Positions 1 to 64,000 of a DNA stretch of 64,000 nucleotides are shown here, one piece after another; positions within the stretch are counted from its first letter, which is position 1; every line of letters starts with the position of its first letter. Source of the stretch: an uncultured Armatimonadia bacterium (GTDB lineage Bacteria; Armatimonadota; Zipacnadia; CAVVLO01); the NCBI GenBank assembly GCA_963749155.1, contig CAVVLO010000001.1:704001-768000 (forward strand). The letters run 5' to 3'. The notes beneath the pieces were generated by a model. The model was given only the letters and a program-made list of their open reading frames with translations. It had not been told where the DNA came from and did no database searches. A program made the position numbers and the translations under genes.

Positions 1-1
1 C

Positions 2-367
2 TATGGGGGAGACCTGCTTTACATTATCTCCCGGAGTGGGCGAGAGCTGTATTCGGAGTCTGACGCCGAGGGCTGGGCGTACTGGAAGACCTGCGAGCAG
101 TATCGCAAGCAGATGCCCCTTTTCGTCTGTTATCACCATCTCCTTGGCTATCGCGTGGGGAGCGAGGAGGCGCTGCAAAAAGCTCTGGCGAAGGAGAAGG
201 TCCATACGGTCTTCCTGAAGGTGAATCAGGACTCTCACGTCTCCCGCGTGAAGGTGCCTGAAGAGTGTCCTTACGCCGATGTCACGACTCCCTGGGGCGC
301 CGCTGGCATCCCCGCCGACCAGTGGAAACAGACCTACCGGAGCTGGCTGGCGCAGGGGAGGGACTAG
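2..367 (+). CDS. 3' part of a pilin-like (DUF1559-type) paralog, truncated by window start
   Basis: Frame open from nt 2: YGGDLLYIISRSG...MPLFVCYHHLLG...LKVNQDSHVSRVKVP. This matches the C-terminal motifs GxGDxLxxLSG / PxLxCxxHLLPG / LxQDGSV of the downstream pilins. Confidence 0.7.
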   Translation, partial: YGGDLLYIISRSGRELYSESDAEGWAYWKTCEQYRKQMPLFVCYHHLLGYRVGSEEALQKALAKEKVHTVFLKVNQDSHVSRVKVPEECPYADVTTPWGAAGIPADQWKQTYRSWLAQGRD

Positions 368-439
368 CAGCCTGCGCGCCTGGGCGGTATAATGAAGCCA
401 CTGAGAGACTCTCGACAACCAGGAGGCCCCGAGTTTTAG

Positions 440-1031
440 ATGACGTCGCAGACCAGGAAGAAGACTTCGGTCCTGTTTTGGGTAGTTATCCTGCTGGGCC
501 TGGTGGCCCTGGGGTTCTTCCTGAGGCCCCCGGCGGGCGGAGACAAACCCCCTGTCGCTTCTCAAACCGAAGCCCAGTCAGGAGCAGGGGGGCCTGGGGC
601 GGTGACCGTTACCCTTATCAAGGACCCCGAGCCGGGTGAGGCCGCGCCCGCGCGCCTGGCAGAAGCCCTTGCCAAGGTGGCGCCCGAGGGCAAACCAGTA
701 GTGCTCGTGATTATCGGAGACTGCACCGATTGCGCCCTCAAGTATCTAAGAGAGTGGAACAAGTTTGCCGCCGAACCCGGCGCGCCTGTCCATACTGGTG
801 CTGACCCCAAGCCTTGAAGAGCAGCTTGCGGCGTTCAGGGCCAAGTATCCAGAGATTAAGTTGCCCTTGCTGAGAGAGCCGTATGACGAGTTGGACCTGG
901 AATTGAATGTCCTCTTCCGACCGCGCGTCTATCTCTACGGGTCGGGGCTGCTCCTCGATTATGTGCAGGCCGATGGGATCGAACCTTTGAAGGCGCTGGA
1001 GCAAGTCCGGGCGCGCCTTACCGGCAGCTAA
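440..1031 (+). CDS. Membrane-anchored thioredoxin-fold (redoxin/TlpA-like) protein, CTDC motif; frameshift near 780
   Basis: ORFs 440..817 and 765..1031 join: N-terminal TM helix, KPVVLVIIGDCTDC, then LNVLFRPRVYLYG. Paralog of 1182..1812. Confidence 0.7.
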
Positions 1032-1181
1032 GGAGCAGGCGGCAGTTGTTTAGCGCGCGGTGGCTTAATATACTGTTGCTCATTATTTATAATATTTAAC
1101 CTTGCAAAGCTAGTGACAAAGCTGGGCGGGGGGATAGACTGTTAAGTGAAGCAAAGTTCTGGCAGTGTTGGAGGTCGCGCG

Positions 1182-1812
1182 ATGACCCAAGCCCAGAGCC
1201 TTTGGAAAGAACGCCTCCCCCTGTGGCGATTCAGCCTGCTGCTCGCTCTGCTTATTGTTTCTCTCATCGTATTCGCGCGCGTCTCCAAGGCCACTCCAAC
1301 GAACCCCCTGTTCAAGCTTAAGCAATTCGTGCTGGAGCAGAAGCAGCAGCACCAGCAGAAGCTGGACCTCGAGCGCGACCCCACTCTCTGGCCAGCCAAG
1401 GCCCGAAGGCCTGACCCAGTGGCTCGCGCAGCAGGGGCTCGCGGGCAAGCCGCTGGCGCTGCTGATGATAGGCTCCTGCAGCGAGTGCGCCACAAGCTAT
1501 CTCAAGGCCTGGAGCGACTTCGCCGCGCTGCCCGGCGCGCCGGCGGTGGTGGTCTTCGCGGCCAGTGAAGAAGCCCAGGTCGAGGTTTTCCTCGCAAAAC
1601 ACCCTGAGCTCAACCTGAAGCTGAAGGTGGCGCCATATCCGGGGCTGGAGAAGGAGCTCAACGCCATCTTCCGGCCCCGCGCCTACTACTACGGGGCGGA
1701 TGGCGCGCTGGGGTGGCTTCAGGGCGACCACACCGACCCCTGGGCGACGCTTGCAGAACTGAAGGAACGGCTCGGACTGGCCGGGGAGGGCAAGGCAGAT
1801 GCGCAAGACTAG
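1182..1812 (+). CDS. Membrane-anchored thioredoxin-fold protein, CSEC motif; frameshift near 1390
   Basis: GGAGG RBS and ATG at 1182. TM helix, then KPLALLMIGSCSEC...LNAIFRPRAYYYG in the second frame. Stop overlaps the pilin start at 1799. Confidence 0.7.
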
Positions 1813-2506
1813 AGGTTTCACCCTTATCGAGTTGCTGATCGTGATGGCTATCCTGACCCTGCTGGCGGGAATCCTCTTCACCGTCTTCGCCGGCGCGAAG
1901 GAGAAAGCCCGCCAGACCCACTGTATGAATAACCTCAAGCAGCTCGGGGCAGCCATCCTGCTGTATAAGCAGGATTATGATGGTGGCTGGCCAGAGTTCG
2001 CGTGGCAGACCTATCCGCAGTATGTTAGCGACAAGGCGCTGTTCGTCTGCCCAGATGACGGCACAGCATCCAGTATCCGTAAGTCCTTCGAGGCCCGACA
2101 CGGCGCCTATGAATCGTATGCGAGAGGCGGGGGAGACCATCTCCCCATATTGTCTGGATTGTTTCTCCGCCAAGCCGCGATCCCGGAGACCGATTGCGGT
2201 TCGCGGGCGATGGCTTTGGCCAGCTGGCACTACCACGATCGATACCCGGTGCTCAGGTGTTTCAATCATCTGTTCCCAGGTAGTGACTGTGACTCCCGCG
2301 CGTTCGACAAGCTGCGAGAGACGCAGGAGGTGCGCGGCGTGATACCTACGCTGAAACAGGATGGCAGTATTGTGATGGAAATCGTGCCTTCTCGTTACGG
2401 ATCGAACCCCTTGGCGGGAAGTGTTGGTGCCCACATAACTGGCAAGGAATGGATGGATGTGCTGAGAAGCTACAAGGAGCAGCTTGGGTGTGAAGAGGAG
2501 GATTGA
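1799..2506 (+). CDS. Prepilin-type N-terminal cleavage/methylation domain protein (DUF1559-like), subtype A
   Basis: MRKTRG|FTLIELLIVMAIL...AKEKARQTHCMNNLKQLG...FVCPDD; class III signal peptide with E5. Confidence 0.9.
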   Translation: MRKTRGFTLIELLIVMAILTLLAGILFTVFAGAKEKARQTHCMNNLKQLGAAILLYKQDYDGGWPEFAWQTYPQYVSDKALFVCPDDGTASSIRKSFEARHGAYESYARGGGDHLPILSGLFLRQAAIPETDCGSRAMALASWHYHDRYPVLRCFNHLFPGSDCDSRAFDKLRETQEVRGVIPTLKQDGSIVMEIVPSRYGSNPLAGSVGAHITGKEWMDVLRSYKEQLGCEEED

Positions 2507-2507
2507 G

Positions 2508-3242
2508 ATGGCAAAGCGAGGTTTCACCCTTATTGAGCTGCTGATTGTGATGGCCATCCTGACCCTGCTGGCGGGAATCCTGTTCACCGTCTTCGCCGGC
2601 GCGAAGGAGAAAGCCCGCCAGACCCACTGTATGAACAACCTCAAGCAGCTCGGGGCAGCGATCCTGCTCTATAAGCAGGACTACGATGGGGGGTGGCCGC
2701 AGTCCAGGCACTGCTCGCTGTTCCCACACTATGTTCAGGACCGAGCAGTGTTCGTCTGCCCAGACGACGCAACCGACTCGAGAACACGCGACGGCGCTAG
2801 AGGCGCGCTGACGGCGCTGTACTGCAGCTATACGCGGGGTAGAGGCGACTACCTTCTGCGGTTGTCTGGATGGGAGTATGAGCGGGTGACAGCCAGTGCG
2901 AACTGTGAGCTCAAGTTCGCCATGCTGTCAACCCAACCCTTCACCTCCCGATTCCCGATGTTGGTTTGTCGCTGGCATCTCCTGCCCGGATCGGATGTGC
3001 TCCGTGCTGAGTTCACGCAGCAGATAGAGACGGCCAGAATTCAAGCACCAATACTGAAGCTGAACCAGGATGGCAGCGTAGTCCGGTGGATGGTACCCAC
3101 ACAAACCGGGGGCTACGAAAACGCTGACACCACTCTGGGCGTCATAGCCTATAGCCGAGAGGAGGCCGCCACTGCTCGCAGGAGGGCAAGAGAGCTCCTG
3201 CGGGCCCAGGGCGGCTGCGACGACTTTCTGAACAGGAGGTGA
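2508..3242 (+). CDS. Prepilin-type protein (DUF1559-like), subtype B
   Basis: GAGGA RBS; MAKRG|FTLIE; same 59-aa constant region. Confidence 0.9.
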   Translation: MAKRGFTLIELLIVMAILTLLAGILFTVFAGAKEKARQTHCMNNLKQLGAAILLYKQDYDGGWPQSRHCSLFPHYVQDRAVFVCPDDATDSRTRDGARGALTALYCSYTRGRGDYLLRLSGWEYERVTASANCELKFAMLSTQPFTSRFPMLVCRWHLLPGSDVLRAEFTQQIETARIQAPILKLNQDGSVVRWMVPTQTGGYENADTTLGVIAYSREEAATARRRARELLRAQGGCDDFLNRR

Positions 3243-3249
3243 GAAGACT

Positions 3250-3590
3250 ATGAGAAGGCTCGATGTCTGCAACCGTCGTGTATGTAGTGCTGGTGGCAGT
3301 GGCGCTCGGCGTATTTGGTCTTGCCATCATTGCGTCGGCCGACGACTGCATACACTACTACATGTGTGGTCCAACGTACAACACATGCTGCGTTAAAGGG
3401 GTGCACCTACACGTCTTTCGGCTCGTATGACGTGGTGAGCTGCTACGAGATGATCGGGATAGGTGGTATAACTATCGCTTGCTACAAGAAAGTGGCGGAT
3501 GCGATCAATCCCTCGTGCCCGACGCCGCCACACCTGTGCACGGACGGGAAGTATGAGCAAGTGACAGGGCATTGCTCGGAGGACTGGTAG
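3250..3590 (+). CDS. Small secreted 10-Cys protein, copy 1 (two 1-nt insertions near 3262 and 3400)
   Basis: AGGAGGT RBS. Reconstructed as MRRLMSATVVYVVLVAVALGVFGLAIIASA|DDCIHYYMCGPTYNTCCVKGCTYT...CPTPPHLC...GHCSEDW. Aligns Cys-for-Cys with the copy at 4412. Confidence 0.75.
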
Positions 3591-3611
3591 CGACACGGAC
3601 CAGAATAACAA

Positions 3612-3677
3612 GAGCAGGGGGACGGTGGGTCCCCTGCTCCACCTCTCTCCGGCCAGGCGCGCTACGAGGAGGCGCAA
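3612..3677. repeat. Hairpin spacer repeat, copy 1 (GAGCAGGGGGAC-loop-GTCCCCTGCTC plus conserved linker to the next pilin RBS)
   Basis: Near-identical at 4761-4829; hairpin part also at 5680-5720. Confidence 0.85.
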
Positions 3678-4387
3678 ATGCGCAAAGACGAGGTTTCACC
3701 CTTATCGAGCTGCTGATCGTGATGGCCATCCTGACCCTGCTGGCGGGCATCCTGTTCACCGTCTTCGCCGGCGCGAAGGAGAAAGCCCGCCAGACCCACT
3801 GTATGAACAACCTCAAGCAGCTTGGGGCAGCGATCCTGCTCTATAAGCAGGACTACGATGGGGGGTGGCCTAAGGATCTGGCCCGGATATACCCGCATTA
3901 TGCGAACAGCTCTGCAGTGTTCGTATGCCCTGACGCGGTTGCGACTGCTGAGGAGCGAGAAGCTGCCCACCGCAGGAAGGGACTCTTCGTGTCGTATGAG
4001 CGCCTTGGGGGCTCCGCCTTGGGTGCGCTGTCCGGCGAGCAACTTGACCGGGTTCTTCGAACTCCTCAGTCGAGCTGTCTGGACAAGGTCGTCGCCTATG
4101 TGACGAACGATGTCGCCAGCAGGCTCCCGGTCCTGTGGTGCGTGGATCACCTGCTCCCTGGCGAGAACTGCATGCGCACAGGCTTCAGGGAGCGCGTGCT
4201 CGAGAACAACGTGCGGGGGGTGATGCCGACACTTGAGCAGGATGGGAGCGTGATAGTAGTGGCAGTGCCGACGCGGTACGATCCCAACCCCTTCGCGTTC
4301 AACGCGATGGCTAGAATGACAGGGCACGAGTGGCAGCGCTTAGTCGACTCGTGGAAAAAGCAGCTTGGTTGTGAGGACGAGCAGTAA
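3678..4387 (+). CDS. Prepilin-type protein, subtype A (1-nt indel in the leader near 3685)
   Basis: GAGGAGG RBS and ATG at 3678 (atgcgcaaagacgaggtttc vs atgcgcaagactagaggtttc at 1799). Constant region identical. Confidence 0.88.
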
Positions 4388-4411
4388 GCTTGCGAATTGG
4401 AGGTGAGACAA

Positions 4412-4843
4412 GTGAGAAGACTGTCTGTTGCAACAATGCTGTGGTTCGTCCTTCTGGCGCTGGTGTTGGGCGTGCTCGCGCAGCTTGTGCTTGCGGACGA
4501 CTGCACAGGTACCCACTGGCTCTGTGGCACCTGGTACGACACCTGTTGCGCGCGTGGGTGCAGCGTCGAGTATTGGGATCCCATCGATTTCCAGATCTCG
4601 TGCCACGAGGTAGATATCAATGTGGGTTACGTCACGTACACGGGCAAGTGCGTCGAGTATCGGGACACAGCAAATCAATACACCTGCCCTACGCAGGAGC
4701 CTCCGTGCAACCGCACACACTGGTGGTTCTGGCCCATGGAATCCTGCCTAGGCAACCTAGGCAGGGGGACGGTAGGTCCCCCTGCTCCACCCCTCTCCCG
4801 GCCAGACCGCGCGCTACGAGGAGGCGCAAATGCGCAAGACTAG
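4412..4843 (+). CDS. Small secreted 10-Cys protein, copy 2 (true stop probably near 4750-4760; ORF reads through the hairpin)
   Basis: GGAGGT RBS, GTG at 4412: MRRLSVATMLWFVLLALVLGVLAQLVLA|DDCTGTHWLCGTWYDTCCARGC...CPTQEPPC...ESC. Confidence 0.8.
   Translation: MRRLSVATMLWFVLLALVLGVLAQLVLADDCTGTHWLCGTWYDTCCARGCSVEYWDPIDFQISCHEVDINVGYVTYTGKCVEYRDTANQYTCPTQEPPCNRTHWWFWPMESCLGNLGRGTVGPPAPPLSRPDRALRGGANAQD
4761..4829. repeat. Hairpin spacer repeat, copy 2
   Basis: GCAGGGGGAC-GGTAG-GTCCCCCTGC, then CCACCCCTCTCCCGGCCAG...GCGCGCTACGAGGAGGCGCAA. Confidence 0.85.
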
Positions 4844-5564
4844 AGCTTTCACCCTTATCGAGCTGCTGATCGTGATGGCCATCCTGACCCTGCTGGCAGG
4901 AATCCTGTTCACCGTCTTCGCCGGCGCGAAGGAGAAAGCCCGCCAGACCCACTGTATGAACAACCTCAAGCAGCTCGGGGCGGCGATACTGCTCTACAAG
5001 CAGGATTATGACGGGGGGTGGCCGCCGGAGGCACGCGCTCTCTTCCCTCATTATGTAGCTGATAAACAGGTCTTCGTGTGTCCAGACGACTGCACCCCCC
5101 AGAGAGAGCGCCGACGGATAGACGAGACATACACGCCCTATTGCAGCTATGACCGGGGTACTGGCGACTACCTGCCGACTTTATCGGGGTGGGCCCTGGA
5201 GCAGGCAATGGCTTCCTTCAACTGCGACCTGAAGGCCAAAGCCCTGGCCGAGCGAGCCTTCCTGGCCCGGCTGCCGGTACTTGTCTGTCTCTGGCACCTG
5301 CTGCCTGGCGCAGATGTGCCTGCTGTGGATTTCAACCGACGCCTGGTTGAGGCGGAGATACAGGCTCCAGCTTTGGTTCTCCGCCAGGATGGGAGTGTGG
5401 ATCGCCTGATGGTTCCATCCGAGACAGGAGGGTACCTCGACGGCATCCGCGGTACCGGTGTGCATGGCTACACGCTGGCAGAATGGATCCCAGCACTTAA
5501 ACGAGCCAGAGAGCAACTGCGCGCGTCGGGTCACTGTACAGATGAAGAAGAAGAGGGGAGGTGA
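4830..5564 (+). CDS. Prepilin-type protein, subtype B (A at position -1)
   Basis: MRKTRA|FTLIE; constant region identical; C-terminus similar to the copy at 2508. Confidence 0.9.
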   Translation: MRKTRAFTLIELLIVMAILTLLAGILFTVFAGAKEKARQTHCMNNLKQLGAAILLYKQDYDGGWPPEARALFPHYVADKQVFVCPDDCTPQRERRRIDETYTPYCSYDRGTGDYLPTLSGWALEQAMASFNCDLKAKALAERAFLARLPVLVCLWHLLPGADVPAVDFNRRLVEAEIQAPALVLRQDGSVDRLMVPSETGGYLDGIRGTGVHGYTLAEWIPALKRAREQLRASGHCTDEEEEGR

Positions 5565-5581
5565 GAAAGAAGGTGAGAGAG

Positions 5582-5665
5582 TTGAAGAAACTCGCTTGCC
5601 CCGACGGCGAGCCGCCCTGCACTCTCACAAAGTGGGAGTTCGAGATCTGGGGAGAGTGCGACTGA
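5582..5665 (+). pseudogene. Internally deleted third copy of the 10-Cys gene
   Basis: TTG-initiated MKKLA-CPDGEPPCTLTKWEFEIWGECD*. The last three Cys have the spacing (x6, x12) of copy 2. It sits in the same position, between a pilin and a hairpin. Confidence 0.7.
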
Positions 5666-5679
5666 GCCTAAAAAAACAA

Positions 5680-5720
5680 GAGCAGGGGGACGGTAGGTCC
5701 CCCCTGCTCCACCCCTCTCC
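5680..5720. repeat. Hairpin spacer repeat, copy 3 (end of array)
   Basis: GAGCAGGGGGAC-GGTAG-GTCCCCCCTGCTC-CACCCCTCTCC. Confidence 0.85.
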
Positions 5721-5831
5721 TGGACGAAGTCCAGAAGAATTCTATTTCTATTTAAATTATACCACCAAGCTGCGTACACGCAAGCCCTCTCTTTTTCCCG
5801 CAAGAAGGCCTCTCCAGTTGGTTTTTGAGGG

Positions 5832-5940
5832 GGGCCGGTGCTGTGTTACACTCTCTTTTATGTACCTGCCCAGTGGCGAGAACCTGAAAAAGTGGAAGCT
5901 GTGCCCAAGCGAGAGGCCTCCTGGTTGCTTTGCTGCTTGT
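5832..5940 (+). repeat. Degenerate direct repeat of 11444-11553 (putative promoter and first codons of the Grx-CcdA gene)
   Basis: 25-nt identical block GGGCCGGTGCTGTGTTACACTCTCT and a 29/30 block GAGAGGCCTCCTGGTYGCTTTGCTGCTTGT, colinear (offsets 79 vs 80 nt). Confidence 0.85.
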
Positions 5941-5987
5941 GCCCGGCCCTTGCAGTCTAGACGCAACAGCAGACGTTTGGAGGAACG

Positions 5988-7762
5988 ATGAGAAGTTTGA
6001 TGCTCATTGAGTTGGCCATACTGGTCGCATATATTCTCGCGTTCACCACCACTCTTGGGCTTGCTGCTTCCGAGGGCAACGAACCCGGCAGACCCTCGGC
6101 GCCCTTGCAGGCTAGTGCAACGGAAAATTCCGCCTCTTTCATCAAGGTCACCCAGGCCGACGGAGTATTCGTCAAGCAGCCGCTGGTTCGATCCAGTCAC
6201 TATGACGAGAAGCTAGCCAGCCAAAATACAGCACGCATCAAGGCCATCATGAGCTCCCCGGCCATCAGCCAATATTGCCGAATCTACTTTCCGGCAGGGG
6301 CCTATTATTTCAACGGCGCCGCAACTGGCTGGAACGCCAGCATCCAGTCTACTGCCAAGTACCAATCTTTCACTGGCGATGGGATCAATGCTACTCGCCT
6401 TATTCAGAAAAGCCTGGATGTCCCAGCCACAATCAAGCTCAGCCATAGTAACTGCACAATCCAGGACTTATCAATTATGTCTTCTGATTACCAGCAGGAT
6501 TTCAATGAGGATTGGGACAAGCACCCGCATCAGACGGCAATCGCACTGGAGTCTTCAGCCTTTACGCATACCGATCCGCAGATATTGAATGTCAACATCA
6601 ATACCAGCGGAAACAACATTATCATCGATGGATTCTTCCGTCCCTTCAAGACAGGCATAAGGATCACCGGCCCGTGGTTCAATGTCTATGCGCACACAAT
6701 GTTTATGTTGTATGTCCACAATGCTATCTATGTAAACCAGGGCAATATGTGCGGGGGCCGGCAAAGTTCCTGGATATCAACGCGTACGCCACCTCTCCTC
6801 ATACGGAGAAGCCAGTTACCCAGACCTGGAACACGTTCTTCAAGAGTGAAGGGCATTTCATGGAGCAGGTCGAGCTTATCCACTGCACTTATATAGGCTC
6901 TCAGTTCATCTGCATGGATGGCGCCAAGCTCTCCCCGGGTGACGATAACTCTACCAAGACGGCGACTACCCCGGTTTACAACATGATCGTGGATCATTGC
7001 TACATAAACTCACTCTGGCTACCGTCACCCTCGGAGGAGGCGAAGTGGTCAGGTATTTACTTGAATCTGCCGCCAAGGCCAGGAGGTATTGAGCCGGGAT
7101 TTGGCACGGAGCTTTACAGCAGGCAGGTAGTCTTCACCAACAATACCTGTATGGGCAAGACCCCGCGCAACGGAGCGTTTTTCTACATCGAGGGCAACGT
7201 TAGAGATGTAACACTTCAAGGTAATCATATTGCCTCGGGAGGAGGAGATCGCTGCATCTATATTCGGGCCACCCGCCCGTTCCTGGATACAGATGTAGCG
7301 GTGCGTGATATCAAGATCTCCGATAACTACTTCGAGGATTTCCAGGCGCCGATTACGATCGGAGGAAACAAGCAAGATCTATCACGAACCAGTAACAACG
7401 CAGGCCAGGATGATGATCCTTACTGGGTCGAAGGCGTGACGATTACCGGTAACAGGTCTTACTATTTGCCGGTCACAGAGAAGTATCAACTTACGGGTAT
7501 TCTCTTGAACCGCGCGCGGCGTGTCCTTGTGCAGGCCAACACACTCGCCAGGACCAGTGGATCGTCGGTCATCCTGAACGAGTGCGAAGACATCATAATG
7601 CAGGACAATATGTTCGCTGGTCTTGCTGATATGGGCGAGAACGGGATAGTACTGCAGAAATGCAAGACGGCTATTTTGATCGGAAACATAACGCGCGGTT
7701 TTCGGCATGGGATTTTACAGCAGGGCTCCGAGAACGTGACGCTCGCAAACAATTTGGAGTAG
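5988..7762 (+). CDS. Secreted right-handed parallel beta-helix (pectate lyase-like) protein; frameshift near 6755
   Basis: Signal peptide, IYFPAGAYYF and FTGDG motifs, repeated (V/I)xxxxN strands. ORFs 5988..6896 and 6512..7762 join. Confidence 0.75.
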
Positions 7763-7859
7763 GGCGTGTATCACCCTCCCCTGACCGCCACCATGAGGGA
7801 GCCAGATTACCGGGCCAAAGGGGCACTGATGACAGCTAGTGATAACCGTGCATTAGATA

Positions 7860-7999
7860 TGGATTCCCCCGCAATATGCAATCCTCTAGTATGATATCAG
7901 AGGGAGATAGAACAGATGAAAGAGTATAGCACGGAGTTTCGGGAGGAAGCGGTAAAGCTGGTGATCGAGGGCAAGCGAGGCCAGGCGCTGACTTCCTAA
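7860..7999 (+). mobile_element. IS3-family remnant (left end and truncated orfA)
   Basis: TGGATTCCCCC... IR-like start at 7860. ATG at 7916 gives MKEYSTEFREEAVKLVIEGKRG..., a typical IS3 orfA HTH start. Stop at 7999. Confidence 0.6.
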
Positions 8000-8151
8000 A
8001 GTCCCCTTCACCAAGTTTACCTTGGATCACCACAAATCGAACCCCAAGGCGGTACCGCCCTTCGAGGCAGCCCGGTCGCAGGTTGACCTACCGCAGGAAA
8101 GCCGGTGCAGATTGAGAAAACACCGCGCTAGCCAGGAGAGTCCAGGCTCTT

Positions 8152-11100
8152 ATGGACGAAAAACAAGCACAAGGTAAGGTTACAGGGCCTAGTCTGTGGG
8201 TGGCCGGCTCGATCGCCCTCCTGCTGGTCGTCGGGATTCTCTTCACCTGGTGGACGGCAATGCGGGCTGACCGAGAGATGCGCGCCGACCTGATGCAACA
8301 GGCGCGGTTGGCGGCTCAAGCGGTGAGCCTTGAGCGAGTCCAGGCGCTTGCCGGCTCAGAGGCGGAGCTGACCAGCCCTGACTATCTCCGACTCAAGAAG
8401 CAGTTGGATGGTATCCGCACGACCAACCCCCAGTGCCGGGGCCTCTACCTCATGGGGCGCCATCCCGACGGGACGGTGTTCTTCCTCGTAGACACCCAAA
8501 ACGACGCGACGGAGAACTCTCCGTCCGCCTTGCCTGGGGAGCTCTACCCCGATGCATCCGATGAACTCAAAGCCCTCTTTGCCACCGGAGTGCCTTTCGT
8601 GGAGGGCCCGCTGCCCGATGAGTGGGGCGTTTGGGTCTCGGCCCTGGTCCCGCTGACCGACCCCGACACCGATGCCGTGATCGCGGTCGTGGGGATGGAT
8701 ATCGATGCTGGTGACTGGAACCTGAAGGTGGCAGAAAGGGCAGCCCTGCCCGTGGGGCTGATGCTGCTATTGCTTATAGGCGGGGTTACCGCTCTGGCCA
8801 TCACCCGCCGCGTGAGTGCTTCGCCCAAGCCGGTGCTGCGTCGCCTCTTGCTCCCACATGCAGTCCTGGTGGTGCTCTTTCGACGGTCGGCGCGGGGGCG
8901 CTTCTCTGGCAGCAGCATCAGCAGCAAGTTACCCAGACCATCGCGAGCCATGATGCCGAAGTCGCGAGGGACCTGCGCACAATCCTGGAGCAGCAGGCCT
9001 CTGGCCTGGCCACCGCCCTTCAGCCCATCACCGCAGATGTCAGAGTGCAGCAAGCCCTGCGCAAGGGCGACGCCGCTAGTCTGCTGACCGTCTGGCGCCC
9101 TGTCTTCGAGAGCATGCACAGCGAGAACAAGGTGACCCACTTCGTCTTCCTGGATGCGAAACGCGTCTGCCTGCTGCGGGTTAATAAACCAGACAAGCAT
9201 GGCGATCGGATTGATCGATTCACGGCGCTCGAGGCGGAGCGGACTGGCAAGACCGCTTCGGGAATTGAACTCGGACTACTAGGCACCTTTACTCTGCGAG
9301 TAGTGCGACCGGTCTTCGAGGCTGGCACTCTTGTCGGTTATGTGGAACTCGGCAAGGAGATCGAAGATGCCATGCAGGTGCTGCATACCCGGTATAACAG
9401 CCAGTTAGTCATCTGCATCAGAAAGGAATACCTGGACCGGGAGGAGTGGGAGAGCGGTATGCGCCTGCTCCAGCGGCAGCCTGACTGGGATCGCCTTGCC
9501 CACTACGTCGTCAGCTATTACTCGCAGGGCCGCCTGCCCAACGCCTTCGCAACTTGGGCCGATAAGGTATTGGGTACCGAACAGAGCGACAAGAAGGACC
9601 ACGAATTTGACCTGGGCGGAGAAGTCTGGCGCGTGGCCAAAACGCCCTTGCAGGAGGCCTCGGGCAGGGAGGTCGGTGACCTGCTGTTCCTGGATAACAT
9701 CACTGCCGACAAAGTGGCTTTTACGCGGCTGCTTGTCCTGGCCAGTATCATTGCCGGAGTCGTGTTGGCTCTGCTTCTAGGTTACATCCTTGTCCTGCTT
9801 GCACGCACCGATGCGGCTATCCGCGCCCAGCAGCGAGAACTGCGCGAGAGTGAGGAACGGCATCGGTTGCTCTTCGACCAGTCCTGGGACGCCCTTATGA
9901 CCCTGGCCCCCCCGTCGTGGAAGTTCACTTCGGGCAATCCGGCGGCCTACAAGCTCTTCGGCATCCAGGATGAGGCGGAATTTACCAGCCTGGGACCATG
10001 GGACCTGGCCCCTGGACTGCAGCTAGACGGCCTTCCCTCAGCTGAGAAGGCCAAGAATCATATTGAGACGGCCATGCGCGAGGGTTCCCACTACTTCGAG
10101 TGGACTCACCGGCACCTCAGTGATGGCACGGATTTCCCTGCCACGGTGCTGCTGACCAGGATGGAGCAAGAGGGACAAGTTTTTCTTCAGGCTACAGTAC
10201 GCGACAACACGGCCCAGAAGCGGGCGGAGGAGGCCCTAAGGGAGAGGGACATCTTCCTGACCAACCTCTTGGACACACTCCCCATCCCCGTTTTTTACAA
10301 GGACCAGGAGGGACGGTACCTGGGGCTGAACAAGGCCTTCATGACTTTCCTCGGGAAGTCGCGAGAGCAACTGCTGGGGAAGACCGTCTTCGAAGTCAAC
10401 CCGACGGAACTTGCGGCCGTCTTCCACGCCAAAGATCTGGAGCTGATGGAGAGAAGGGGCCTGCAGCAATACGAGGCTCAAGTAATGGACGCCAGTGGAG
10501 TAATGCGCGACGTCATCTTCTACAAGGCGACCCTGACAACTAGCCAGGGCGACCTGAACGGTCTTGTCGGGGCCATACTGGACATCACCGAGCGCAAGCA
10601 AGCGCAGGAAGTGCTAAGTCGCTCCCACGAGGAGCTTGAGCGCCGGGTGACCGAGCGCACCGCCCAGCTGCTGGAGGCCAACAAGGAGCTTGAGGCTTTT
10701 GCCTACTCGGTCTCGCATGATCTGAGGGCGCCCCTTCGCACTCTCAACGGCTTCTCGAATATCCTCTTGAAGAGCAATGACGAGGCGCTGGACGAGCAGT
10801 CCAGGCACTATCTTGACCTTATCGGCAAAGGCGCCCTGCGTATGGACCGGCTGGTATCAGGCCTGCTGGAATACGCTCGCACCAGCCAGGCAGCGATGGA
10901 GCCTGACTGGTGTTATCCCGAGGCTCTGGTGCGGGAGCTGCTGGAGGGGCTGGGTACCCGCTATCCTACCGCTACCTTAAAGATAGAGCCTCTACCTAAG
11001 TGCTGGGCTGATCCCCAACTCCTGCACCAGGTGTGGCAGAACTTGCTTGATAACGCATTGAAGTTCTCCTCAACCCGGGAGGACGCTGTGGTCCAGGTAG

Positions 11101-11525
11101 GTGGCCGGCGCGAGGGCGAGGAGATCGTCTATTTCGTGAAAGACAATGGCGAGGGCTTTGACCCCACTTACTCTGAGAAGCTTTTCAAGGTGTTCCAGCG
11201 CTTGCATACCGATGAGCAATTCGAGGGCATCGGGATCGGGCTTGCGATAGTGGGCAGCCTCATTGGAAGGCACGGAGGGCGTGTCTGGGCGGAGTCCATC
11301 CCCGGAGAGGGAGCGACTTTCTTCTTCAGTCTCCCGGCCGTCAGAGAAAGGCAGAGACTGACCGGGCAACAGACCAGTAGGCAGAGGGGGACGGGCCAGG
11401 TTTACGGGTGCCACAAGCCAGCCGAAGGGTTGCTCCACCCTTTGGGCCGGTGCTGTGTTACACTCTCTCTTATGAACCAGTCCAGTTGCTGGAGTGTGCA
11501 ATTCGTGGGAGTCAGGCGCAGGTGA
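8152..11525 (+). CDS. Multi-sensor membrane histidine kinase (two extracytoplasmic Cache-like domains, 2 PAS, HisKA, HATPase); frameshift near 8880; true stop probably near 11360
   Basis: H-box FAYSVSHDLRAPLR, N-box NLLDNALKF, DNGEGF, GIGIGL. Confidence 0.88.
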
Positions 11526-12619
11526 GAGGCCTCCTGGTCGCTTTGCTGCTTGTCCTGTCGGCTGGCCTTGCCGTCGCCGCGGAGCTTGTTTATTTTACCG
11601 ATCCGTTTTGCCCCGAGTGTGGTCAGTCTCGCCCCCTGCTTGAAAAGGCTCTGGCAGTGCATCCTGAATTCACACTGCGCGAGATCGATGTCTCGAGGAG
11701 AGAGGGGCTGGCGGAGCGCCGCAAGCTGGAAGAAGCCGCTGGCATCTCCGTCCTCGACCGCGGTCACACACCCGCCGTGCTGGTCGGCAATCGGGTGATA
11801 TACGGGCTGGACCAGTTCGCGCGGCTGTCCGAGATATTGACCGAGTCTGTCTCTGAATCCGTTACCCCCCCTACTGTGACAGGGAAGGCCTCGCTTTGGC
11901 TGGTGCTGCTCGCCGGGCTGGCCGATGGAGTGAATCCCTGCGCGGCTGCGGCGGTGCTCTTCTTCGCCGCGATGATGACCCGGATGGGGAAAGGTCGCAA
12001 GGGCATCTTGCTGCTTGGGGGAGGCTTCCTGGTCGGGTTCGTCCTGGGCTACCTGCTGCTGGGAGTCGGTCTGCTGGCGGGATTGAAGAGTATCCTGGTT
12101 GGGCAGGGGGTAGCGTCGGCGCTATATGGCCTGTTCGGCCTGGCCTGTCTTGGGCTGGCAATACTGGCTTTCAGAGACGCCGCGCGCTCCTGGCGCAGTG
12201 GTAAAGCCGAGGTAAGCCTCGGGCTGCCGCCCTTCCTCAAGCGGGTGGAGCACCGGCTGACCCGCTGGGCGACCAACTCGCGCTGGCTACTGCCGGCAGG
12301 CTTCTCGCTTGGCTTTGCGCTGACGCTGGTCTCTTTCGTCTGCACGGGGCAGCTCTATATCCCAGTACTGACGGGCATCGCCTCAGCAAAAACGAGTATC
12401 GCGAGCAGCTTCCCGCTGCTGCTGCTCTACAATCTGGCTTTTGCCATCCCGACTGCGCTGGTGCTGGGCGCCTGCGCGGCTGGAGTGGGTAGTGAGCGTC
12501 TGGGCGCTTTTTTCAGCCGGAAGGTGGCCGCTTCGCGCCTGGCGATGGGGATTGCGTTTATGCTGCTGGGAGTGTGGCTGCTGGAACTCGCCTGGAAGAG
12601 TCGCTTGCTGGTAGGCTAG
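11522..12619 (+). CDS. Glutaredoxin-like CxxC domain fused to a CcdA/DsbD-beta (cytochrome c biogenesis) transmembrane domain
   Basis: Signal peptide, FTDPFCPEC, then multi-TM region with LADGVNPCA and SFVCTGQLY. Confidence 0.8.
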   Translation: MRGLLVALLLVLSAGLAVAAELVYFTDPFCPECGQSRPLLEKALAVHPEFTLREIDVSRREGLAERRKLEEAAGISVLDRGHTPAVLVGNRVIYGLDQFARLSEILTESVSESVTPPTVTGKASLWLVLLAGLADGVNPCAAAAVLFFAAMMTRMGKGRKGILLLGGGFLVGFVLGYLLLGVGLLAGLKSILVGQGVASALYGLFGLACLGLAILAFRDAARSWRSGKAEVSLGLPPFLKRVEHRLTRWATNSRWLLPAGFSLGFALTLVSFVCTGQLYIPVLTGIASAKTSIASSFPLLLLYNLAFAIPTALVLGACAAGVGSERLGAFFSRKVAASRLAMGIAFMLLGVWLLELAWKSRLLVG

Positions 12620-12633
12620 ACGGACTCCACTTC

Positions 12634-12655
12634 ACAGGGGGAACCTCCCCCTGTA
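12634..12655. terminator. Hairpin between convergent genes
   Basis: ACAGGGGG-AACCT-CCCCCTGT. Confidence 0.45.
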
Positions 12656-12692
12656 CCCCCGAATTCGCTTCGCGCGCTTGAAGTCAGACTCT

Positions 12693-13919
12693 TCAGTCGT
12701 AGCAGTAAGCGCGAAGGACTTCCTCAGCGGTGGGCAGTTTCCAGGAGCCATCTGGCAGGCGCTCGGTAGTCTCTTTCAGACGCCAGACGAGTTGGCCGCA
12801 GGTATAAGTCTTGTAGCCGAACATCATCGCACAAAGGCAGGTCTTCTCGCCGTTGCCAGGCTCTTTGCCGTAATGCTGAGCGTTGTACGAGCAATAGCCG
12901 TCCTTGTCGAGGCCATAGCCATAAGCCTCACACATTGGCTCGATTCGCATCGTAATGGCTGGGGAAGACTTCAACATCCGCATCGGGTAGCCAGTAGGCG
13001 AACAGAGATTAACCTCAACGTCGTCTTCTTCGGCTTCCAGGAAGAGCTGCTTGACCGGGTCAGGCAGTCCAGCTTCCTGGCTGATGGCAAAGCGCGTGGC
13101 CACCTGTACGCCCGCGGCGCCGCGCTTCATAAAATCGAGTGCGTCTTCGGCTGTGAACACGCCACCAGCGGCGAGCACGGGGATATCAAGAGACTGCTCT
13201 CTAACCAGTTGCAGCACTTCGTCCAGAATAATACCCAGGTCAAAATCTTGCCAGTTGAGGGGAAAGCCGAGATGCCCTCCCGCCAGTGGCCCTTCAACGA
13301 TTATGTAGTCCGGCAGCCTGCTAGCGCGGGCGGCGCGATTGAGGAACAACTTGAGCGCCCTGGCGGAGGAGACAATTATGCCGATATGCGCATCGCGGAA
13401 CCTGGGGTTGGCTTTCATCAGGTCCATACTGGCCAGATGCAGCCCTGCGCTAAGCGTGATGCCATCGGCGCCTGCGTCAAGGGCGGTGTTGAGGCGGACC
13501 GAGAGGCTCTCCTTCGGCGCGCCCATAAGGAGCTTCTCCATCACGTTGACGAAGATGCCCCCCTCGCCGCGTTTGGCGTTTACAGCGGAGCCGACATAGA
13601 GCTCGGTTGCCTTGCGGATATCGGCCAGGTCGACGACGATGCCAGCTTTGTCAGGTTTGCCTACGTGGTCGCGATAACGCGCTAACTGGTTTTTTACCAG
13701 ACTGGTACCAAAACGTCGGTCAGCTACCGCGGGCAGCATTGCCTCAGAAAGATGCCCGATACCACCCAACCGGGCGATTTCGAGCGCAAGCGCGGGCACC
13801 GAGATATCTACTCCCATCCCCCCGACAACCAGCGGGAGGTACTCACGCTGACCAAGGCGCAGGGATGAATTAGCGAGCTGTGTTATAGCGATACTCCTCG
13901 ATTGCGGCGCAGAATGCAA
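12693..13919 (-). CDS. Nitronate monooxygenase / 2-nitropropane dioxygenase family flavoprotein
   Basis: PLVVGGMGVDIS, VEGPLAGGHLGF, IPVLAAGG, GVQVATRF, SPTGYP motifs. Start may be ATA at 13886. Confidence 0.88.
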   Translation of the reverse strand: MHSAPQSRSIAITQLANSSLRLGQREYLPLVVGGMGVDISVPALALEIARLGGIGHLSEAMLPAVADRRFGTSLVKNQLARYRDHVGKPDKAGIVVDLADIRKATELYVGSAVNAKRGEGGIFVNVMEKLLMGAPKESLSVRLNTALDAGADGITLSAGLHLASMDLMKANPRFRDAHIGIIVSSARALKLFLNRAARASRLPDYIIVEGPLAGGHLGFPLNWQDFDLGIILDEVLQLVREQSLDIPVLAAGGVFTAEDALDFMKRGAAGVQVATRFAISQEAGLPDPVKQLFLEAEEDDVEVNLCSPTGYPMRMLKSSPAITMRIEPMCEAYGYGLDKDGYCSYNAQHYGKEPGNGEKTCLCAMMFGYKTYTCGQLVWRLKETTERLPDGSWKLPTAEEVLRAYCYD

Positions 13920-14070
13920 CTGCTGACGCCGGCTTATGGCCTACAGCAGGCACGCGACCTCGCTCCAGAACCACCGATAACAGGGCGCGAAAAACTACCG
14001 GTCAAAAACCTCAGGACGACCAAGGCATAGAATACCAGATTAGGTTTCTGAATGCCAGCTATATATTGGT

Positions 14071-14108
14071 CAAAAGGAAAGAGGAGAGCCCCCTCGCTCT
14101 CCTCTTTC
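14071..14108 (-). terminator. Intrinsic terminator, 13-bp stem
   Basis: GAAAGAGGAGAGC-loop-GCTCTCCTCTTTC followed by CTTTT on the minus strand. Confidence 0.7.
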
Positions 14109-14270
14109 AAGCCTCACCCAGGGAGGCCGGCACAAATCAGGTCTGGTCTAATACCTTCTGCTTACTTAATATACCTCCTGCAGCCCTGGATATAACCTTG
14201 GAGCCGGGACAGGAATTGGGCAAGCGGGTATAGAATCCAGCTGGTAGTTGATTGCTTGCGGGGGGCCGGT

Positions 14271-15867
14271 ATGCGCGCGCCAGTGATTGTATTGTTGTTG
14301 GTTAGTCTGGTTGGCACTCTGGCAAGAGCTGAAGGAAGCTTTGCCAATCCTCTCGGGGTGCCAGTCGCCGACCCTTTTGTGCTTCAGCTTGAAGGTCAAT
14401 ATTATCTGTATGGCACCTGGGAACCCAACCCCGCGGCCGGCGTGCCGGTTTTTACCTCGAGTGACCTGGTGCACTGGCGCTGGCAAGGGTTTGTCCTTCA
14501 ACCAGGCAACAAAACCTGGGCACAGACCCACTTTTGGGGCCCCGAAGTAATCCAGCGCGAGGGGCATTTTCTGTTGGTCTGCTCCGCCTCACCCCAAAAA
14601 GAAGGCACCACGCCTTTGAGGATGGGGCTTGTGGTAGCTGAAAGCGACTCACCGCTTGGCCCCTTCACAGAGGTCTGTGCCCCACTGCTGGCGCCCGACG
14701 CGCCCGACGAAGCCATCGATGGGCATATATTCCGGGATGAAGACGGCAGCCTTTGGCTCTACTTCACTCTGGTCACACAAGGGAGAAACGAGATCCGGGT
14801 CGCGCCTCTTGCGCCTGACCTGCTCTCGCTTGCAGGTGAGTCTTCCCTCTGCACCCGCCCCGAGCAGCCCTGGGAGAGCCATCCCTGGCAGGGTCATGTG
14901 GTCAACGAGGGGGCCTTCCTGACAAAGCACACCGGCGCCTATTACCTTATATATACAGCGAACCATTTTCTTGATCCGGACTATTGCCTTGGGTATGCAA
15001 CTGCTCCTTCTCCGACCGGCCCGTGGACGAAAGCGGCGGAGAACCCGATCCTCGCCCGCACCGGCGCCGTTGCCGGACCGGGCAGCGGTTCCTTGATCAA
15101 CTCTCCCGATGGGACTGAACTCTTGGCTGATTTATCACACCCATAACAGCCTGGCCCAGGTGGCGCCGCGTCAGCTCGCGATGGACCGCGTCCACTTCGA
15201 ACCTGTCACATCGGGCCCTGACCGGCTGGTGGTGGAAGGCCCAACTCGCTCGCCCCGGCCGCTGCCAGGCGGCGCTCCAGAGTGGCCAGAGGCCACTTCG
15301 GATGAGTTTGAGGGCGCAGCCCTTGACCGGAGTCAGTGGTTCCTCCTCAACGAGCGACCGGAGGCTTTCTGGGTGGCCGAGGGCAGTCTTTGGATACGTC
15401 CGACTAACGGCGACATGTGGACCTGGCGCGACGATTTCGGCAACCTTTTTTTGCAGGAGGCCCCACCTGAGCGCTGCGAGGTGACCGCCCGTTTGAGGTT
15501 CGGGCCTCAGATGAATTACGAGCAGGCCTATATCCTCTTCTATCAGGACCACGACAACTGGGCGCGTCTCTCAACACTCTGGGCGGACGGGCCCAAGCTC
15601 GCTTTTGGCTGGGAAATCGACGGCCAGTATCAGCAGGTCATCGTGCCAAACCAGCTCGGGCGCGCCCTCTACCTCAAACTCTGTCGCAAGGGAGACGTCT
15701 ACACCGCCCTTGTTAGTAGTGATAAGAAGGACTGGCTGCAGGTTGGAGAACCGACTACCGTCCTACTTTATTGCCCAAAAGTCGGCCTGGGCGCTTTGGC
15801 GACGACCGATGCCAGTTCTCCCTCGCTGGCCCAGTTTGAGAGCTTCCAGTTAAGTCCCTTGCCCTGA
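14271..15867 (+). CDS. Secreted glycoside hydrolase family 43 with C-terminal concanavalin-like (DUF1349-like) domain; frameshift near 15125
   Basis: ADPFVL, FWGPEV, AIDGHIFRDEDG, VNEG motifs. Confidence 0.85.
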
Positions 15868-15932
15868 ACCTGCAGGGAGTAGCGTCCTCCTGTTAAATAC
15901 TTCCCCGACACAAAAAGGACAAGGTGAATCCA

Positions 15933-17181
15933 ATGGCAAACGGTTTCTTCAAAAAACCTGTAACCCGCAAGCAGGCGGTCAAACTGGCTGGTGCTGGTAT
16001 CGCGGCGCTAGCGCTTGGCCCAGAGGCTGTATTCGGAGGCGAAAACAATATGGACGATTCTCGTAAAATACGTATCGGGGTGGTTGGCGGAGGTTTCGGT
16101 ACCGATTTCCAGTGGTCCGAGCACCCAGGCTGCATCGTCGAAGCGGTCAGTGACCTGCTGCCGGTGCGCAGGCAGATACTGCAAGATGTGTATAAATGTC
16201 CCAAAGCTTACAATTCGCTGGAGGAACTCATCCTCGATCCCAAAGTAGAGGCCGTTGCGGTCTTCACCGGCGCGCCGGATCACGTGCGCCATGCGGTCGC
16301 GGCGATGCGCCACGGCAAACACGTTATCTCGGCCGTGCCCGCTGCCATCACGCTGGAGCAGGCTGAAGAGCTGCTGGCTGTGAAAGAAGAAACCGGCCTG
16401 ACTTATATGATGGCCGAGACCAGTTATTACCAGCAGGCGGCCATCTCGGCGCGCAAGTTCTGGAATGAGGGGCAGCTTTGGCAACCTGGTCTTCTGCCGG
16501 GCAATGTATCATCACCCAGGCCTCGAGACGCTGTGGTTCAACGCCGATGGTTCGCCCACCTGGCGCCATAGTTATCCGCCGATGCTGTACCCGACTCATA
16601 GCACGGCCTTTCTCGTCGGAATCACCGGCGACCGGCTGACCGAGGTCTCGTGTATCGGTTGGGGCGATGGCGCGGACATAATGAAAAACAATCAATACCA
16701 TAATCCCTTCTGGAGCGAGGCGGCTTTCTTCGAGACCGACCGCGGGGGCAGCTTCGAGATGGAAATCTTCTGGAAGGCCGCCGTCGGCGGTTGCGAGCGC
16801 GCCGAGTGGTATGGCGATCAGATGAGCTTCTATATGGCCCATCCCAACGGCCTTGGCCCCATCATCCGCCGCGCCAGCGAGCAGGTCGAGAAAGACGATG
16901 CCGGCTTCGAGCGCACTTTGGCGACCTATGAGGCCTATCAGCAGCCTCTCTGGTGGCAGACCGATATGCTGCCCGAGCCGCTTCGCCATGACAGCGGCCA
17001 CGATGGCTCGCATACCTTCCTGACCCACGAGTTCGTCTCGGCGCTGCTGGAAGAGCGCGCCCCCACGGTGGACATCTACGAGGCGCTTTCCTACACCGTG
17101 CCTGGCATCGTCGCGCACGAGTCGGCAATGAAACAGGGCGAGCATCTGCGCATCCCCGTCTACCACAGACCCAAGGCATAA
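15933..17181 (+). CDS. Gfo/Idh/MocA family oxidoreductase with Tat-like leader; frameshift near 16475
   Basis: RIGVVGGGFG, GKHVISAVPA, YMMAETSYY, GHDGSH; leader TRKQAVK. Confidence 0.85.
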
Positions 17182-17193
17182 AGGAGCAACCTG

Positions 17194-18443
17194 ATGCCCA
17201 AAGTGAAAGTAGGTGTGTTCGGCGGAGGCCGGGGCACCTCAATGGTGAACCAGCTCGCGCTTCATCCGGATGCGGAGCTTGTTGCGATCTGTGATGCCAA
17301 TCCGGCCATCTTGAGCAACTGTCGCAAGGTGGCCGAATCGGCAGGCAGCCAGGTGAGGCTGTATAGCGACTTCGATGAGTTCCTGCAGGACGATATGGAG
17401 GCCGTCGTCCTGGCCAACTATGCGACCGAGCATGCCCCCTTCGCCGTGCGGTTGCTGGACTCGGGCCGGCATGTCTCGAGCGAAGTGCTGGCCTGCCAGA
17501 CCCTCGCCGAGGCGGTCGCGCTGGTCGAGGCCGTCGAGCGCAGCGGCAAGGTCTACAGCTATGCGGAGAACTACTGCTACTTCCGCGGGACGCTCGAGAT
17601 GAAGCGCCTCTACCAGCAGGGCGATATCGGCGAGTTCCTCCATGGCGAGGGCGAATACGTCCACGACTGCGAGTCCATCTGGGTGCATATCACCCGGGGC
17701 GAGCGCCAGCACTGGCGCAACTGGATTCCCGCTACTTTCTATTGCACCCACTCGACCGGCCCGTTGCTCACGATTACGGGCACGCGCCCGACCCGCGTCA
17801 CAGCCTACGAGACGCCCAACCTCAACTGCCAGAAGTTCGGCAGGCGCGGCGCGGACGGCGCGGTTATCCTCTGCCAGATGAGCAACGGCGCGACGACCAA
17901 GTTTCTGCCCTGGAGCAACTTCAAGCGCGAGCCAGGCTCCATCTGGTACAGCGTCTACGGCAGCAAAGGGATGATGGAGACCAATCGCTGGGCTGGCGGA
18001 AGCGACCAGTTGAATGTCTACTCGAGGGAGACGAGCAGCGTTGCTACACGCCTGATTTCCCGCTGGCGGAGAAACTTGCCGCGGCCGGCGGGGGCCACGG
18101 CGGTTCGGACTTTTACACGATGCATTACTTCCTCGAGGCTATCCTCGGCCGGCCGGACGGCGCCGAGTCCATTGACGTGTATCAGGGCCTCGATATGACG
18201 CTGCCGGGCATCCTGGGCTATCGTTCTATCTGGGAGAACAACGCCGCCCTCGAGGTGCCCGACCTGCGCGAGGCTTCTCTTCGTGACAAATATCGAAACG
18301 ACCACTGGTGCGTGGACCCGAAACTCGCCGGCCCAGGTCAGCCCGAGTGGAGCAACCACTGGGGCCCCATCGAGCCTGATGAGGCCCTCTACGAAGACCA
18401 GCGCCACGCCTGGCGCAAGCTGATTGGGGAGGAGGAAGCCTGA
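17194..18443 (+). CDS. Gfo/Idh/MocA family oxidoreductase; frameshift near 18025
   Basis: KVGVFGGGRG, GRHVSSEV, YAENYCY, GEGEYVHD, GHGGSDF. Confidence 0.85.
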
Positions 18444-19567
18444 TGGGTCCTCGCGCAGAGCTTGCACTCGAGGTACTGGAGGGACGCCCGGCAAAGGGCA
18501 TCCCTTCGTGGATCCTCCACGTGATGGAGCATCGCTTTATCGAGAAATTCGCCGGCGCTCAGCCTGGTGAATACGTAAAGAACCACGTGCAGGTCTATCT
18601 CGACTGCCAGCATGAGCTGGGCGCGTGTATGGTAGACCAGTATATCCCCGACAATCCGCTCTCCATCGGCTGTCACGGCTATGAGGGAGGGGCCCACGGG
18701 GCCACTACTGGGGCCACCGAGATAGTGCTGGATGGCCTGGTGATAGACTCTCCGGAGGCTGTCTGCCAGCATCTGGAGCAGTTCGTCTTCCCGGCGCTCG
18801 AGGCCCAGCCTGCGCCTGATGAAGCTGCCATCGCACAGGCCATCATCGCGAGCGAGCAGAGCGTCCAGGCTTTTATCGAGCCCTGGGATCTGCTCAAGAC
18901 GCCTTATGGCGTTGCGCCCTTCCCCGGACTCGCCTATGGCAGTTACGGTTACGCCTACTACTTTATGGCATGCGCCCTCTATCCCGAGGTCATCGAGCGA
19001 CACTTCTCCCTGCAGGCCGACTGGTCCGAGCAATACAACCGCGGTGTCGCGCGGGCTTATGTGGAGGGCAAGCTGCCGAATTTCCTGCGCCTCGACCACG
19101 ATATGGCGGACTCTCGCTCCACCCTCAACCGCGAAGACTGGCTGGATAGCTACTGGTTCCCGCACTTCGAGCGCTCTATCCGCCCCCTCGTCGACGCGGG
19201 GATAGACTGCATCTGGCACTGCGACGGCAACCTGATGGCGATGGTGCCGCGCCTGCTCGATTGCGGGCTGGTGGGCTTCCAGGGCTTCCAGTATGAGGAC
19301 GGGATGGACTACGAGAAGATCTGCGGGATGAAGACTCGCGAGGGGGAAGAGCTGCTGATTATCGCTGGCGTCTCGGTAACGCGCACTCTGCCCTTCGGCA
19401 CCCCCGAGGACGTGAAGCGGGAGATAGACTTCCTGGTGGAGCACGGCCCCAAAGGGCGTCTCTTCCTCGCCGGATCGAGTTCAATCGCCCCCGGTGTCTC
19501 GTGGGACAACCTCGTCACTCTGCGCGACGGCCTCGCCTGGTACCGCGAGCACGGGCGGAAGGGGTAG
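18443..19567 (+). CDS. Uroporphyrinogen decarboxylase (URO-D/MtaA-like) family protein
   Basis: DHDMAD, IWHCDGN, TLPFGTPEDVKRE, SSSIAPGVSWDN. Confidence 0.75.
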   Translation: MGPRAELALEVLEGRPAKGIPSWILHVMEHRFIEKFAGAQPGEYVKNHVQVYLDCQHELGACMVDQYIPDNPLSIGCHGYEGGAHGATTGATEIVLDGLVIDSPEAVCQHLEQFVFPALEAQPAPDEAAIAQAIIASEQSVQAFIEPWDLLKTPYGVAPFPGLAYGSYGYAYYFMACALYPEVIERHFSLQADWSEQYNRGVARAYVEGKLPNFLRLDHDMADSRSTLNREDWLDSYWFPHFERSIRPLVDAGIDCIWHCDGNLMAMVPRLLDCGLVGFQGFQYEDGMDYEKICGMKTREGEELLIIAGVSVTRTLPFGTPEDVKREIDFLVEHGPKGRLFLAGSSSIAPGVSWDNLVTLRDGLAWYREHGRKG

Positions 19568-19625
19568 GGGGGTAAGGGAGGCCCCGCAAAGGGCTTCCCT
19601 GGGTAACATAACTCGTCCTCGTCCC

Positions 19626-20506
19626 TTAGAGCGCGAAGACCTTCGCGATGACGGCTGATAGCACCGTCACTAGCGCTGCAACCGCCAAGGCCGGTAGGGG
19701 AAGACCGTTGGATTCGTCCGGGCTACGCCCCAGCGAGTACGCAACGCTAAGTACCTCCCCGGTATGCGCATCAATATCAGCGGAGTAGCTCTCGTACTCA
19801 ACGCCCGACAACTCCAGACGCCAAAGCAGTCGGGCATCGCCAGGCGCAACAGGCCAGATCTCCAGGTCACTTTCATCGAGGGTAACCTGATCTGAGACCT
19901 CGGCGGCAACCAGAGCAGTTGCTTGCGTTACTGGTGAGATCGGGCGTGGCCGAGGGCAGGGAGCCCGGTGCCCGCGTGAACGCCAGACCAAGTACCCGTC
20001 CACCGTTGTCGACCTTGAACACCCAGTCTGGCAAGCCAGGTACATCGCCATCATAACGCCGCCACTCGACAGAGCGCCCACTGAATCTACTGCCTGGCTG
20101 CACCATCAGCACGTCGGTACCGAGTGGGGTCGGCAGGCCCAACGCCTGCGCATACTGAGACAGGAACTGGCTAGCGCGCGCCGTGGCCTCCGCATCGCTT
20201 GTCACCGGCGTCGCGCCCTGGTTAAATGGCGCTGTCGCCCGACGGACAAATCAGCCCAAGGAAGGCACCATCGCTATCGGCGACCCATAAGAATACGTCC
20301 TCTGTTCGCCACTCCTCAGAGCCCTGCAGTGGGTCCAGGAACTGGTGCATGCAGTACATCCCGTCAGTCGCCAACCCAAGTGAGGTCGCATAACTCTCCG
20401 CAGCAGTCTGCTGCAAGGCTTGTGCTGCTCCAGTATGCAGCACGAGGCCAGCGACCAGCATAAGGCCGGCAGCCAGGTATGACCTGTGGTTCGACGCAAC
20501 TTGCAT
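19626..20506 (-). CDS. Secreted, C-terminally anchored PepSY/propeptide-like protein (two frameshifts)
   Basis: Fragments 20222..20506, 19873..20205 and 19626..20081 join: signal peptide, SDAEATARASQFL, RLLWRLEL...IDAHTGEVL, TM tail. Confidence 0.6.
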
Positions 20507-20595
20507 TCGACTCCCCTCCTATTCGGCCAGCCAGACGGTAACATTGCCATCGCCAAAGACTTCGTAGTTCCCTTGTCCTGCTTTGTTCGCCTGTG

Positions 20596-21541
20596 TCACG
20601 CCGTGCGCTTGGTCCGCCTTGACCAAAGCACTACTCCCACCAGGACTAGAATCGTCAGTGTCCCGGCGATGGTTGGGGGCCAGTCCACGAGCGGCCTTGA
20701 GGGCTCCTCTTCGGTGGCATCGGGTGCGGGTGGAGGTGGCACCGGCGCCGACAGCGGATCTTCGTGGACTGCGAATATGAGCACGTCGCCGGTGATGGCA
20801 TCTACCCAGCCTTCTGCGTAAGGGCCATCAGGGTCTGATGTCTTCAGGACTATCTCCCAGCGCAGCCGGTCACCGCGCTCGGGCCACGGCAAGCAGCATT
20901 ATGGTGGCTTCCCAAAGCTCATACTTCCCCCAGCCCTTGAGCCTGGCGAGCAGGCGCTCACGCGCCTCGTAGGCGGTGAGCTTCGCTGTAGTCTGAAGTG
21001 GTGGATGAGCCCTAAGGAAGGTCAGTTCTTCGATGGCGCCCGAACGGCCAACCAGCACGCGCCAGATAGGGACTCCGTAGATGCTGTTGTGCGCAGACAG
21101 GAAGCTCACCCACCAGCCCTTTGCGAACTCGCTGTTCTCATACCGGGCGTTAGTCTGCACCTCGGCTGCAGGCACATCAACGAACAGCTTCGGTCCCTGC
21201 GAGGCGAGGAACTCGCGCGCCCGCTCGATTGCCTGCCCCTTGGACCACACTCGGTGTGTGCTACGGTTGAAGGGAAGGTCTCTTTTGAACTGATAACTCA
21301 GCGGTTCTCCAGCATCATCCAACTGGATCTCCCACTGCGCATTTCCGTATCGCTCGCCGAGGCCGAACTTGCTGTCAGTGGGTTCTGGGCCACGCAGGTT
21401 GGGAGGCGCTTCTACTCCCAGGTTGGCGGCTAGCTGGTCCACGGCCGCCTGGTGGCGAGGAGTACTGACCTCGGCCCATCCAACCAGGTCGATCAGCCCT
21501 GCAACCACCACGACTAGCCCCAGCGTCCAGCTAATTTTCAT
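20596..21541 (-). CDS. Paralogous PepSY/propeptide-like membrane-anchored protein (frameshift near 20890)
   Basis: Signal peptide, SKGQAIERAREFL, RLRWEIVL...VDAITGDVL, Pro-rich linker, TM helix, RRTKR. Confidence 0.62.
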
Positions 21542-21687
21542 GCGGCACACCCTTTGGGTGATGCATAGGGACACTTCCATTTTAGCACGAGGTTTACGCC
21601 ACGTGACCAGAAGCGGGTTTCCTTCTCAAGGCTGGGAACGCGCGTCGGCGCTGGCAGGATTCCTCACTGAAATCTTTGCCTTCCCCC

Positions 21688-21722
21688 TTGACACCCGCCA
21701 GAGAAGTGGTATAGTAATACCA
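21688..21722 (+). promoter_or_regulatory. Sigma70-type promoter with overlapping inverted repeat (candidate Rrf2 operator)
   Basis: TTGACA-16-TATAGT with extended TGn; TGGTAT-AGTA-ATACCA at 21707-21722. Confidence 0.6.
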
Positions 21723-21744
21723 GAATACTTGAATGGAGGTTCTT

Positions 21745-22218
21745 ATGCAGAAGCTACTGCAGATCTCGGATGCCGCATCGCTTGCTCTGCACGCTGCCGC
21801 AACGCTTGCCGCGAACCCTGAGGAGCGCGCTTCCACTCGTCAGATGGCCCAGTTGCTCGAAGCCTCCGAGGCGCACCTGGCCAAAGTGATGCAACGCCTC
21901 GTCCACACGGGCCTGGTCACGAGTGTCCGCGGCCCAGGGGGCGGTTTTACGCTGGCCCGGCCGGCCGATGAGATAACTCTGATGCACATCTTCGAGGCCA
22001 TCGAAGGGCCCTTCCAGCCCTCGACCTGTCTGCTCGCCCGTCCTGCCTGCAACGGCACCGGCTGCCTGCTCGGGGGGATGCTCGGAGAGCTCAACACGAC
22101 CTTCGAGGACTATTTCCGTCAGCATACCCTTGCCGACCTGGCGCCTGGCACCTGGCTAACTACGTTGAAGCAGCTACCCCAAGGTAAAACGCCAGCTACC
22201 CCGTCGGCTGATCACTAG
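21745..22218 (+). CDS. Rrf2 family transcriptional regulator (three-Cys, Fe-S type)
   Basis: HLAKVMQRL, SVRGPGGGFTLARPADEITL, CLLARPACNGTGC. Confidence 0.92.
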   Translation: MQKLLQISDAASLALHAAATLAANPEERASTRQMAQLLEASEAHLAKVMQRLVHTGLVTSVRGPGGGFTLARPADEITLMHIFEAIEGPFQPSTCLLARPACNGTGCLLGGMLGELNTTFEDYFRQHTLADLAPGTWLTTLKQLPQGKTPATPSADH

Positions 22219-22251
22219 CACTGCCAAATTAACCCTGTGGAGGGATGAACT

Positions 22252-23898
22252 ATGTTCTGTTATCAGTGTGAGCAAACCGCCAAAGGCACCGGTTGCAATA
22301 TCTCCGGTGTCTGCGGCAAGAGTCCCGAGGTCGCTGACCTGCAAGACCTGCTGCTGTATGCCGCCAAGGGCATCGCGCAGTACACCTCGCGCGCCCGTAA
22401 ACTCGGCAAGACCAGTGAGAAGATTGACAAGTTCCTCGTCGAGGCGCTGTTCACGACCGTGACCAACGTCAACTTCGACCCCGACCGGCTGGTTGAACTG
22501 CTGCAACGGGCTGGCAAGAAGAAAGCCAAGGCGAAGGCCCTCTACCTCGAAGCCGCTGCCGCAGCGGGTGTCACGCCCGAGGAGCTGCACGGCCCCGCCG
22601 ACTGGGAACCCGCCTGCTGTCTCGAGCCACTTCTCGAACAGGCCAAAGCCGCCTCCATCCCAGGTCGCCTGGAGTCGCTTGGCGCCGACGTAACCGGCCT
22701 GCAGGAACTCGCGATGTACGGCCTCAAAGGCGCGGCGGCCTACGCTGACCATGCTTATGTACTGGGCAAGTGGAACGATGAGGTCTTCCAGGGCTTCGAG
22801 AACGCCCTGGCGTACCTGGCCGACGACCCGACCGACATCGGCGACCTGCTGGCTTTCAACCTCGGCCTGGGCGAGCTCAACCTCAAAGTGATGCAACTAC
22901 TCGATGGCGCCAATACGGGCGCTTACGGAAATCCCGTGCCGACCGCAGTGCGCATCCATCCGGTGAAGGGCAAGGCCATCCTGGTCTCTGGCCACGACTT
23001 GAAAGACCTCGAATTGCTGCTGCAGCAGACCGAGGGCAAGGGGATCAATATCTACACGCACGGCGAGATGCTTCCCGCGCATGGTTATCCCGAGCTGAAG
23101 AAGTACAAGCACCTCGTGGGCAACTACGGCGGGGCCTGGCAGGACCAGCAAAAGGAGTTCGAGGCTTTCCCAGGCGCCATCCTGATGACTACCAACTGCA
23201 TCCAGAAGCCGCGCGAGACTTACAAGGCGCGCATCTTCACCACGGGTCTTGTCGCCTGGCCTGGCGTCGAGCATATCGGCAAGGAGAAGGACTTCTCGCC
23301 GGTCATCGAAGCGGCGCTCGAGGCTGGAGGTTTTGCTGAAGACGGCCCGGACAAGACCATCCTTGTAGGCTTCGGCCACGCCGCGGTGCTGGGCGTAGCG
23401 GACAAAGTTATCGAGGCGGTGAAGACTGGCGCTATCAAGCACTTCTTCCTGATTGGAGGGTGCGACGGCGCCAAACCTGGCCGCAACTACTATACCGACT
23501 TCGCAGAGGCGGTGCCGGATGACTGCGTCATCTTGACGCTGGCCTGCGGCAAGTTCCGTTTCAACAAGCTGGAGTTCGGTGATATCGGCGGCATCCCGCG
23601 GCTGCTGGACATCGGCCAGTGCAATGACGCCTATTCGGCTATCCAGATAGCCGTCGCGCTGGCGGGCGCCTTCGAGACCGACGTCAACAGCCTGCCGCTG
23701 TCGATGATACTCTCCTGGTATGAGCAGAAAGCCTGTGCCATCCTGCTGACGCTGCTGCACCTGGGGATCAAGAACATAAAGCTCGGGCCATCGCTACCGG
23801 CCTTCGTAACTCCCGCGGCGCTGAAGGTGCTGGTTGAGAAGTTTGGCATCGCGCCCATCACGACCGTTGAAGCCGATTTGGCCGAGTGCCTTGCCTGA
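22252..23898 (+). CDS. hcp: Hydroxylamine reductase (hybrid cluster protein)
   Basis: [15 protein letters not shown]...[31 protein letters not shown]. Confidence 0.97.
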
Positions 23899-23932
23899 GC
23901 TGAAGCTCAGTAATTACCTGGTGATTTTACAT

Positions 23933-23970
23933 AAACGGGCGTCTTTAGGGGCGCCCGTTCCTTTCCCCTT
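23933..23970 (+). terminator. Intrinsic terminator after hcp
   Basis: AACGGGCGTC-TTTAG-GGGCGCCCGTT followed by a pyrimidine tract. Confidence 0.6.
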
Positions 23971-24217
23971 TGTGGGCGGTGCGGCCAAAAGGGGCTACAA
24001 AGGCGTAAAACGGCGTAACAGGGAGGTAACCAACGGTTGTAAGGATGGGAGATCCACTTGGAAACAACCCCCCCTTGCGTGAATACCTGCGCTACAATAG
24101 TATTGGTAAGGTGGAGAGGAGAGGGCCTGTTGCACTTTGTTAAACGAATATTAAGTGCATTGGGCGCTCGAGCGCGCTTGTTGCTTAGCGACTGCGGGGC
24201 GCGTTGAGGCGGCTTAT

Positions 24218-26618
24218 ATGTCCGAAGTACTTACACAACCTGCTGTCGAGATACTGCTGCTGAGTCTTATCACGGTCTTGGCCCTGTGGGCCATGCATGT
24301 CCAGGGATTACGCAAACAGATAGCCGATAAACGTAATGAGATTGCGCGGCAAGAAGACCAGGTTGTTCAGCTCCAGGCCGAACGCGCCGCCATGCGCGGT
24401 GATGTGCTACTTGCAGATGAAGCCCTGAGACACACCAGTTGCGCTCTGGTGGCATGCGACAAGAAGGGGCGCCTCCTGCTTGCCAATGAGGCAGCCGAAG
24501 CGCTGCTTCACCTCGATGTACAATCTACCAACCTGCTGGCGCCCGAGTGGCTCAACCATTTCCGAAGCGAACTGGTTTCCGATGTTGCCGGGCAGGAAGC
24601 TTTGCTTCCTCATATGCAGGTCCTGAACGGCAATGGCCAGGCAGCTTCTTCTTCCGCGCTGGTACAAGACAAGGCCCGTTCCGGCTGGATAGAAATATAT
24701 GCCTGCCCTCCGCGCAGAGGCTGCCAGGTGCCTGCGAGTGTCTTCTTGCAGGCCCATGATGTCACCGAGCAAATCCAGCGCCAGCTCGAGCTGGGTAAAG
24801 AGATTGCCCGATGGCAAGAGCTTATCAACGATCTTCCCGCCCTGGTATGGATCTCGGATGCCGATTTTGGGCTGCTGATGGCCAGCAAAGAATGGGAAAG
24901 TGTGCTTGGCCAAAAGCCCGAAGCAATGCTTGGCCAGGCCTGGCTCGAGCTGGTGCATCCGGTAGATTTACCCGACCTTAAACAGCAATGGCGCGAAGCG
25001 GCGCGTACCCGGACCAGCCTCGATCTCCAACTCAGGCTTCGCAATGCTGAAGGAGACTGGCGCTGGTTCAGGATGACAGGGCACCCTCAAGGGGAGCCAG
25101 GCAAAGGATTTGCGGGTTTTGTGGGGTGTTGTCTGGGTTCTGATGTTGCAGGTCAGGGCGGAGACGAACTCGGGATGTACCGGATTATCGCCGATGGGCT
25201 TGGCGAAGCGATGCTTATCATTGATGAGGATGGCTTTGTACTGCATGCCAACCGGATGGCCGAGCGGCTTTATGGATGCAGCCGCGAGCAGCTTATTGGG
25301 ACCAAGATCCAGGAACTGCGGGTCGAAAATACAGGGCCAAGCCTGTCCGATATCGCCACAACCGCGGGGGCTGAAGGATTGCTTTACGAAGTGCGCCACA
25401 AGCGCCTGAATGGAGCAGTCTTTACCGCCGAAGTACGCAGCAATGTAATAGAGCTGGGTGGCAAGCAGTTCTTCATTGCCTTTGTGAGAGATGTAGGGCC
25501 CAGGCGCGCCGCCCAGGAAGAGCTACGCGAGGAGCGAGAGCGCTTCCATGCCGCCCTCCAGTCTGCCGGGCAATCCTACCTCTCTGCTGGAAAACCACCA
25601 GCTTCGATTCGTAAACCAGGCTATGACTGAGTGCTTTGGGCCATATAAGGGCCAGCCTTGTTATAGTTATCTGCTGGGCTCTGCCAAACCCTGCGCTGGT
25701 TGCAGGACTGATAATCCTGCCTGCGAGCAAGCCTCTGCCAACGGAGTATGGGCTTCTCCCGATCAAGCTCGCTGGTATAAGGCAAGCGTTACTCGCTTGC
25801 GCGTTTCGGCAGGCACTCCGGAGTTTCTCCTCGTGTTGCATGATGTCACAAAGGCACGTGAGGACGAAGAGGCCTGGAGACTTACGAATGAAGCCCTCGA
25901 GGCAAGAGTCAACGAGCGGACAGTGCAGCTTCAAGAGGCCAACAAGGAGCTTGAAAGCTTCGCTTATTCGGTATCTCACGATCTGCGCGCTCCGTTGCGC
26001 ACTCTGAATGGCTTTTCGAAGATACTGCTGCGCCAGCCAGATGAGAGCCTGAGCGACCAAACGGTCCATTATCTGGAGCTTATCAACAAGAGCGCCCTGC
26101 GGATGGACCAGCTTGTGTCGGGCCTGCTCGAGTATTCCAGGACAGGCCGGGCTGCGATGCATCCTGATTGGGTAGCGCCTGATGGCATAGTGCAGGAATT
26201 GATGGAAGAACTGGGGATGCAATATCCAACAGCCACAATATTGGCCGAAGCTCTGCCCCGTTGCTGGGCTGACCGTCAGTTGCTGCGGCAAGTACTGCAA
26301 AACCTGCTCGGTAACGCTTTGAAGTTTTCCTCCAAGCGTTCTGATGCGGTCATACAGGTCGGTGCCAAGCGGAACGGCGAAGAAGTTATCTATTTTGTCA
26401 GCGACAATGGAGAAGGCTTCGACCCCACCTATTCTGACCGGCTCTTCCGGGTATTCCAGCGTCTGCACACTGAAGAGGACTACGAGGGCACAGGGATAGG
26501 ACTTGCCATAGTTGGAAGCATCATCACCAGACATGGTGGTCGAGTCTGGGCAGAATCCAAACCGAACGAAGGCGCTACTTTCTTCTTCACCCTGCCAGGG
26601 GGAGAACATAATGGCTGA
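24218..26618 (+). CDS. Multi-PAS sensor histidine kinase; frameshift near 25575
   Basis: N-terminal TM helix, PAS motifs (VHPVD, GDWRWF), FAYSVSHDLRAPLR, GTGIGL. Confidence 0.88.
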
Positions 26619-27069
26619 GACCTACACGCTGGTTGTCGTTGAAGACAATCCTGATGAGCTCGAGTTGCTGATGTATGCGCTCCGCGAGCATGCAAAAGAT
26701 GAGACGGTAAGGGCCTTGCGAGATGGCGCCCAGGCGCTGGAGTTTGCTTTTGGAGAAGCAACACGCACAGCGCGCCGGACTTTTGGCTTGCCCAGGCTTG
26801 TACTCCTTGATCTCAAGCTGCCCAAAGTCGGTGGTCTCGATGTGCTTGCCAAGCTCAGGAGCGATCCGGACTGGTGCGCCGTCCCTATAATCGTACTTAG
26901 CGCCTCCAACCAGCAAAGCGATATCACTCGCGCCTATGAGCTGGGGGCAAGCAGTTACCTCGTGAAGCCTGTCGACCTGGATGAGTTTACCGAGCTTATA
27001 CAGCTTGTGGTCACTTATTGGCTCAGGACGAATCGGACGCCAATGCCGGTCATACAGCCGGGAGGATAG
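26611..27069 (+). CDS. Single-domain response regulator (Rcp1-like)
   Basis: VVEDNPDE, PRLVLLDLKLPKVGG, GASSYLVKPVD, YWL. Confidence 0.92.
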   Translation: MAETYTLVVVEDNPDELELLMYALREHAKDETVRALRDGAQALEFAFGEATRTARRTFGLPRLVLLDLKLPKVGGLDVLAKLRSDPDWCAVPIIVLSASNQQSDITRAYELGASSYLVKPVDLDEFTELIQLVVTYWLRTNRTPMPVIQPGG

Positions 27070-27073
27070 CCTG

Positions 27074-28225
27074 ATGGGTGAGGCAAGCTTGAATATGCTG
27101 ATGGTGGAAGACAGTCTGGCCGATGCCGAACTGACGGCGGCTGAACTAAGGGAATACTGGCCAGAGCTGACCTGGAAGCGCGTTGAACGGGCCGAATCCT
27201 TCGTGGCTGCCCTTGCCGAAGAGCCTGACATCATCATCTGTGATTATAGTCTGCCAGGTTTTAACGCGCCTGCGGCAATAAAACTGTTGAAGGAAAGCGG
27301 CAAAGACATCCCCCTGATTGTAGTCACAGGCCAGGTGGGAGAAGAAGCCGCCGTTAATTGTGTGCGCGAAGGGGCGGCCGACTGCCTTTTGAAAGATCGC
27401 CTGGTAAGGCTGGGCGAAGCAGTGCGGTCTGCTCTCGAGGCGAAGCGCCTTCGACTTGAGCAACGCCGTTCTACTGCCCTGCTTCAGGCGAGTGAAGAAC
27501 GGCTACGGCGCGTTTTTGACGCGACCCAGGATGCCATTATTCTTTTCGATTACGATGAGGACCACTGCCTGGGCAGGCTGCTTGAGGCTAATAGTGCAGC
27601 TGGGAGAATGCTGGGTGGGGGCGTAGAGCGAATAATCGGCTTGCATGCCAGCGATTTTTTGAGGTGGGGCAAGAATCATGGCCCCCAGACCGGGCAGGAT
27701 TTGCTTGCAAAGGGACACCTTTCCTGTGAGGCAACCATTATCACCAAATCTGGGGCTGAACGGGCGGCTCTTCTCACAGGGACGGTACTCGACCTGGGGG
27801 ATGCGCCAGTTGTTATGGTGCTGGCCCACGACCTGTCCGAACGTAAACGCGCCGCATTAATGCTGGCCCAGTCAGAACTCGACCGCGAGGCTTTCTTCGA
27901 GCACTGTCCGGAAGGTATTTTCCGGGTAAATCCCAGGTGGATTCTATTGGACGCTAATCCTGCTCTGGCCGAGTTGCTTGGTCATCCTGATCCTGCCTTG
28001 ATGGCGGGGTTGAGTCTGCCTCGAGATGTGTTTGCCGATCCTGATGAGGCTGACCAGTTGATAAAAGAAGTCGAACATGTCGGACTCATTCACAACCGGA
28101 TAGTGAGGTGGCGCACAGAGGGGGGAGACCTTATCGAGGTCTTGTTGTCGGCTCAACTGCTTGCCGAAGCCGACGGCCTGGCCTACCAGCTAGTCGGTTT
28201 CGTTCGCCCTGTCCCTGAACACTAG
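27074..28225 (+). CDS. Response regulator receiver plus two PAS domains
   Basis: MVEDSLADAE, ICDYSLPGF, GAADCLLKDRL, then two PAS-like domains. Confidence 0.85.
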   Translation: MGEASLNMLMVEDSLADAELTAAELREYWPELTWKRVERAESFVAALAEEPDIIICDYSLPGFNAPAAIKLLKESGKDIPLIVVTGQVGEEAAVNCVREGAADCLLKDRLVRLGEAVRSALEAKRLRLEQRRSTALLQASEERLRRVFDATQDAIILFDYDEDHCLGRLLEANSAAGRMLGGGVERIIGLHASDFLRWGKNHGPQTGQDLLAKGHLSCEATIITKSGAERAALLTGTVLDLGDAPVVMVLAHDLSERKRAALMLAQSELDREAFFEHCPEGIFRVNPRWILLDANPALAELLGHPDPALMAGLSLPRDVFADPDEADQLIKEVEHVGLIHNRIVRWRTEGGDLIEVLLSAQLLAEADGLAYQLVGFVRPVPEH

Positions 28226-28254
28226 CTCTTACCAACCAGGCACAGTAACAGGAG

Positions 28255-28280
28255 GACGCCTTCGGGCGTCTTTCTTTTTG
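28255..28280 (+). terminator. Intrinsic terminator
   Basis: GACGCC-TTCG-GGCGTC-TTTCTTTTT. Confidence 0.8.
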
Positions 28281-28519
28281 GGTCCTCCAGGCAACAAACC
28301 AACCTTGAAATCACAAAAGGACCCTCTTTTAGCGTAATAATTTATAAACACATATTGATAAAAGACCAAGGAAGTATTGTCCAGACGCTAAGCGCTGGCT
28401 ACGAATCACTCCTCACAAGCGCTTCTAGCCTGCGAAAAATAAGTCGAGTCATTCTGTTGGCAGAATGGTTGCAGTTTGGAAACCCAGAGTTATACTGCAT
28501 CGAGGAGTTGATGCAGCCT

Positions 28520-29125
28520 ATGATGAAGTTACTCCTATATGCCGCGCTTGCAGTGGGCTTTTGCCTGACTTGTGGTATTGCTTCTGCTAATCCCTTCAGC
28601 GTCACTTACATTGGAGAGACTGAAGCTGGTGCTGATGAAACCTGGGACCTTGCCTGGCAGGTAGTGTGGACCCACACTGGCGGTGAACATGTCGATTATG
28701 TCTGGTTTGGCATAAGCGACAATGTGATGAGTGAGGATATAACGAACATCATCATCCCCTGGGGAGGGGACTACATTACTACTCCGGGTCTGGATTACTA
28801 TGTCGGAGTAGCTGATGATCCTTACTTCGTGCCGGAAGGCGCTCATGCACTGCTTTGGACTCTCTCCCCTCGCCGCACCAATGTAGTGGTAGGGGTTTCT
28901 ATCCTCGATGCAGGTGATATGCATCAGACAGGGGAGGTTGCCATAGGAGTCGGAGGCCAGAAGTTGAAGCCTGATATGGGAGACAACCAGTTTATCTCCT
29001 TTGGAGGAACCGGCCTGACTCCAGAGCCAGGCAGCCTGGCAGTAGTGGTAATGGGATTTGCCTTGGGGGGATATGGGCTGGCTCGCAAAAAGAGGCCCCA
29101 ACGCAGGCTTAGGGGCAGGCACTAA
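28520..29125 (+). CDS. PEP-CTERM sorting domain protein
   Basis: Signal peptide ASA|NP; C-terminal TPEPGSLAVVVMGFALGGYGLARKKR. Confidence 0.85.
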   Translation: MMKLLLYAALAVGFCLTCGIASANPFSVTYIGETEAGADETWDLAWQVVWTHTGGEHVDYVWFGISDNVMSEDITNIIIPWGGDYITTPGLDYYVGVADDPYFVPEGAHALLWTLSPRRTNVVVGVSILDAGDMHQTGEVAIGVGGQKLKPDMGDNQFISFGGTGLTPEPGSLAVVVMGFALGGYGLARKKRPQRRLRGRH

Positions 29126-29161
29126 ACATCAGGATCAGCAGTGTGCAGGGGAAACAAGATA

Positions 29162-29227
29162 TTACAGAAATTTATCTCTGTAAAAGGTTGTTTACCGGCT
29201 TGACACCGGCCAGAAATGTGGTACATT
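29162..29227 (+). promoter_or_regulatory. Sigma70-type promoter with upstream inverted repeat
   Basis: TTACAGA-N8-TCTGTAA at 29162-29183; TTGACA at 29200 and TGG-TACATT at 29219-29227. Confidence 0.55.
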
Positions 29228-29314
29228 GGAATTACGTTTCAGGTTAGAAGGAATCTGACCAACCAGTTATAACGAACGGTCTCGCGCTCCGTATGCGCGA
29301 AAAGGGTGAGTTCT

Positions 29315-29893
29315 ATGCGTAGCGTCACTCTCGTAATAATGTTGTCACTCCTGAGCCTGGCACTCTTTACGGGCCTCGCGTCAGCCAATCCATGGACCGT
29401 CAACTACATTGGCGATACCACGTGGCTTGGCGATAACGAGTGGGATCTGCAGTGGCTTGTAGCCTGGTCCGCAAGCAATGAACCACCAGAAACCGTAAGC
29501 TTTGTCTGGTTCGATGTGACGGATGATCTGCAAAGTGCCGATGTAACAAGCTGGACCGACACTGCTTATGCAGACTTCATCACTTCGAGCGGGGTCAACT
29601 ACTATATTGGCGTAGCTGATGACCCTTACGGTGTGACCGAGGGCGACAAGGTTTTCCTGTGGTTGATAAGCGACCCGGGCAACCAGTTCCTGCTCCTGAG
29701 CGCCGTTGTGGATAACGACCCGGCAATCTACTCGTTAGATAATGTCACCGGCGGCATTGGGGGTACTGAGCTTGATCCTGGTGATACGTACAACGAGTTC
29801 ACTGACCTCGGTCTGACCCCCGAGCCAGGCAGCATGGCTGTGCTGCTCTTCGGTCTGGGCGCCATGGGCCTTATCCGTCGCCGCAAGAAGTAA
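29315..29893 (+). CDS. PEP-CTERM sorting domain protein, paralog of 28520
   Basis: ASA|NPWTVNYIGD; YYIGVADDPY; TPEPGSMAVLLFGLGAMGLIRRRKK. Confidence 0.88.
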   Translation: MRSVTLVIMLSLLSLALFTGLASANPWTVNYIGDTTWLGDNEWDLQWLVAWSASNEPPETVSFVWFDVTDDLQSADVTSWTDTAYADFITSSGVNYYIGVADDPYGVTEGDKVFLWLISDPGNQFLLLSAVVDNDPAIYSLDNVTGGIGGTELDPGDTYNEFTDLGLTPEPGSMAVLLFGLGAMGLIRRRKK

Positions 29894-29922
29894 GGTTCAG
29901 TTTTTTTCACCGCCGCATATAC

Positions 29923-29954
29923 GAGGAGCTACCCCAGCGTTGGGGTAGCTCCTC
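29923..29954. terminator. Hairpin terminator between convergent genes
   Basis: GAGGAGCTACCCCA-GCGT-TGGGGTAGCTCCTC (14-bp stem). Confidence 0.75.
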
Positions 29955-29978
29955 TTGGTTTATAACTAGTAGCCTTTG

Positions 29979-31020
29979 CTATCTCGGCGCAAGCTCCTCG
30001 AATAACTCCAGGTAATAGACCAGATGCTCGAGGGGGATGTTCGCGGGCAGATGGTTACCGGTGGCAAATACAAAGCCTGGGCAGTCTTTACAGAGGTTGA
30101 AAACTTCCTCCATCTCTTTTTTGATGTCCTCTTTGGTGCCGAAAGTCATCGTCCGACAATCAGCGCCCGCCCATGATGACATGCGTCTTGCCATAGCCCT
30201 CGACCAGTCTTTCAAGATCGTTGGTCGGCTCGAAGCAGAAACCATGGGCTCCAGCGTCTGCCAGATCCTCGTAGAACATATCGAAGGTGCCATCCGAGGT
30301 GAAGAGCACCTTCTTGCCGGCCTCTCTTAGCACGTCCCAGAGCTGCTTGTAGCGCGGAAAGATATAGGTCCGGTAGAAGTCGGGACTGATGAAGGGCCCT
30401 TCTGTCCAGACCATATCGTCATGGCACATGAAGAACTCTATAGACGTCTTTGACCAGGCCCGATAGTGATGCAAAGATTGCTGGAAGATACCTTCCAGCA
30501 CCTGCTCCCCAAAGCGCTGGGGATCCTCTCCTGCGGCCAGTAGCAGCATGTCCCAGCCGAAGGCCGCGATGGCGCCCGAGACCAGTGTCTGATAGTACCC
30601 GCCCGAGATGACCTGGTTGCAGCCTGCCTGACTCTGCTTGAACCAGTTCTCGTAATAATCTACAAGCTTGGTAAAGTCGGTCAGGCCATATTCCTGGACG
30701 GCATCGAAGGACAGGACGTCTTCAGCTTCTTGAAAAGGACTAGGCTGCGGCTTGCGGTAGTCTGTACCGCCCTCGACATAGACCGCGTGGCCCATATCAG
30801 TGACCCGCCCCCGTGTCCCCCAGGGCTCAGGGCCATCGTTTACAGTCCACTGGTAATCGAGATCAAGCAAGTCATTAAACTCTTGCCAGGCTGAGGGCTC
30901 CTTCAGGGGATCCTTGCCAGTGATGTAACGGACGAACTCCCAGTGATCGTTGTACTCAGTATGAGCGACCCTCTCGGTCATCTGAAGATTCAAGGCTTTA
31001 CGGCCAATCTCGTAGCTCAT
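29979..31020 (-). CDS. Uroporphyrinogen decarboxylase family protein; frameshift near 30165
   Basis: CHDDMVW, PDFYRTYIFPRYK, LFTSDG, GTKEDIKKE, GNHLPANIP. Confidence 0.78.
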
Positions 31021-31029
31021 AGGCTAGCT

Positions 31030-32041
31030 TTACTCCTCTGTCAGTGGCTTGCGTATCGTAAAGGCCTTGGCGACGTTCTCGCGTAGCAATCTGTGGACGG
31101 CTGCTTCGTCTGCGCCCGCTGCGACAAGTGCCGGGACAAACTCTCGTGGCAGCCAGTCGAAAGGCGCCTGCTGGCCGCCGCGCTCCTGCTCCGACATTGT
31201 ACCAGCCGGCGTCCTGGCTAATCAGCAACTGGTCGGGCCAGCGCTCCAGTGCCTGCAGCACCAGGGGTAGCTTCGCCTCGGCGCTCTCCTTACGAAGGCC
31301 ATCGAAGGACAGCCAGGCCCCTCGCCTTGCAGCTTCTGCCCAAATATCAGGCTGCGGATCAGCATCGGCGTGCACCCAGATGAAGCGCGAGGCCGGGACT
31401 CCCTCCGCAGCCAGCACGTCCAGCACTTCCAGCGCGACCGAGGCCGTCGTCGTGTGGGAGGTGATGACAAGGCCCGTCGCCTTCGAGGTAAGCGCAGCTG
31501 CGCGCACAATCTTCCGCTGGATTGGCGTCAGTTCGTTTTCGCTTGCGGCAATCTTGATAAACCCAGGCTTGATGCCCGAAGGCTCAATACCCTCTCTGGC
31601 TTCGCGGATCCACCCCTCGGCAATCTGCTCGGCAGTGGCCTCCTCAGCCCAGGCGGGCAGGAAGGGCGCCTTGTACCAGCCGGTGTTAGTGATGAGCTTG
31701 ACGCCGCTAGCCTTCGAGAGTCGTTTCAGCAGTGCTGGATCGCGTCCAAGCCATTCAGGTGTGCACTCGAACAGCGCTTCGATGCCGGCAGACTTCAACT
31801 CGACCAGATAGGGCAGCATCACCTCGAAGACCTCATCTGCATCGTACCGGTCAGGTGAGACCTGGTCCGCGCCGACGAAGTCCACCAGCACGTGTTCGTG
31901 TTCGAGCGCAGGCCCTAGTTGCTCAGGCTTGATAGTGCCAGTCACGGTCTGGATTTTACCAACTGCTGTTTCAGATTTATCTTTGTCGCCGTTGCCAGCC
32001 AACAGGCCTGCAAGCAACAGGCCAAGCAAGAGGCTCTTCAC
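31030..32041 (-). CDS. Phosphotriesterase/aryldialkylphosphatase-like amidohydrolase; frameshift near 31185
   Basis: IQTVTGTI, LEHEHVLVDF, GFIKIA, LLISQDAGWY; shifted tail LLRENVAKAF. Confidence 0.85.
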
Positions 32042-32054
32042 GAGATATTCCCCC

Positions 32055-33101
32055 TTACTGGATGGGCAGCAGCTCGATGGCGCTTACCCAGAGGGTCGCC
32101 TGGAACCTGTCAGCCACCGCCGGTGTGCCGTGCATTCCAGTCGAAAGCTGAGACACCTGGGTTAAGTCGAGTTGGCTGTTCTCATCCTGAGTCCAGCCGC
32201 CCAGTTTGAAGTCGCTGAAGGGCACTGTTACAGTGTTCCAATCCGCCAGGATGGTCGGCGCCGACTCGGCCATATACTGGCTGCCGTCCGACTCTGCCAG
32301 CATCAGCAGTGTTGTCATCCCGGGAGGGGTATTGCCCTTCCAGGTGACGCGCAGAGCCCCGTAGCCCTCCCATTCAAGCTCCGGAAGCCGCAAAGCGGGG
32401 ATGGCGAACATATGGCGCCCGCCAGGCACGTCGAAGTCGAACCGCATACACTCTGTCCCACCTGGCCCCTCTGGTACGATGGCGAGAGTCTGCTCGACTG
32501 CCGCGTCGGCGCCCACCGTCCACAAGCTCTGGTCAGTGACAGTGATGGCAAGCGGTTGGTCAGGCACGCGCACCTCGCTCGTGAAGTGGGGCTCTGCAAG
32601 GCGCAATTCCGCTTTGCCAACGCCATCGAGGGCGACGCCCACCCAGACTCTGGTTACCTTCTCGAGCCGCAACTCGCCCACGTCGGGATTGAATCCTGCC
32701 GGCGCGAAGAACGCTAGCGGGAAGCGCACTGTAACGAGCCCAGCAGCAGGAAGGGGATCTTTGACGAGTTTCTTCCAGGCATGGCCAGCGCCATCGAAGA
32801 GTATGCAGACTGCCCTGGCTTCCATCCCTTCGGCCACCTTGGCAGAAGCGCGCAGTTCAAAGGCTTTGATGCTTGAAGAAAGCTGTGCAACCGGCATCTC
32901 GATGGCTGCAAGCTGGCGGTAATCTTCAGTTTTATCAAGCGTCCAGAGCACCTCTGGCAGGCCTTGAGCGCCCGCTTTGGCGGAGAAGTCAAGGGTCTCG
33001 CTAGCGGCAGGCCCAACCGGCCGAACGCCCGAGATAGCTTGCGAAAAGGCAAGTGAGGCTGCAAGCAGCAGTGTCAGCGAGCAAACCAGTAGTCTGGCCA
33101 T
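32055..33101 (-). CDS. Secreted protein with carbohydrate-binding-like (CBM11/CIA30-like) domains
   Basis: Signal peptide; WNTVTVPFSDF...DENSQLDLTQV...LWVSAIEL. Confidence 0.55.
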   Translation of the reverse strand: MARLLVCSLTLLLAASLAFSQAISGVRPVGPAASETLDFSAKAGAQGLPEVLWTLDKTEDYRQLAAIEMPVAQLSSSIKAFELRASAKVAEGMEARAVCILFDGAGHAWKKLVKDPLPAAGLVTVRFPLAFFAPAGFNPDVGELRLEKVTRVWVGVALDGVGKAELRLAEPHFTSEVRVPDQPLAITVTDQSLWTVGADAAVEQTLAIVPEGPGGTECMRFDFDVPGGRHMFAIPALRLPELEWEGYGALRVTWKGNTPPGMTTLLMLAESDGSQYMAESAPTILADWNTVTVPFSDFKLGGWTQDENSQLDLTQVSQLSTGMHGTPAVADRFQATLWVSAIELLPIQ

Positions 33102-33114
33102 TTTTTTCCTCCTG

Positions 33115-35834
33115 TTAGTTGGCAGCCGTATTGCTGAGGTTTATATCATCCACATAGAAGGTGGTTTCATATTCGGCAGAGCTTGAAAAACCAAGCCAGG
33201 TCAGTCCCGTCCAGTCGGCGCTGCCCCAGGGCAGATTGGTGAAGGTAGCCTCGCCCTGGCCAGGCGCCTCGAGACGAAGCTCCCACGTGCCGTTGCCGTC
33301 TTCGCCTATACCGCTGACCATCTCGAGGTGGAACCATTGCCCCGCTGGCGCTGGCACTGATTGCCCTGCGAAATGGATTGCTCCATCATGCACGGCGACG
33401 GTCGGGCCAACCCGATAAGGCGAATGGTTGTCACGCCATTCGATATACATATTGGAGTTGGCCGAGAGGTTAAGGTTACACGCAAAAGTCGCATAGCCCG
33501 ACTGATAACCAGGCTCATAATAGAGATGCGGATTGAAGCCAAACTGCAGGTCTGGAGAATCTTGTATCTTCAACGAATTGGTGCCACTTGCCGCCGTGTC
33601 GGCACTAACCCCGACGAGGTGATTCTTGTCTTCGGTAAAGACGCGCATTGAAGGCGGGTGAGCGCCAATTGGCAAGGCTTCGAAATCTTCCTCCACCTGG
33701 AGAGGTGGCGGCGGTGGCGGAGGCGGTGCGAATTCGACCGGCGGGTATTCCCAGTCGGCGGCCAAGGCCTTCCAGGCGTCATCGCCATAGACGCCCGCCT
33801 GCATATAATCGAAGGGCTTGAAGCCCATAGCAAGCGCCGGAGAACCAGGCTGCAGATGGAAGTCATAGTTATCCGGATCCACAAAACGCGGGTCCGCAAC
33901 CCGGCTGCCCTTATCCTTGCCCAGGGCCATCCAGGCGTCGAAGTCCAAATCGTGGAAGGTCACAGGATTGCCCGAGGCGTCCCAGTAAAGGTTCTCTTTC
34001 AGCTCCACCGGGCCGTCCTTCCAGTTGCCAGTGAAAAGCCCGCTCTCCTTCCAGTAGACGATATTGTGCTCGAAGGTGAAGGACAGATGATCTTCGACGC
34101 GAGAGCGTTGCAGTTGGCCGTCCATACTGAAGGCCAGGATATTGTTGCGGATGATGTTGTTCTCGCCGTAATGCTGGTGGTACCCGCCGGTCTTGGTGTT
34201 GTAGACGAGGTTGTTCTCCAGCACGATACCTGTCGAGCCTTCATCATTGTAAAGGCCCCAACCGCCGCGCCCATACAGGTCGTAGCTGTAGACGTCATGG
34301 ATGCGGTTGTTTGAGACCGTGGTGCCCGGCGAGATGCCCAGGCTGTATACCCCGCCCATATCCGAGAGCATCCCCTGGCCGATATGGTGGATATGGTTGA
34401 AGTCGATAGTGTTGTGGTTGGCAGAAGTGGGCGCGTAGCCCCAGCTCCAGCCGACCGAGATGCCCGTGTAGAAGAGGTCGGAGATGTCGTTATGGGTGAC
34501 CTGATTGTAGGAGGTGCGCCCAAGCCAGACCCCGATGCAGCCGTGGTGCATCCGCCCGCCCGAGCGGATTATGTTGTTATCCACGGTTATGTGGCTGGTT
34601 TCGGCGTTGGGCGAACGACTCTCGGTCTCGCCAATCCTCACGCCACCGGCTCCCATATCCTGCATAAGCGAACGTGTGATAGAGCAATACTTGGCTCCCT
34701 CACGGAACCAGATAGCCCAACTACCGATATTGGTTATCTCGCAGGCCGTAAAATTGATGTTGGCGGCGCCATCCAGCGTAATCACAGCCGGGATAGTGAC
34801 TTCAGCCTGGCCATCGGCGTGGCCCTCGGGAGGTAGCACCCACTGGCCATTGCGAAAAGCGAGTCCTTCGAAATTGATATGCGCAACTGGGATACCGGCT
34901 TCCAGGTCGCCTCTGAACGAGAGGAAGCTTTCGGTGACAGGCGCAACGACCTCGGCAGTGGCTGGGTCCTCTCCCTCGCGCGGCAGGTAGAAGATCTGCC
35001 CGCTGTCCTTGTCCAGGCACCATTCGCCTGGCATATCGAGAAACTCTACGCGCCTTCGAGGTGATAGCGCTGGGCTCTACCCTGCCACCAGACCGGCCAG
35101 GGCATATTGCTGCCCAGGTAAACGATTCTGCGCTCTGGATCATAACCAGCGACGTGATGACGCGAGGTTTCCCAGGAATGGTACATCACGGCTTCGAGCT
35201 GGGTCGGGTCGAGGTTGGTCGGAAATTCTCCTTCAATCGGCACGAAGGCAGAGTTGGTAAGCTGCACTGGCGCGCCGGTCTTGAGGTCAGGGCCCCATTC
35301 GACCTTGTCGGCAGTGTGGAAATAGAACTTGTTGGGTGTGCGGGCGCGAGTGGCGCGTTTACCGCTCACCCAAAGCTGCTCGAAGTTCCACTCGCCGCTT
35401 GCGACTTCGGGCGCGCGCGCGACCCAGCGGCCTTCAGAATCCACCCGGAAGCCAGTGATGTGCCGTCCCCCGGTGAAGACCGGCCTGGCTCCTTCGGCAG
35501 CCTTGAAGGTTATTGGCGCTTTGGTGGTACCGCCGTCCTCGGGCAGGAAGGTAACTGGCTCGGTGAGGAAGTATTCTCCCTCGGCGATCACGACCTCAAC
35601 AGGCTCGGTAAGGGGACTGCGCTCTTTCAGAGCGCGCAGTCGGTCACGCGCGCCGGCCAGCGAGGCCAGCGGTCCGTCCTTACCTGCGGCGTTGGGCTGT
35701 TCCAGCGTCCCCGACCAGGCGTCATCGCCCTGGGGACTGACATAAAGGGTCATCGCGGAGGCCTCCAGGGCCGCCAGAACTAGCCAGGCGGTCATAAGAA
35801 AAAGCGTCAGGCAGATAAAACTTCTCATCAGCAC
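33115..35834 (-). CDS. Secreted right-handed beta-helix glycan-active protein (GH141-like); frameshift near 35045
   Basis: [13 protein letters not shown]...[45 protein letters not shown]. Confidence 0.8.
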
Positions 35835-35919
35835 CCTCCTTGTAGCGAGTGTAGCTAGCAGTTCGCCACAGCAGGCGGCTATCCTGCGTTATACTTATAA
35901 AGGTAAGGAGACTGGCCGA

Positions 35920-37309
35920 ATGCGAGTACCAACAATCCGGATACGGCAAAGCGGCACGCTTCCTCTGGCAAGCGGCGAGTATGTCCTTTACTGGATGCGC
36001 GCCTTTCACAGGCCGCGCTCAAATTTCGCGCTGCAGCGGGCAGTCGAGGTGGCAACCGAGCTTCGCTTGCCGCTGGTGGTGCTAGAAAGCGTCGGTTATG
36101 ACATCGGATGGCCGACCGAGAGGCGCTTCGCCTTCAGTGCCCAAGGACTGGCTGCCAACGCCGCTTACTTCTCTGGCAAGCCCCTCACTCACTATCCCTA
36201 TGTCGAGCGGGCCCCTGGCCAGGCGGTCGAACTGGCAGAGCTGCTTGCGCGAGACGCTGCAAAGGTCGTTGTGGACGATCATCCCGACACCGATGGCCCC
36301 CCGCCTTGCGCCTGCGAACTGGTGGACTCGAACGGCTTGCTACCGCTTGCGGCGACTCCTCAGGCTTACCCGACGGCCTATCTTTTCCGGCGGTTTCTGC
36401 AGAACAACCTGGCCGACCACCTGCTGGACTGGCCCGAGGAGGAACCTCTGAGGGAGGCAGAGCTGCCCCGACTGGCTTCGCTGCCGGAGGGAATCACTCA
36501 GCGTTTTCCCCTGGGGACCGAGGTGGACCTGACGGAATTGCCCCTCGACCATCGCCCGTTGCCAGTCTTCAAGCGCGGGGGTTACCAGGTTGCGTCGGAG
36601 GTGCTGCAGGACTTCCTGTTTACGCGGTTGGACTCCTACGAGCGCGACCACAACCACCCGGACCTTGACGCCACCAGCGGCCTGTCGCCCTACCTGGCGC
36701 GCGGCCACCTCGGCGCGCACGAGGTGCTGGCGGCGATTGCACCGCTCGAAGGCTGGTCTCCGAAGGGGCTGCCGCTGACGGGCAAGGGCGCCAAGGCAGG
36801 CTGGTGGGGGATGACCTCCTCCGCGGAAGCTTTTCTGGACGAGCTGGTCACCTGGCGCGAGCTTGGCTTGAATGCTGCCTTCCACTCGAAGGAATATATG
36901 GAGTATCCCGCGTTGCCGCACTGGGCACGAGCTACGCTAGAAATACACGAAGAGGATGAAAGAACATACTTGTATGATATGTATGATTTGCAGGATGCCG
37001 CTACGCACGATGAATTATGGAACGCCGCGCAGCGCCAACTAGTGACCGAGGGGCGAATGCATAACTACCTCAGGATGCTCTGGGGCAAGAAGATACTGGA
37101 GTGGAGCCCCACGGCCGACGAGGCGCACCGGGTGATGATCGCCCTCAACAACCGCTGGGCCCTCGATGGCTGCGATCCCAACAGCTATTCGGGCATCGGG
37201 TGGGTGCTGGGGCTTTATGACCGCCCCTGGCCTGAACGGGCTATCTACGGCCAGGTGCGGTATATGAGCAGCGCCAACACGCTGCGCAAGTTGCGCTGTA
37301 GAGAGTATC

Positions 37310-37329
<20 letters not shown>
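35920..37329 (+). CDS. phrB: Deoxyribodipyrimidine photolyase, class II
   Basis: YVLYWM, SGLSPYL, THDELWNAAQ, MHNYLRMLWGKKILEW, DGCDPNSY. Confidence 0.92.
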
Positions 37330-39339
<2,010 letters not shown>

Positions 39340-39359
<20 letters not shown>

Positions 39360-39643
39360 AGTGGCCTCCTGCGCGCTTGCGTTTGGCTGACCAGGTCATC
39401 AGCATGAATATAATCCCTGTGACCGCAAGAAAGACCAGAGCCAGAGCTACCAGGGCGCCAAACCACTCGCCGATAGCCTCCCAGCTGTGCAGGTCGAAGA
39501 GACGCTTGGCGCTGTCTTCCATTGCTTCGCTCCGGACATCTCGCCAAGTTGTAGAAATAGAACAGCGCTATCAGCCCTGTAATCAGCAGGAAGGGACTGA
39601 GTATCAGGCCGACCCACATATGAAGTTTCCTCAGTTTGGCCAT
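39340..39643 (-). CDS. Small PepSY-associated TM-helix membrane protein (frameshifted)
   Basis: [20 protein letters not shown] and LFDLHSW...LAVTGI motifs. Confidence 0.6.
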
Positions 39644-39655
39644 CTGCAACTCCTC

Positions 39656-40207
39656 TTACCAGTGGTTGTGGTGGACAATCTCTTCAAGCGGAAGGCGCGG
39701 TGGCCGAGTGACCTCAGCCTCTTTCTGCCAGTCGCTGAGCGCTGGGTCGATGGTGGTTGAGTGAACGCCACAGTTGACGATGGTGATAAGGTGTTCCTCT
39801 TCGGGGATGCCCAGCACCTCTTTTATCTTGCCCGAATCGAAGCCGGCAATCGGATGGGCGACCAGTCCAAGTTCGGTGGCCTGGAGCAACATAAAGCCAA
39901 CGGCCATCCCTACATCGAAGAGATGATATTCGCGCTCTTTGACCACGCAGTCGCGCTCGAGCTGGCTGCAGACTGCGATGATGAGCGAGGCCTTGAATAC
40001 CCACTCATTGCCCTTATTTAGCGCTGGTCGTAAAGCTTCAAGCTGCTTCGGGTCGTAGACGAACACGAAACGCCAGGGCTGCTTGTTGAAGCAACTGCAA
40101 GTTAGCTGGGCGGCGGTACCGAGTTTCTCGATGACCTCGGGCGTTATCTCTGCCGGATCCAGAGAGCGATAGGCTCTCCGTAGCTGGATAGCCTGACTGA
40201 CATCCAT
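39656..40207 (-). CDS. Nitroreductase family protein
   Basis: RRAYRS, SCFNKQPWRF, LQATELGLVAHPIAGFD. Confidence 0.9.
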   Translation of the reverse strand: MDVSQAIQLRRAYRSLDPAEITPEVIEKLGTAAQLTCSCFNKQPWRFVFVYDPKQLEALRPALNKGNEWVFKASLIIAVCSQLERDCVVKEREYHLFDVGMAVGFMLLQATELGLVAHPIAGFDSGKIKEVLGIPEEEHLITIVNCGVHSTTIDPALSDWQKEAEVTRPPRLPLEEIVHHNHW

Positions 40208-40219
40208 TGTCTCATCCTC

Positions 40220-41077
40220 CTAACCCGTTTTCGGCGTAGCCGCCTCGATGAGTTTGGCAACGCGAGCGAGGCGCTCCTCGCGTGACAGCTTGTCGCGCAC
40301 GGGATTTGAATCTCCGAGCAAGGCTTTGTGGAAGGGTTCCTCCTTTGCCTGGTAGAGCAGCCCAACGGGCCAGGGGTCTTTCTCCCGGGCGACCTGCAGG
40401 GCGGTCTCGAGGTCAGAGGCTGGAGCCCCCTGTTCGAAAGTCTTTTCATTATATAAATCGTAGGTGTTGTTGAAGGTGACGCAGGGCTGCAGCACCTCGA
40501 TAAAGGCGAAGCCTGAATGGCGAACACCTCCCACGATTAACTCAATCAGGTCGGGGATCTTGCCCGAGTAGCCGCGAGCTACATAGGTCGCGCCGGCCTC
40601 GAGTAGCAAGGCAAGTGAATTGAAAGGCTTCTCCGGCGAGCCGTGGGGAGTGGAACGGCCTCGGAAACCTTTGGCGCTGGTGGGGGTGAACTGGCCCGTG
40701 GTGAGGCCATAGACTCCATTGTTGTGCATTATGACGGTGATGTCGGCGTTGCGCTTGGCGGCGAACATCACATGAGCGAAGCCTTCGCCCATGCAGTCAC
40801 CATCACCGACAAAACTCAACACTTTGAGATCGGGATTGGCAAGCTTCATCCCCTGGGCGTTGGCCAGTGACCTGCCGTGCAAGCCGTAGACACCCGAGAG
40901 GCCCAGATAGTCGAAGATCTTGGCGTGGCAACCGATGCCGGCGGTGATAACCAGGTCGCTGCGCGGTGTACCCAGCTCTTCAAGCCGGCCAACAGCTTTC
41001 TGGACAGCGTTCAAGATGCCGAAATTGCCGCACCCTTTGCACCAGGTATTTTCCGCATAGGTCTTGAGATCGGCCAT
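40220..41077 (-). CDS. 2-oxoacid:ferredoxin oxidoreductase beta subunit
   Basis: TWCKGCGNFG, GIGCH, GDGD, NNGVYGLTTGQ, LQPCVTFN. Confidence 0.93.
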   Translation of the reverse strand: MADLKTYAENTWCKGCGNFGILNAVQKAVGRLEELGTPRSDLVITAGIGCHAKIFDYLGLSGVYGLHGRSLANAQGMKLANPDLKVLSFVGDGDCMGEGFAHVMFAAKRNADITVIMHNNGVYGLTTGQFTPTSAKGFRGRSTPHGSPEKPFNSLALLLEAGATYVARGYSGKIPDLIELIVGGVRHSGFAFIEVLQPCVTFNNTYDLYNEKTFEQGAPASDLETALQVAREKDPWPVGLLYQAKEEPFHKALLGDSNPVRDKLSREERLARVAKLIEAATPKTG

Positions 41078-42736
41078 CTAGAGCACCTCCCGCAGTTGCT
41101 GGGCGAGTTCGGTTGGCTCGAAAGGTCTTCCGTCATAGCGTTTGATTACGTGGTCTGCCTTGAGGCTGGCTTTCTCGGCAAGCAGCCGGGCGAACTGGCC
41201 TGAGGCGGATTGCTCAACAACGATTAGAGGTTGGCCGGCAAAACGCGCTAGCTCCCAGAGGGGCAGGGGCCGCAGGTATATCGGCTGGACAATCTGCACT
41301 TTCAGTCCTGTCAGCGCCACAGCCTCGCGCACGGCCAGGGTGGTCGAGCCATACGTAAATATGACAGGCCCTTCCTCACCGAAGACGTTGACTGTTTGGC
41401 GCTGCTTCAAGGCAGACTCCAGCGTGGCAGCTTTACGCAAGCGCTTGTCGTGCATCTGAACCAGGTCAGCGGCCGCCTCGGTTGTGATACCAAGCTCATC
41501 GTGCTCGTAGCTATTGTGGTTGATTAGCTCATCCGAAGGCGGGAAGGCCATCGGCGAGACAGCAGATTCGGTGTCAAGATAGCGCTTGTATTGGCCCTGG
41601 CCATCCCAGAGGGCCGGCTCGGCCCAGGGGCAGGCTGTCGGGATCGAGGCTGGTGGTCATCAGGCTCTCGCCCAGATGCTTCTCGGTGAGGAGGATGGCC
41701 ACCACCTGATAGCGCCAGGCCAGGTCAAGCAGGTCGGCTGAGAGAGTAAAGGCTTCCTCGAGGCTGCCGGGTGAGGCCACCACTCGTGGAAATTCACCGT
41801 GCCCCTGATGGAGAGCGAACTCCAGATCGCCTTGCTCTGTGTAGGTCGGAACCCCTGTGGCTGGGCCTGGGCGGGAGGAGAGGATAGCCAGCAGAGGCGT
41901 CTCCATCATCCCCGCAAGAGACAAGGTCTCTTCCATCAGGCAAAGCCGCCCCCACTTGAAGCCACCGCAGAGCGAGCGCCCATCGCGGCGGCGCCGACGG
42001 CCAGATTGGCGACGGAGATCTCGTTTTCTGGATGCATAACCACAAGGCCCAGGTCCCGGTCGTGGGCTGCCAGGTAATGCAGGATAGATGAACTTGGGGT
42101 CATCGGATAGGAGAAATAGCAGTCGAGTCCTGCTGATGCGGCGCCTAAGGCGATTGCCTCGTTGCCTGTAAGCAGCGCGCCCTGGGCGTTGCCTTCAGAG
42201 AGGGGGAATCTCCCTCCGAAGGCCTGTTGGGCAAGAGTGAAGAGGCCTTTTGCGAAGGCCAGGTTGTTCTCCACATCGCGCGCATATTCGGCGTGGATCA
42301 TTTCCTCGAGGCCAGCTTCGTCCATCCCGACCGCCGCAGCCAGTGCCACGACCGCGCCAAGACCCCGGCGCAGTTCAGCGTTGGGATACTTTTTGGCCTC
42401 GGAGCTGATTGGCAGGCCAATCCCGGCGCCTTCGGGCACCTCATCAGAGTTACGCACCAGCAGGCAGTCTGGACAGAAGTGGTCGATATGGGCGTCATAG
42501 CTGCGTTTATCGAGGACAACAGCGATTTGGGCGGTAAGGTAATGGCTGTACAAAGGTTCGGTCGAAGAGCTGACCACGGTGAAGTTGTGACCACCCCGGA
42601 TAAGACTTGGGTAGTCGTCATACTCGAAGACATAGCGACCAAGCTGGGCAAAAAGGCGCGCTGCCGCAGTGCCAGCCTGTTTCACGCCTTCTCCCGCCTT
42701 GCCTCCGACTAAAAAGGTGAAGAGGTCTCGTGCCAT
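41078..42736 (-). CDS. 2-oxoacid:ferredoxin oxidoreductase alpha subunit (two frameshifts)
   Basis: GGKAGEG, YPSLIRGGHN, GNEAIALGA, YPMTPSS, RPGPATGVPT, NSYEHDE. Confidence 0.92.
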
Positions 42737-42875
42737 AGGCCCTCCTTTGCGGGTTCGGAAGGCAGATATGGAACCCGACCTTTCTATTTTACACCAGATT
42801 TGCTTTTTGTTTTTCGGAAAGAGAGAGGCAAAAAGTGGCGAAACAAGACTCAGTTACACTTGGGAGGCCATCAGG

Positions 42876-45800
42876 ATGAAAGCTGGAACCAGAAGCGCGC
42901 TTGGGATAATTCTACTTTGCTGTCTGATTGGACTGGCCTGGGCTGCCGATAACCCGCTGACTGAGGGCAAGTTTGGGCAGGCGCTCAATTTTGGCAAGGG
43001 CTTCACTCAGGCGAGTTTCGAACCGGGTGAGGCTTTCTCCGAGCTTCCAGTCACAATCGAGTGCTGGGTAAAACTGACTCAGAAGACCTCCTACAACATT
43101 GTGCTGGCCCAGGCGCCGAAGTCGGAGTTGCACTGGGAGATCTACACTCGCCCCGGTGATGGGGCAGTGGCTCTTTATATCCCACGCAATGGCACGGTCG
43201 AACAGGTGTCACAGACGCTGATTGCCGACAGCGCCTGGCATTTCCTGGCCCTCAGGCTCGAGACGAGGCGCGCATCACTATATGTAGATGGCAAACTGAC
43301 GGTCGATATGCCCTCCGCGGTGGATACCTATTTCGGTAGTGCTCCGGTTATGATTGGGGCGCTGGACGACTATTCCTTGAGATCCAGCGGGGCTTTTGAT
43401 GAGCTGAAGCTCAGCCGGGGCAGCTTCCCCCTGGAAGGTTATGTGCCCACTGGGCCAGCTGAGGCAGACGCAGGCACACTCTTCCTCTTCTCTTTCGATG
43501 CCCTGGAGGAGGGGGCAATTCCGGAAGCGAGTGGCAAGACGAAGGCGCTAATTCGCAATCCCATGAGCCCGCCGGTCGGCACAGTATTCCTCGATGAGGT
43601 GCAAGATGCGGCCTACCAGGCTTCTGCCTTGTTCGGCGATGCCTGGGTAGAGGCCGAAAGCAAGCTGCCGGTCATACGGCTGGAAAGCAGCCCTTGCGCG
43701 GCTCCTGAGGCCTTCTATACGCCCGACCTGTTGTCGCTAAAGGGCAATGTGGCTGATGCAAGGCGCAGGCGCCAGAGCGACGGCAGATGAGCTGAAAGGT
43801 CTAAATCCAAGGGAAAGCGAGGGGGTGGTTAAGCGCTGGTTCGATCCCAGGACTGATCGCGCAACCTGGGTGAAGGCTGAAGTGCCGACCTCGGTCCAAA
43901 GCGCCCTGATCAAGGCTGGATTGCTGGCAGATCCCCTCTGGTTCGACAACACATATAAGGAATTGGAAGAATTCGGCACTCCGAAAGAGCTGCCCTGGGT
44001 CAACCGCAAGACGCGCATCGAGCAGCAAGAGTGGTGGTTCGCGCGCGAATTCGAGTTGCCTGTGAGTTGGCAGGGCAAGCGGACCCGGCTGTATTTCGAT
44101 GGCATCGACTATTCGGGCTCTGTCTACCTTAATGGCAAGCCCCTCGGTTACCAGGAGGGGATGTTCGGAGGCCCGAGTTTTGACGTGACCAGACTGCTTG
44201 AGCCAGGCGACTCCAACGAGGTCGTAGTGCGGCTGGACAAGGTGCCGCAGACCTGGTTCGGGCACCTCAAAGGCAGTCCCGGCTGGGGCTGGCATTACGG
44301 CCACCTTATCTCGACGGGCATCTGGCGGGAAGTGAGGCTGGAGGCAGTGCCCGAGGTCGAGGTGCAAAGCCCTGCTGTAAGGACGCTCAAGCTGGATGGG
44401 AGCGACGCCGACCTCGAGTGCGAGTTCTATTTGGAGAACCTCACAGGCGCCGAGAGGCAGCTTGAGGTCGTATTCACTTTCGAGCCGGCCAATTTCGAAG
44501 GCGCAGGTCAGAGCTTCAGTTGTCAGGTAAAGGCCTGGCCTGGCAGGCACCGCTACGCAACCAGCTTCAGGCTGGCAGATGCGCAGCTTTGGTGGCCTGT
44601 AAACTACGGCGAACAGAATCTCTACAACCTGCAACTGACAGGGTTGGAGGTCGGCCAGGCGACCTGCGGGGCGACCACGCGCTTTGGCGTCCGGACGCTT
44701 GAGATGCGCCCGCTATTGGGCTCGCAGGCGAGGGTAGATTATCGCTGGCAGTTCGTGGTGAATGGGGTACCGCTCTTCATCAAAGGCGCCAACTGGTGCT
44801 GGTTCGACGTGATGCTGGAGCAGGACCCGGCCAAGTACGAACGCATCCTCGAACTGGCAAAACGTGGCGGAATCCAGATGTTCCGCGCCTGGGGTGGGGG
44901 TATCATCGAGTCGGATATCTTCTATGACAAGTGCGATGAGAAAGGCCTGCTGGTGTATCAGGAGTTTCCCTACTGCTGGATGCCGCCGGACTTCCCGCTG
45001 ACCCGAGGCGAGGTGCTGGACCAGCAGGTCAGCCGCGTGGTGAAGCGACTGCGCAACCACCCCAGCCTGCTGATGTGGGGCGGAGGCAACGAGAACGTCG
45101 CCCCGACCGGCGCGGACGAGGGGCTCTTCCTGGTGGGCAAACGCTGCCGGGAGTATGATCCTACTCGCCCCTACCACCGCACCGATCCGTGGGGCGGCAG
45201 CATCCACAACTGGAATGTCTTCCACGGTGGGGCGCCAATTGATGCCGGTTACAGTGCAACGCCTAGTGTCTTCTTCGGTGAATACGGGCTGCCGTCAATG
45301 CCCAATCAATTAAGCCAAAAGAAATTCTTGCCCGAGGAAGCGCTGGCCCACTGGCCGCCGACCGCAGAGGACAAAGGCGTCATCGCCCACCTCAATCAGT
45401 TCGATCTGCGCGACCTGGTTAAGGTGCTCAGGTACTGCGATTATGGGCCGGTGAAGGACTGGGCCGACTACACCGAGCAGTCTCAGCTTGCGCAGGGCGA
45501 TGGGCTGCGCTTTGCGGCCGAGCTGCAGCGCAGGTACAGCTACCAGAACAAGAGTGGCTTCTGGTTCTACAAGTTCACGGACCTGTTCCCTGGCCATTCC
45601 TGGGCGGTGCTGGACTATTACGGCAATCCGAAGCTGTCTTACTACCGGGCCAAGCAGACCTGCAAGCCGCAGTCGGCCTTCGCCAGTTATGAGAAGTTCG
45701 ACTGGCGCGGGGAGGAAAGCTTCCGCTTTGAACTGTCCCTGGGCAATGACACGAGCCAGCCACTGGAAGGCGCAAAAGTGAAAGCGACTCTCTTCGGCAG

Positions 45801-46365
45801 CGACCTGGCGCCGTTCTGGAACCAGGAGTTTTCCCCCGAGCCAGTTGCTGCGGCCTCTTGCGCGCTGCTTGGAGAATTCGATGTGCCGATACCGGAGGGC
45901 AAAAGCGAGCCTTTCCTGCTTGGCGTCCGGCTGGAGGGGGCTGAGGGCAAGCTGCTCTCAGACCAGTGGTACTGGCTGAACTTCGCACACGATACAGAGC
46001 CTATCCTGAAGTATGAGAACGTCGGACCGTATGATTATCCGGCAACTGACCTGCCTGACGCCTTCGCTGCGTATGCCGAGGACAGGCCTGCCCCCTTGAT
46101 GAGCCTGCCGCGCACCGAGCTTGCGGTCAGCCGAGAAGGCACGATGCGCAAGGGAGAGTTCGTAATCACTAATGAGGGGGAGCTGCCAGCCTTCAACGTG
46201 CAGGTGAGTGAGTTCCCAGGCGGTTTCGAAGATTTCCTGGGCGACAACAGCTTCTGCCTGTGGCCGCACGAGACGCGCCGGGTCAGCTATGAACTGGGCG
46301 AGGGGGCTTCCCTTGCCGGCCTTACCATCGGAGCGTGGAACGCGGATGCAGTGGCGGTCCAATAA
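42876..46365 (+). CDS. Secreted LamG/ConA domain plus glycoside hydrolase family 2 (beta-mannosidase-like); frameshift near 43745
   Basis: TIECWVK...WHFLA (LamG); FDGIDY, FIKGANW, FRAWGGG, NHPSLLMWGGGNE. Confidence 0.88.
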
Positions 46366-46395
46366 GGACTGCATCTGGGACTGGATGGCATCCAG

Positions 46396-46424
46396 AAAGG
46401 GGGCGGCCCAGGCCGTCCCCTTTG
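46396..46424. terminator. Hairpin between convergent genes
   Basis: AAAGGGGGCGGCC-CA-GGCCGTCCCCTTT. Confidence 0.6.
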
Positions 46425-46428
46425 TATG

Positions 46429-48124
46429 TCAAAGACTTTCGATTGTTCTCTTGAGCACAGTGACCTTGCAGGCAAGGAACTCGCCACAGTGGTTGCCGAC
46501 CCAGGTGGGGAAGGGCGGCAGGTCGAACCGGGTAGCAAACTCATATCCTAGTCGTTCATCCAGCAGCAACTGGTAGTAATGAGTGACGGTCGGGAAGGCA
46601 TCGGGATCCATAAAGAAGCGGTCGGTCAGAAGAGAGGACACGACAATCCAGTCAGGCGAACGCGCAGCAAGCGCCTCGGGAGTGGCGAAGGCAAGCCAGG
46701 TGTCGAGGCGTTGCTGGTTTTCGCGCTGGCGTTTGTCGAGTTCGACCAGGCTGGTCTCTTCGGGGATATTGCGGAACTTGTCATAGGCAAGGGTCAGTTG
46801 TCTGAACCACTCGGGAGAGGGCGGCAGAGAGCCCGTATAAGGTGATTCGATGGTCGGCTGGCCTTCAGGCAGTTCTGGGCCATACCGGGTAATTTCGACC
46901 AGATCGCCTGGGTCAAGTGCTCGAACAAGCCAGGCACTAGCGGCATCACGAGGCTCCCGCACCAGGCAATAATCCACAGTCACCGAGAGAGTCAGTGAGC
47001 CGGCAAGCAACACGGCTGGCAGCACCCAGGCAAATTTTGGGACTCGCCGATACAGAGCTAGATATCCAAATCCTGCAAGCAGAGCGCAGGCCGGCAGCAC
47101 GGGAAGCCGATACCTGTTCACGAAGGTGTGAGTGCCTGCAAAAAGTAGCCAGGTCAGCAGGCCGAAGGCAAAAGTTGGAAATATCGCACCTCTCCACTTG
47201 CGCGCGAAGGCCGCTGGAAGGCCGATTAGTGAGAGCAGAAGCGCAGGGCCGAAGCAATAGGCAAGAGTAAAATCAAGTGGATAAGTGGCCCCCCAGTTGA
47301 AGCCATCCCAGCCGGTCTTCGTCCGCATACTGTTGGCAGCTTGTTGGGCGAACCACTGGGCAGGCTCCACCAGCGCATAGGGGGTGCCGGCAAAGTAGGT
47401 CAGGCCAAAGATAAATATCAGTCCTGCAAGCCGGCGGCCTGTGCGGGCTGGCCAGCGAGGCGATCCTTCGGGCCGGCCGATGAAGTGAGCAGCGAGCAGA
47501 AGCGGGAGCAGCAAGCCGGCGCTCAGCTTGATGCTGGAGGCAAAGCCAGCAGCAAGGGCGGCCCAATAGAGCAAGTCGTAGCGACCTGTTTTAAGGGCTC
47601 GCGCAAGGGCAACCAGGGCAAGCAGACTCCAGAACACCACAGGTATGTCGGTGGTTGCGTAATGGGCGAGGTTAACCTGAAGGGGGGCAAAGGCGAGGCT
47701 TGTGGCGGCGATGGAGGCAGCTGCAAGGTTCCCGGTGATTAGCCAGACCAGCGCGAAAAGAAGGCCAACGCAGGCGATACCCATCAGCGCGCCCAAAAGT
47801 CGCGCGGTCAGATAGATGGCGCGCTCTACCTTTACCGGATCAGCCTGGGCCATAGCAATCGCAGGCGCGGCCACCAGCAGGATACAATAGGTATGGAAGC
47901 TGCCATAGATATAACCCTGAGGGCGAAGACTGCCAGCCGCAAGCATCTTGAGGGCGTTGTCGGGCAACTCGTCGGGGTGGTAATTCCGGTCAGCCGGCAG
48001 GCCCAAGACCCCAGTTCAGGCCGACCAGTTGAAGGCAGGCAGACAGGGCAAGTAGCAGCACAAGCAGCAGCAGGCCGCTGCGGCCAAGAGCTGGTAACGC
48101 TGGGCTAGGAGTATGGACTTCCAC
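46429..48124 (-). CDS. ArnT/PMT-like (GT39/GT83) membrane glycosyltransferase; frameshift near 48008
   Basis: GGAGG and GTG at 48124; NWGLP...YHPDE, AHYATTD, RYRLP; multiple TM helices. Confidence 0.8.
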
Positions 48125-48191
48125 AGGGCCTCCGTCTTATAATAAGGATAGCAAAAGTGACGCATCAGGAGCCTAGTGAAGGGCGGCTCCG

Positions 48192-48252
48192 GAAAAAAAG
48201 TTCGACAAAAAGGGTGAAACCCCTTGCACAGAGAGGGGCGGTCTGTTATATT
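48192..48252 (+). promoter_or_regulatory. rRNA promoter P1 with A-tract UP element
   Basis: TTGCAC(48224)-17-TATATT(48247), GC-rich discriminator. Confidence 0.7.
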
Positions 48253-48344
48253 CACCCTCGCCACCGCTGAGGAGCGGAGGCAACGCCGAAAGATCCCTCC
48301 CGCCGAGAGCACCAGTCGGCTTAGGCTGACCGCAAGAAGCGGGG

Positions 48345-48420
48345 TTGACAGGGAGCTTCGGACGGAGTAAAGTCTAGTTTTGCGAGACGGCGGCAACGCC
48401 GCGCAAATGCTGGTTGACAA
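48345..48420 (+). promoter_or_regulatory. rRNA promoter P2 and boxA-like antitermination site
   Basis: TTGACA(48345)-17-TAAAGT(48368); TGCTGGTTGACAA at 48408. Confidence 0.7.
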
Positions 48421-48493
48421 TTGCATAGAGGAAACGGGTTAAAGCGTAATCATAGGTATTAACACCTACCTCTGATAATATTCAGGGATAGGT

Positions 48494-51484
<2,991 letters not shown>

Positions 51485-51545
51485 CTTACCCACCAGCAAT
51501 AATTACGCTCTGGCCCGTTTTCCTCTATGCAATTTTCACCAGTTT

Positions 51546-51662
51546 TCCTGGCGACCATAGGAGAGGGGAAACACCCGTTCCCATTCCGAACACGGCAGTT
51601 AAGCCCTCTTCCGCCGATGGTACTGCGACGTTAGGTCGTGGGAGAGTAGGTAGTCGCCAGGA
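51546..51662 (+). rRNA. rrf: 5S ribosomal RNA
   Basis: CCTGGCGACCATAG...CCCATTCCGAACACG...GGGAGAGTAGGTAGTCGCCAGG. Confidence 0.97.
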
Positions 51663-51700
51663 TTTTTTTTGCTCCAAACCGTAGTGTACAGCTACGACTA

Positions 51701-51736
51701 GCAGGGTCACCTTTCGAGGTGGCCCTGTTTTTGTTT
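51701..51736 (+). terminator. rRNA operon intrinsic terminator
   Basis: CAGGGTCACCT-TTCG-AGGTGGCCCTG-TTTTTGTTT. Confidence 0.88.
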
Positions 51737-51789
51737 GTCTCCCTTTTGGCCCCGCAGTTTGCGCAGGAATTGAAGATCACGCACCGAAC

Positions 51790-53886
51790 TTGTTGAAGCG
51801 ACTCCAAAGAGTGGATCTTCGCCGCAGGGAGCAGCCACCCAGGTTGTCCAAACTGGCTCGAAGCTTTTTCTCATACGCACTACTTGGCGCTCTCGTACTC
51901 AGTCTTGGAGTGGGAGGCAACGCAGTGGCAGCAAAACTGGAGCGAGATCTAAATCTTACTGATAAGACTTTGGTCGCCTGGGTCAGGCTTGCCGATCTCG
52001 ACCAGCGAGGCGGCAGCGCGATGACCGTGGATAATCTAACTGGCGGCTTCGATGGACTGGTGTATGGAGAGCTGGCCCCCAGGCGCTGGATGCCAGGCAG
52101 CGACCTTTTTCAGCGCACCCCCGCGGCTTCAGTCCAGGAAGCCTGGTCCGAGGAGACTGCAACCCCTGATGAACTGATCCAGATGGCGGCGGTCTACAGG
52201 GGTGGCGAGATATCTCTATATCGTAGTGGAGAGCTTTATGCGCATCATACAACCGAGGCGCCCCTTGCCTTTTCTTCTGCTTTCGCTGTGATTTTCGGGC
52301 TGCGTCATCTGGGCGCTTATGGCGGACAAGTCTACCTGACTGGCGAGATCGAAGAGGCGCGTCTTTATGCGGAGCCACTGACCAAAAGTCAGCTCAGAGC
52401 GTTAGAACTGGGCAAAGCCTCGGAAGGGCGACTCCTGGGTTGGTGGACCTTTGAAGGGGACGAGGTTAAGGACCTGATGGGGAACTTCCCCCCCGGCAAG
52501 CTAGTGGGTGAGGCGCGCGTTAAAAATGGCGCGCTCAAACTTGCAGGGACTGGGAGTTATTGTGTTGTCTCGGCAGGCTCACTTATAGAGCCGATGCACT
52601 TCAGGCCAGCGATGGGAGTCTTTGCCGATCCGATACCTCTGTATGCGAACGGTGAATATCACGTTTTCTATTTGCTGGGTGGGGCTGGCCACGTGACCTG
52701 GGAGCATCTCGTCTCCACCGACCTGGTTCACTGGAAAGAGCTACCGACCGCGCTTGCGCCTACCCTTTCGGAGCCAGAAAGCGCCGATGGGTTCTTTATG
52801 TTTACCGGCAGCGCGCTTGAAGCCGAGGGGCAGTTCCATATCTTCTACACAGGGCACAACCCGCGCAATCCGAAGGGGCTCGAGTTCGTCCTGCACGCCA
52901 CAAGTGATGACCTGATAACCTGGAAAAAGGACCGCGGGTTTGAGCTTGCGCCGGAGGGAATCATCTACAACAACGCTCCGCAGCATAATTTTCGCGATCC
53001 CTATGTCTTTTTCGAGGAGAAAGAAGGCCTTTACTGGCTGGTCGTCATTGGAGATGAGCTCGCAACTGGCAAGCAGGTGCAAGGGTTGTTCGTCTCTGAG
53101 GATCTGAAACACTGGACGGCCAGACCTCCTCTGATTGATGCGCCCGGGCAGGAATGTCCCGACCTCTTCCAGATCGGCGACCTGTGGTATCTGATAGGGG
53201 GAGACCAGTATACCTGGGCCAGGCAGCCCGAGGGGCCATACTACGCAGCGCCAGTTTCAGGCCAGTTTGACAGGCCAGGAGTTTATGCGGCCAAGCGGCT
53301 TTTCGATGGCAAGCGGCATATCTGGTGGGGCTGGCTTTGGGACCGGGCGGGACATAAAGACGAGGGTCAGGGCCAATGGGGCGGCGTGATGTGCCTGCCT
53401 AGGGAGGTCTATGCGGGGCCTGCGGGGCAGCTCTATATGAAGCCGGTAGACGAGTATGTGGCAGTTTTCAACAAAGTGGAAAAGTTATTGGTTGAAAGAA
53501 CAAGGCTGCCTGCGGAGCTTGCGGCGCCGGCAGACTATCTGCTTGAAGCAGAGGTGAAGCTTGCGGCAGGGGCGAAGGTGCAATTCCGGCTGCGCCAGCC
53601 GACCGAAGGCGAAGGGGGCTATATCCTGAGCCTCGATCAGGGCGCGGGCAGACTGGCACTCTCGGGACCTGGCTTCCTTTTCGAGCGGCCTTGTCCGGTA
53701 GAAGCAGGGCAGCCAGTGAAGGTGCAGGCTTTTCTGCTGGGCAGTTGCCTCGAGTGCTTCGTAGACGACAAGTGGGCGCTTTCGTGCAGAGCGTATGACT
53801 TCCGCGAAGGAAGCCTGAAGATTGTGGCTGAGGGCGCCTTTGAGTTGAATAAACTGGAATTAAGGACGCCAGATGGCACTAGCTAG
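51790..53886 (+). CDS. LamG-like domain plus glycoside hydrolase family 32 (start uncertain)
   Basis: HFRP...ADPIP, FTGS, FRDPYVF, ECPDLF, LPRE, C-terminal beta-sandwich. Confidence 0.85.
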   Translation: MLKRLQRVDLRRREQPPRLSKLARSFFSYALLGALVLSLGVGGNAVAAKLERDLNLTDKTLVAWVRLADLDQRGGSAMTVDNLTGGFDGLVYGELAPRRWMPGSDLFQRTPAASVQEAWSEETATPDELIQMAAVYRGGEISLYRSGELYAHHTTEAPLAFSSAFAVIFGLRHLGAYGGQVYLTGEIEEARLYAEPLTKSQLRALELGKASEGRLLGWWTFEGDEVKDLMGNFPPGKLVGEARVKNGALKLAGTGSYCVVSAGSLIEPMHFRPAMGVFADPIPLYANGEYHVFYLLGGAGHVTWEHLVSTDLVHWKELPTALAPTLSEPESADGFFMFTGSALEAEGQFHIFYTGHNPRNPKGLEFVLHATSDDLITWKKDRGFELAPEGIIYNNAPQHNFRDPYVFFEEKEGLYWLVVIGDELATGKQVQGLFVSEDLKHWTARPPLIDAPGQECPDLFQIGDLWYLIGGDQYTWARQPEGPYYAAPVSGQFDRPGVYAAKRLFDGKRHIWWGWLWDRAGHKDEGQGQWGGVMCLPREVYAGPAGQLYMKPVDEYVAVFNKVEKLLVERTRLPAELAAPADYLLEAEVKLAAGAKVQFRLRQPTEGEGGYILSLDQGAGRLALSGPGFLFERPCPVEAGQPVKVQAFLLGSCLECFVDDKWALSCRAYDFREGSLKIVAEGAFELNKLELRTPDGTS

Positions 53887-56192
53887 TGCAAGATTTGTGA
53901 TTTCTGCTTGTATATTGGTATCAGGTATGGCCTTGGGAGGCGCTTGGGCCGAGATGCAACCAACTGAAAGGGGTTTCTGGACGACCACCTCGTGGGGCTG
54001 GGCGCAGGTAGAGTGCTGGTCAGAGCATGTCCTGCGCGTGCAGGCAGGGCCAGAGGGCACTGGGCCGCGGGCTCCAGGGCTTGCCGTGGTCGGTAAGCCT
54101 GCTCAGGGACCGAAGGTGCAACTCACCGAAAGCGCTCATACAGCCGGCGCGAGCTCGGGCAAGTTGGCTGCGAGTCTGGATTCTGCCTCAGGCAAGCTGG
54201 AAGTACTGTGGGAAGGTGGTCAGCAAGAACTGCAGCTGAGGGTTGGAGAAGGTGGCGATGCGACCGTGGCGCTGCCGGCTGAGGCAGAGGAGGCCTTCTT
54301 TGGTGTGGGGCTGCAGTTCAAGAGCTTGAACCATCGGGGCAAGCGGTTGCAGGTTTATACCCATGGCGGGCCAGAAGCCGACGGGCGCACCCACTTCGTT
54401 GCGCCGATGTATATCTCGAGCGCAGGCTATCTGCTGTTTGCCAATTCGCCCGGGTATACAGAATTCGACTTCGCAGCGGCTGATACGAGTTTGGTGCAGA
54501 TTCAACTGAAGGAGCAGGTGGTTGATTTCTTCTTGCTGGTGGGCGAGGAGCCCAGGCAACTGGTGGCCGAATATGCGCGTCTGACAGGGAAGCCGGCGCT
54601 GCCTGCCAGGTGGGGGCTTGGCTTCTGGTATCGCACCAAGTCCGGCTGGGCAGAGGACGAAGTCAAGGCCAAGCTGCTCAAATACCGCGAGCTGGGTTAT
54701 CCCTGTGATGTGCTCGGGCTGGAACCTAGCTGGCAGACGCATACTTATCCATGCACCTATGTCTGGAACAGGAACGACTTCCCCGACCCGGCCGAGTTCA
54801 TCGGTTGGCTGGACGAGCATGGGTTCCGGCTGAATCTGTGGGAGCATGCCTGGGTGCATAACGAGGCGCCCTTTGCCGAGGCTATCAGGCCTTATTCGGC
54901 GGACAAACCGGCAATGGGCGGGCTTGTGCCAGATTTCAGGCTGCCCGAGGCGCGCGAGCTGTTCGCGAGTTATCATGACAGCGAACTTGTCGCTCAGGGA
55001 GTCGAAGGCTTCAAGTTTGATGAGTGCGATGGGGGCGACTGGTTTTTTCCGGATGACACGACCTTCCCTACAGGCGATAAAGGTTATGAGAGGCGCAATA
55101 CTTACGGTTTCGAGTATCAGCAGCTTGTGACTGACCTCTACAAGGCGCGCGACCTTCGCACCTATTGCCTGGTCAGGGCCAACTTCGCGGGCGGACAGCG
55201 GTTCCCAACCTGCATCTACTCGGATCACTACGACTTCCGTGACTATGTGCGCGCGCTTGCGAATTCGGGATTCGGCGACATCCTCTGGTGCCCGGAGGTG
55301 CGCGAGTCGGGCAATCCAGAACACTTCGCGCGCAGGCTCGAGGTGGCGTTCTTCTCCCCGCTTGCGATGATCAACTCGTGGGCGAGTGGCGAGGCGCCGT
55401 GGGAATACGGGCCGCTGGCAGATGAAGTATTCAAGCGATACGGGCAGCTCAGGATGCGGTTAATCCCTTATCTCTATTCGTGTTTCTACCAGGCGCATCA
55501 GTCAGGAGAACCCGTATTCCGGGCCTTGTGGCTTGACTGGCCGGAGGATGAGGCAACGCGCGAGGTTGATGACGAGTATCTGGTTGGGCCTGCGCTGCTA
55601 GTGGCGCCTGTCTTCGAAGGCACAAGCAGGCAGGTCTATCTGCCCGAGGGCTTGTGGCGCGACTTCTGGACGGGCAAGCGCTATGAGGGACCGGTTCGTA
55701 TTGAGTATGAAGCGCCTGTTGATTTGCTTCCCCTGTTTGTGAAAGCGGGCCAGGTGCTGGTGTATGGGCCAGGGGGAAATTATGTAGGCGAACTGGCCGA
55801 TTCGCTACGCGAAATTGAGCTGACTGCCGGGGCTGAGGGAAATTTCACCCTCTTCGATGACGATGGCGAGAGCTATGCTTATGAACGCGGCCAGTGTCTG
55901 GTGCGACATATGACTTATCGCGAGCGGTCTGGCCAGTGGCGCCTTGGAATCAATAAAGAACAGGGCGAGTGGACTCCAGCCCCAACGCGTTATGTGGTGA
56001 GACGATATGGGCCGATGCCAGGCCAGGTGCTGGTAAACGGCGTGGAAGCAGCCCAGATTGAAGAAGCAGGTGAGCCTGTTACCACGCCTTGTTGGACTTA
56101 TGAACCGGGCAAAAGAGTGTTTGACCGTTTACTGTGGAACTCTAGATAACCAGGAACCACTTGTGATCGCAGGTTACGAGCAAGCAAACTAG
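53873..56192 (+). CDS. Glycoside hydrolase family 31 (alpha-xylosidase/glucosidase-like); probable frameshift near 56117
   Basis: LTGKPALPARWGLGFW, GFKFDECD, LRMRLIPYLY, VYLPEGLWRDFWTG, DDDGESYAYE. Confidence 0.88.
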
Positions 56193-56196
56193 CTGT

Positions 56197-56226
56197 TTGA
56201 CAGGCTTTGGGGCGGCTCCGTATACT
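56197..56226 (+). promoter_or_regulatory. Sigma70-type promoter
   Basis: TTGACA-18-TATACT upstream of the GGAGG RBS of 56255. Confidence 0.65.
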
Positions 56227-56254
56227 GCCCTAAACGAGTCCCGGAGGAACGCAG

Positions 56255-57073
56255 ATGGCTGACCAAGACCGGCCCGGTGCCATTCCCGTAGAGACCGTCA
56301 CCTACAACCAGCCCAGGCAGGAGCGCAACACTCTGGCCTGGACCTTCGCCTTGCTATTCCTGATTGCGGTCATACTGCTTGCCGTGCTTTGGCTGCGGTA
56401 TGACGCGGCGAAGAATAAACTGGCTGCGGTGCGGCAGGCTCAAATCACTTTCAGCAACCAGCTCGCAACAGCGCTAGGTGGAGAACTTGACCTGGCTCAG
56501 GCAGACGCCGAAGCTTTGAATTATGGCCTGGCGAAAGACAGGCTCGAGGCGCTTCGAGGCCAGCTTGGGGTGCTTTCCGCACTGGCGGCAGGTGATGAAA
56601 ACGCGGCCCAGCTTGATGAAGCCTGGAATGCGTTTACGCAGGCCATCCAGTCCTTGTCGAGTCTCGATCCTGAGGCGCCCGAGAAGCTGAACAAGCTGCG
56701 GACCAAATCCGTATCAGCCTTGCGCGATCTGGCGATGAACTTGCGCGAGCAGGGAGGCGAGCAGGCGGAGGAAGTGAAGTCCTTCGAAGAACCCGCTCCG
56801 CGCCCGCTAGAGCGCCCCGGGAGGCCCGCAACGCCAGAGACGGCTCCCGCAGCACCGCCAGCGCCTGCGCCTGCGGTAACCAACCCGCCGGTGGCGCCGC
56901 CAACCGCGCCGGTCGCTAAACCTGCAAGCCCACCAGTTCCGAAAAACCAGCCGGGGCCTGGCTCAACGCCAGCTCCAGGCGTAGCGCCCGCACCAGGGCA
57001 GCCGTCTGTGCCTGCTACCGCGCCTCCAAGTGGCGCGCCCAAGCCGCCGGCGCCAGCGCCGGCCGGAGTATAA
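56255..57073 (+). CDS. Hypothetical bitopic membrane protein with helical domain and Pro/Ala-rich tail
   Basis: Single TM helix; low-complexity PAPAP/PPVAPP C-terminus. Confidence 0.75.
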   Translation: MADQDRPGAIPVETVTYNQPRQERNTLAWTFALLFLIAVILLAVLWLRYDAAKNKLAAVRQAQITFSNQLATALGGELDLAQADAEALNYGLAKDRLEALRGQLGVLSALAAGDENAAQLDEAWNAFTQAIQSLSSLDPEAPEKLNKLRTKSVSALRDLAMNLREQGGEQAEEVKSFEEPAPRPLERPGRPATPETAPAAPPAPAPAVTNPPVAPPTAPVAKPASPPVPKNQPGPGSTPAPGVAPAPGQPSVPATAPPSGAPKPPAPAPAGV

Positions 57074-57152
57074 ATCAAATTAGCTACAATCTGCTTCTCG
57101 AGCCCTGAAGGTTCGAGGAGTGAAGTCGTCACCTCGCCGAGGAGGGTCCAAG

Positions 57153-57998
57153 ATGAGAGTCGCACTCTTGCTTGCTCTGGCAGCGCTGCTGGTAATGCCT
57201 CTGCTTACAGGTTGTGAGGTGGCAACGGGCCAGCAACCACCTGCGGATTTCACCCAGCCGCCCGCCACTAGTGCAGGGCCTGATGGAGCGACCGGACCGA
57301 ACGCAGCACCGGCCCTGCCAGAAAAATCTGAAGACGAGTTGCTCCTCGAGGAATACGGCTACAACGCCGAGGCGCTGGGCAAACAGTATTCCCAGGTGGT
57401 ATCCGCGGCTGGCTCTTTCACGACCCAGTTGCAGAAAGCGCTGGCCAAGAGCGCGACTGCCGACGCCCTGGAGCCGATTATCGTCTCCAGCGAGCGGGCA
57501 ATTGCGCTGGCGCTTGCAAGCAGGTCCACTGCGCTGCTCGCGACTCAGCTTGCGGTCGCCCAGACCCGGATCGAGGCCGGCGAGCTAACCGAAGCCAAGA
57601 GCGCCCTAAAGCTGGCAAAAGCTCTGGCAGGGGCTATCCCCAATCTGGAGAACGGCGCCGATATAGAGGCGTCCATTGTGCTGGGCCTGAACAAGGTGGC
57701 CGCTGACACTAGGGACGAAGCCGCCAAGCATGTCAGCATTGCCTCCAAGCTTATGCCCCCAGCCGCCGATGAAGCCGCAGCCTTGAAAGCCCTGGAGTAC
57801 CTTGCAGGCGCGAAGCAGGCTCTGGCTGCTGGGCAATCTACAATTGCTTCGGCATATGCAGATCTGGCCATCGCCGCAATAAAAGAAATGAAATCCGTCG
57901 CAGGTGAAGCTGCGCCCGCAGGGCAGGCTGAGGGTGCCGCCACTGGCGCAAGTCTCGCGAAGCCGGTCGAGTCGGCCGCCCCAGTCGCACCCAGGTAG
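57153..57998 (+). CDS. Hypothetical Ala-rich helical lipoprotein
   Basis: GGAGG RBS; MRVALLLALAALLVMPLLTG|C lipobox. Confidence 0.75.
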   Translation: MRVALLLALAALLVMPLLTGCEVATGQQPPADFTQPPATSAGPDGATGPNAAPALPEKSEDELLLEEYGYNAEALGKQYSQVVSAAGSFTTQLQKALAKSATADALEPIIVSSERAIALALASRSTALLATQLAVAQTRIEAGELTEAKSALKLAKALAGAIPNLENGADIEASIVLGLNKVAADTRDEAAKHVSIASKLMPPAADEAAALKALEYLAGAKQALAAGQSTIASAYADLAIAAIKEMKSVAGEAAPAGQAEGAATGASLAKPVESAAPVAPR

Positions 57999-58012
57999 CA
58001 GGAGTTGTCGCT

Positions 58013-61000
58013 TTGTCTAAGCCTTTTGTTCATCTGCACACCCACACGGAGTACAGCTTGCTGGACGGCGCTGGGCGGATCTTCGACCTCGTAGCCCGCG
58101 CAAAAGAACTCGGACAACCTGCTCTGGCGATGACTGACCATGGCGTTATGCATGGCCTGGTGGAGTTCTACCAGGAGTGCGTGAAGGCCGGTATAAAGCC
58201 AATCCTGGGGTGCGAAGTTTATCTGGCCATCGGCGCGCGCGAGGAGAAGGTAGGCAAACCCGGCGATTTCAACCATCTGGTGCTATATGCGAAGAACCGC
58301 GAGGGGTACAAGAACCTCGTCCAGGTGGTCTCGGAAGGGCATCTCACCGGTTTCTACTACAAACCCCGAGTAGACAAGGCCTTGCTGCGCGAGCATAGCG
58401 CCGGGCTGATGGCGAGTTCCGCCTGTCTTTCAGGCGAGCTTTCGGTGCTGCTCGCGCGTGATGACAAAGCAGGCGCTGCCAAGGCGCTTGAAGAGTATCT
58501 GGCCATCTTTGGCGAGGGCAATTTCTTCGTTGAAGTGATGAACCACGGCATCGAAGGCGAGCTTAAAGTCATCGAGCCGCTACGCGATCTGGCTTACAAG
58601 TATGGCGTCCCCGTAATAGCCACTAACGATGCCCACTATGTGCTGAAGGAAGACGCGCCCGCCCAGGACTTGCTGATGTGCATAGATATGGGCAAGAAGC
58701 TGGACGACCCCGACCGGATGCGTTTCACGGGGGATAGCTTCTACCTCAAGAGCTATGAAGAGATGCTCGAGGTTACGGGGTATGAAGAAGAACTCGACAA
58801 CACCTTGATGGTGGCCGATAAAGTAGACCTGGAACTAGAATTCGGCGAGATGAGGTTGCCGCGTTTTCCGGTGCCGGATGGCCTGAGTGAACCTGACCAT
58901 CTGCGCAAGCTGACTTATGCCGGGCTTGCGCAGCGATATGGCGAGCGGGCCGAGGAGCTGCGGGGGCAAATAGACTACGAGCTGGATATCATCATCCAGA
59001 AAGGTTATACGGCTTATTTCCTCATTGTGGCGGACTTCGTCCAATACGCCAAAGACATTGGGATGCTGGTTGGCCCAGGGAGGGGGTCGGCGGCAGGTTG
59101 TATGGTCTCCTACTGCCTGGGCATCACGGAGCTTGACCCAACCCGGTTCGGGCTAATCTTCGAGCGGTTCCTTAATCCCGACCGGAAGGACCCGCCTGAT
59201 ATTGATCTGGACTTCCCCGAAGACCGCAGGCAGGAAGTCATAGACTATGTAGTGCGCAAGTATGGCGAGGACAAGGTCGGCCAGATAGCGACCTTCGGGC
59301 GGATGAAAGCCAGAGCGGCAGTGCGAGACGCCGGCCGGGCACTGGATGTGCCTCTGCCCGAGGTGGACAAAGTCGCAAAACTGATCCCGCCGAATAATAC
59401 CTTCGATGAAGCGCTTGAGGCTTCCCCTGAACTGAAGGAGCTTTGCAGCACCAACAAGCAAGCCCATGACTTGATAGAGAGAGCCAAGCAGATCGAGGGG
59501 CTTGCGCGTCATAGCTCCCGTCATGCGGCAGGTATTATCATCAGCGCAGAGCCTCTGGCCGACCTGGCGCCCATGCTGCGAGCTGAAGATGGACAGCCGA
59601 CAGTGCAGTTCTCGATGGACGCCTGTAAAGAGATGGGCTTGCTGAAGATGGACTTTCTCGGGCTACGCAACCTGACGCTGCTCAGGCATGCGCTGGACCT
59701 GATTGAAGCCAACCACGGCGTGAAACTCGACCTTAACGAGCTAACTCTGGACGATGGGCCCACCCTGGAGCTTTTCACGCGTGGCGAGGCTATTGGGCTC
59801 TTCCAGTTTGAGAGCGCCGGGATGCGCAACCTGCTGAAGGACTTCAAACCCGACAGGTTCGAGCATCTCATTATGTTGAACGCGCTGTACCGGCCCGGGC
59901 CGATGAGGATGATCGACCAGTTTGTTAACCGGCGGCATGGCAGGGAGGCTGTGGATTATCCAGCCCAGGTGCTGCAGCCGGTGCTCGAGGAGACTTACGG
60001 CATCATCGTGTATCAGGAGCAGGTGATGCGCATCGCGGCAGAGCTTGCCGGTTTCACAATGAGCCAGGCGGAAACCCTGATGAAGGCGATGGGCAAGAAG
60101 AAGCAAGACCTGATGGACAAGGCGCGGCCGCAGTTCGTCGAAGGCGCAAAGGAGCGCGGGTTCACAGAAAACCATGCCATCGAGATCTGGAACTTGATGG
60201 CCAAGTTTGCCGAGTATGGTTTCAACAAGTCTCACAGCGCGGCCTATTCGCTGGTGGCTTATCAGACTGCCTACCTGAAAGCGCACTATCCAGCCGAATA
60301 TATGGCGGCGCTAATCACCTCGGTTATGGGCAACCACGACAAGCTGAAACTATACATCTCCGAGACTCAGCGGATGGGCCTGAAGCTGCTGCCACCCGAT
60401 ATCAACCGCAGCAACTGGGAGTTCACCACCGAAGAGGGCAGCATCAGGTATGGGCTAGGCGCGGTGAAGGGTTTTGGAGAGGCGGCGTGCCAGCTTATCC
60501 AGGAGGACAGAGCAGAAACAGGCGACTACCACGATTTGTATGAGCTTTGCGAACGGCTGGCGCCAAAGGCAGTCAACAGGGCCGCACTGGAGCTGCTGGC
60601 CCGCGCGGGGGCGCTGGACGGGCTGGGCGGGCACCGGATGCAACTGCTGGCTGGGGTGCCTGAGGCTTTTGCTTTTGCTCAAAAAAGGGCTTTGGAGAAA
60701 GCGGCAGGGCAGCTTTCTCTGCTTGGATTCGCCTCCGAGGAGTCGGGCGAGGCGCTGGTAGACCAGCCGCCACTACCTAATCTGCCCCAGATACCTCCTG
60801 AAGAACTGGCTCAGATTGAGCGCGAATTGCTGGGAGTGCGCTTTTCGTATGATCCGCTGGGCAACGCGATGGCGGACCTCGAGAAGAAGACCCAACTCAG
60901 CCTGGGCGAACTTGCCGAGGCCAAAGATGTGGACCGAGTTGTCGTAGGCGGGGTTATCACCGATGTGCGGACTACAATGACGAGGTCGGAAACGCCGGTA

Positions 61001-61564
61001 CAGATGGGCTGGATTACCATCGAGGACGCCACCGGCAGCCTGGATGTGACGTTATTCCCCAGAACCTGGGATCAATATAAAGATTATTGCAAGGAAGATC
61101 AGGTCGTAGTGGTGCGGGGCCGGCTGGAGCGAAAAATCCAGAACAACCTTCAAGAGGCCGAAGATGAAAGTGAAGGGGACTTTTCGGGCGGCTCGCTAAT
61201 GCTGACCTGCGACGAATTGTGGCCACTTGCACTAGCGCGGCCAGTCAGACGGGGGCTCAAGCGAGGCGGCAAGCCAAAGCCGAAGCCCGAACAGAAAAAA
61301 ACCAGTTCTACGGCGGTGCTCGATACAGGCGCGCCGGTACTGGTAGAGGTCTCGACCGAGCTTGCGGCCAGCAACCTGGAAGCCCTGGAAAACGCCCTGG
61401 CGGATTTCCCGAAAGGAAAACGAAAAGTGTTGCTGGCTGTGGTTTCCCAAACTGAGCGAGCTTGTGTACAATTGGCATCTGTCGAGGATTTCGACAACCG
61501 GCTAGTGGGGGAACTTGTACGAGTCTTTGGACGCGAGCAAGTAAGAATAGTTACTGGAGGCTAG
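58013..61564 (+). CDS. dnaE: DNA polymerase III alpha subunit
   Basis: [44 protein letters not shown]-fold. Confidence 0.98.
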
Positions 61565-61568
61565 ACTA

Positions 61569-62927
61569 GTGGAAGATCGCATTTTCTTGCCAACAAGTGA
61601 GATGCCACGTCAGTGGTACAACATCCTGCCAGACCTGCCGGAGCCTTTGGCGCCGCCGCTGCACCCAGGCACGGGACAGCCGCTGACTCCGGACCTGCTT
61701 GAGCCAATTTTCCCGATGAACCTTATCGAGCAGGAGATGTGCCCAGCCCAGTGGGTAGACATTCCGGATGAAGTTATGGACCTGCTGGCAATTTGGCGCC
61801 CGACACCGCTCAGGCGGGCCCGGCGTCTGGAGAAGCTGCTTGGGACACCGGCGAAGATCTTCTTCAAGGACGAGTCACTTAGTCCTGCCGGTTCCCACAA
61901 GCCGAACACCGCGGTAGCGCAGGCGTATTACAACAAGCAGGCAGGCGTAAAGCGCATCTCGACCGAGACTGGCGCGGGCCAGTGGGGCAGCGCGCTGTCC
62001 TTTGCCTGCTCCATGATGGGCATCGAGTGCCGGGTATTTATGGTGCGTATCAGCTACGATCAGAAGCCCTATCGCAAGATCCTGATGGGTACCTGGGGTG
62101 GCGAGTGCATCCCCAGCCCGAGCGACAGGACCGAGATCGGCCGCAGCATTCTGGCGGAGCATCCTGACTCGCCAGGTAGCCTGGGCATCGCTATCTCAGA
62201 GGCCATCCAGGACATCATCCAGGATCCCAAGGCCAAGTACAGCCTGGGCAGCGTGCTAAACCACGTTATCCTGCATCAGACCGTAATAGGCCTGGAGGCG
62301 CGCAAGCAGCTTGCCAGCCTGGACCTGTATCCTGACGTGGTCATCGGTTGCGTAGGCGGCGGCAGCAACTTCGGCGGAATTGCGATGCCTTTCGCGCATG
62401 ACAAGATGCATGATGGCAAGAGTGATATGCGCATCGTGGCGGTCGAGCCCTCGAGTTGCCCGACACTGACGAAGGGCCTTTATGCCTATGACTTCGGCGA
62501 CACGGGCAAAATGACTCCGCTGCTGCTGATGTATACGCTGGGACACGATTTCGTGCCGCCGCCAGTACATTCGGGCGGGCTGCGTTATCACGGCACAGCG
62601 CCTATCATCGCCAACCTGGCGAAGAACGGCATTATCGAAGCCACCTCGTATATGCAGAACCCAGTGTTCGAGGCCGCGCTTACTTTCGCTCGGACCGAGG
62701 GTATGGTACCGGCGCCAGAGACTGCTCACGCAATCAAGGCGACCATCGACGAGGCGCTGAAGTGCAAGGAGACGGGCGAGGAGAAGACTATACTCTTCTG
62801 TTATAGCGGGCATGGGCTGCTTGATTTGGCGGCTTATGATGCTTATCTCTCAGGCCGGCTTCCCGACCTGGAATACGACCCGTCCGAGCTGGATCGCGCG
62901 TTGAACGCGCTTCCGAAGCTTGACTAG
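61569..62927 (+). CDS. trpB: TrpB-like PLP-dependent enzyme (TrpB2)
   Basis: [54 protein letters not shown]. Confidence 0.93.
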
Positions 62928-62962
62928 CTGACCCAGGCCCCTGAAGGGCCGAGGCGAAAACG

Positions 62963-64000
62963 TTGAGACTCATCGAAGCCAAAGCGGGCGCTTTGGCCGA
63001 GGCGATCGAGCGGATTCCGCGGCTTTCCACCGAGGAACTCGAGACCGTCGAGGAAAGCGTCCGGCAAATAGTAAGTGACGTGGCCGAGGGGGGCGATGAA
63101 GCCCTCCTCGGCTGGGTCCACAAGTTTGACTGGCCCGCGCCGAGTGTCTGCGCGCTCGCAGCCAGCCCTGCCGAATTTGAAGAGGCCGATGCTGCTCTTG
63201 ATGAGGAATTGAAAGCGGCCCTCCGTCAGGCTGCCGAAAATCTTTGGCGCTATCAGGAGCGGATGGTCGGGGAGACCTGGCTGGAAGAATTCGAGCCAGG
63301 GGTCAAACTCGGTCAGCATGTGGTGCCAGTGGACAGGGCAGGCCTGTATGCGCCAGGCGGCACGGCGGGTTATCCCTCTACCGTGCTGATGACCGCCATA
63401 CCGGCCAAAGTAGCTGGCGTCGAGTCTGTGGCCCTGGCAAGTCCACCTGACAAAACTGGCAAGCTGCGCCCGGAGATCCTTTTTGCTGCGCGGCTGTGCG
63501 GGGTGGACGAGGTCTGGAAAATGGGCGGGGCGCAGGCTATTGCCGCGCTTGCATATGGTACCGAGACTCTCCGCAAGGTAGATACGCTGGTTGGGCCGGG
63601 CAGGCTTGCCGTAACAATGGCCAAGAAGCTGGTTTATGGCCAGGTAGGTATTGACGGGCTGGCGGGGCCAACCGAGATATTGATAATTGCCGACTGCGAA
63701 GCGCCTGATGCTTTCGTGGCCGCTGATGTGCTGGGCCAGGCCGAACACGCGCCTGATGCCCGCTGCACGGTTGTAGTGACTGACCTTTCACAGGCGCTGC
63801 GCATCGAGGCTGAAGTGGGCAGCCAGCTTGGGAAGCTGCCGCGAGCCGAGATCGCGCGCGAGGCGCTGGACAGGCTGGGAGCTATTGTAGTGGTGGCTTC
63901 TCTTGAAGAGGCCTGCCAGGTTGCCAATGCGCTAGCGCCCGAGCATCTTGAAGTGCTGGTGCGTAAACCGCTGGAGCTGGTGCCACTGCTCAGGCATGCG
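62963..64000 (+). CDS. hisD: Histidinol dehydrogenase (runs off the window end)
   Basis: TTG at 62963; GDEALL, GLYAPGGTAGYPSTVLMTAIPAKVAGV, GGAQAIAALAYGT, AGPTE, QAEH, APEHLE. Confidence 0.95.
   Translation, partial: MRLIEAKAGALAEAIERIPRLSTEELETVEESVRQIVSDVAEGGDEALLGWVHKFDWPAPSVCALAASPAEFEEADAALDEELKAALRQAAENLWRYQERMVGETWLEEFEPGVKLGQHVVPVDRAGLYAPGGTAGYPSTVLMTAIPAKVAGVESVALASPPDKTGKLRPEILFAARLCGVDEVWKMGGAQAIAALAYGTETLRKVDTLVGPGRLAVTMAKKLVYGQVGIDGLAGPTEILIIADCEAPDAFVAADVLGQAEHAPDARCTVVVTDLSQALRIEAEVGSQLGKLPRAEIAREALDRLGAIVVVASLEEACQVANALAPEHLEVLVRKPLELVPLLRHA

Follow-up and report, generated by a model that had tools for sequence, protein, structure and literature searches.

The question raised by this locus is why two small, cysteine-rich genes lie between prepilin genes and what their products might do. 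The window, meaning here the whole stretch of 64,000 nucleotides of an uncultured Armatimonadia bacterium that was analysed, carries both genes near its start, and an earlier note had described them as members of an unannotated family of small secreted proteins with ten conserved cysteines. They are called copy 1 and copy 2 below, and their products the cargo, for reasons that are explained in a subsequent section.

Organisation of the array

The array is preceded by a sigma-70-like promoter match at 1065–1093 (+ strand, 10/12), which is a match to the consensus only, as four were found where 1.2 were expected. The leading gene (1182–1812, +) encodes an N-terminally membrane-anchored, thioredoxin-like protein with a CSEC motif and is split by an indel near position 1384. 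This is followed by four prepilin-type DUF1559 genes, all on the + strand: gene 1 (1799–2506), gene 2 (2508–3242; directly upstream of copy 1), gene 3 (3678–4387; directly upstream of copy 2) and gene 4 (4830–5564). All four products score above the cut-offs for both N_methyl and SBP_bac_10, with about 30 of the 268 SBP_bac_10 positions matched. The ATG of gene 3 (position 3678) and its pilin motif (position 3692) lie in different frames, and a nearly identical copy of this gene is present on contig C2. The AF2 model of the pilin is unusable (pLDDT 47).

Each cargo copy has a prepilin-type DUF1559 gene before it and a GC-rich palindrome after it. The palindrome at 3612–3641 is a variant of a REP-like repeat, and further REP-like palindromes are found at 4760–4787 and at 5679–5710, the last being terminator-like on the minus strand (z -5.0). 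The repeat, which consists of GCAGGGG, 3–14 nt and CCCCTGC, is present in 59 copies genome-wide versus 0–3 for control arm pairs (examples are C1:417852–434499, C1:88934 and C6:30663–58939), and the hairpins are not specific to the cassette. Two weak matches to Y1_Tnp, a transposase type that often accompanies REP elements, are near REP-like copies at C1:88608 and C1:421369. REP elements have been proposed as mRNA stabilisers (in a passage of PMC3733652). A search of positions 900–6100 against Rfam gave nothing, and RNA run X23 yielded only short pieces of less than 90% identity at the pilin starts, which are no evidence on expression.

Upstream, a second CxxC paralogue with the motif CTDC (440–1031, +), also split, closes a three-pilin cluster that starts before the window. 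This cluster (L002:12161–14368 plus window 1–367) consists of three pilin-like genes, the third without a GFxxxE motif, and has no cargo. Downstream of the array are a secreted beta-helix (pectate-lyase-like) gene at 5988–7762 and a PAS histidine kinase gene at 8152–11525, each split by a frameshift, as are many genes in this assembly. The gene at 11408–12619, 5.7 kb beyond the array, encodes a CPEC domain of thioredoxin/glutaredoxin type (weak Pfam match) fused to a membrane domain that resembles CcdA, and its product is a possible redox partner. Much further along, sequence from about 48480 onward resembles the start of a 23S rRNA gene; it has promoter-like DNA before it and no 16S gene directly upstream, and it may explain the strand skew there.

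The cargo genes and their breaks

Copy 1 (3250–3590, +) has its reading spread across three frames from the ATG at 3250, with breaks near 3262 and 3395, and encodes ten cysteines behind a predicted signal peptide. Copy 2 (4412–4751, +) has an open frame from the GTG at 4412, a hydrophobic leader and ten cysteines. It is also broken, which the earlier note had missed: a break near 4747 hides its stop, and the frame stays open as far as 4843, giving an ORF of 143 aa. A third cargo gene remains as a remnant at 5582–5665 (+), in which an in-frame internal deletion has joined five start codons to the last 22 codons. Over 92 nt, the DNA of the remnant's tail is 94.6% identical to that of P0005, a paralogue that is intact and located at C2:1519656–1519994 of the same genome.

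When X is placed at the two breaks of copy 1, its cysteine spacing is 5,6,0,3,12,12,11,6,11, and that of copy 2 is 6,6,0,3,13,15,11,6,12, both of which fit the pattern given in the earlier note. Read in the same way, both proteins have MRRL, a hydrophobic stretch and A|DDC, as had been claimed. The mature parts have 23 of 79 positions in common. The statement that few other residues are conserved was too strong, however, as more are kept: T44, G49, A86 and P92 are invariant in all 16 rows of the family alignment. The whole cysteine pattern occurs twice in the six frames of the 4.17-Mb genome, once in copy 2 and once in the intact C2 paralogue.

The earlier note had repaired copy 1 by removing two single-nucleotide insertions, and both are absent from a 351-nt public contig of run X1, which has one base fewer at 3262 and at 3395 (depth 3.4, three other differing letters, and an 11-nt insertion ahead of the start; the run may be close to the source sample). 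Similarly, a 240-nt public contig of run X3 (depth 2.6, no other differing letters) has one base fewer at 4747. These are one low-depth contig each, with both depths below the tool's caution level of 5. Intact relatives are also available: P0013 is identical to copy 1 at 63 of 82 mature positions, and P0015, which stops at the last cysteine, is identical to copy 2 at 54 of 84. Because frameshifts affect 6 of the 13 pilin genes of the window pilin subfamily in this indel-rich assembly, the three breaks in copies 1 and 2 are most likely assembly errors. The possibility that the frameshifts are real and that no intact homologue exists, which the note had itself raised, is contradicted by the unbroken contigs and by P0013 and P0015. 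An assembly artefact or a chance pattern is ruled out by these contigs, the intact orthologues and the genome-wide pattern count.

A family of ten-cysteine proteins

Besides the two copies, 14 full-length relatives and some fragments were found, nearly all from short metagenome contigs; the exhaustive HMMER scan gave five representatives and the second round, 12 proteins. No true match was present among 60 same-class genomes, and the two weak matches among 400 phylum genomes are both antisense or off-frame within other genes. The GTDB scan and Atlas returned no match, and the single metagenome locus that was matched is antisense to a P-type ATPase. The window cargo has nothing over a curated cut-off in Pfam, NCBIfam, PHROG or PADLOC and no match among PDB sequences. 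In addition, a phage, plasmid or defence origin found no match in PHROGs, PADLOC, viral contigs, or phage or plasmid records.

There are ten cysteines in 14 of the 16 rows, nine in one (P0006, whose middle looks frameshifted) and eleven in another. In five rows Cys6 is gone and a new cysteine lies beside Cys7; four of these have ten cysteines and one has eleven. A single clade is rejected for the shifted rows (AU p=0.00016, in a tree of 14 rows that left out P0006 and P0004, with recombination weakening any tree), and therefore the relocation arose at least twice. The leader is 28–31 aa long with a mean hydropathy of 2.3–3.0 over 19 residues; in 16 of 16 proteins its last residue (-1) is Ala, and position -3 is occupied by a small or aliphatic residue. 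The mature part, which contains 10–17 aromatic residues, has a pI below 5 in 15 of the 16.

The structure prediction and fold search that the earlier note had suggested gave a confident, beta-rich model of P0005 (AF2; pLDDT 87.2, pTM 0.64), for which Foldseek found nothing at E<=0.001 and VIA a best Z of 3.6 over 48,161 chains. With neither a sequence nor a fold match in these searches, the family is unannotated, as had been proposed. The predicted mature part comprises six strands (32–35, 39–43, 51–55, 59–70, 73–90 and 99–107) and one 4-residue helix, and is preceded by a single helix across residues 2–29. The C5–C6 segment, which is the predicted tip of a hairpin, is the most variable: copy 1 and P0013 agree at 5 of 13 positions there and at 18/20, 18/24 and 22/24 elsewhere. 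Together, the ten cysteines in 14 of 16 rows, their relocation, the quality of the model and the variable C5–C6 segment indirectly support the earlier proposal of a five-disulfide mini-protein with variable loops. A binder-like scaffold is plausible. A defensin- or toxin-like protein is not supported, as the proteins are acidic, the model departs from the layout of one helix with two strands, and the searches gave no match to a family of that sort. The cysteine count, the beta model and the low pI also speak against an actifensin-type defensin.

The CxxC gene and the pilin clusters of the genome

All four CxxC paralogues of the genome sit in four pilin clusters on contigs C1 and C2. Cysteine-rich genes are present in three of these clusters and absent from the one upstream of the window, and all five small cysteine-rich genes found in the clusters come after a pilin. 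One of them, in the third array, encodes a 7-Cys protein (C2:1523545–1523847, or L001:15546–15848) between two degenerate prepilins; it is possibly frameshifted, and its N-terminus weakly resembles that of the ten-cysteine family (hhalign 79%, 37 columns). A narrower screen of 14 other prepilin regions found no cysteine-rich ORF with a signal peptide. Tandem arrays of four to five DUF1559 prepilins with near-identical N-termini and no cargo are located at C2:313867–317855 and C3:399357–403323. The genome has pilus ATPases, six secretins and one A24 prepilin peptidase.

The CxxC proteins of this genome have no Pfam match. Four of four homologues match AhpC-TSA/Redoxin weakly, one of them at the cut-off, and Atlas (0.92, with 105–112 shared features) points likewise towards AhpC/TSA-Redoxin. 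Both cysteines of the motif, which in this fold family opens the helix that follows strand 1, are invariant in six of six aligned proteins, and CxxC is kept in 57 of 69 aligned profile matches. These resemblances suggest that the leading gene encodes a thioredoxin-fold, AhpC/TSA-Redoxin-like protein, a putative oxidoreductase.

Recurrence of the cassette across the phylum

A search with a single CxxC protein gave weak matches in 6 of 400 other genomes, of which one (L043) is false and one (L041) doubtful; at four of the six loci the order is CxxC gene, prepilin, cysteine-rich gene. A profile, A6, was then built from six CxxC proteins and matches 65 of 401 phylum genomes, own genome included, in 40 of 208 genera. 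Among same-class genomes the profile matched none besides G000, the genome of the window. Seventy of 99 foreign places were read, giving 69 loci, of which 29 were the best by genome and 40 were picked for contig room. A same-strand prepilin is present in 50 of these loci, a small cysteine-rich ORF with a hydrophobic N-terminus in 46, and both together in 41, which by hand count represent 37 genomes and 12 families. The order in the 41 is CxxC–pilin–cargo in 39 and cargo–pilin–CxxC in two. L081 and L111 resemble the window array in having two pilin–cargo pairs grouped around one or two CxxC genes. The remaining 23 of the 69 have no cargo, some being short contigs or weak matches.

After removal of the four seed loci, cargo is present in 42 of 65 and both partners in 37 of 65. 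On the opposite strand, which served as a control, a cysteine-rich ORF with a signal peptide was found in 0 of 69 loci, and at other prepilin loci in 2 of 19 (Fisher p=4e-5, with kin not independent). Both of these two loci look like cassettes themselves. One, L029 (G028:C105:6738–9707), encodes in order a pilin-like protein, a cargo with ten cysteines and a CxxC protein that belongs to a different thioredoxin type; it comes from the class of the window genome and looks like a cassette whose oxidoreductase has been replaced. The other, L033, adjoins a CxxC profile match.

The 48 cargo proteins from these loci fall into 33 BLAST clusters. They have 8–18 cysteines, with a CC pair in 39, and the cysteine count is even in 44 of the 48 and in 30 of the 33 cluster representatives. 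Their median pI is 4.9, and two of 48 exceed 8. None matches Pfam or NCBIfam at E<=0.001 (0/48), and none matches the profile of the window family (best E 0.26). Among the cassette pilins outside this genome, Gly at -1 is present in 28 of 46 and several are without it.

Recombination in the arrays

The four window pilins are identical at 57–58 of their first 58 residues and at 52–90 of the 169–178 residues of the C-domain, and pilin 2 is identical to pilin 3 at all but 2 of 31 fourfold sites. When the arrays on C1 and C2 are compared, 58–60 of every 60 positions are identical from 3860 to 4459, that is, over pilin 3 and the leader; past the leader, in the cargo, this falls to 51, 39 and then 28–32 of 60. 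In related contigs, whose joints between repeats can be assembly chimeras, a pilin 1-type end is joined to a copy 2-type gene, a 1031-nt cargo-plus-pilin unit is skipped so that the 7-Cys cargo is missing, or another allele end occupies the P0005 slot. Because of the constant pilin and leader segments, the drop in the cargo and the rejoined contigs, taken together, we infer homologous recombination through the constant segments, which fits all three. A mosaic test on the proteins (687 triplets) gave one clear-cut case, P0004, with 5 sites followed by 36 sites; its permutation p (0.0005) is as low as 2000 shuffles allow, and P0004 may be a short-read chimera. A diversity-generating retroelement is rejected, as RVT_1 has no match in this genome, rated 100% complete.

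Proposed function and alternatives

The two window genes occupy the cargo slot of a conserved CxxC–prepilin–cargo cassette, which the earlier note had not recognised. We propose, at somewhat less than an even chance, that the cargo would be a swappable, disulfide-locked surface binder displayed with the pilin. Gene order, recurrence, cargo diversity, even cysteine counts and recombination in this genome's arrays are observed. The functional steps would be as follows. The cargo would be exported by Sec and cleaved after the conserved Ala, and the CxxC protein would form or reshuffle its four to nine disulfides and those of the pilin. The prepilin would be processed by the single A24 peptidase and enter a type IV filament, where the acidic, aromatic-rich cargo may join it and set the target, be it a glycan, a surface or another cell; here, the C5–C6 hairpin could be the specificity loop. 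Finally, homologous recombination via the near-identical pilin 5' ends and leaders would swap, add and drop cargo genes.

Display with the pilin is favoured because the CxxC paralogues lie in pilin clusters, cargo follows pilin, the arrangement recurs across the phylum and the controls are low. It is favoured also by the even cysteine counts, the cysteine relocation, the Ala at -1, the pilus machinery and the recombination. Several observations stand against it. No DsbB or VKOR was found in the genome as an oxidant partner, and AhpC/TSA-Redoxin-like CxxC proteins are often reductases. Pilin and cargo are not strictly cognate, as near-identical pilin 3 precedes two different cargos; several cassette pilins lack Gly at -1 and a third of the CxxC loci (23/69) have no cargo. 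In addition, the cargo has no pilin leader, and the sequence therefore gives no hint of how it would join a filament.

The strongest alternative, which is nevertheless unlikely, is that the cargo is released freely and acts as a bacteriocin-like antagonist or as an inhibitor of enzymes, folded by the CxxC protein, with the pilin-like protein as an export adaptor or immunity partner. The same cassette evidence applies to it, as do the secretins of the genome. In combining a conserved leader with hypervariable sequence after it, the cargo resembles actifensin arrays (as described in part of PMC12766674), and oxidoreductases are required for sublancin production according to a study cited in PMC2765640. 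The cargos are acidic, however, both across the phylum and in the window family, they match no AMP or defence family, and the window array has no ABC exporter, modification enzyme or small immunity gene.

Quite improbable is a cargo that keeps its N-terminal helix as a membrane anchor. Together with the pilin-like protein it would then make up a variable receptor complex in the periplasm, serving uptake or sensing and not part of a filament. The hydrophobic stretch is indeed long and is modelled as one helix, and DUF1559 proteins have been called solute-binding proteins (in a passage of PMC4807772). Yet the residues at -1 and -3 of all 16 proteins fit cleavage by signal peptidase I (judged by residues), and the window array has no transporter gene.

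Most improbable is that the cysteines bind metal or carry electrons while the CxxC protein, as a ResA/TlpA-like reductase fed by CcdA/DsbD, keeps a surface cargo reduced: the absence of DsbB and VKOR beside one DsbD_TM gene, the thioredoxin-plus-membrane gene at 11408–12619 and the AhpC-TSA/Redoxin matches would suit it, but the even cysteine bias and count-preserving relocation fit pairing, the ten-cysteine family has no CxxC ligand motifs, and the free spacing of 8–18 cysteines is at odds with a fixed metal site.

Returning to display with the pilin, its widest form is more tentative than the claim for the two window genes: a phylum-wide, undescribed mini-protein platform might exist in which each cassette combines one folding enzyme with one pilin carrier, so that dozens of unrelated 8–18-Cys scaffolds would be presented on type IV filaments and swapped by recombination.

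Significance

Most known disulfide-rich mini-proteins with four to nine bridges come from animals, plants and fungi. Here, one gene-neighbourhood rule leads to 48 unannotated bacterial mini-proteins in 33 clusters, plus the ten-cysteine family. Each part is of a known kind, and the unit and its cargo repertoire are undescribed; the literature search, in which subscription journals are thinly covered, found no description of the cassette in print. For the DUF1559 prepilins, which are very numerous, the rule also offers a first way of testing one subset, namely the prepilins that occur together with a CxxC enzyme and a variable cargo. Acting on scaffolds of so many kinds, the CxxC protein would be a candidate folding catalyst of broad specificity, and the cargos are candidates for stable binder scaffolds. 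If true, the platform would give bacteria a counterpart to the mini-protein repertoires (venom- and defensin-type) of eukaryotes, and it would be a natural library from which new disulfide folds could be drawn.

Comparison with known systems

In Vibrio, TcpG acts on TcpA. Extracytoplasmic CxxC proteins serve disulfide-containing exported or pilin substrates, as in the case of the Bacillus Bdb proteins for sublancin and the Com pseudopilus (from part of PMC2765640). The cassette is like these systems in pairing an extracytoplasmic CxxC protein with such a substrate. It differs in that oxidoreductase, pilin and cargo form one transferable unit with cargo in 33 clusters, and in that searches of this genome turned up neither a DsbB/BdbC nor a VKOR partner.

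Like the DUF1559 (SBP_bac_10) prepilins of PVC bacteria and Armatimonadota, the window pilins have an N_methyl plus SBP_bac_10 N-terminus over the cut-offs. Unlike those prepilins at large, the subset here is tied to a CxxC gene and cargo, and 17 of 19 other loci are without cargo. The Verru_Chthon cassette (TIGR02596–TIGR02599) is likewise a lineage-restricted, repeated cassette of prepilin-type genes. To our knowledge it has no CxxC gene or cysteine-rich cargo, and it was rejected as an identity for the present one at 14–17 bits versus cut-offs of 70 and 256. For the phylum, large expansions of pseudopilins have been reported, amounting to 79 genes (in part of PMC4072686).

Actifensins have a signal peptide that is cut shortly before the first cysteine, a conserved leader, a variable mature part and adjacent isoforms, and the cargo shares this layout. 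They have six cysteines, three disulfides, one helix plus two strands and a mostly positive surface (both descriptions from passages of PMC12766674). The window family, in contrast, has ten cysteines in about 84 residues, six predicted strands, an acidic character, and pilin and CxxC partners.

A last comparison concerns recombination and is made with the pilin genes of the window. These resemble Neisseria pilE/pilS, where constant 5' and variable 3' pilin parts are reshuffled by homologous recombination, in having constant 5' and variable 3' parts. All four window pilins keep the full N-terminus with its motif, so none is an evident silent cassette, and pilS-type silent copies are rejected. 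Unlike pilE/pilS, the unit that is moved here includes a separate cargo gene.
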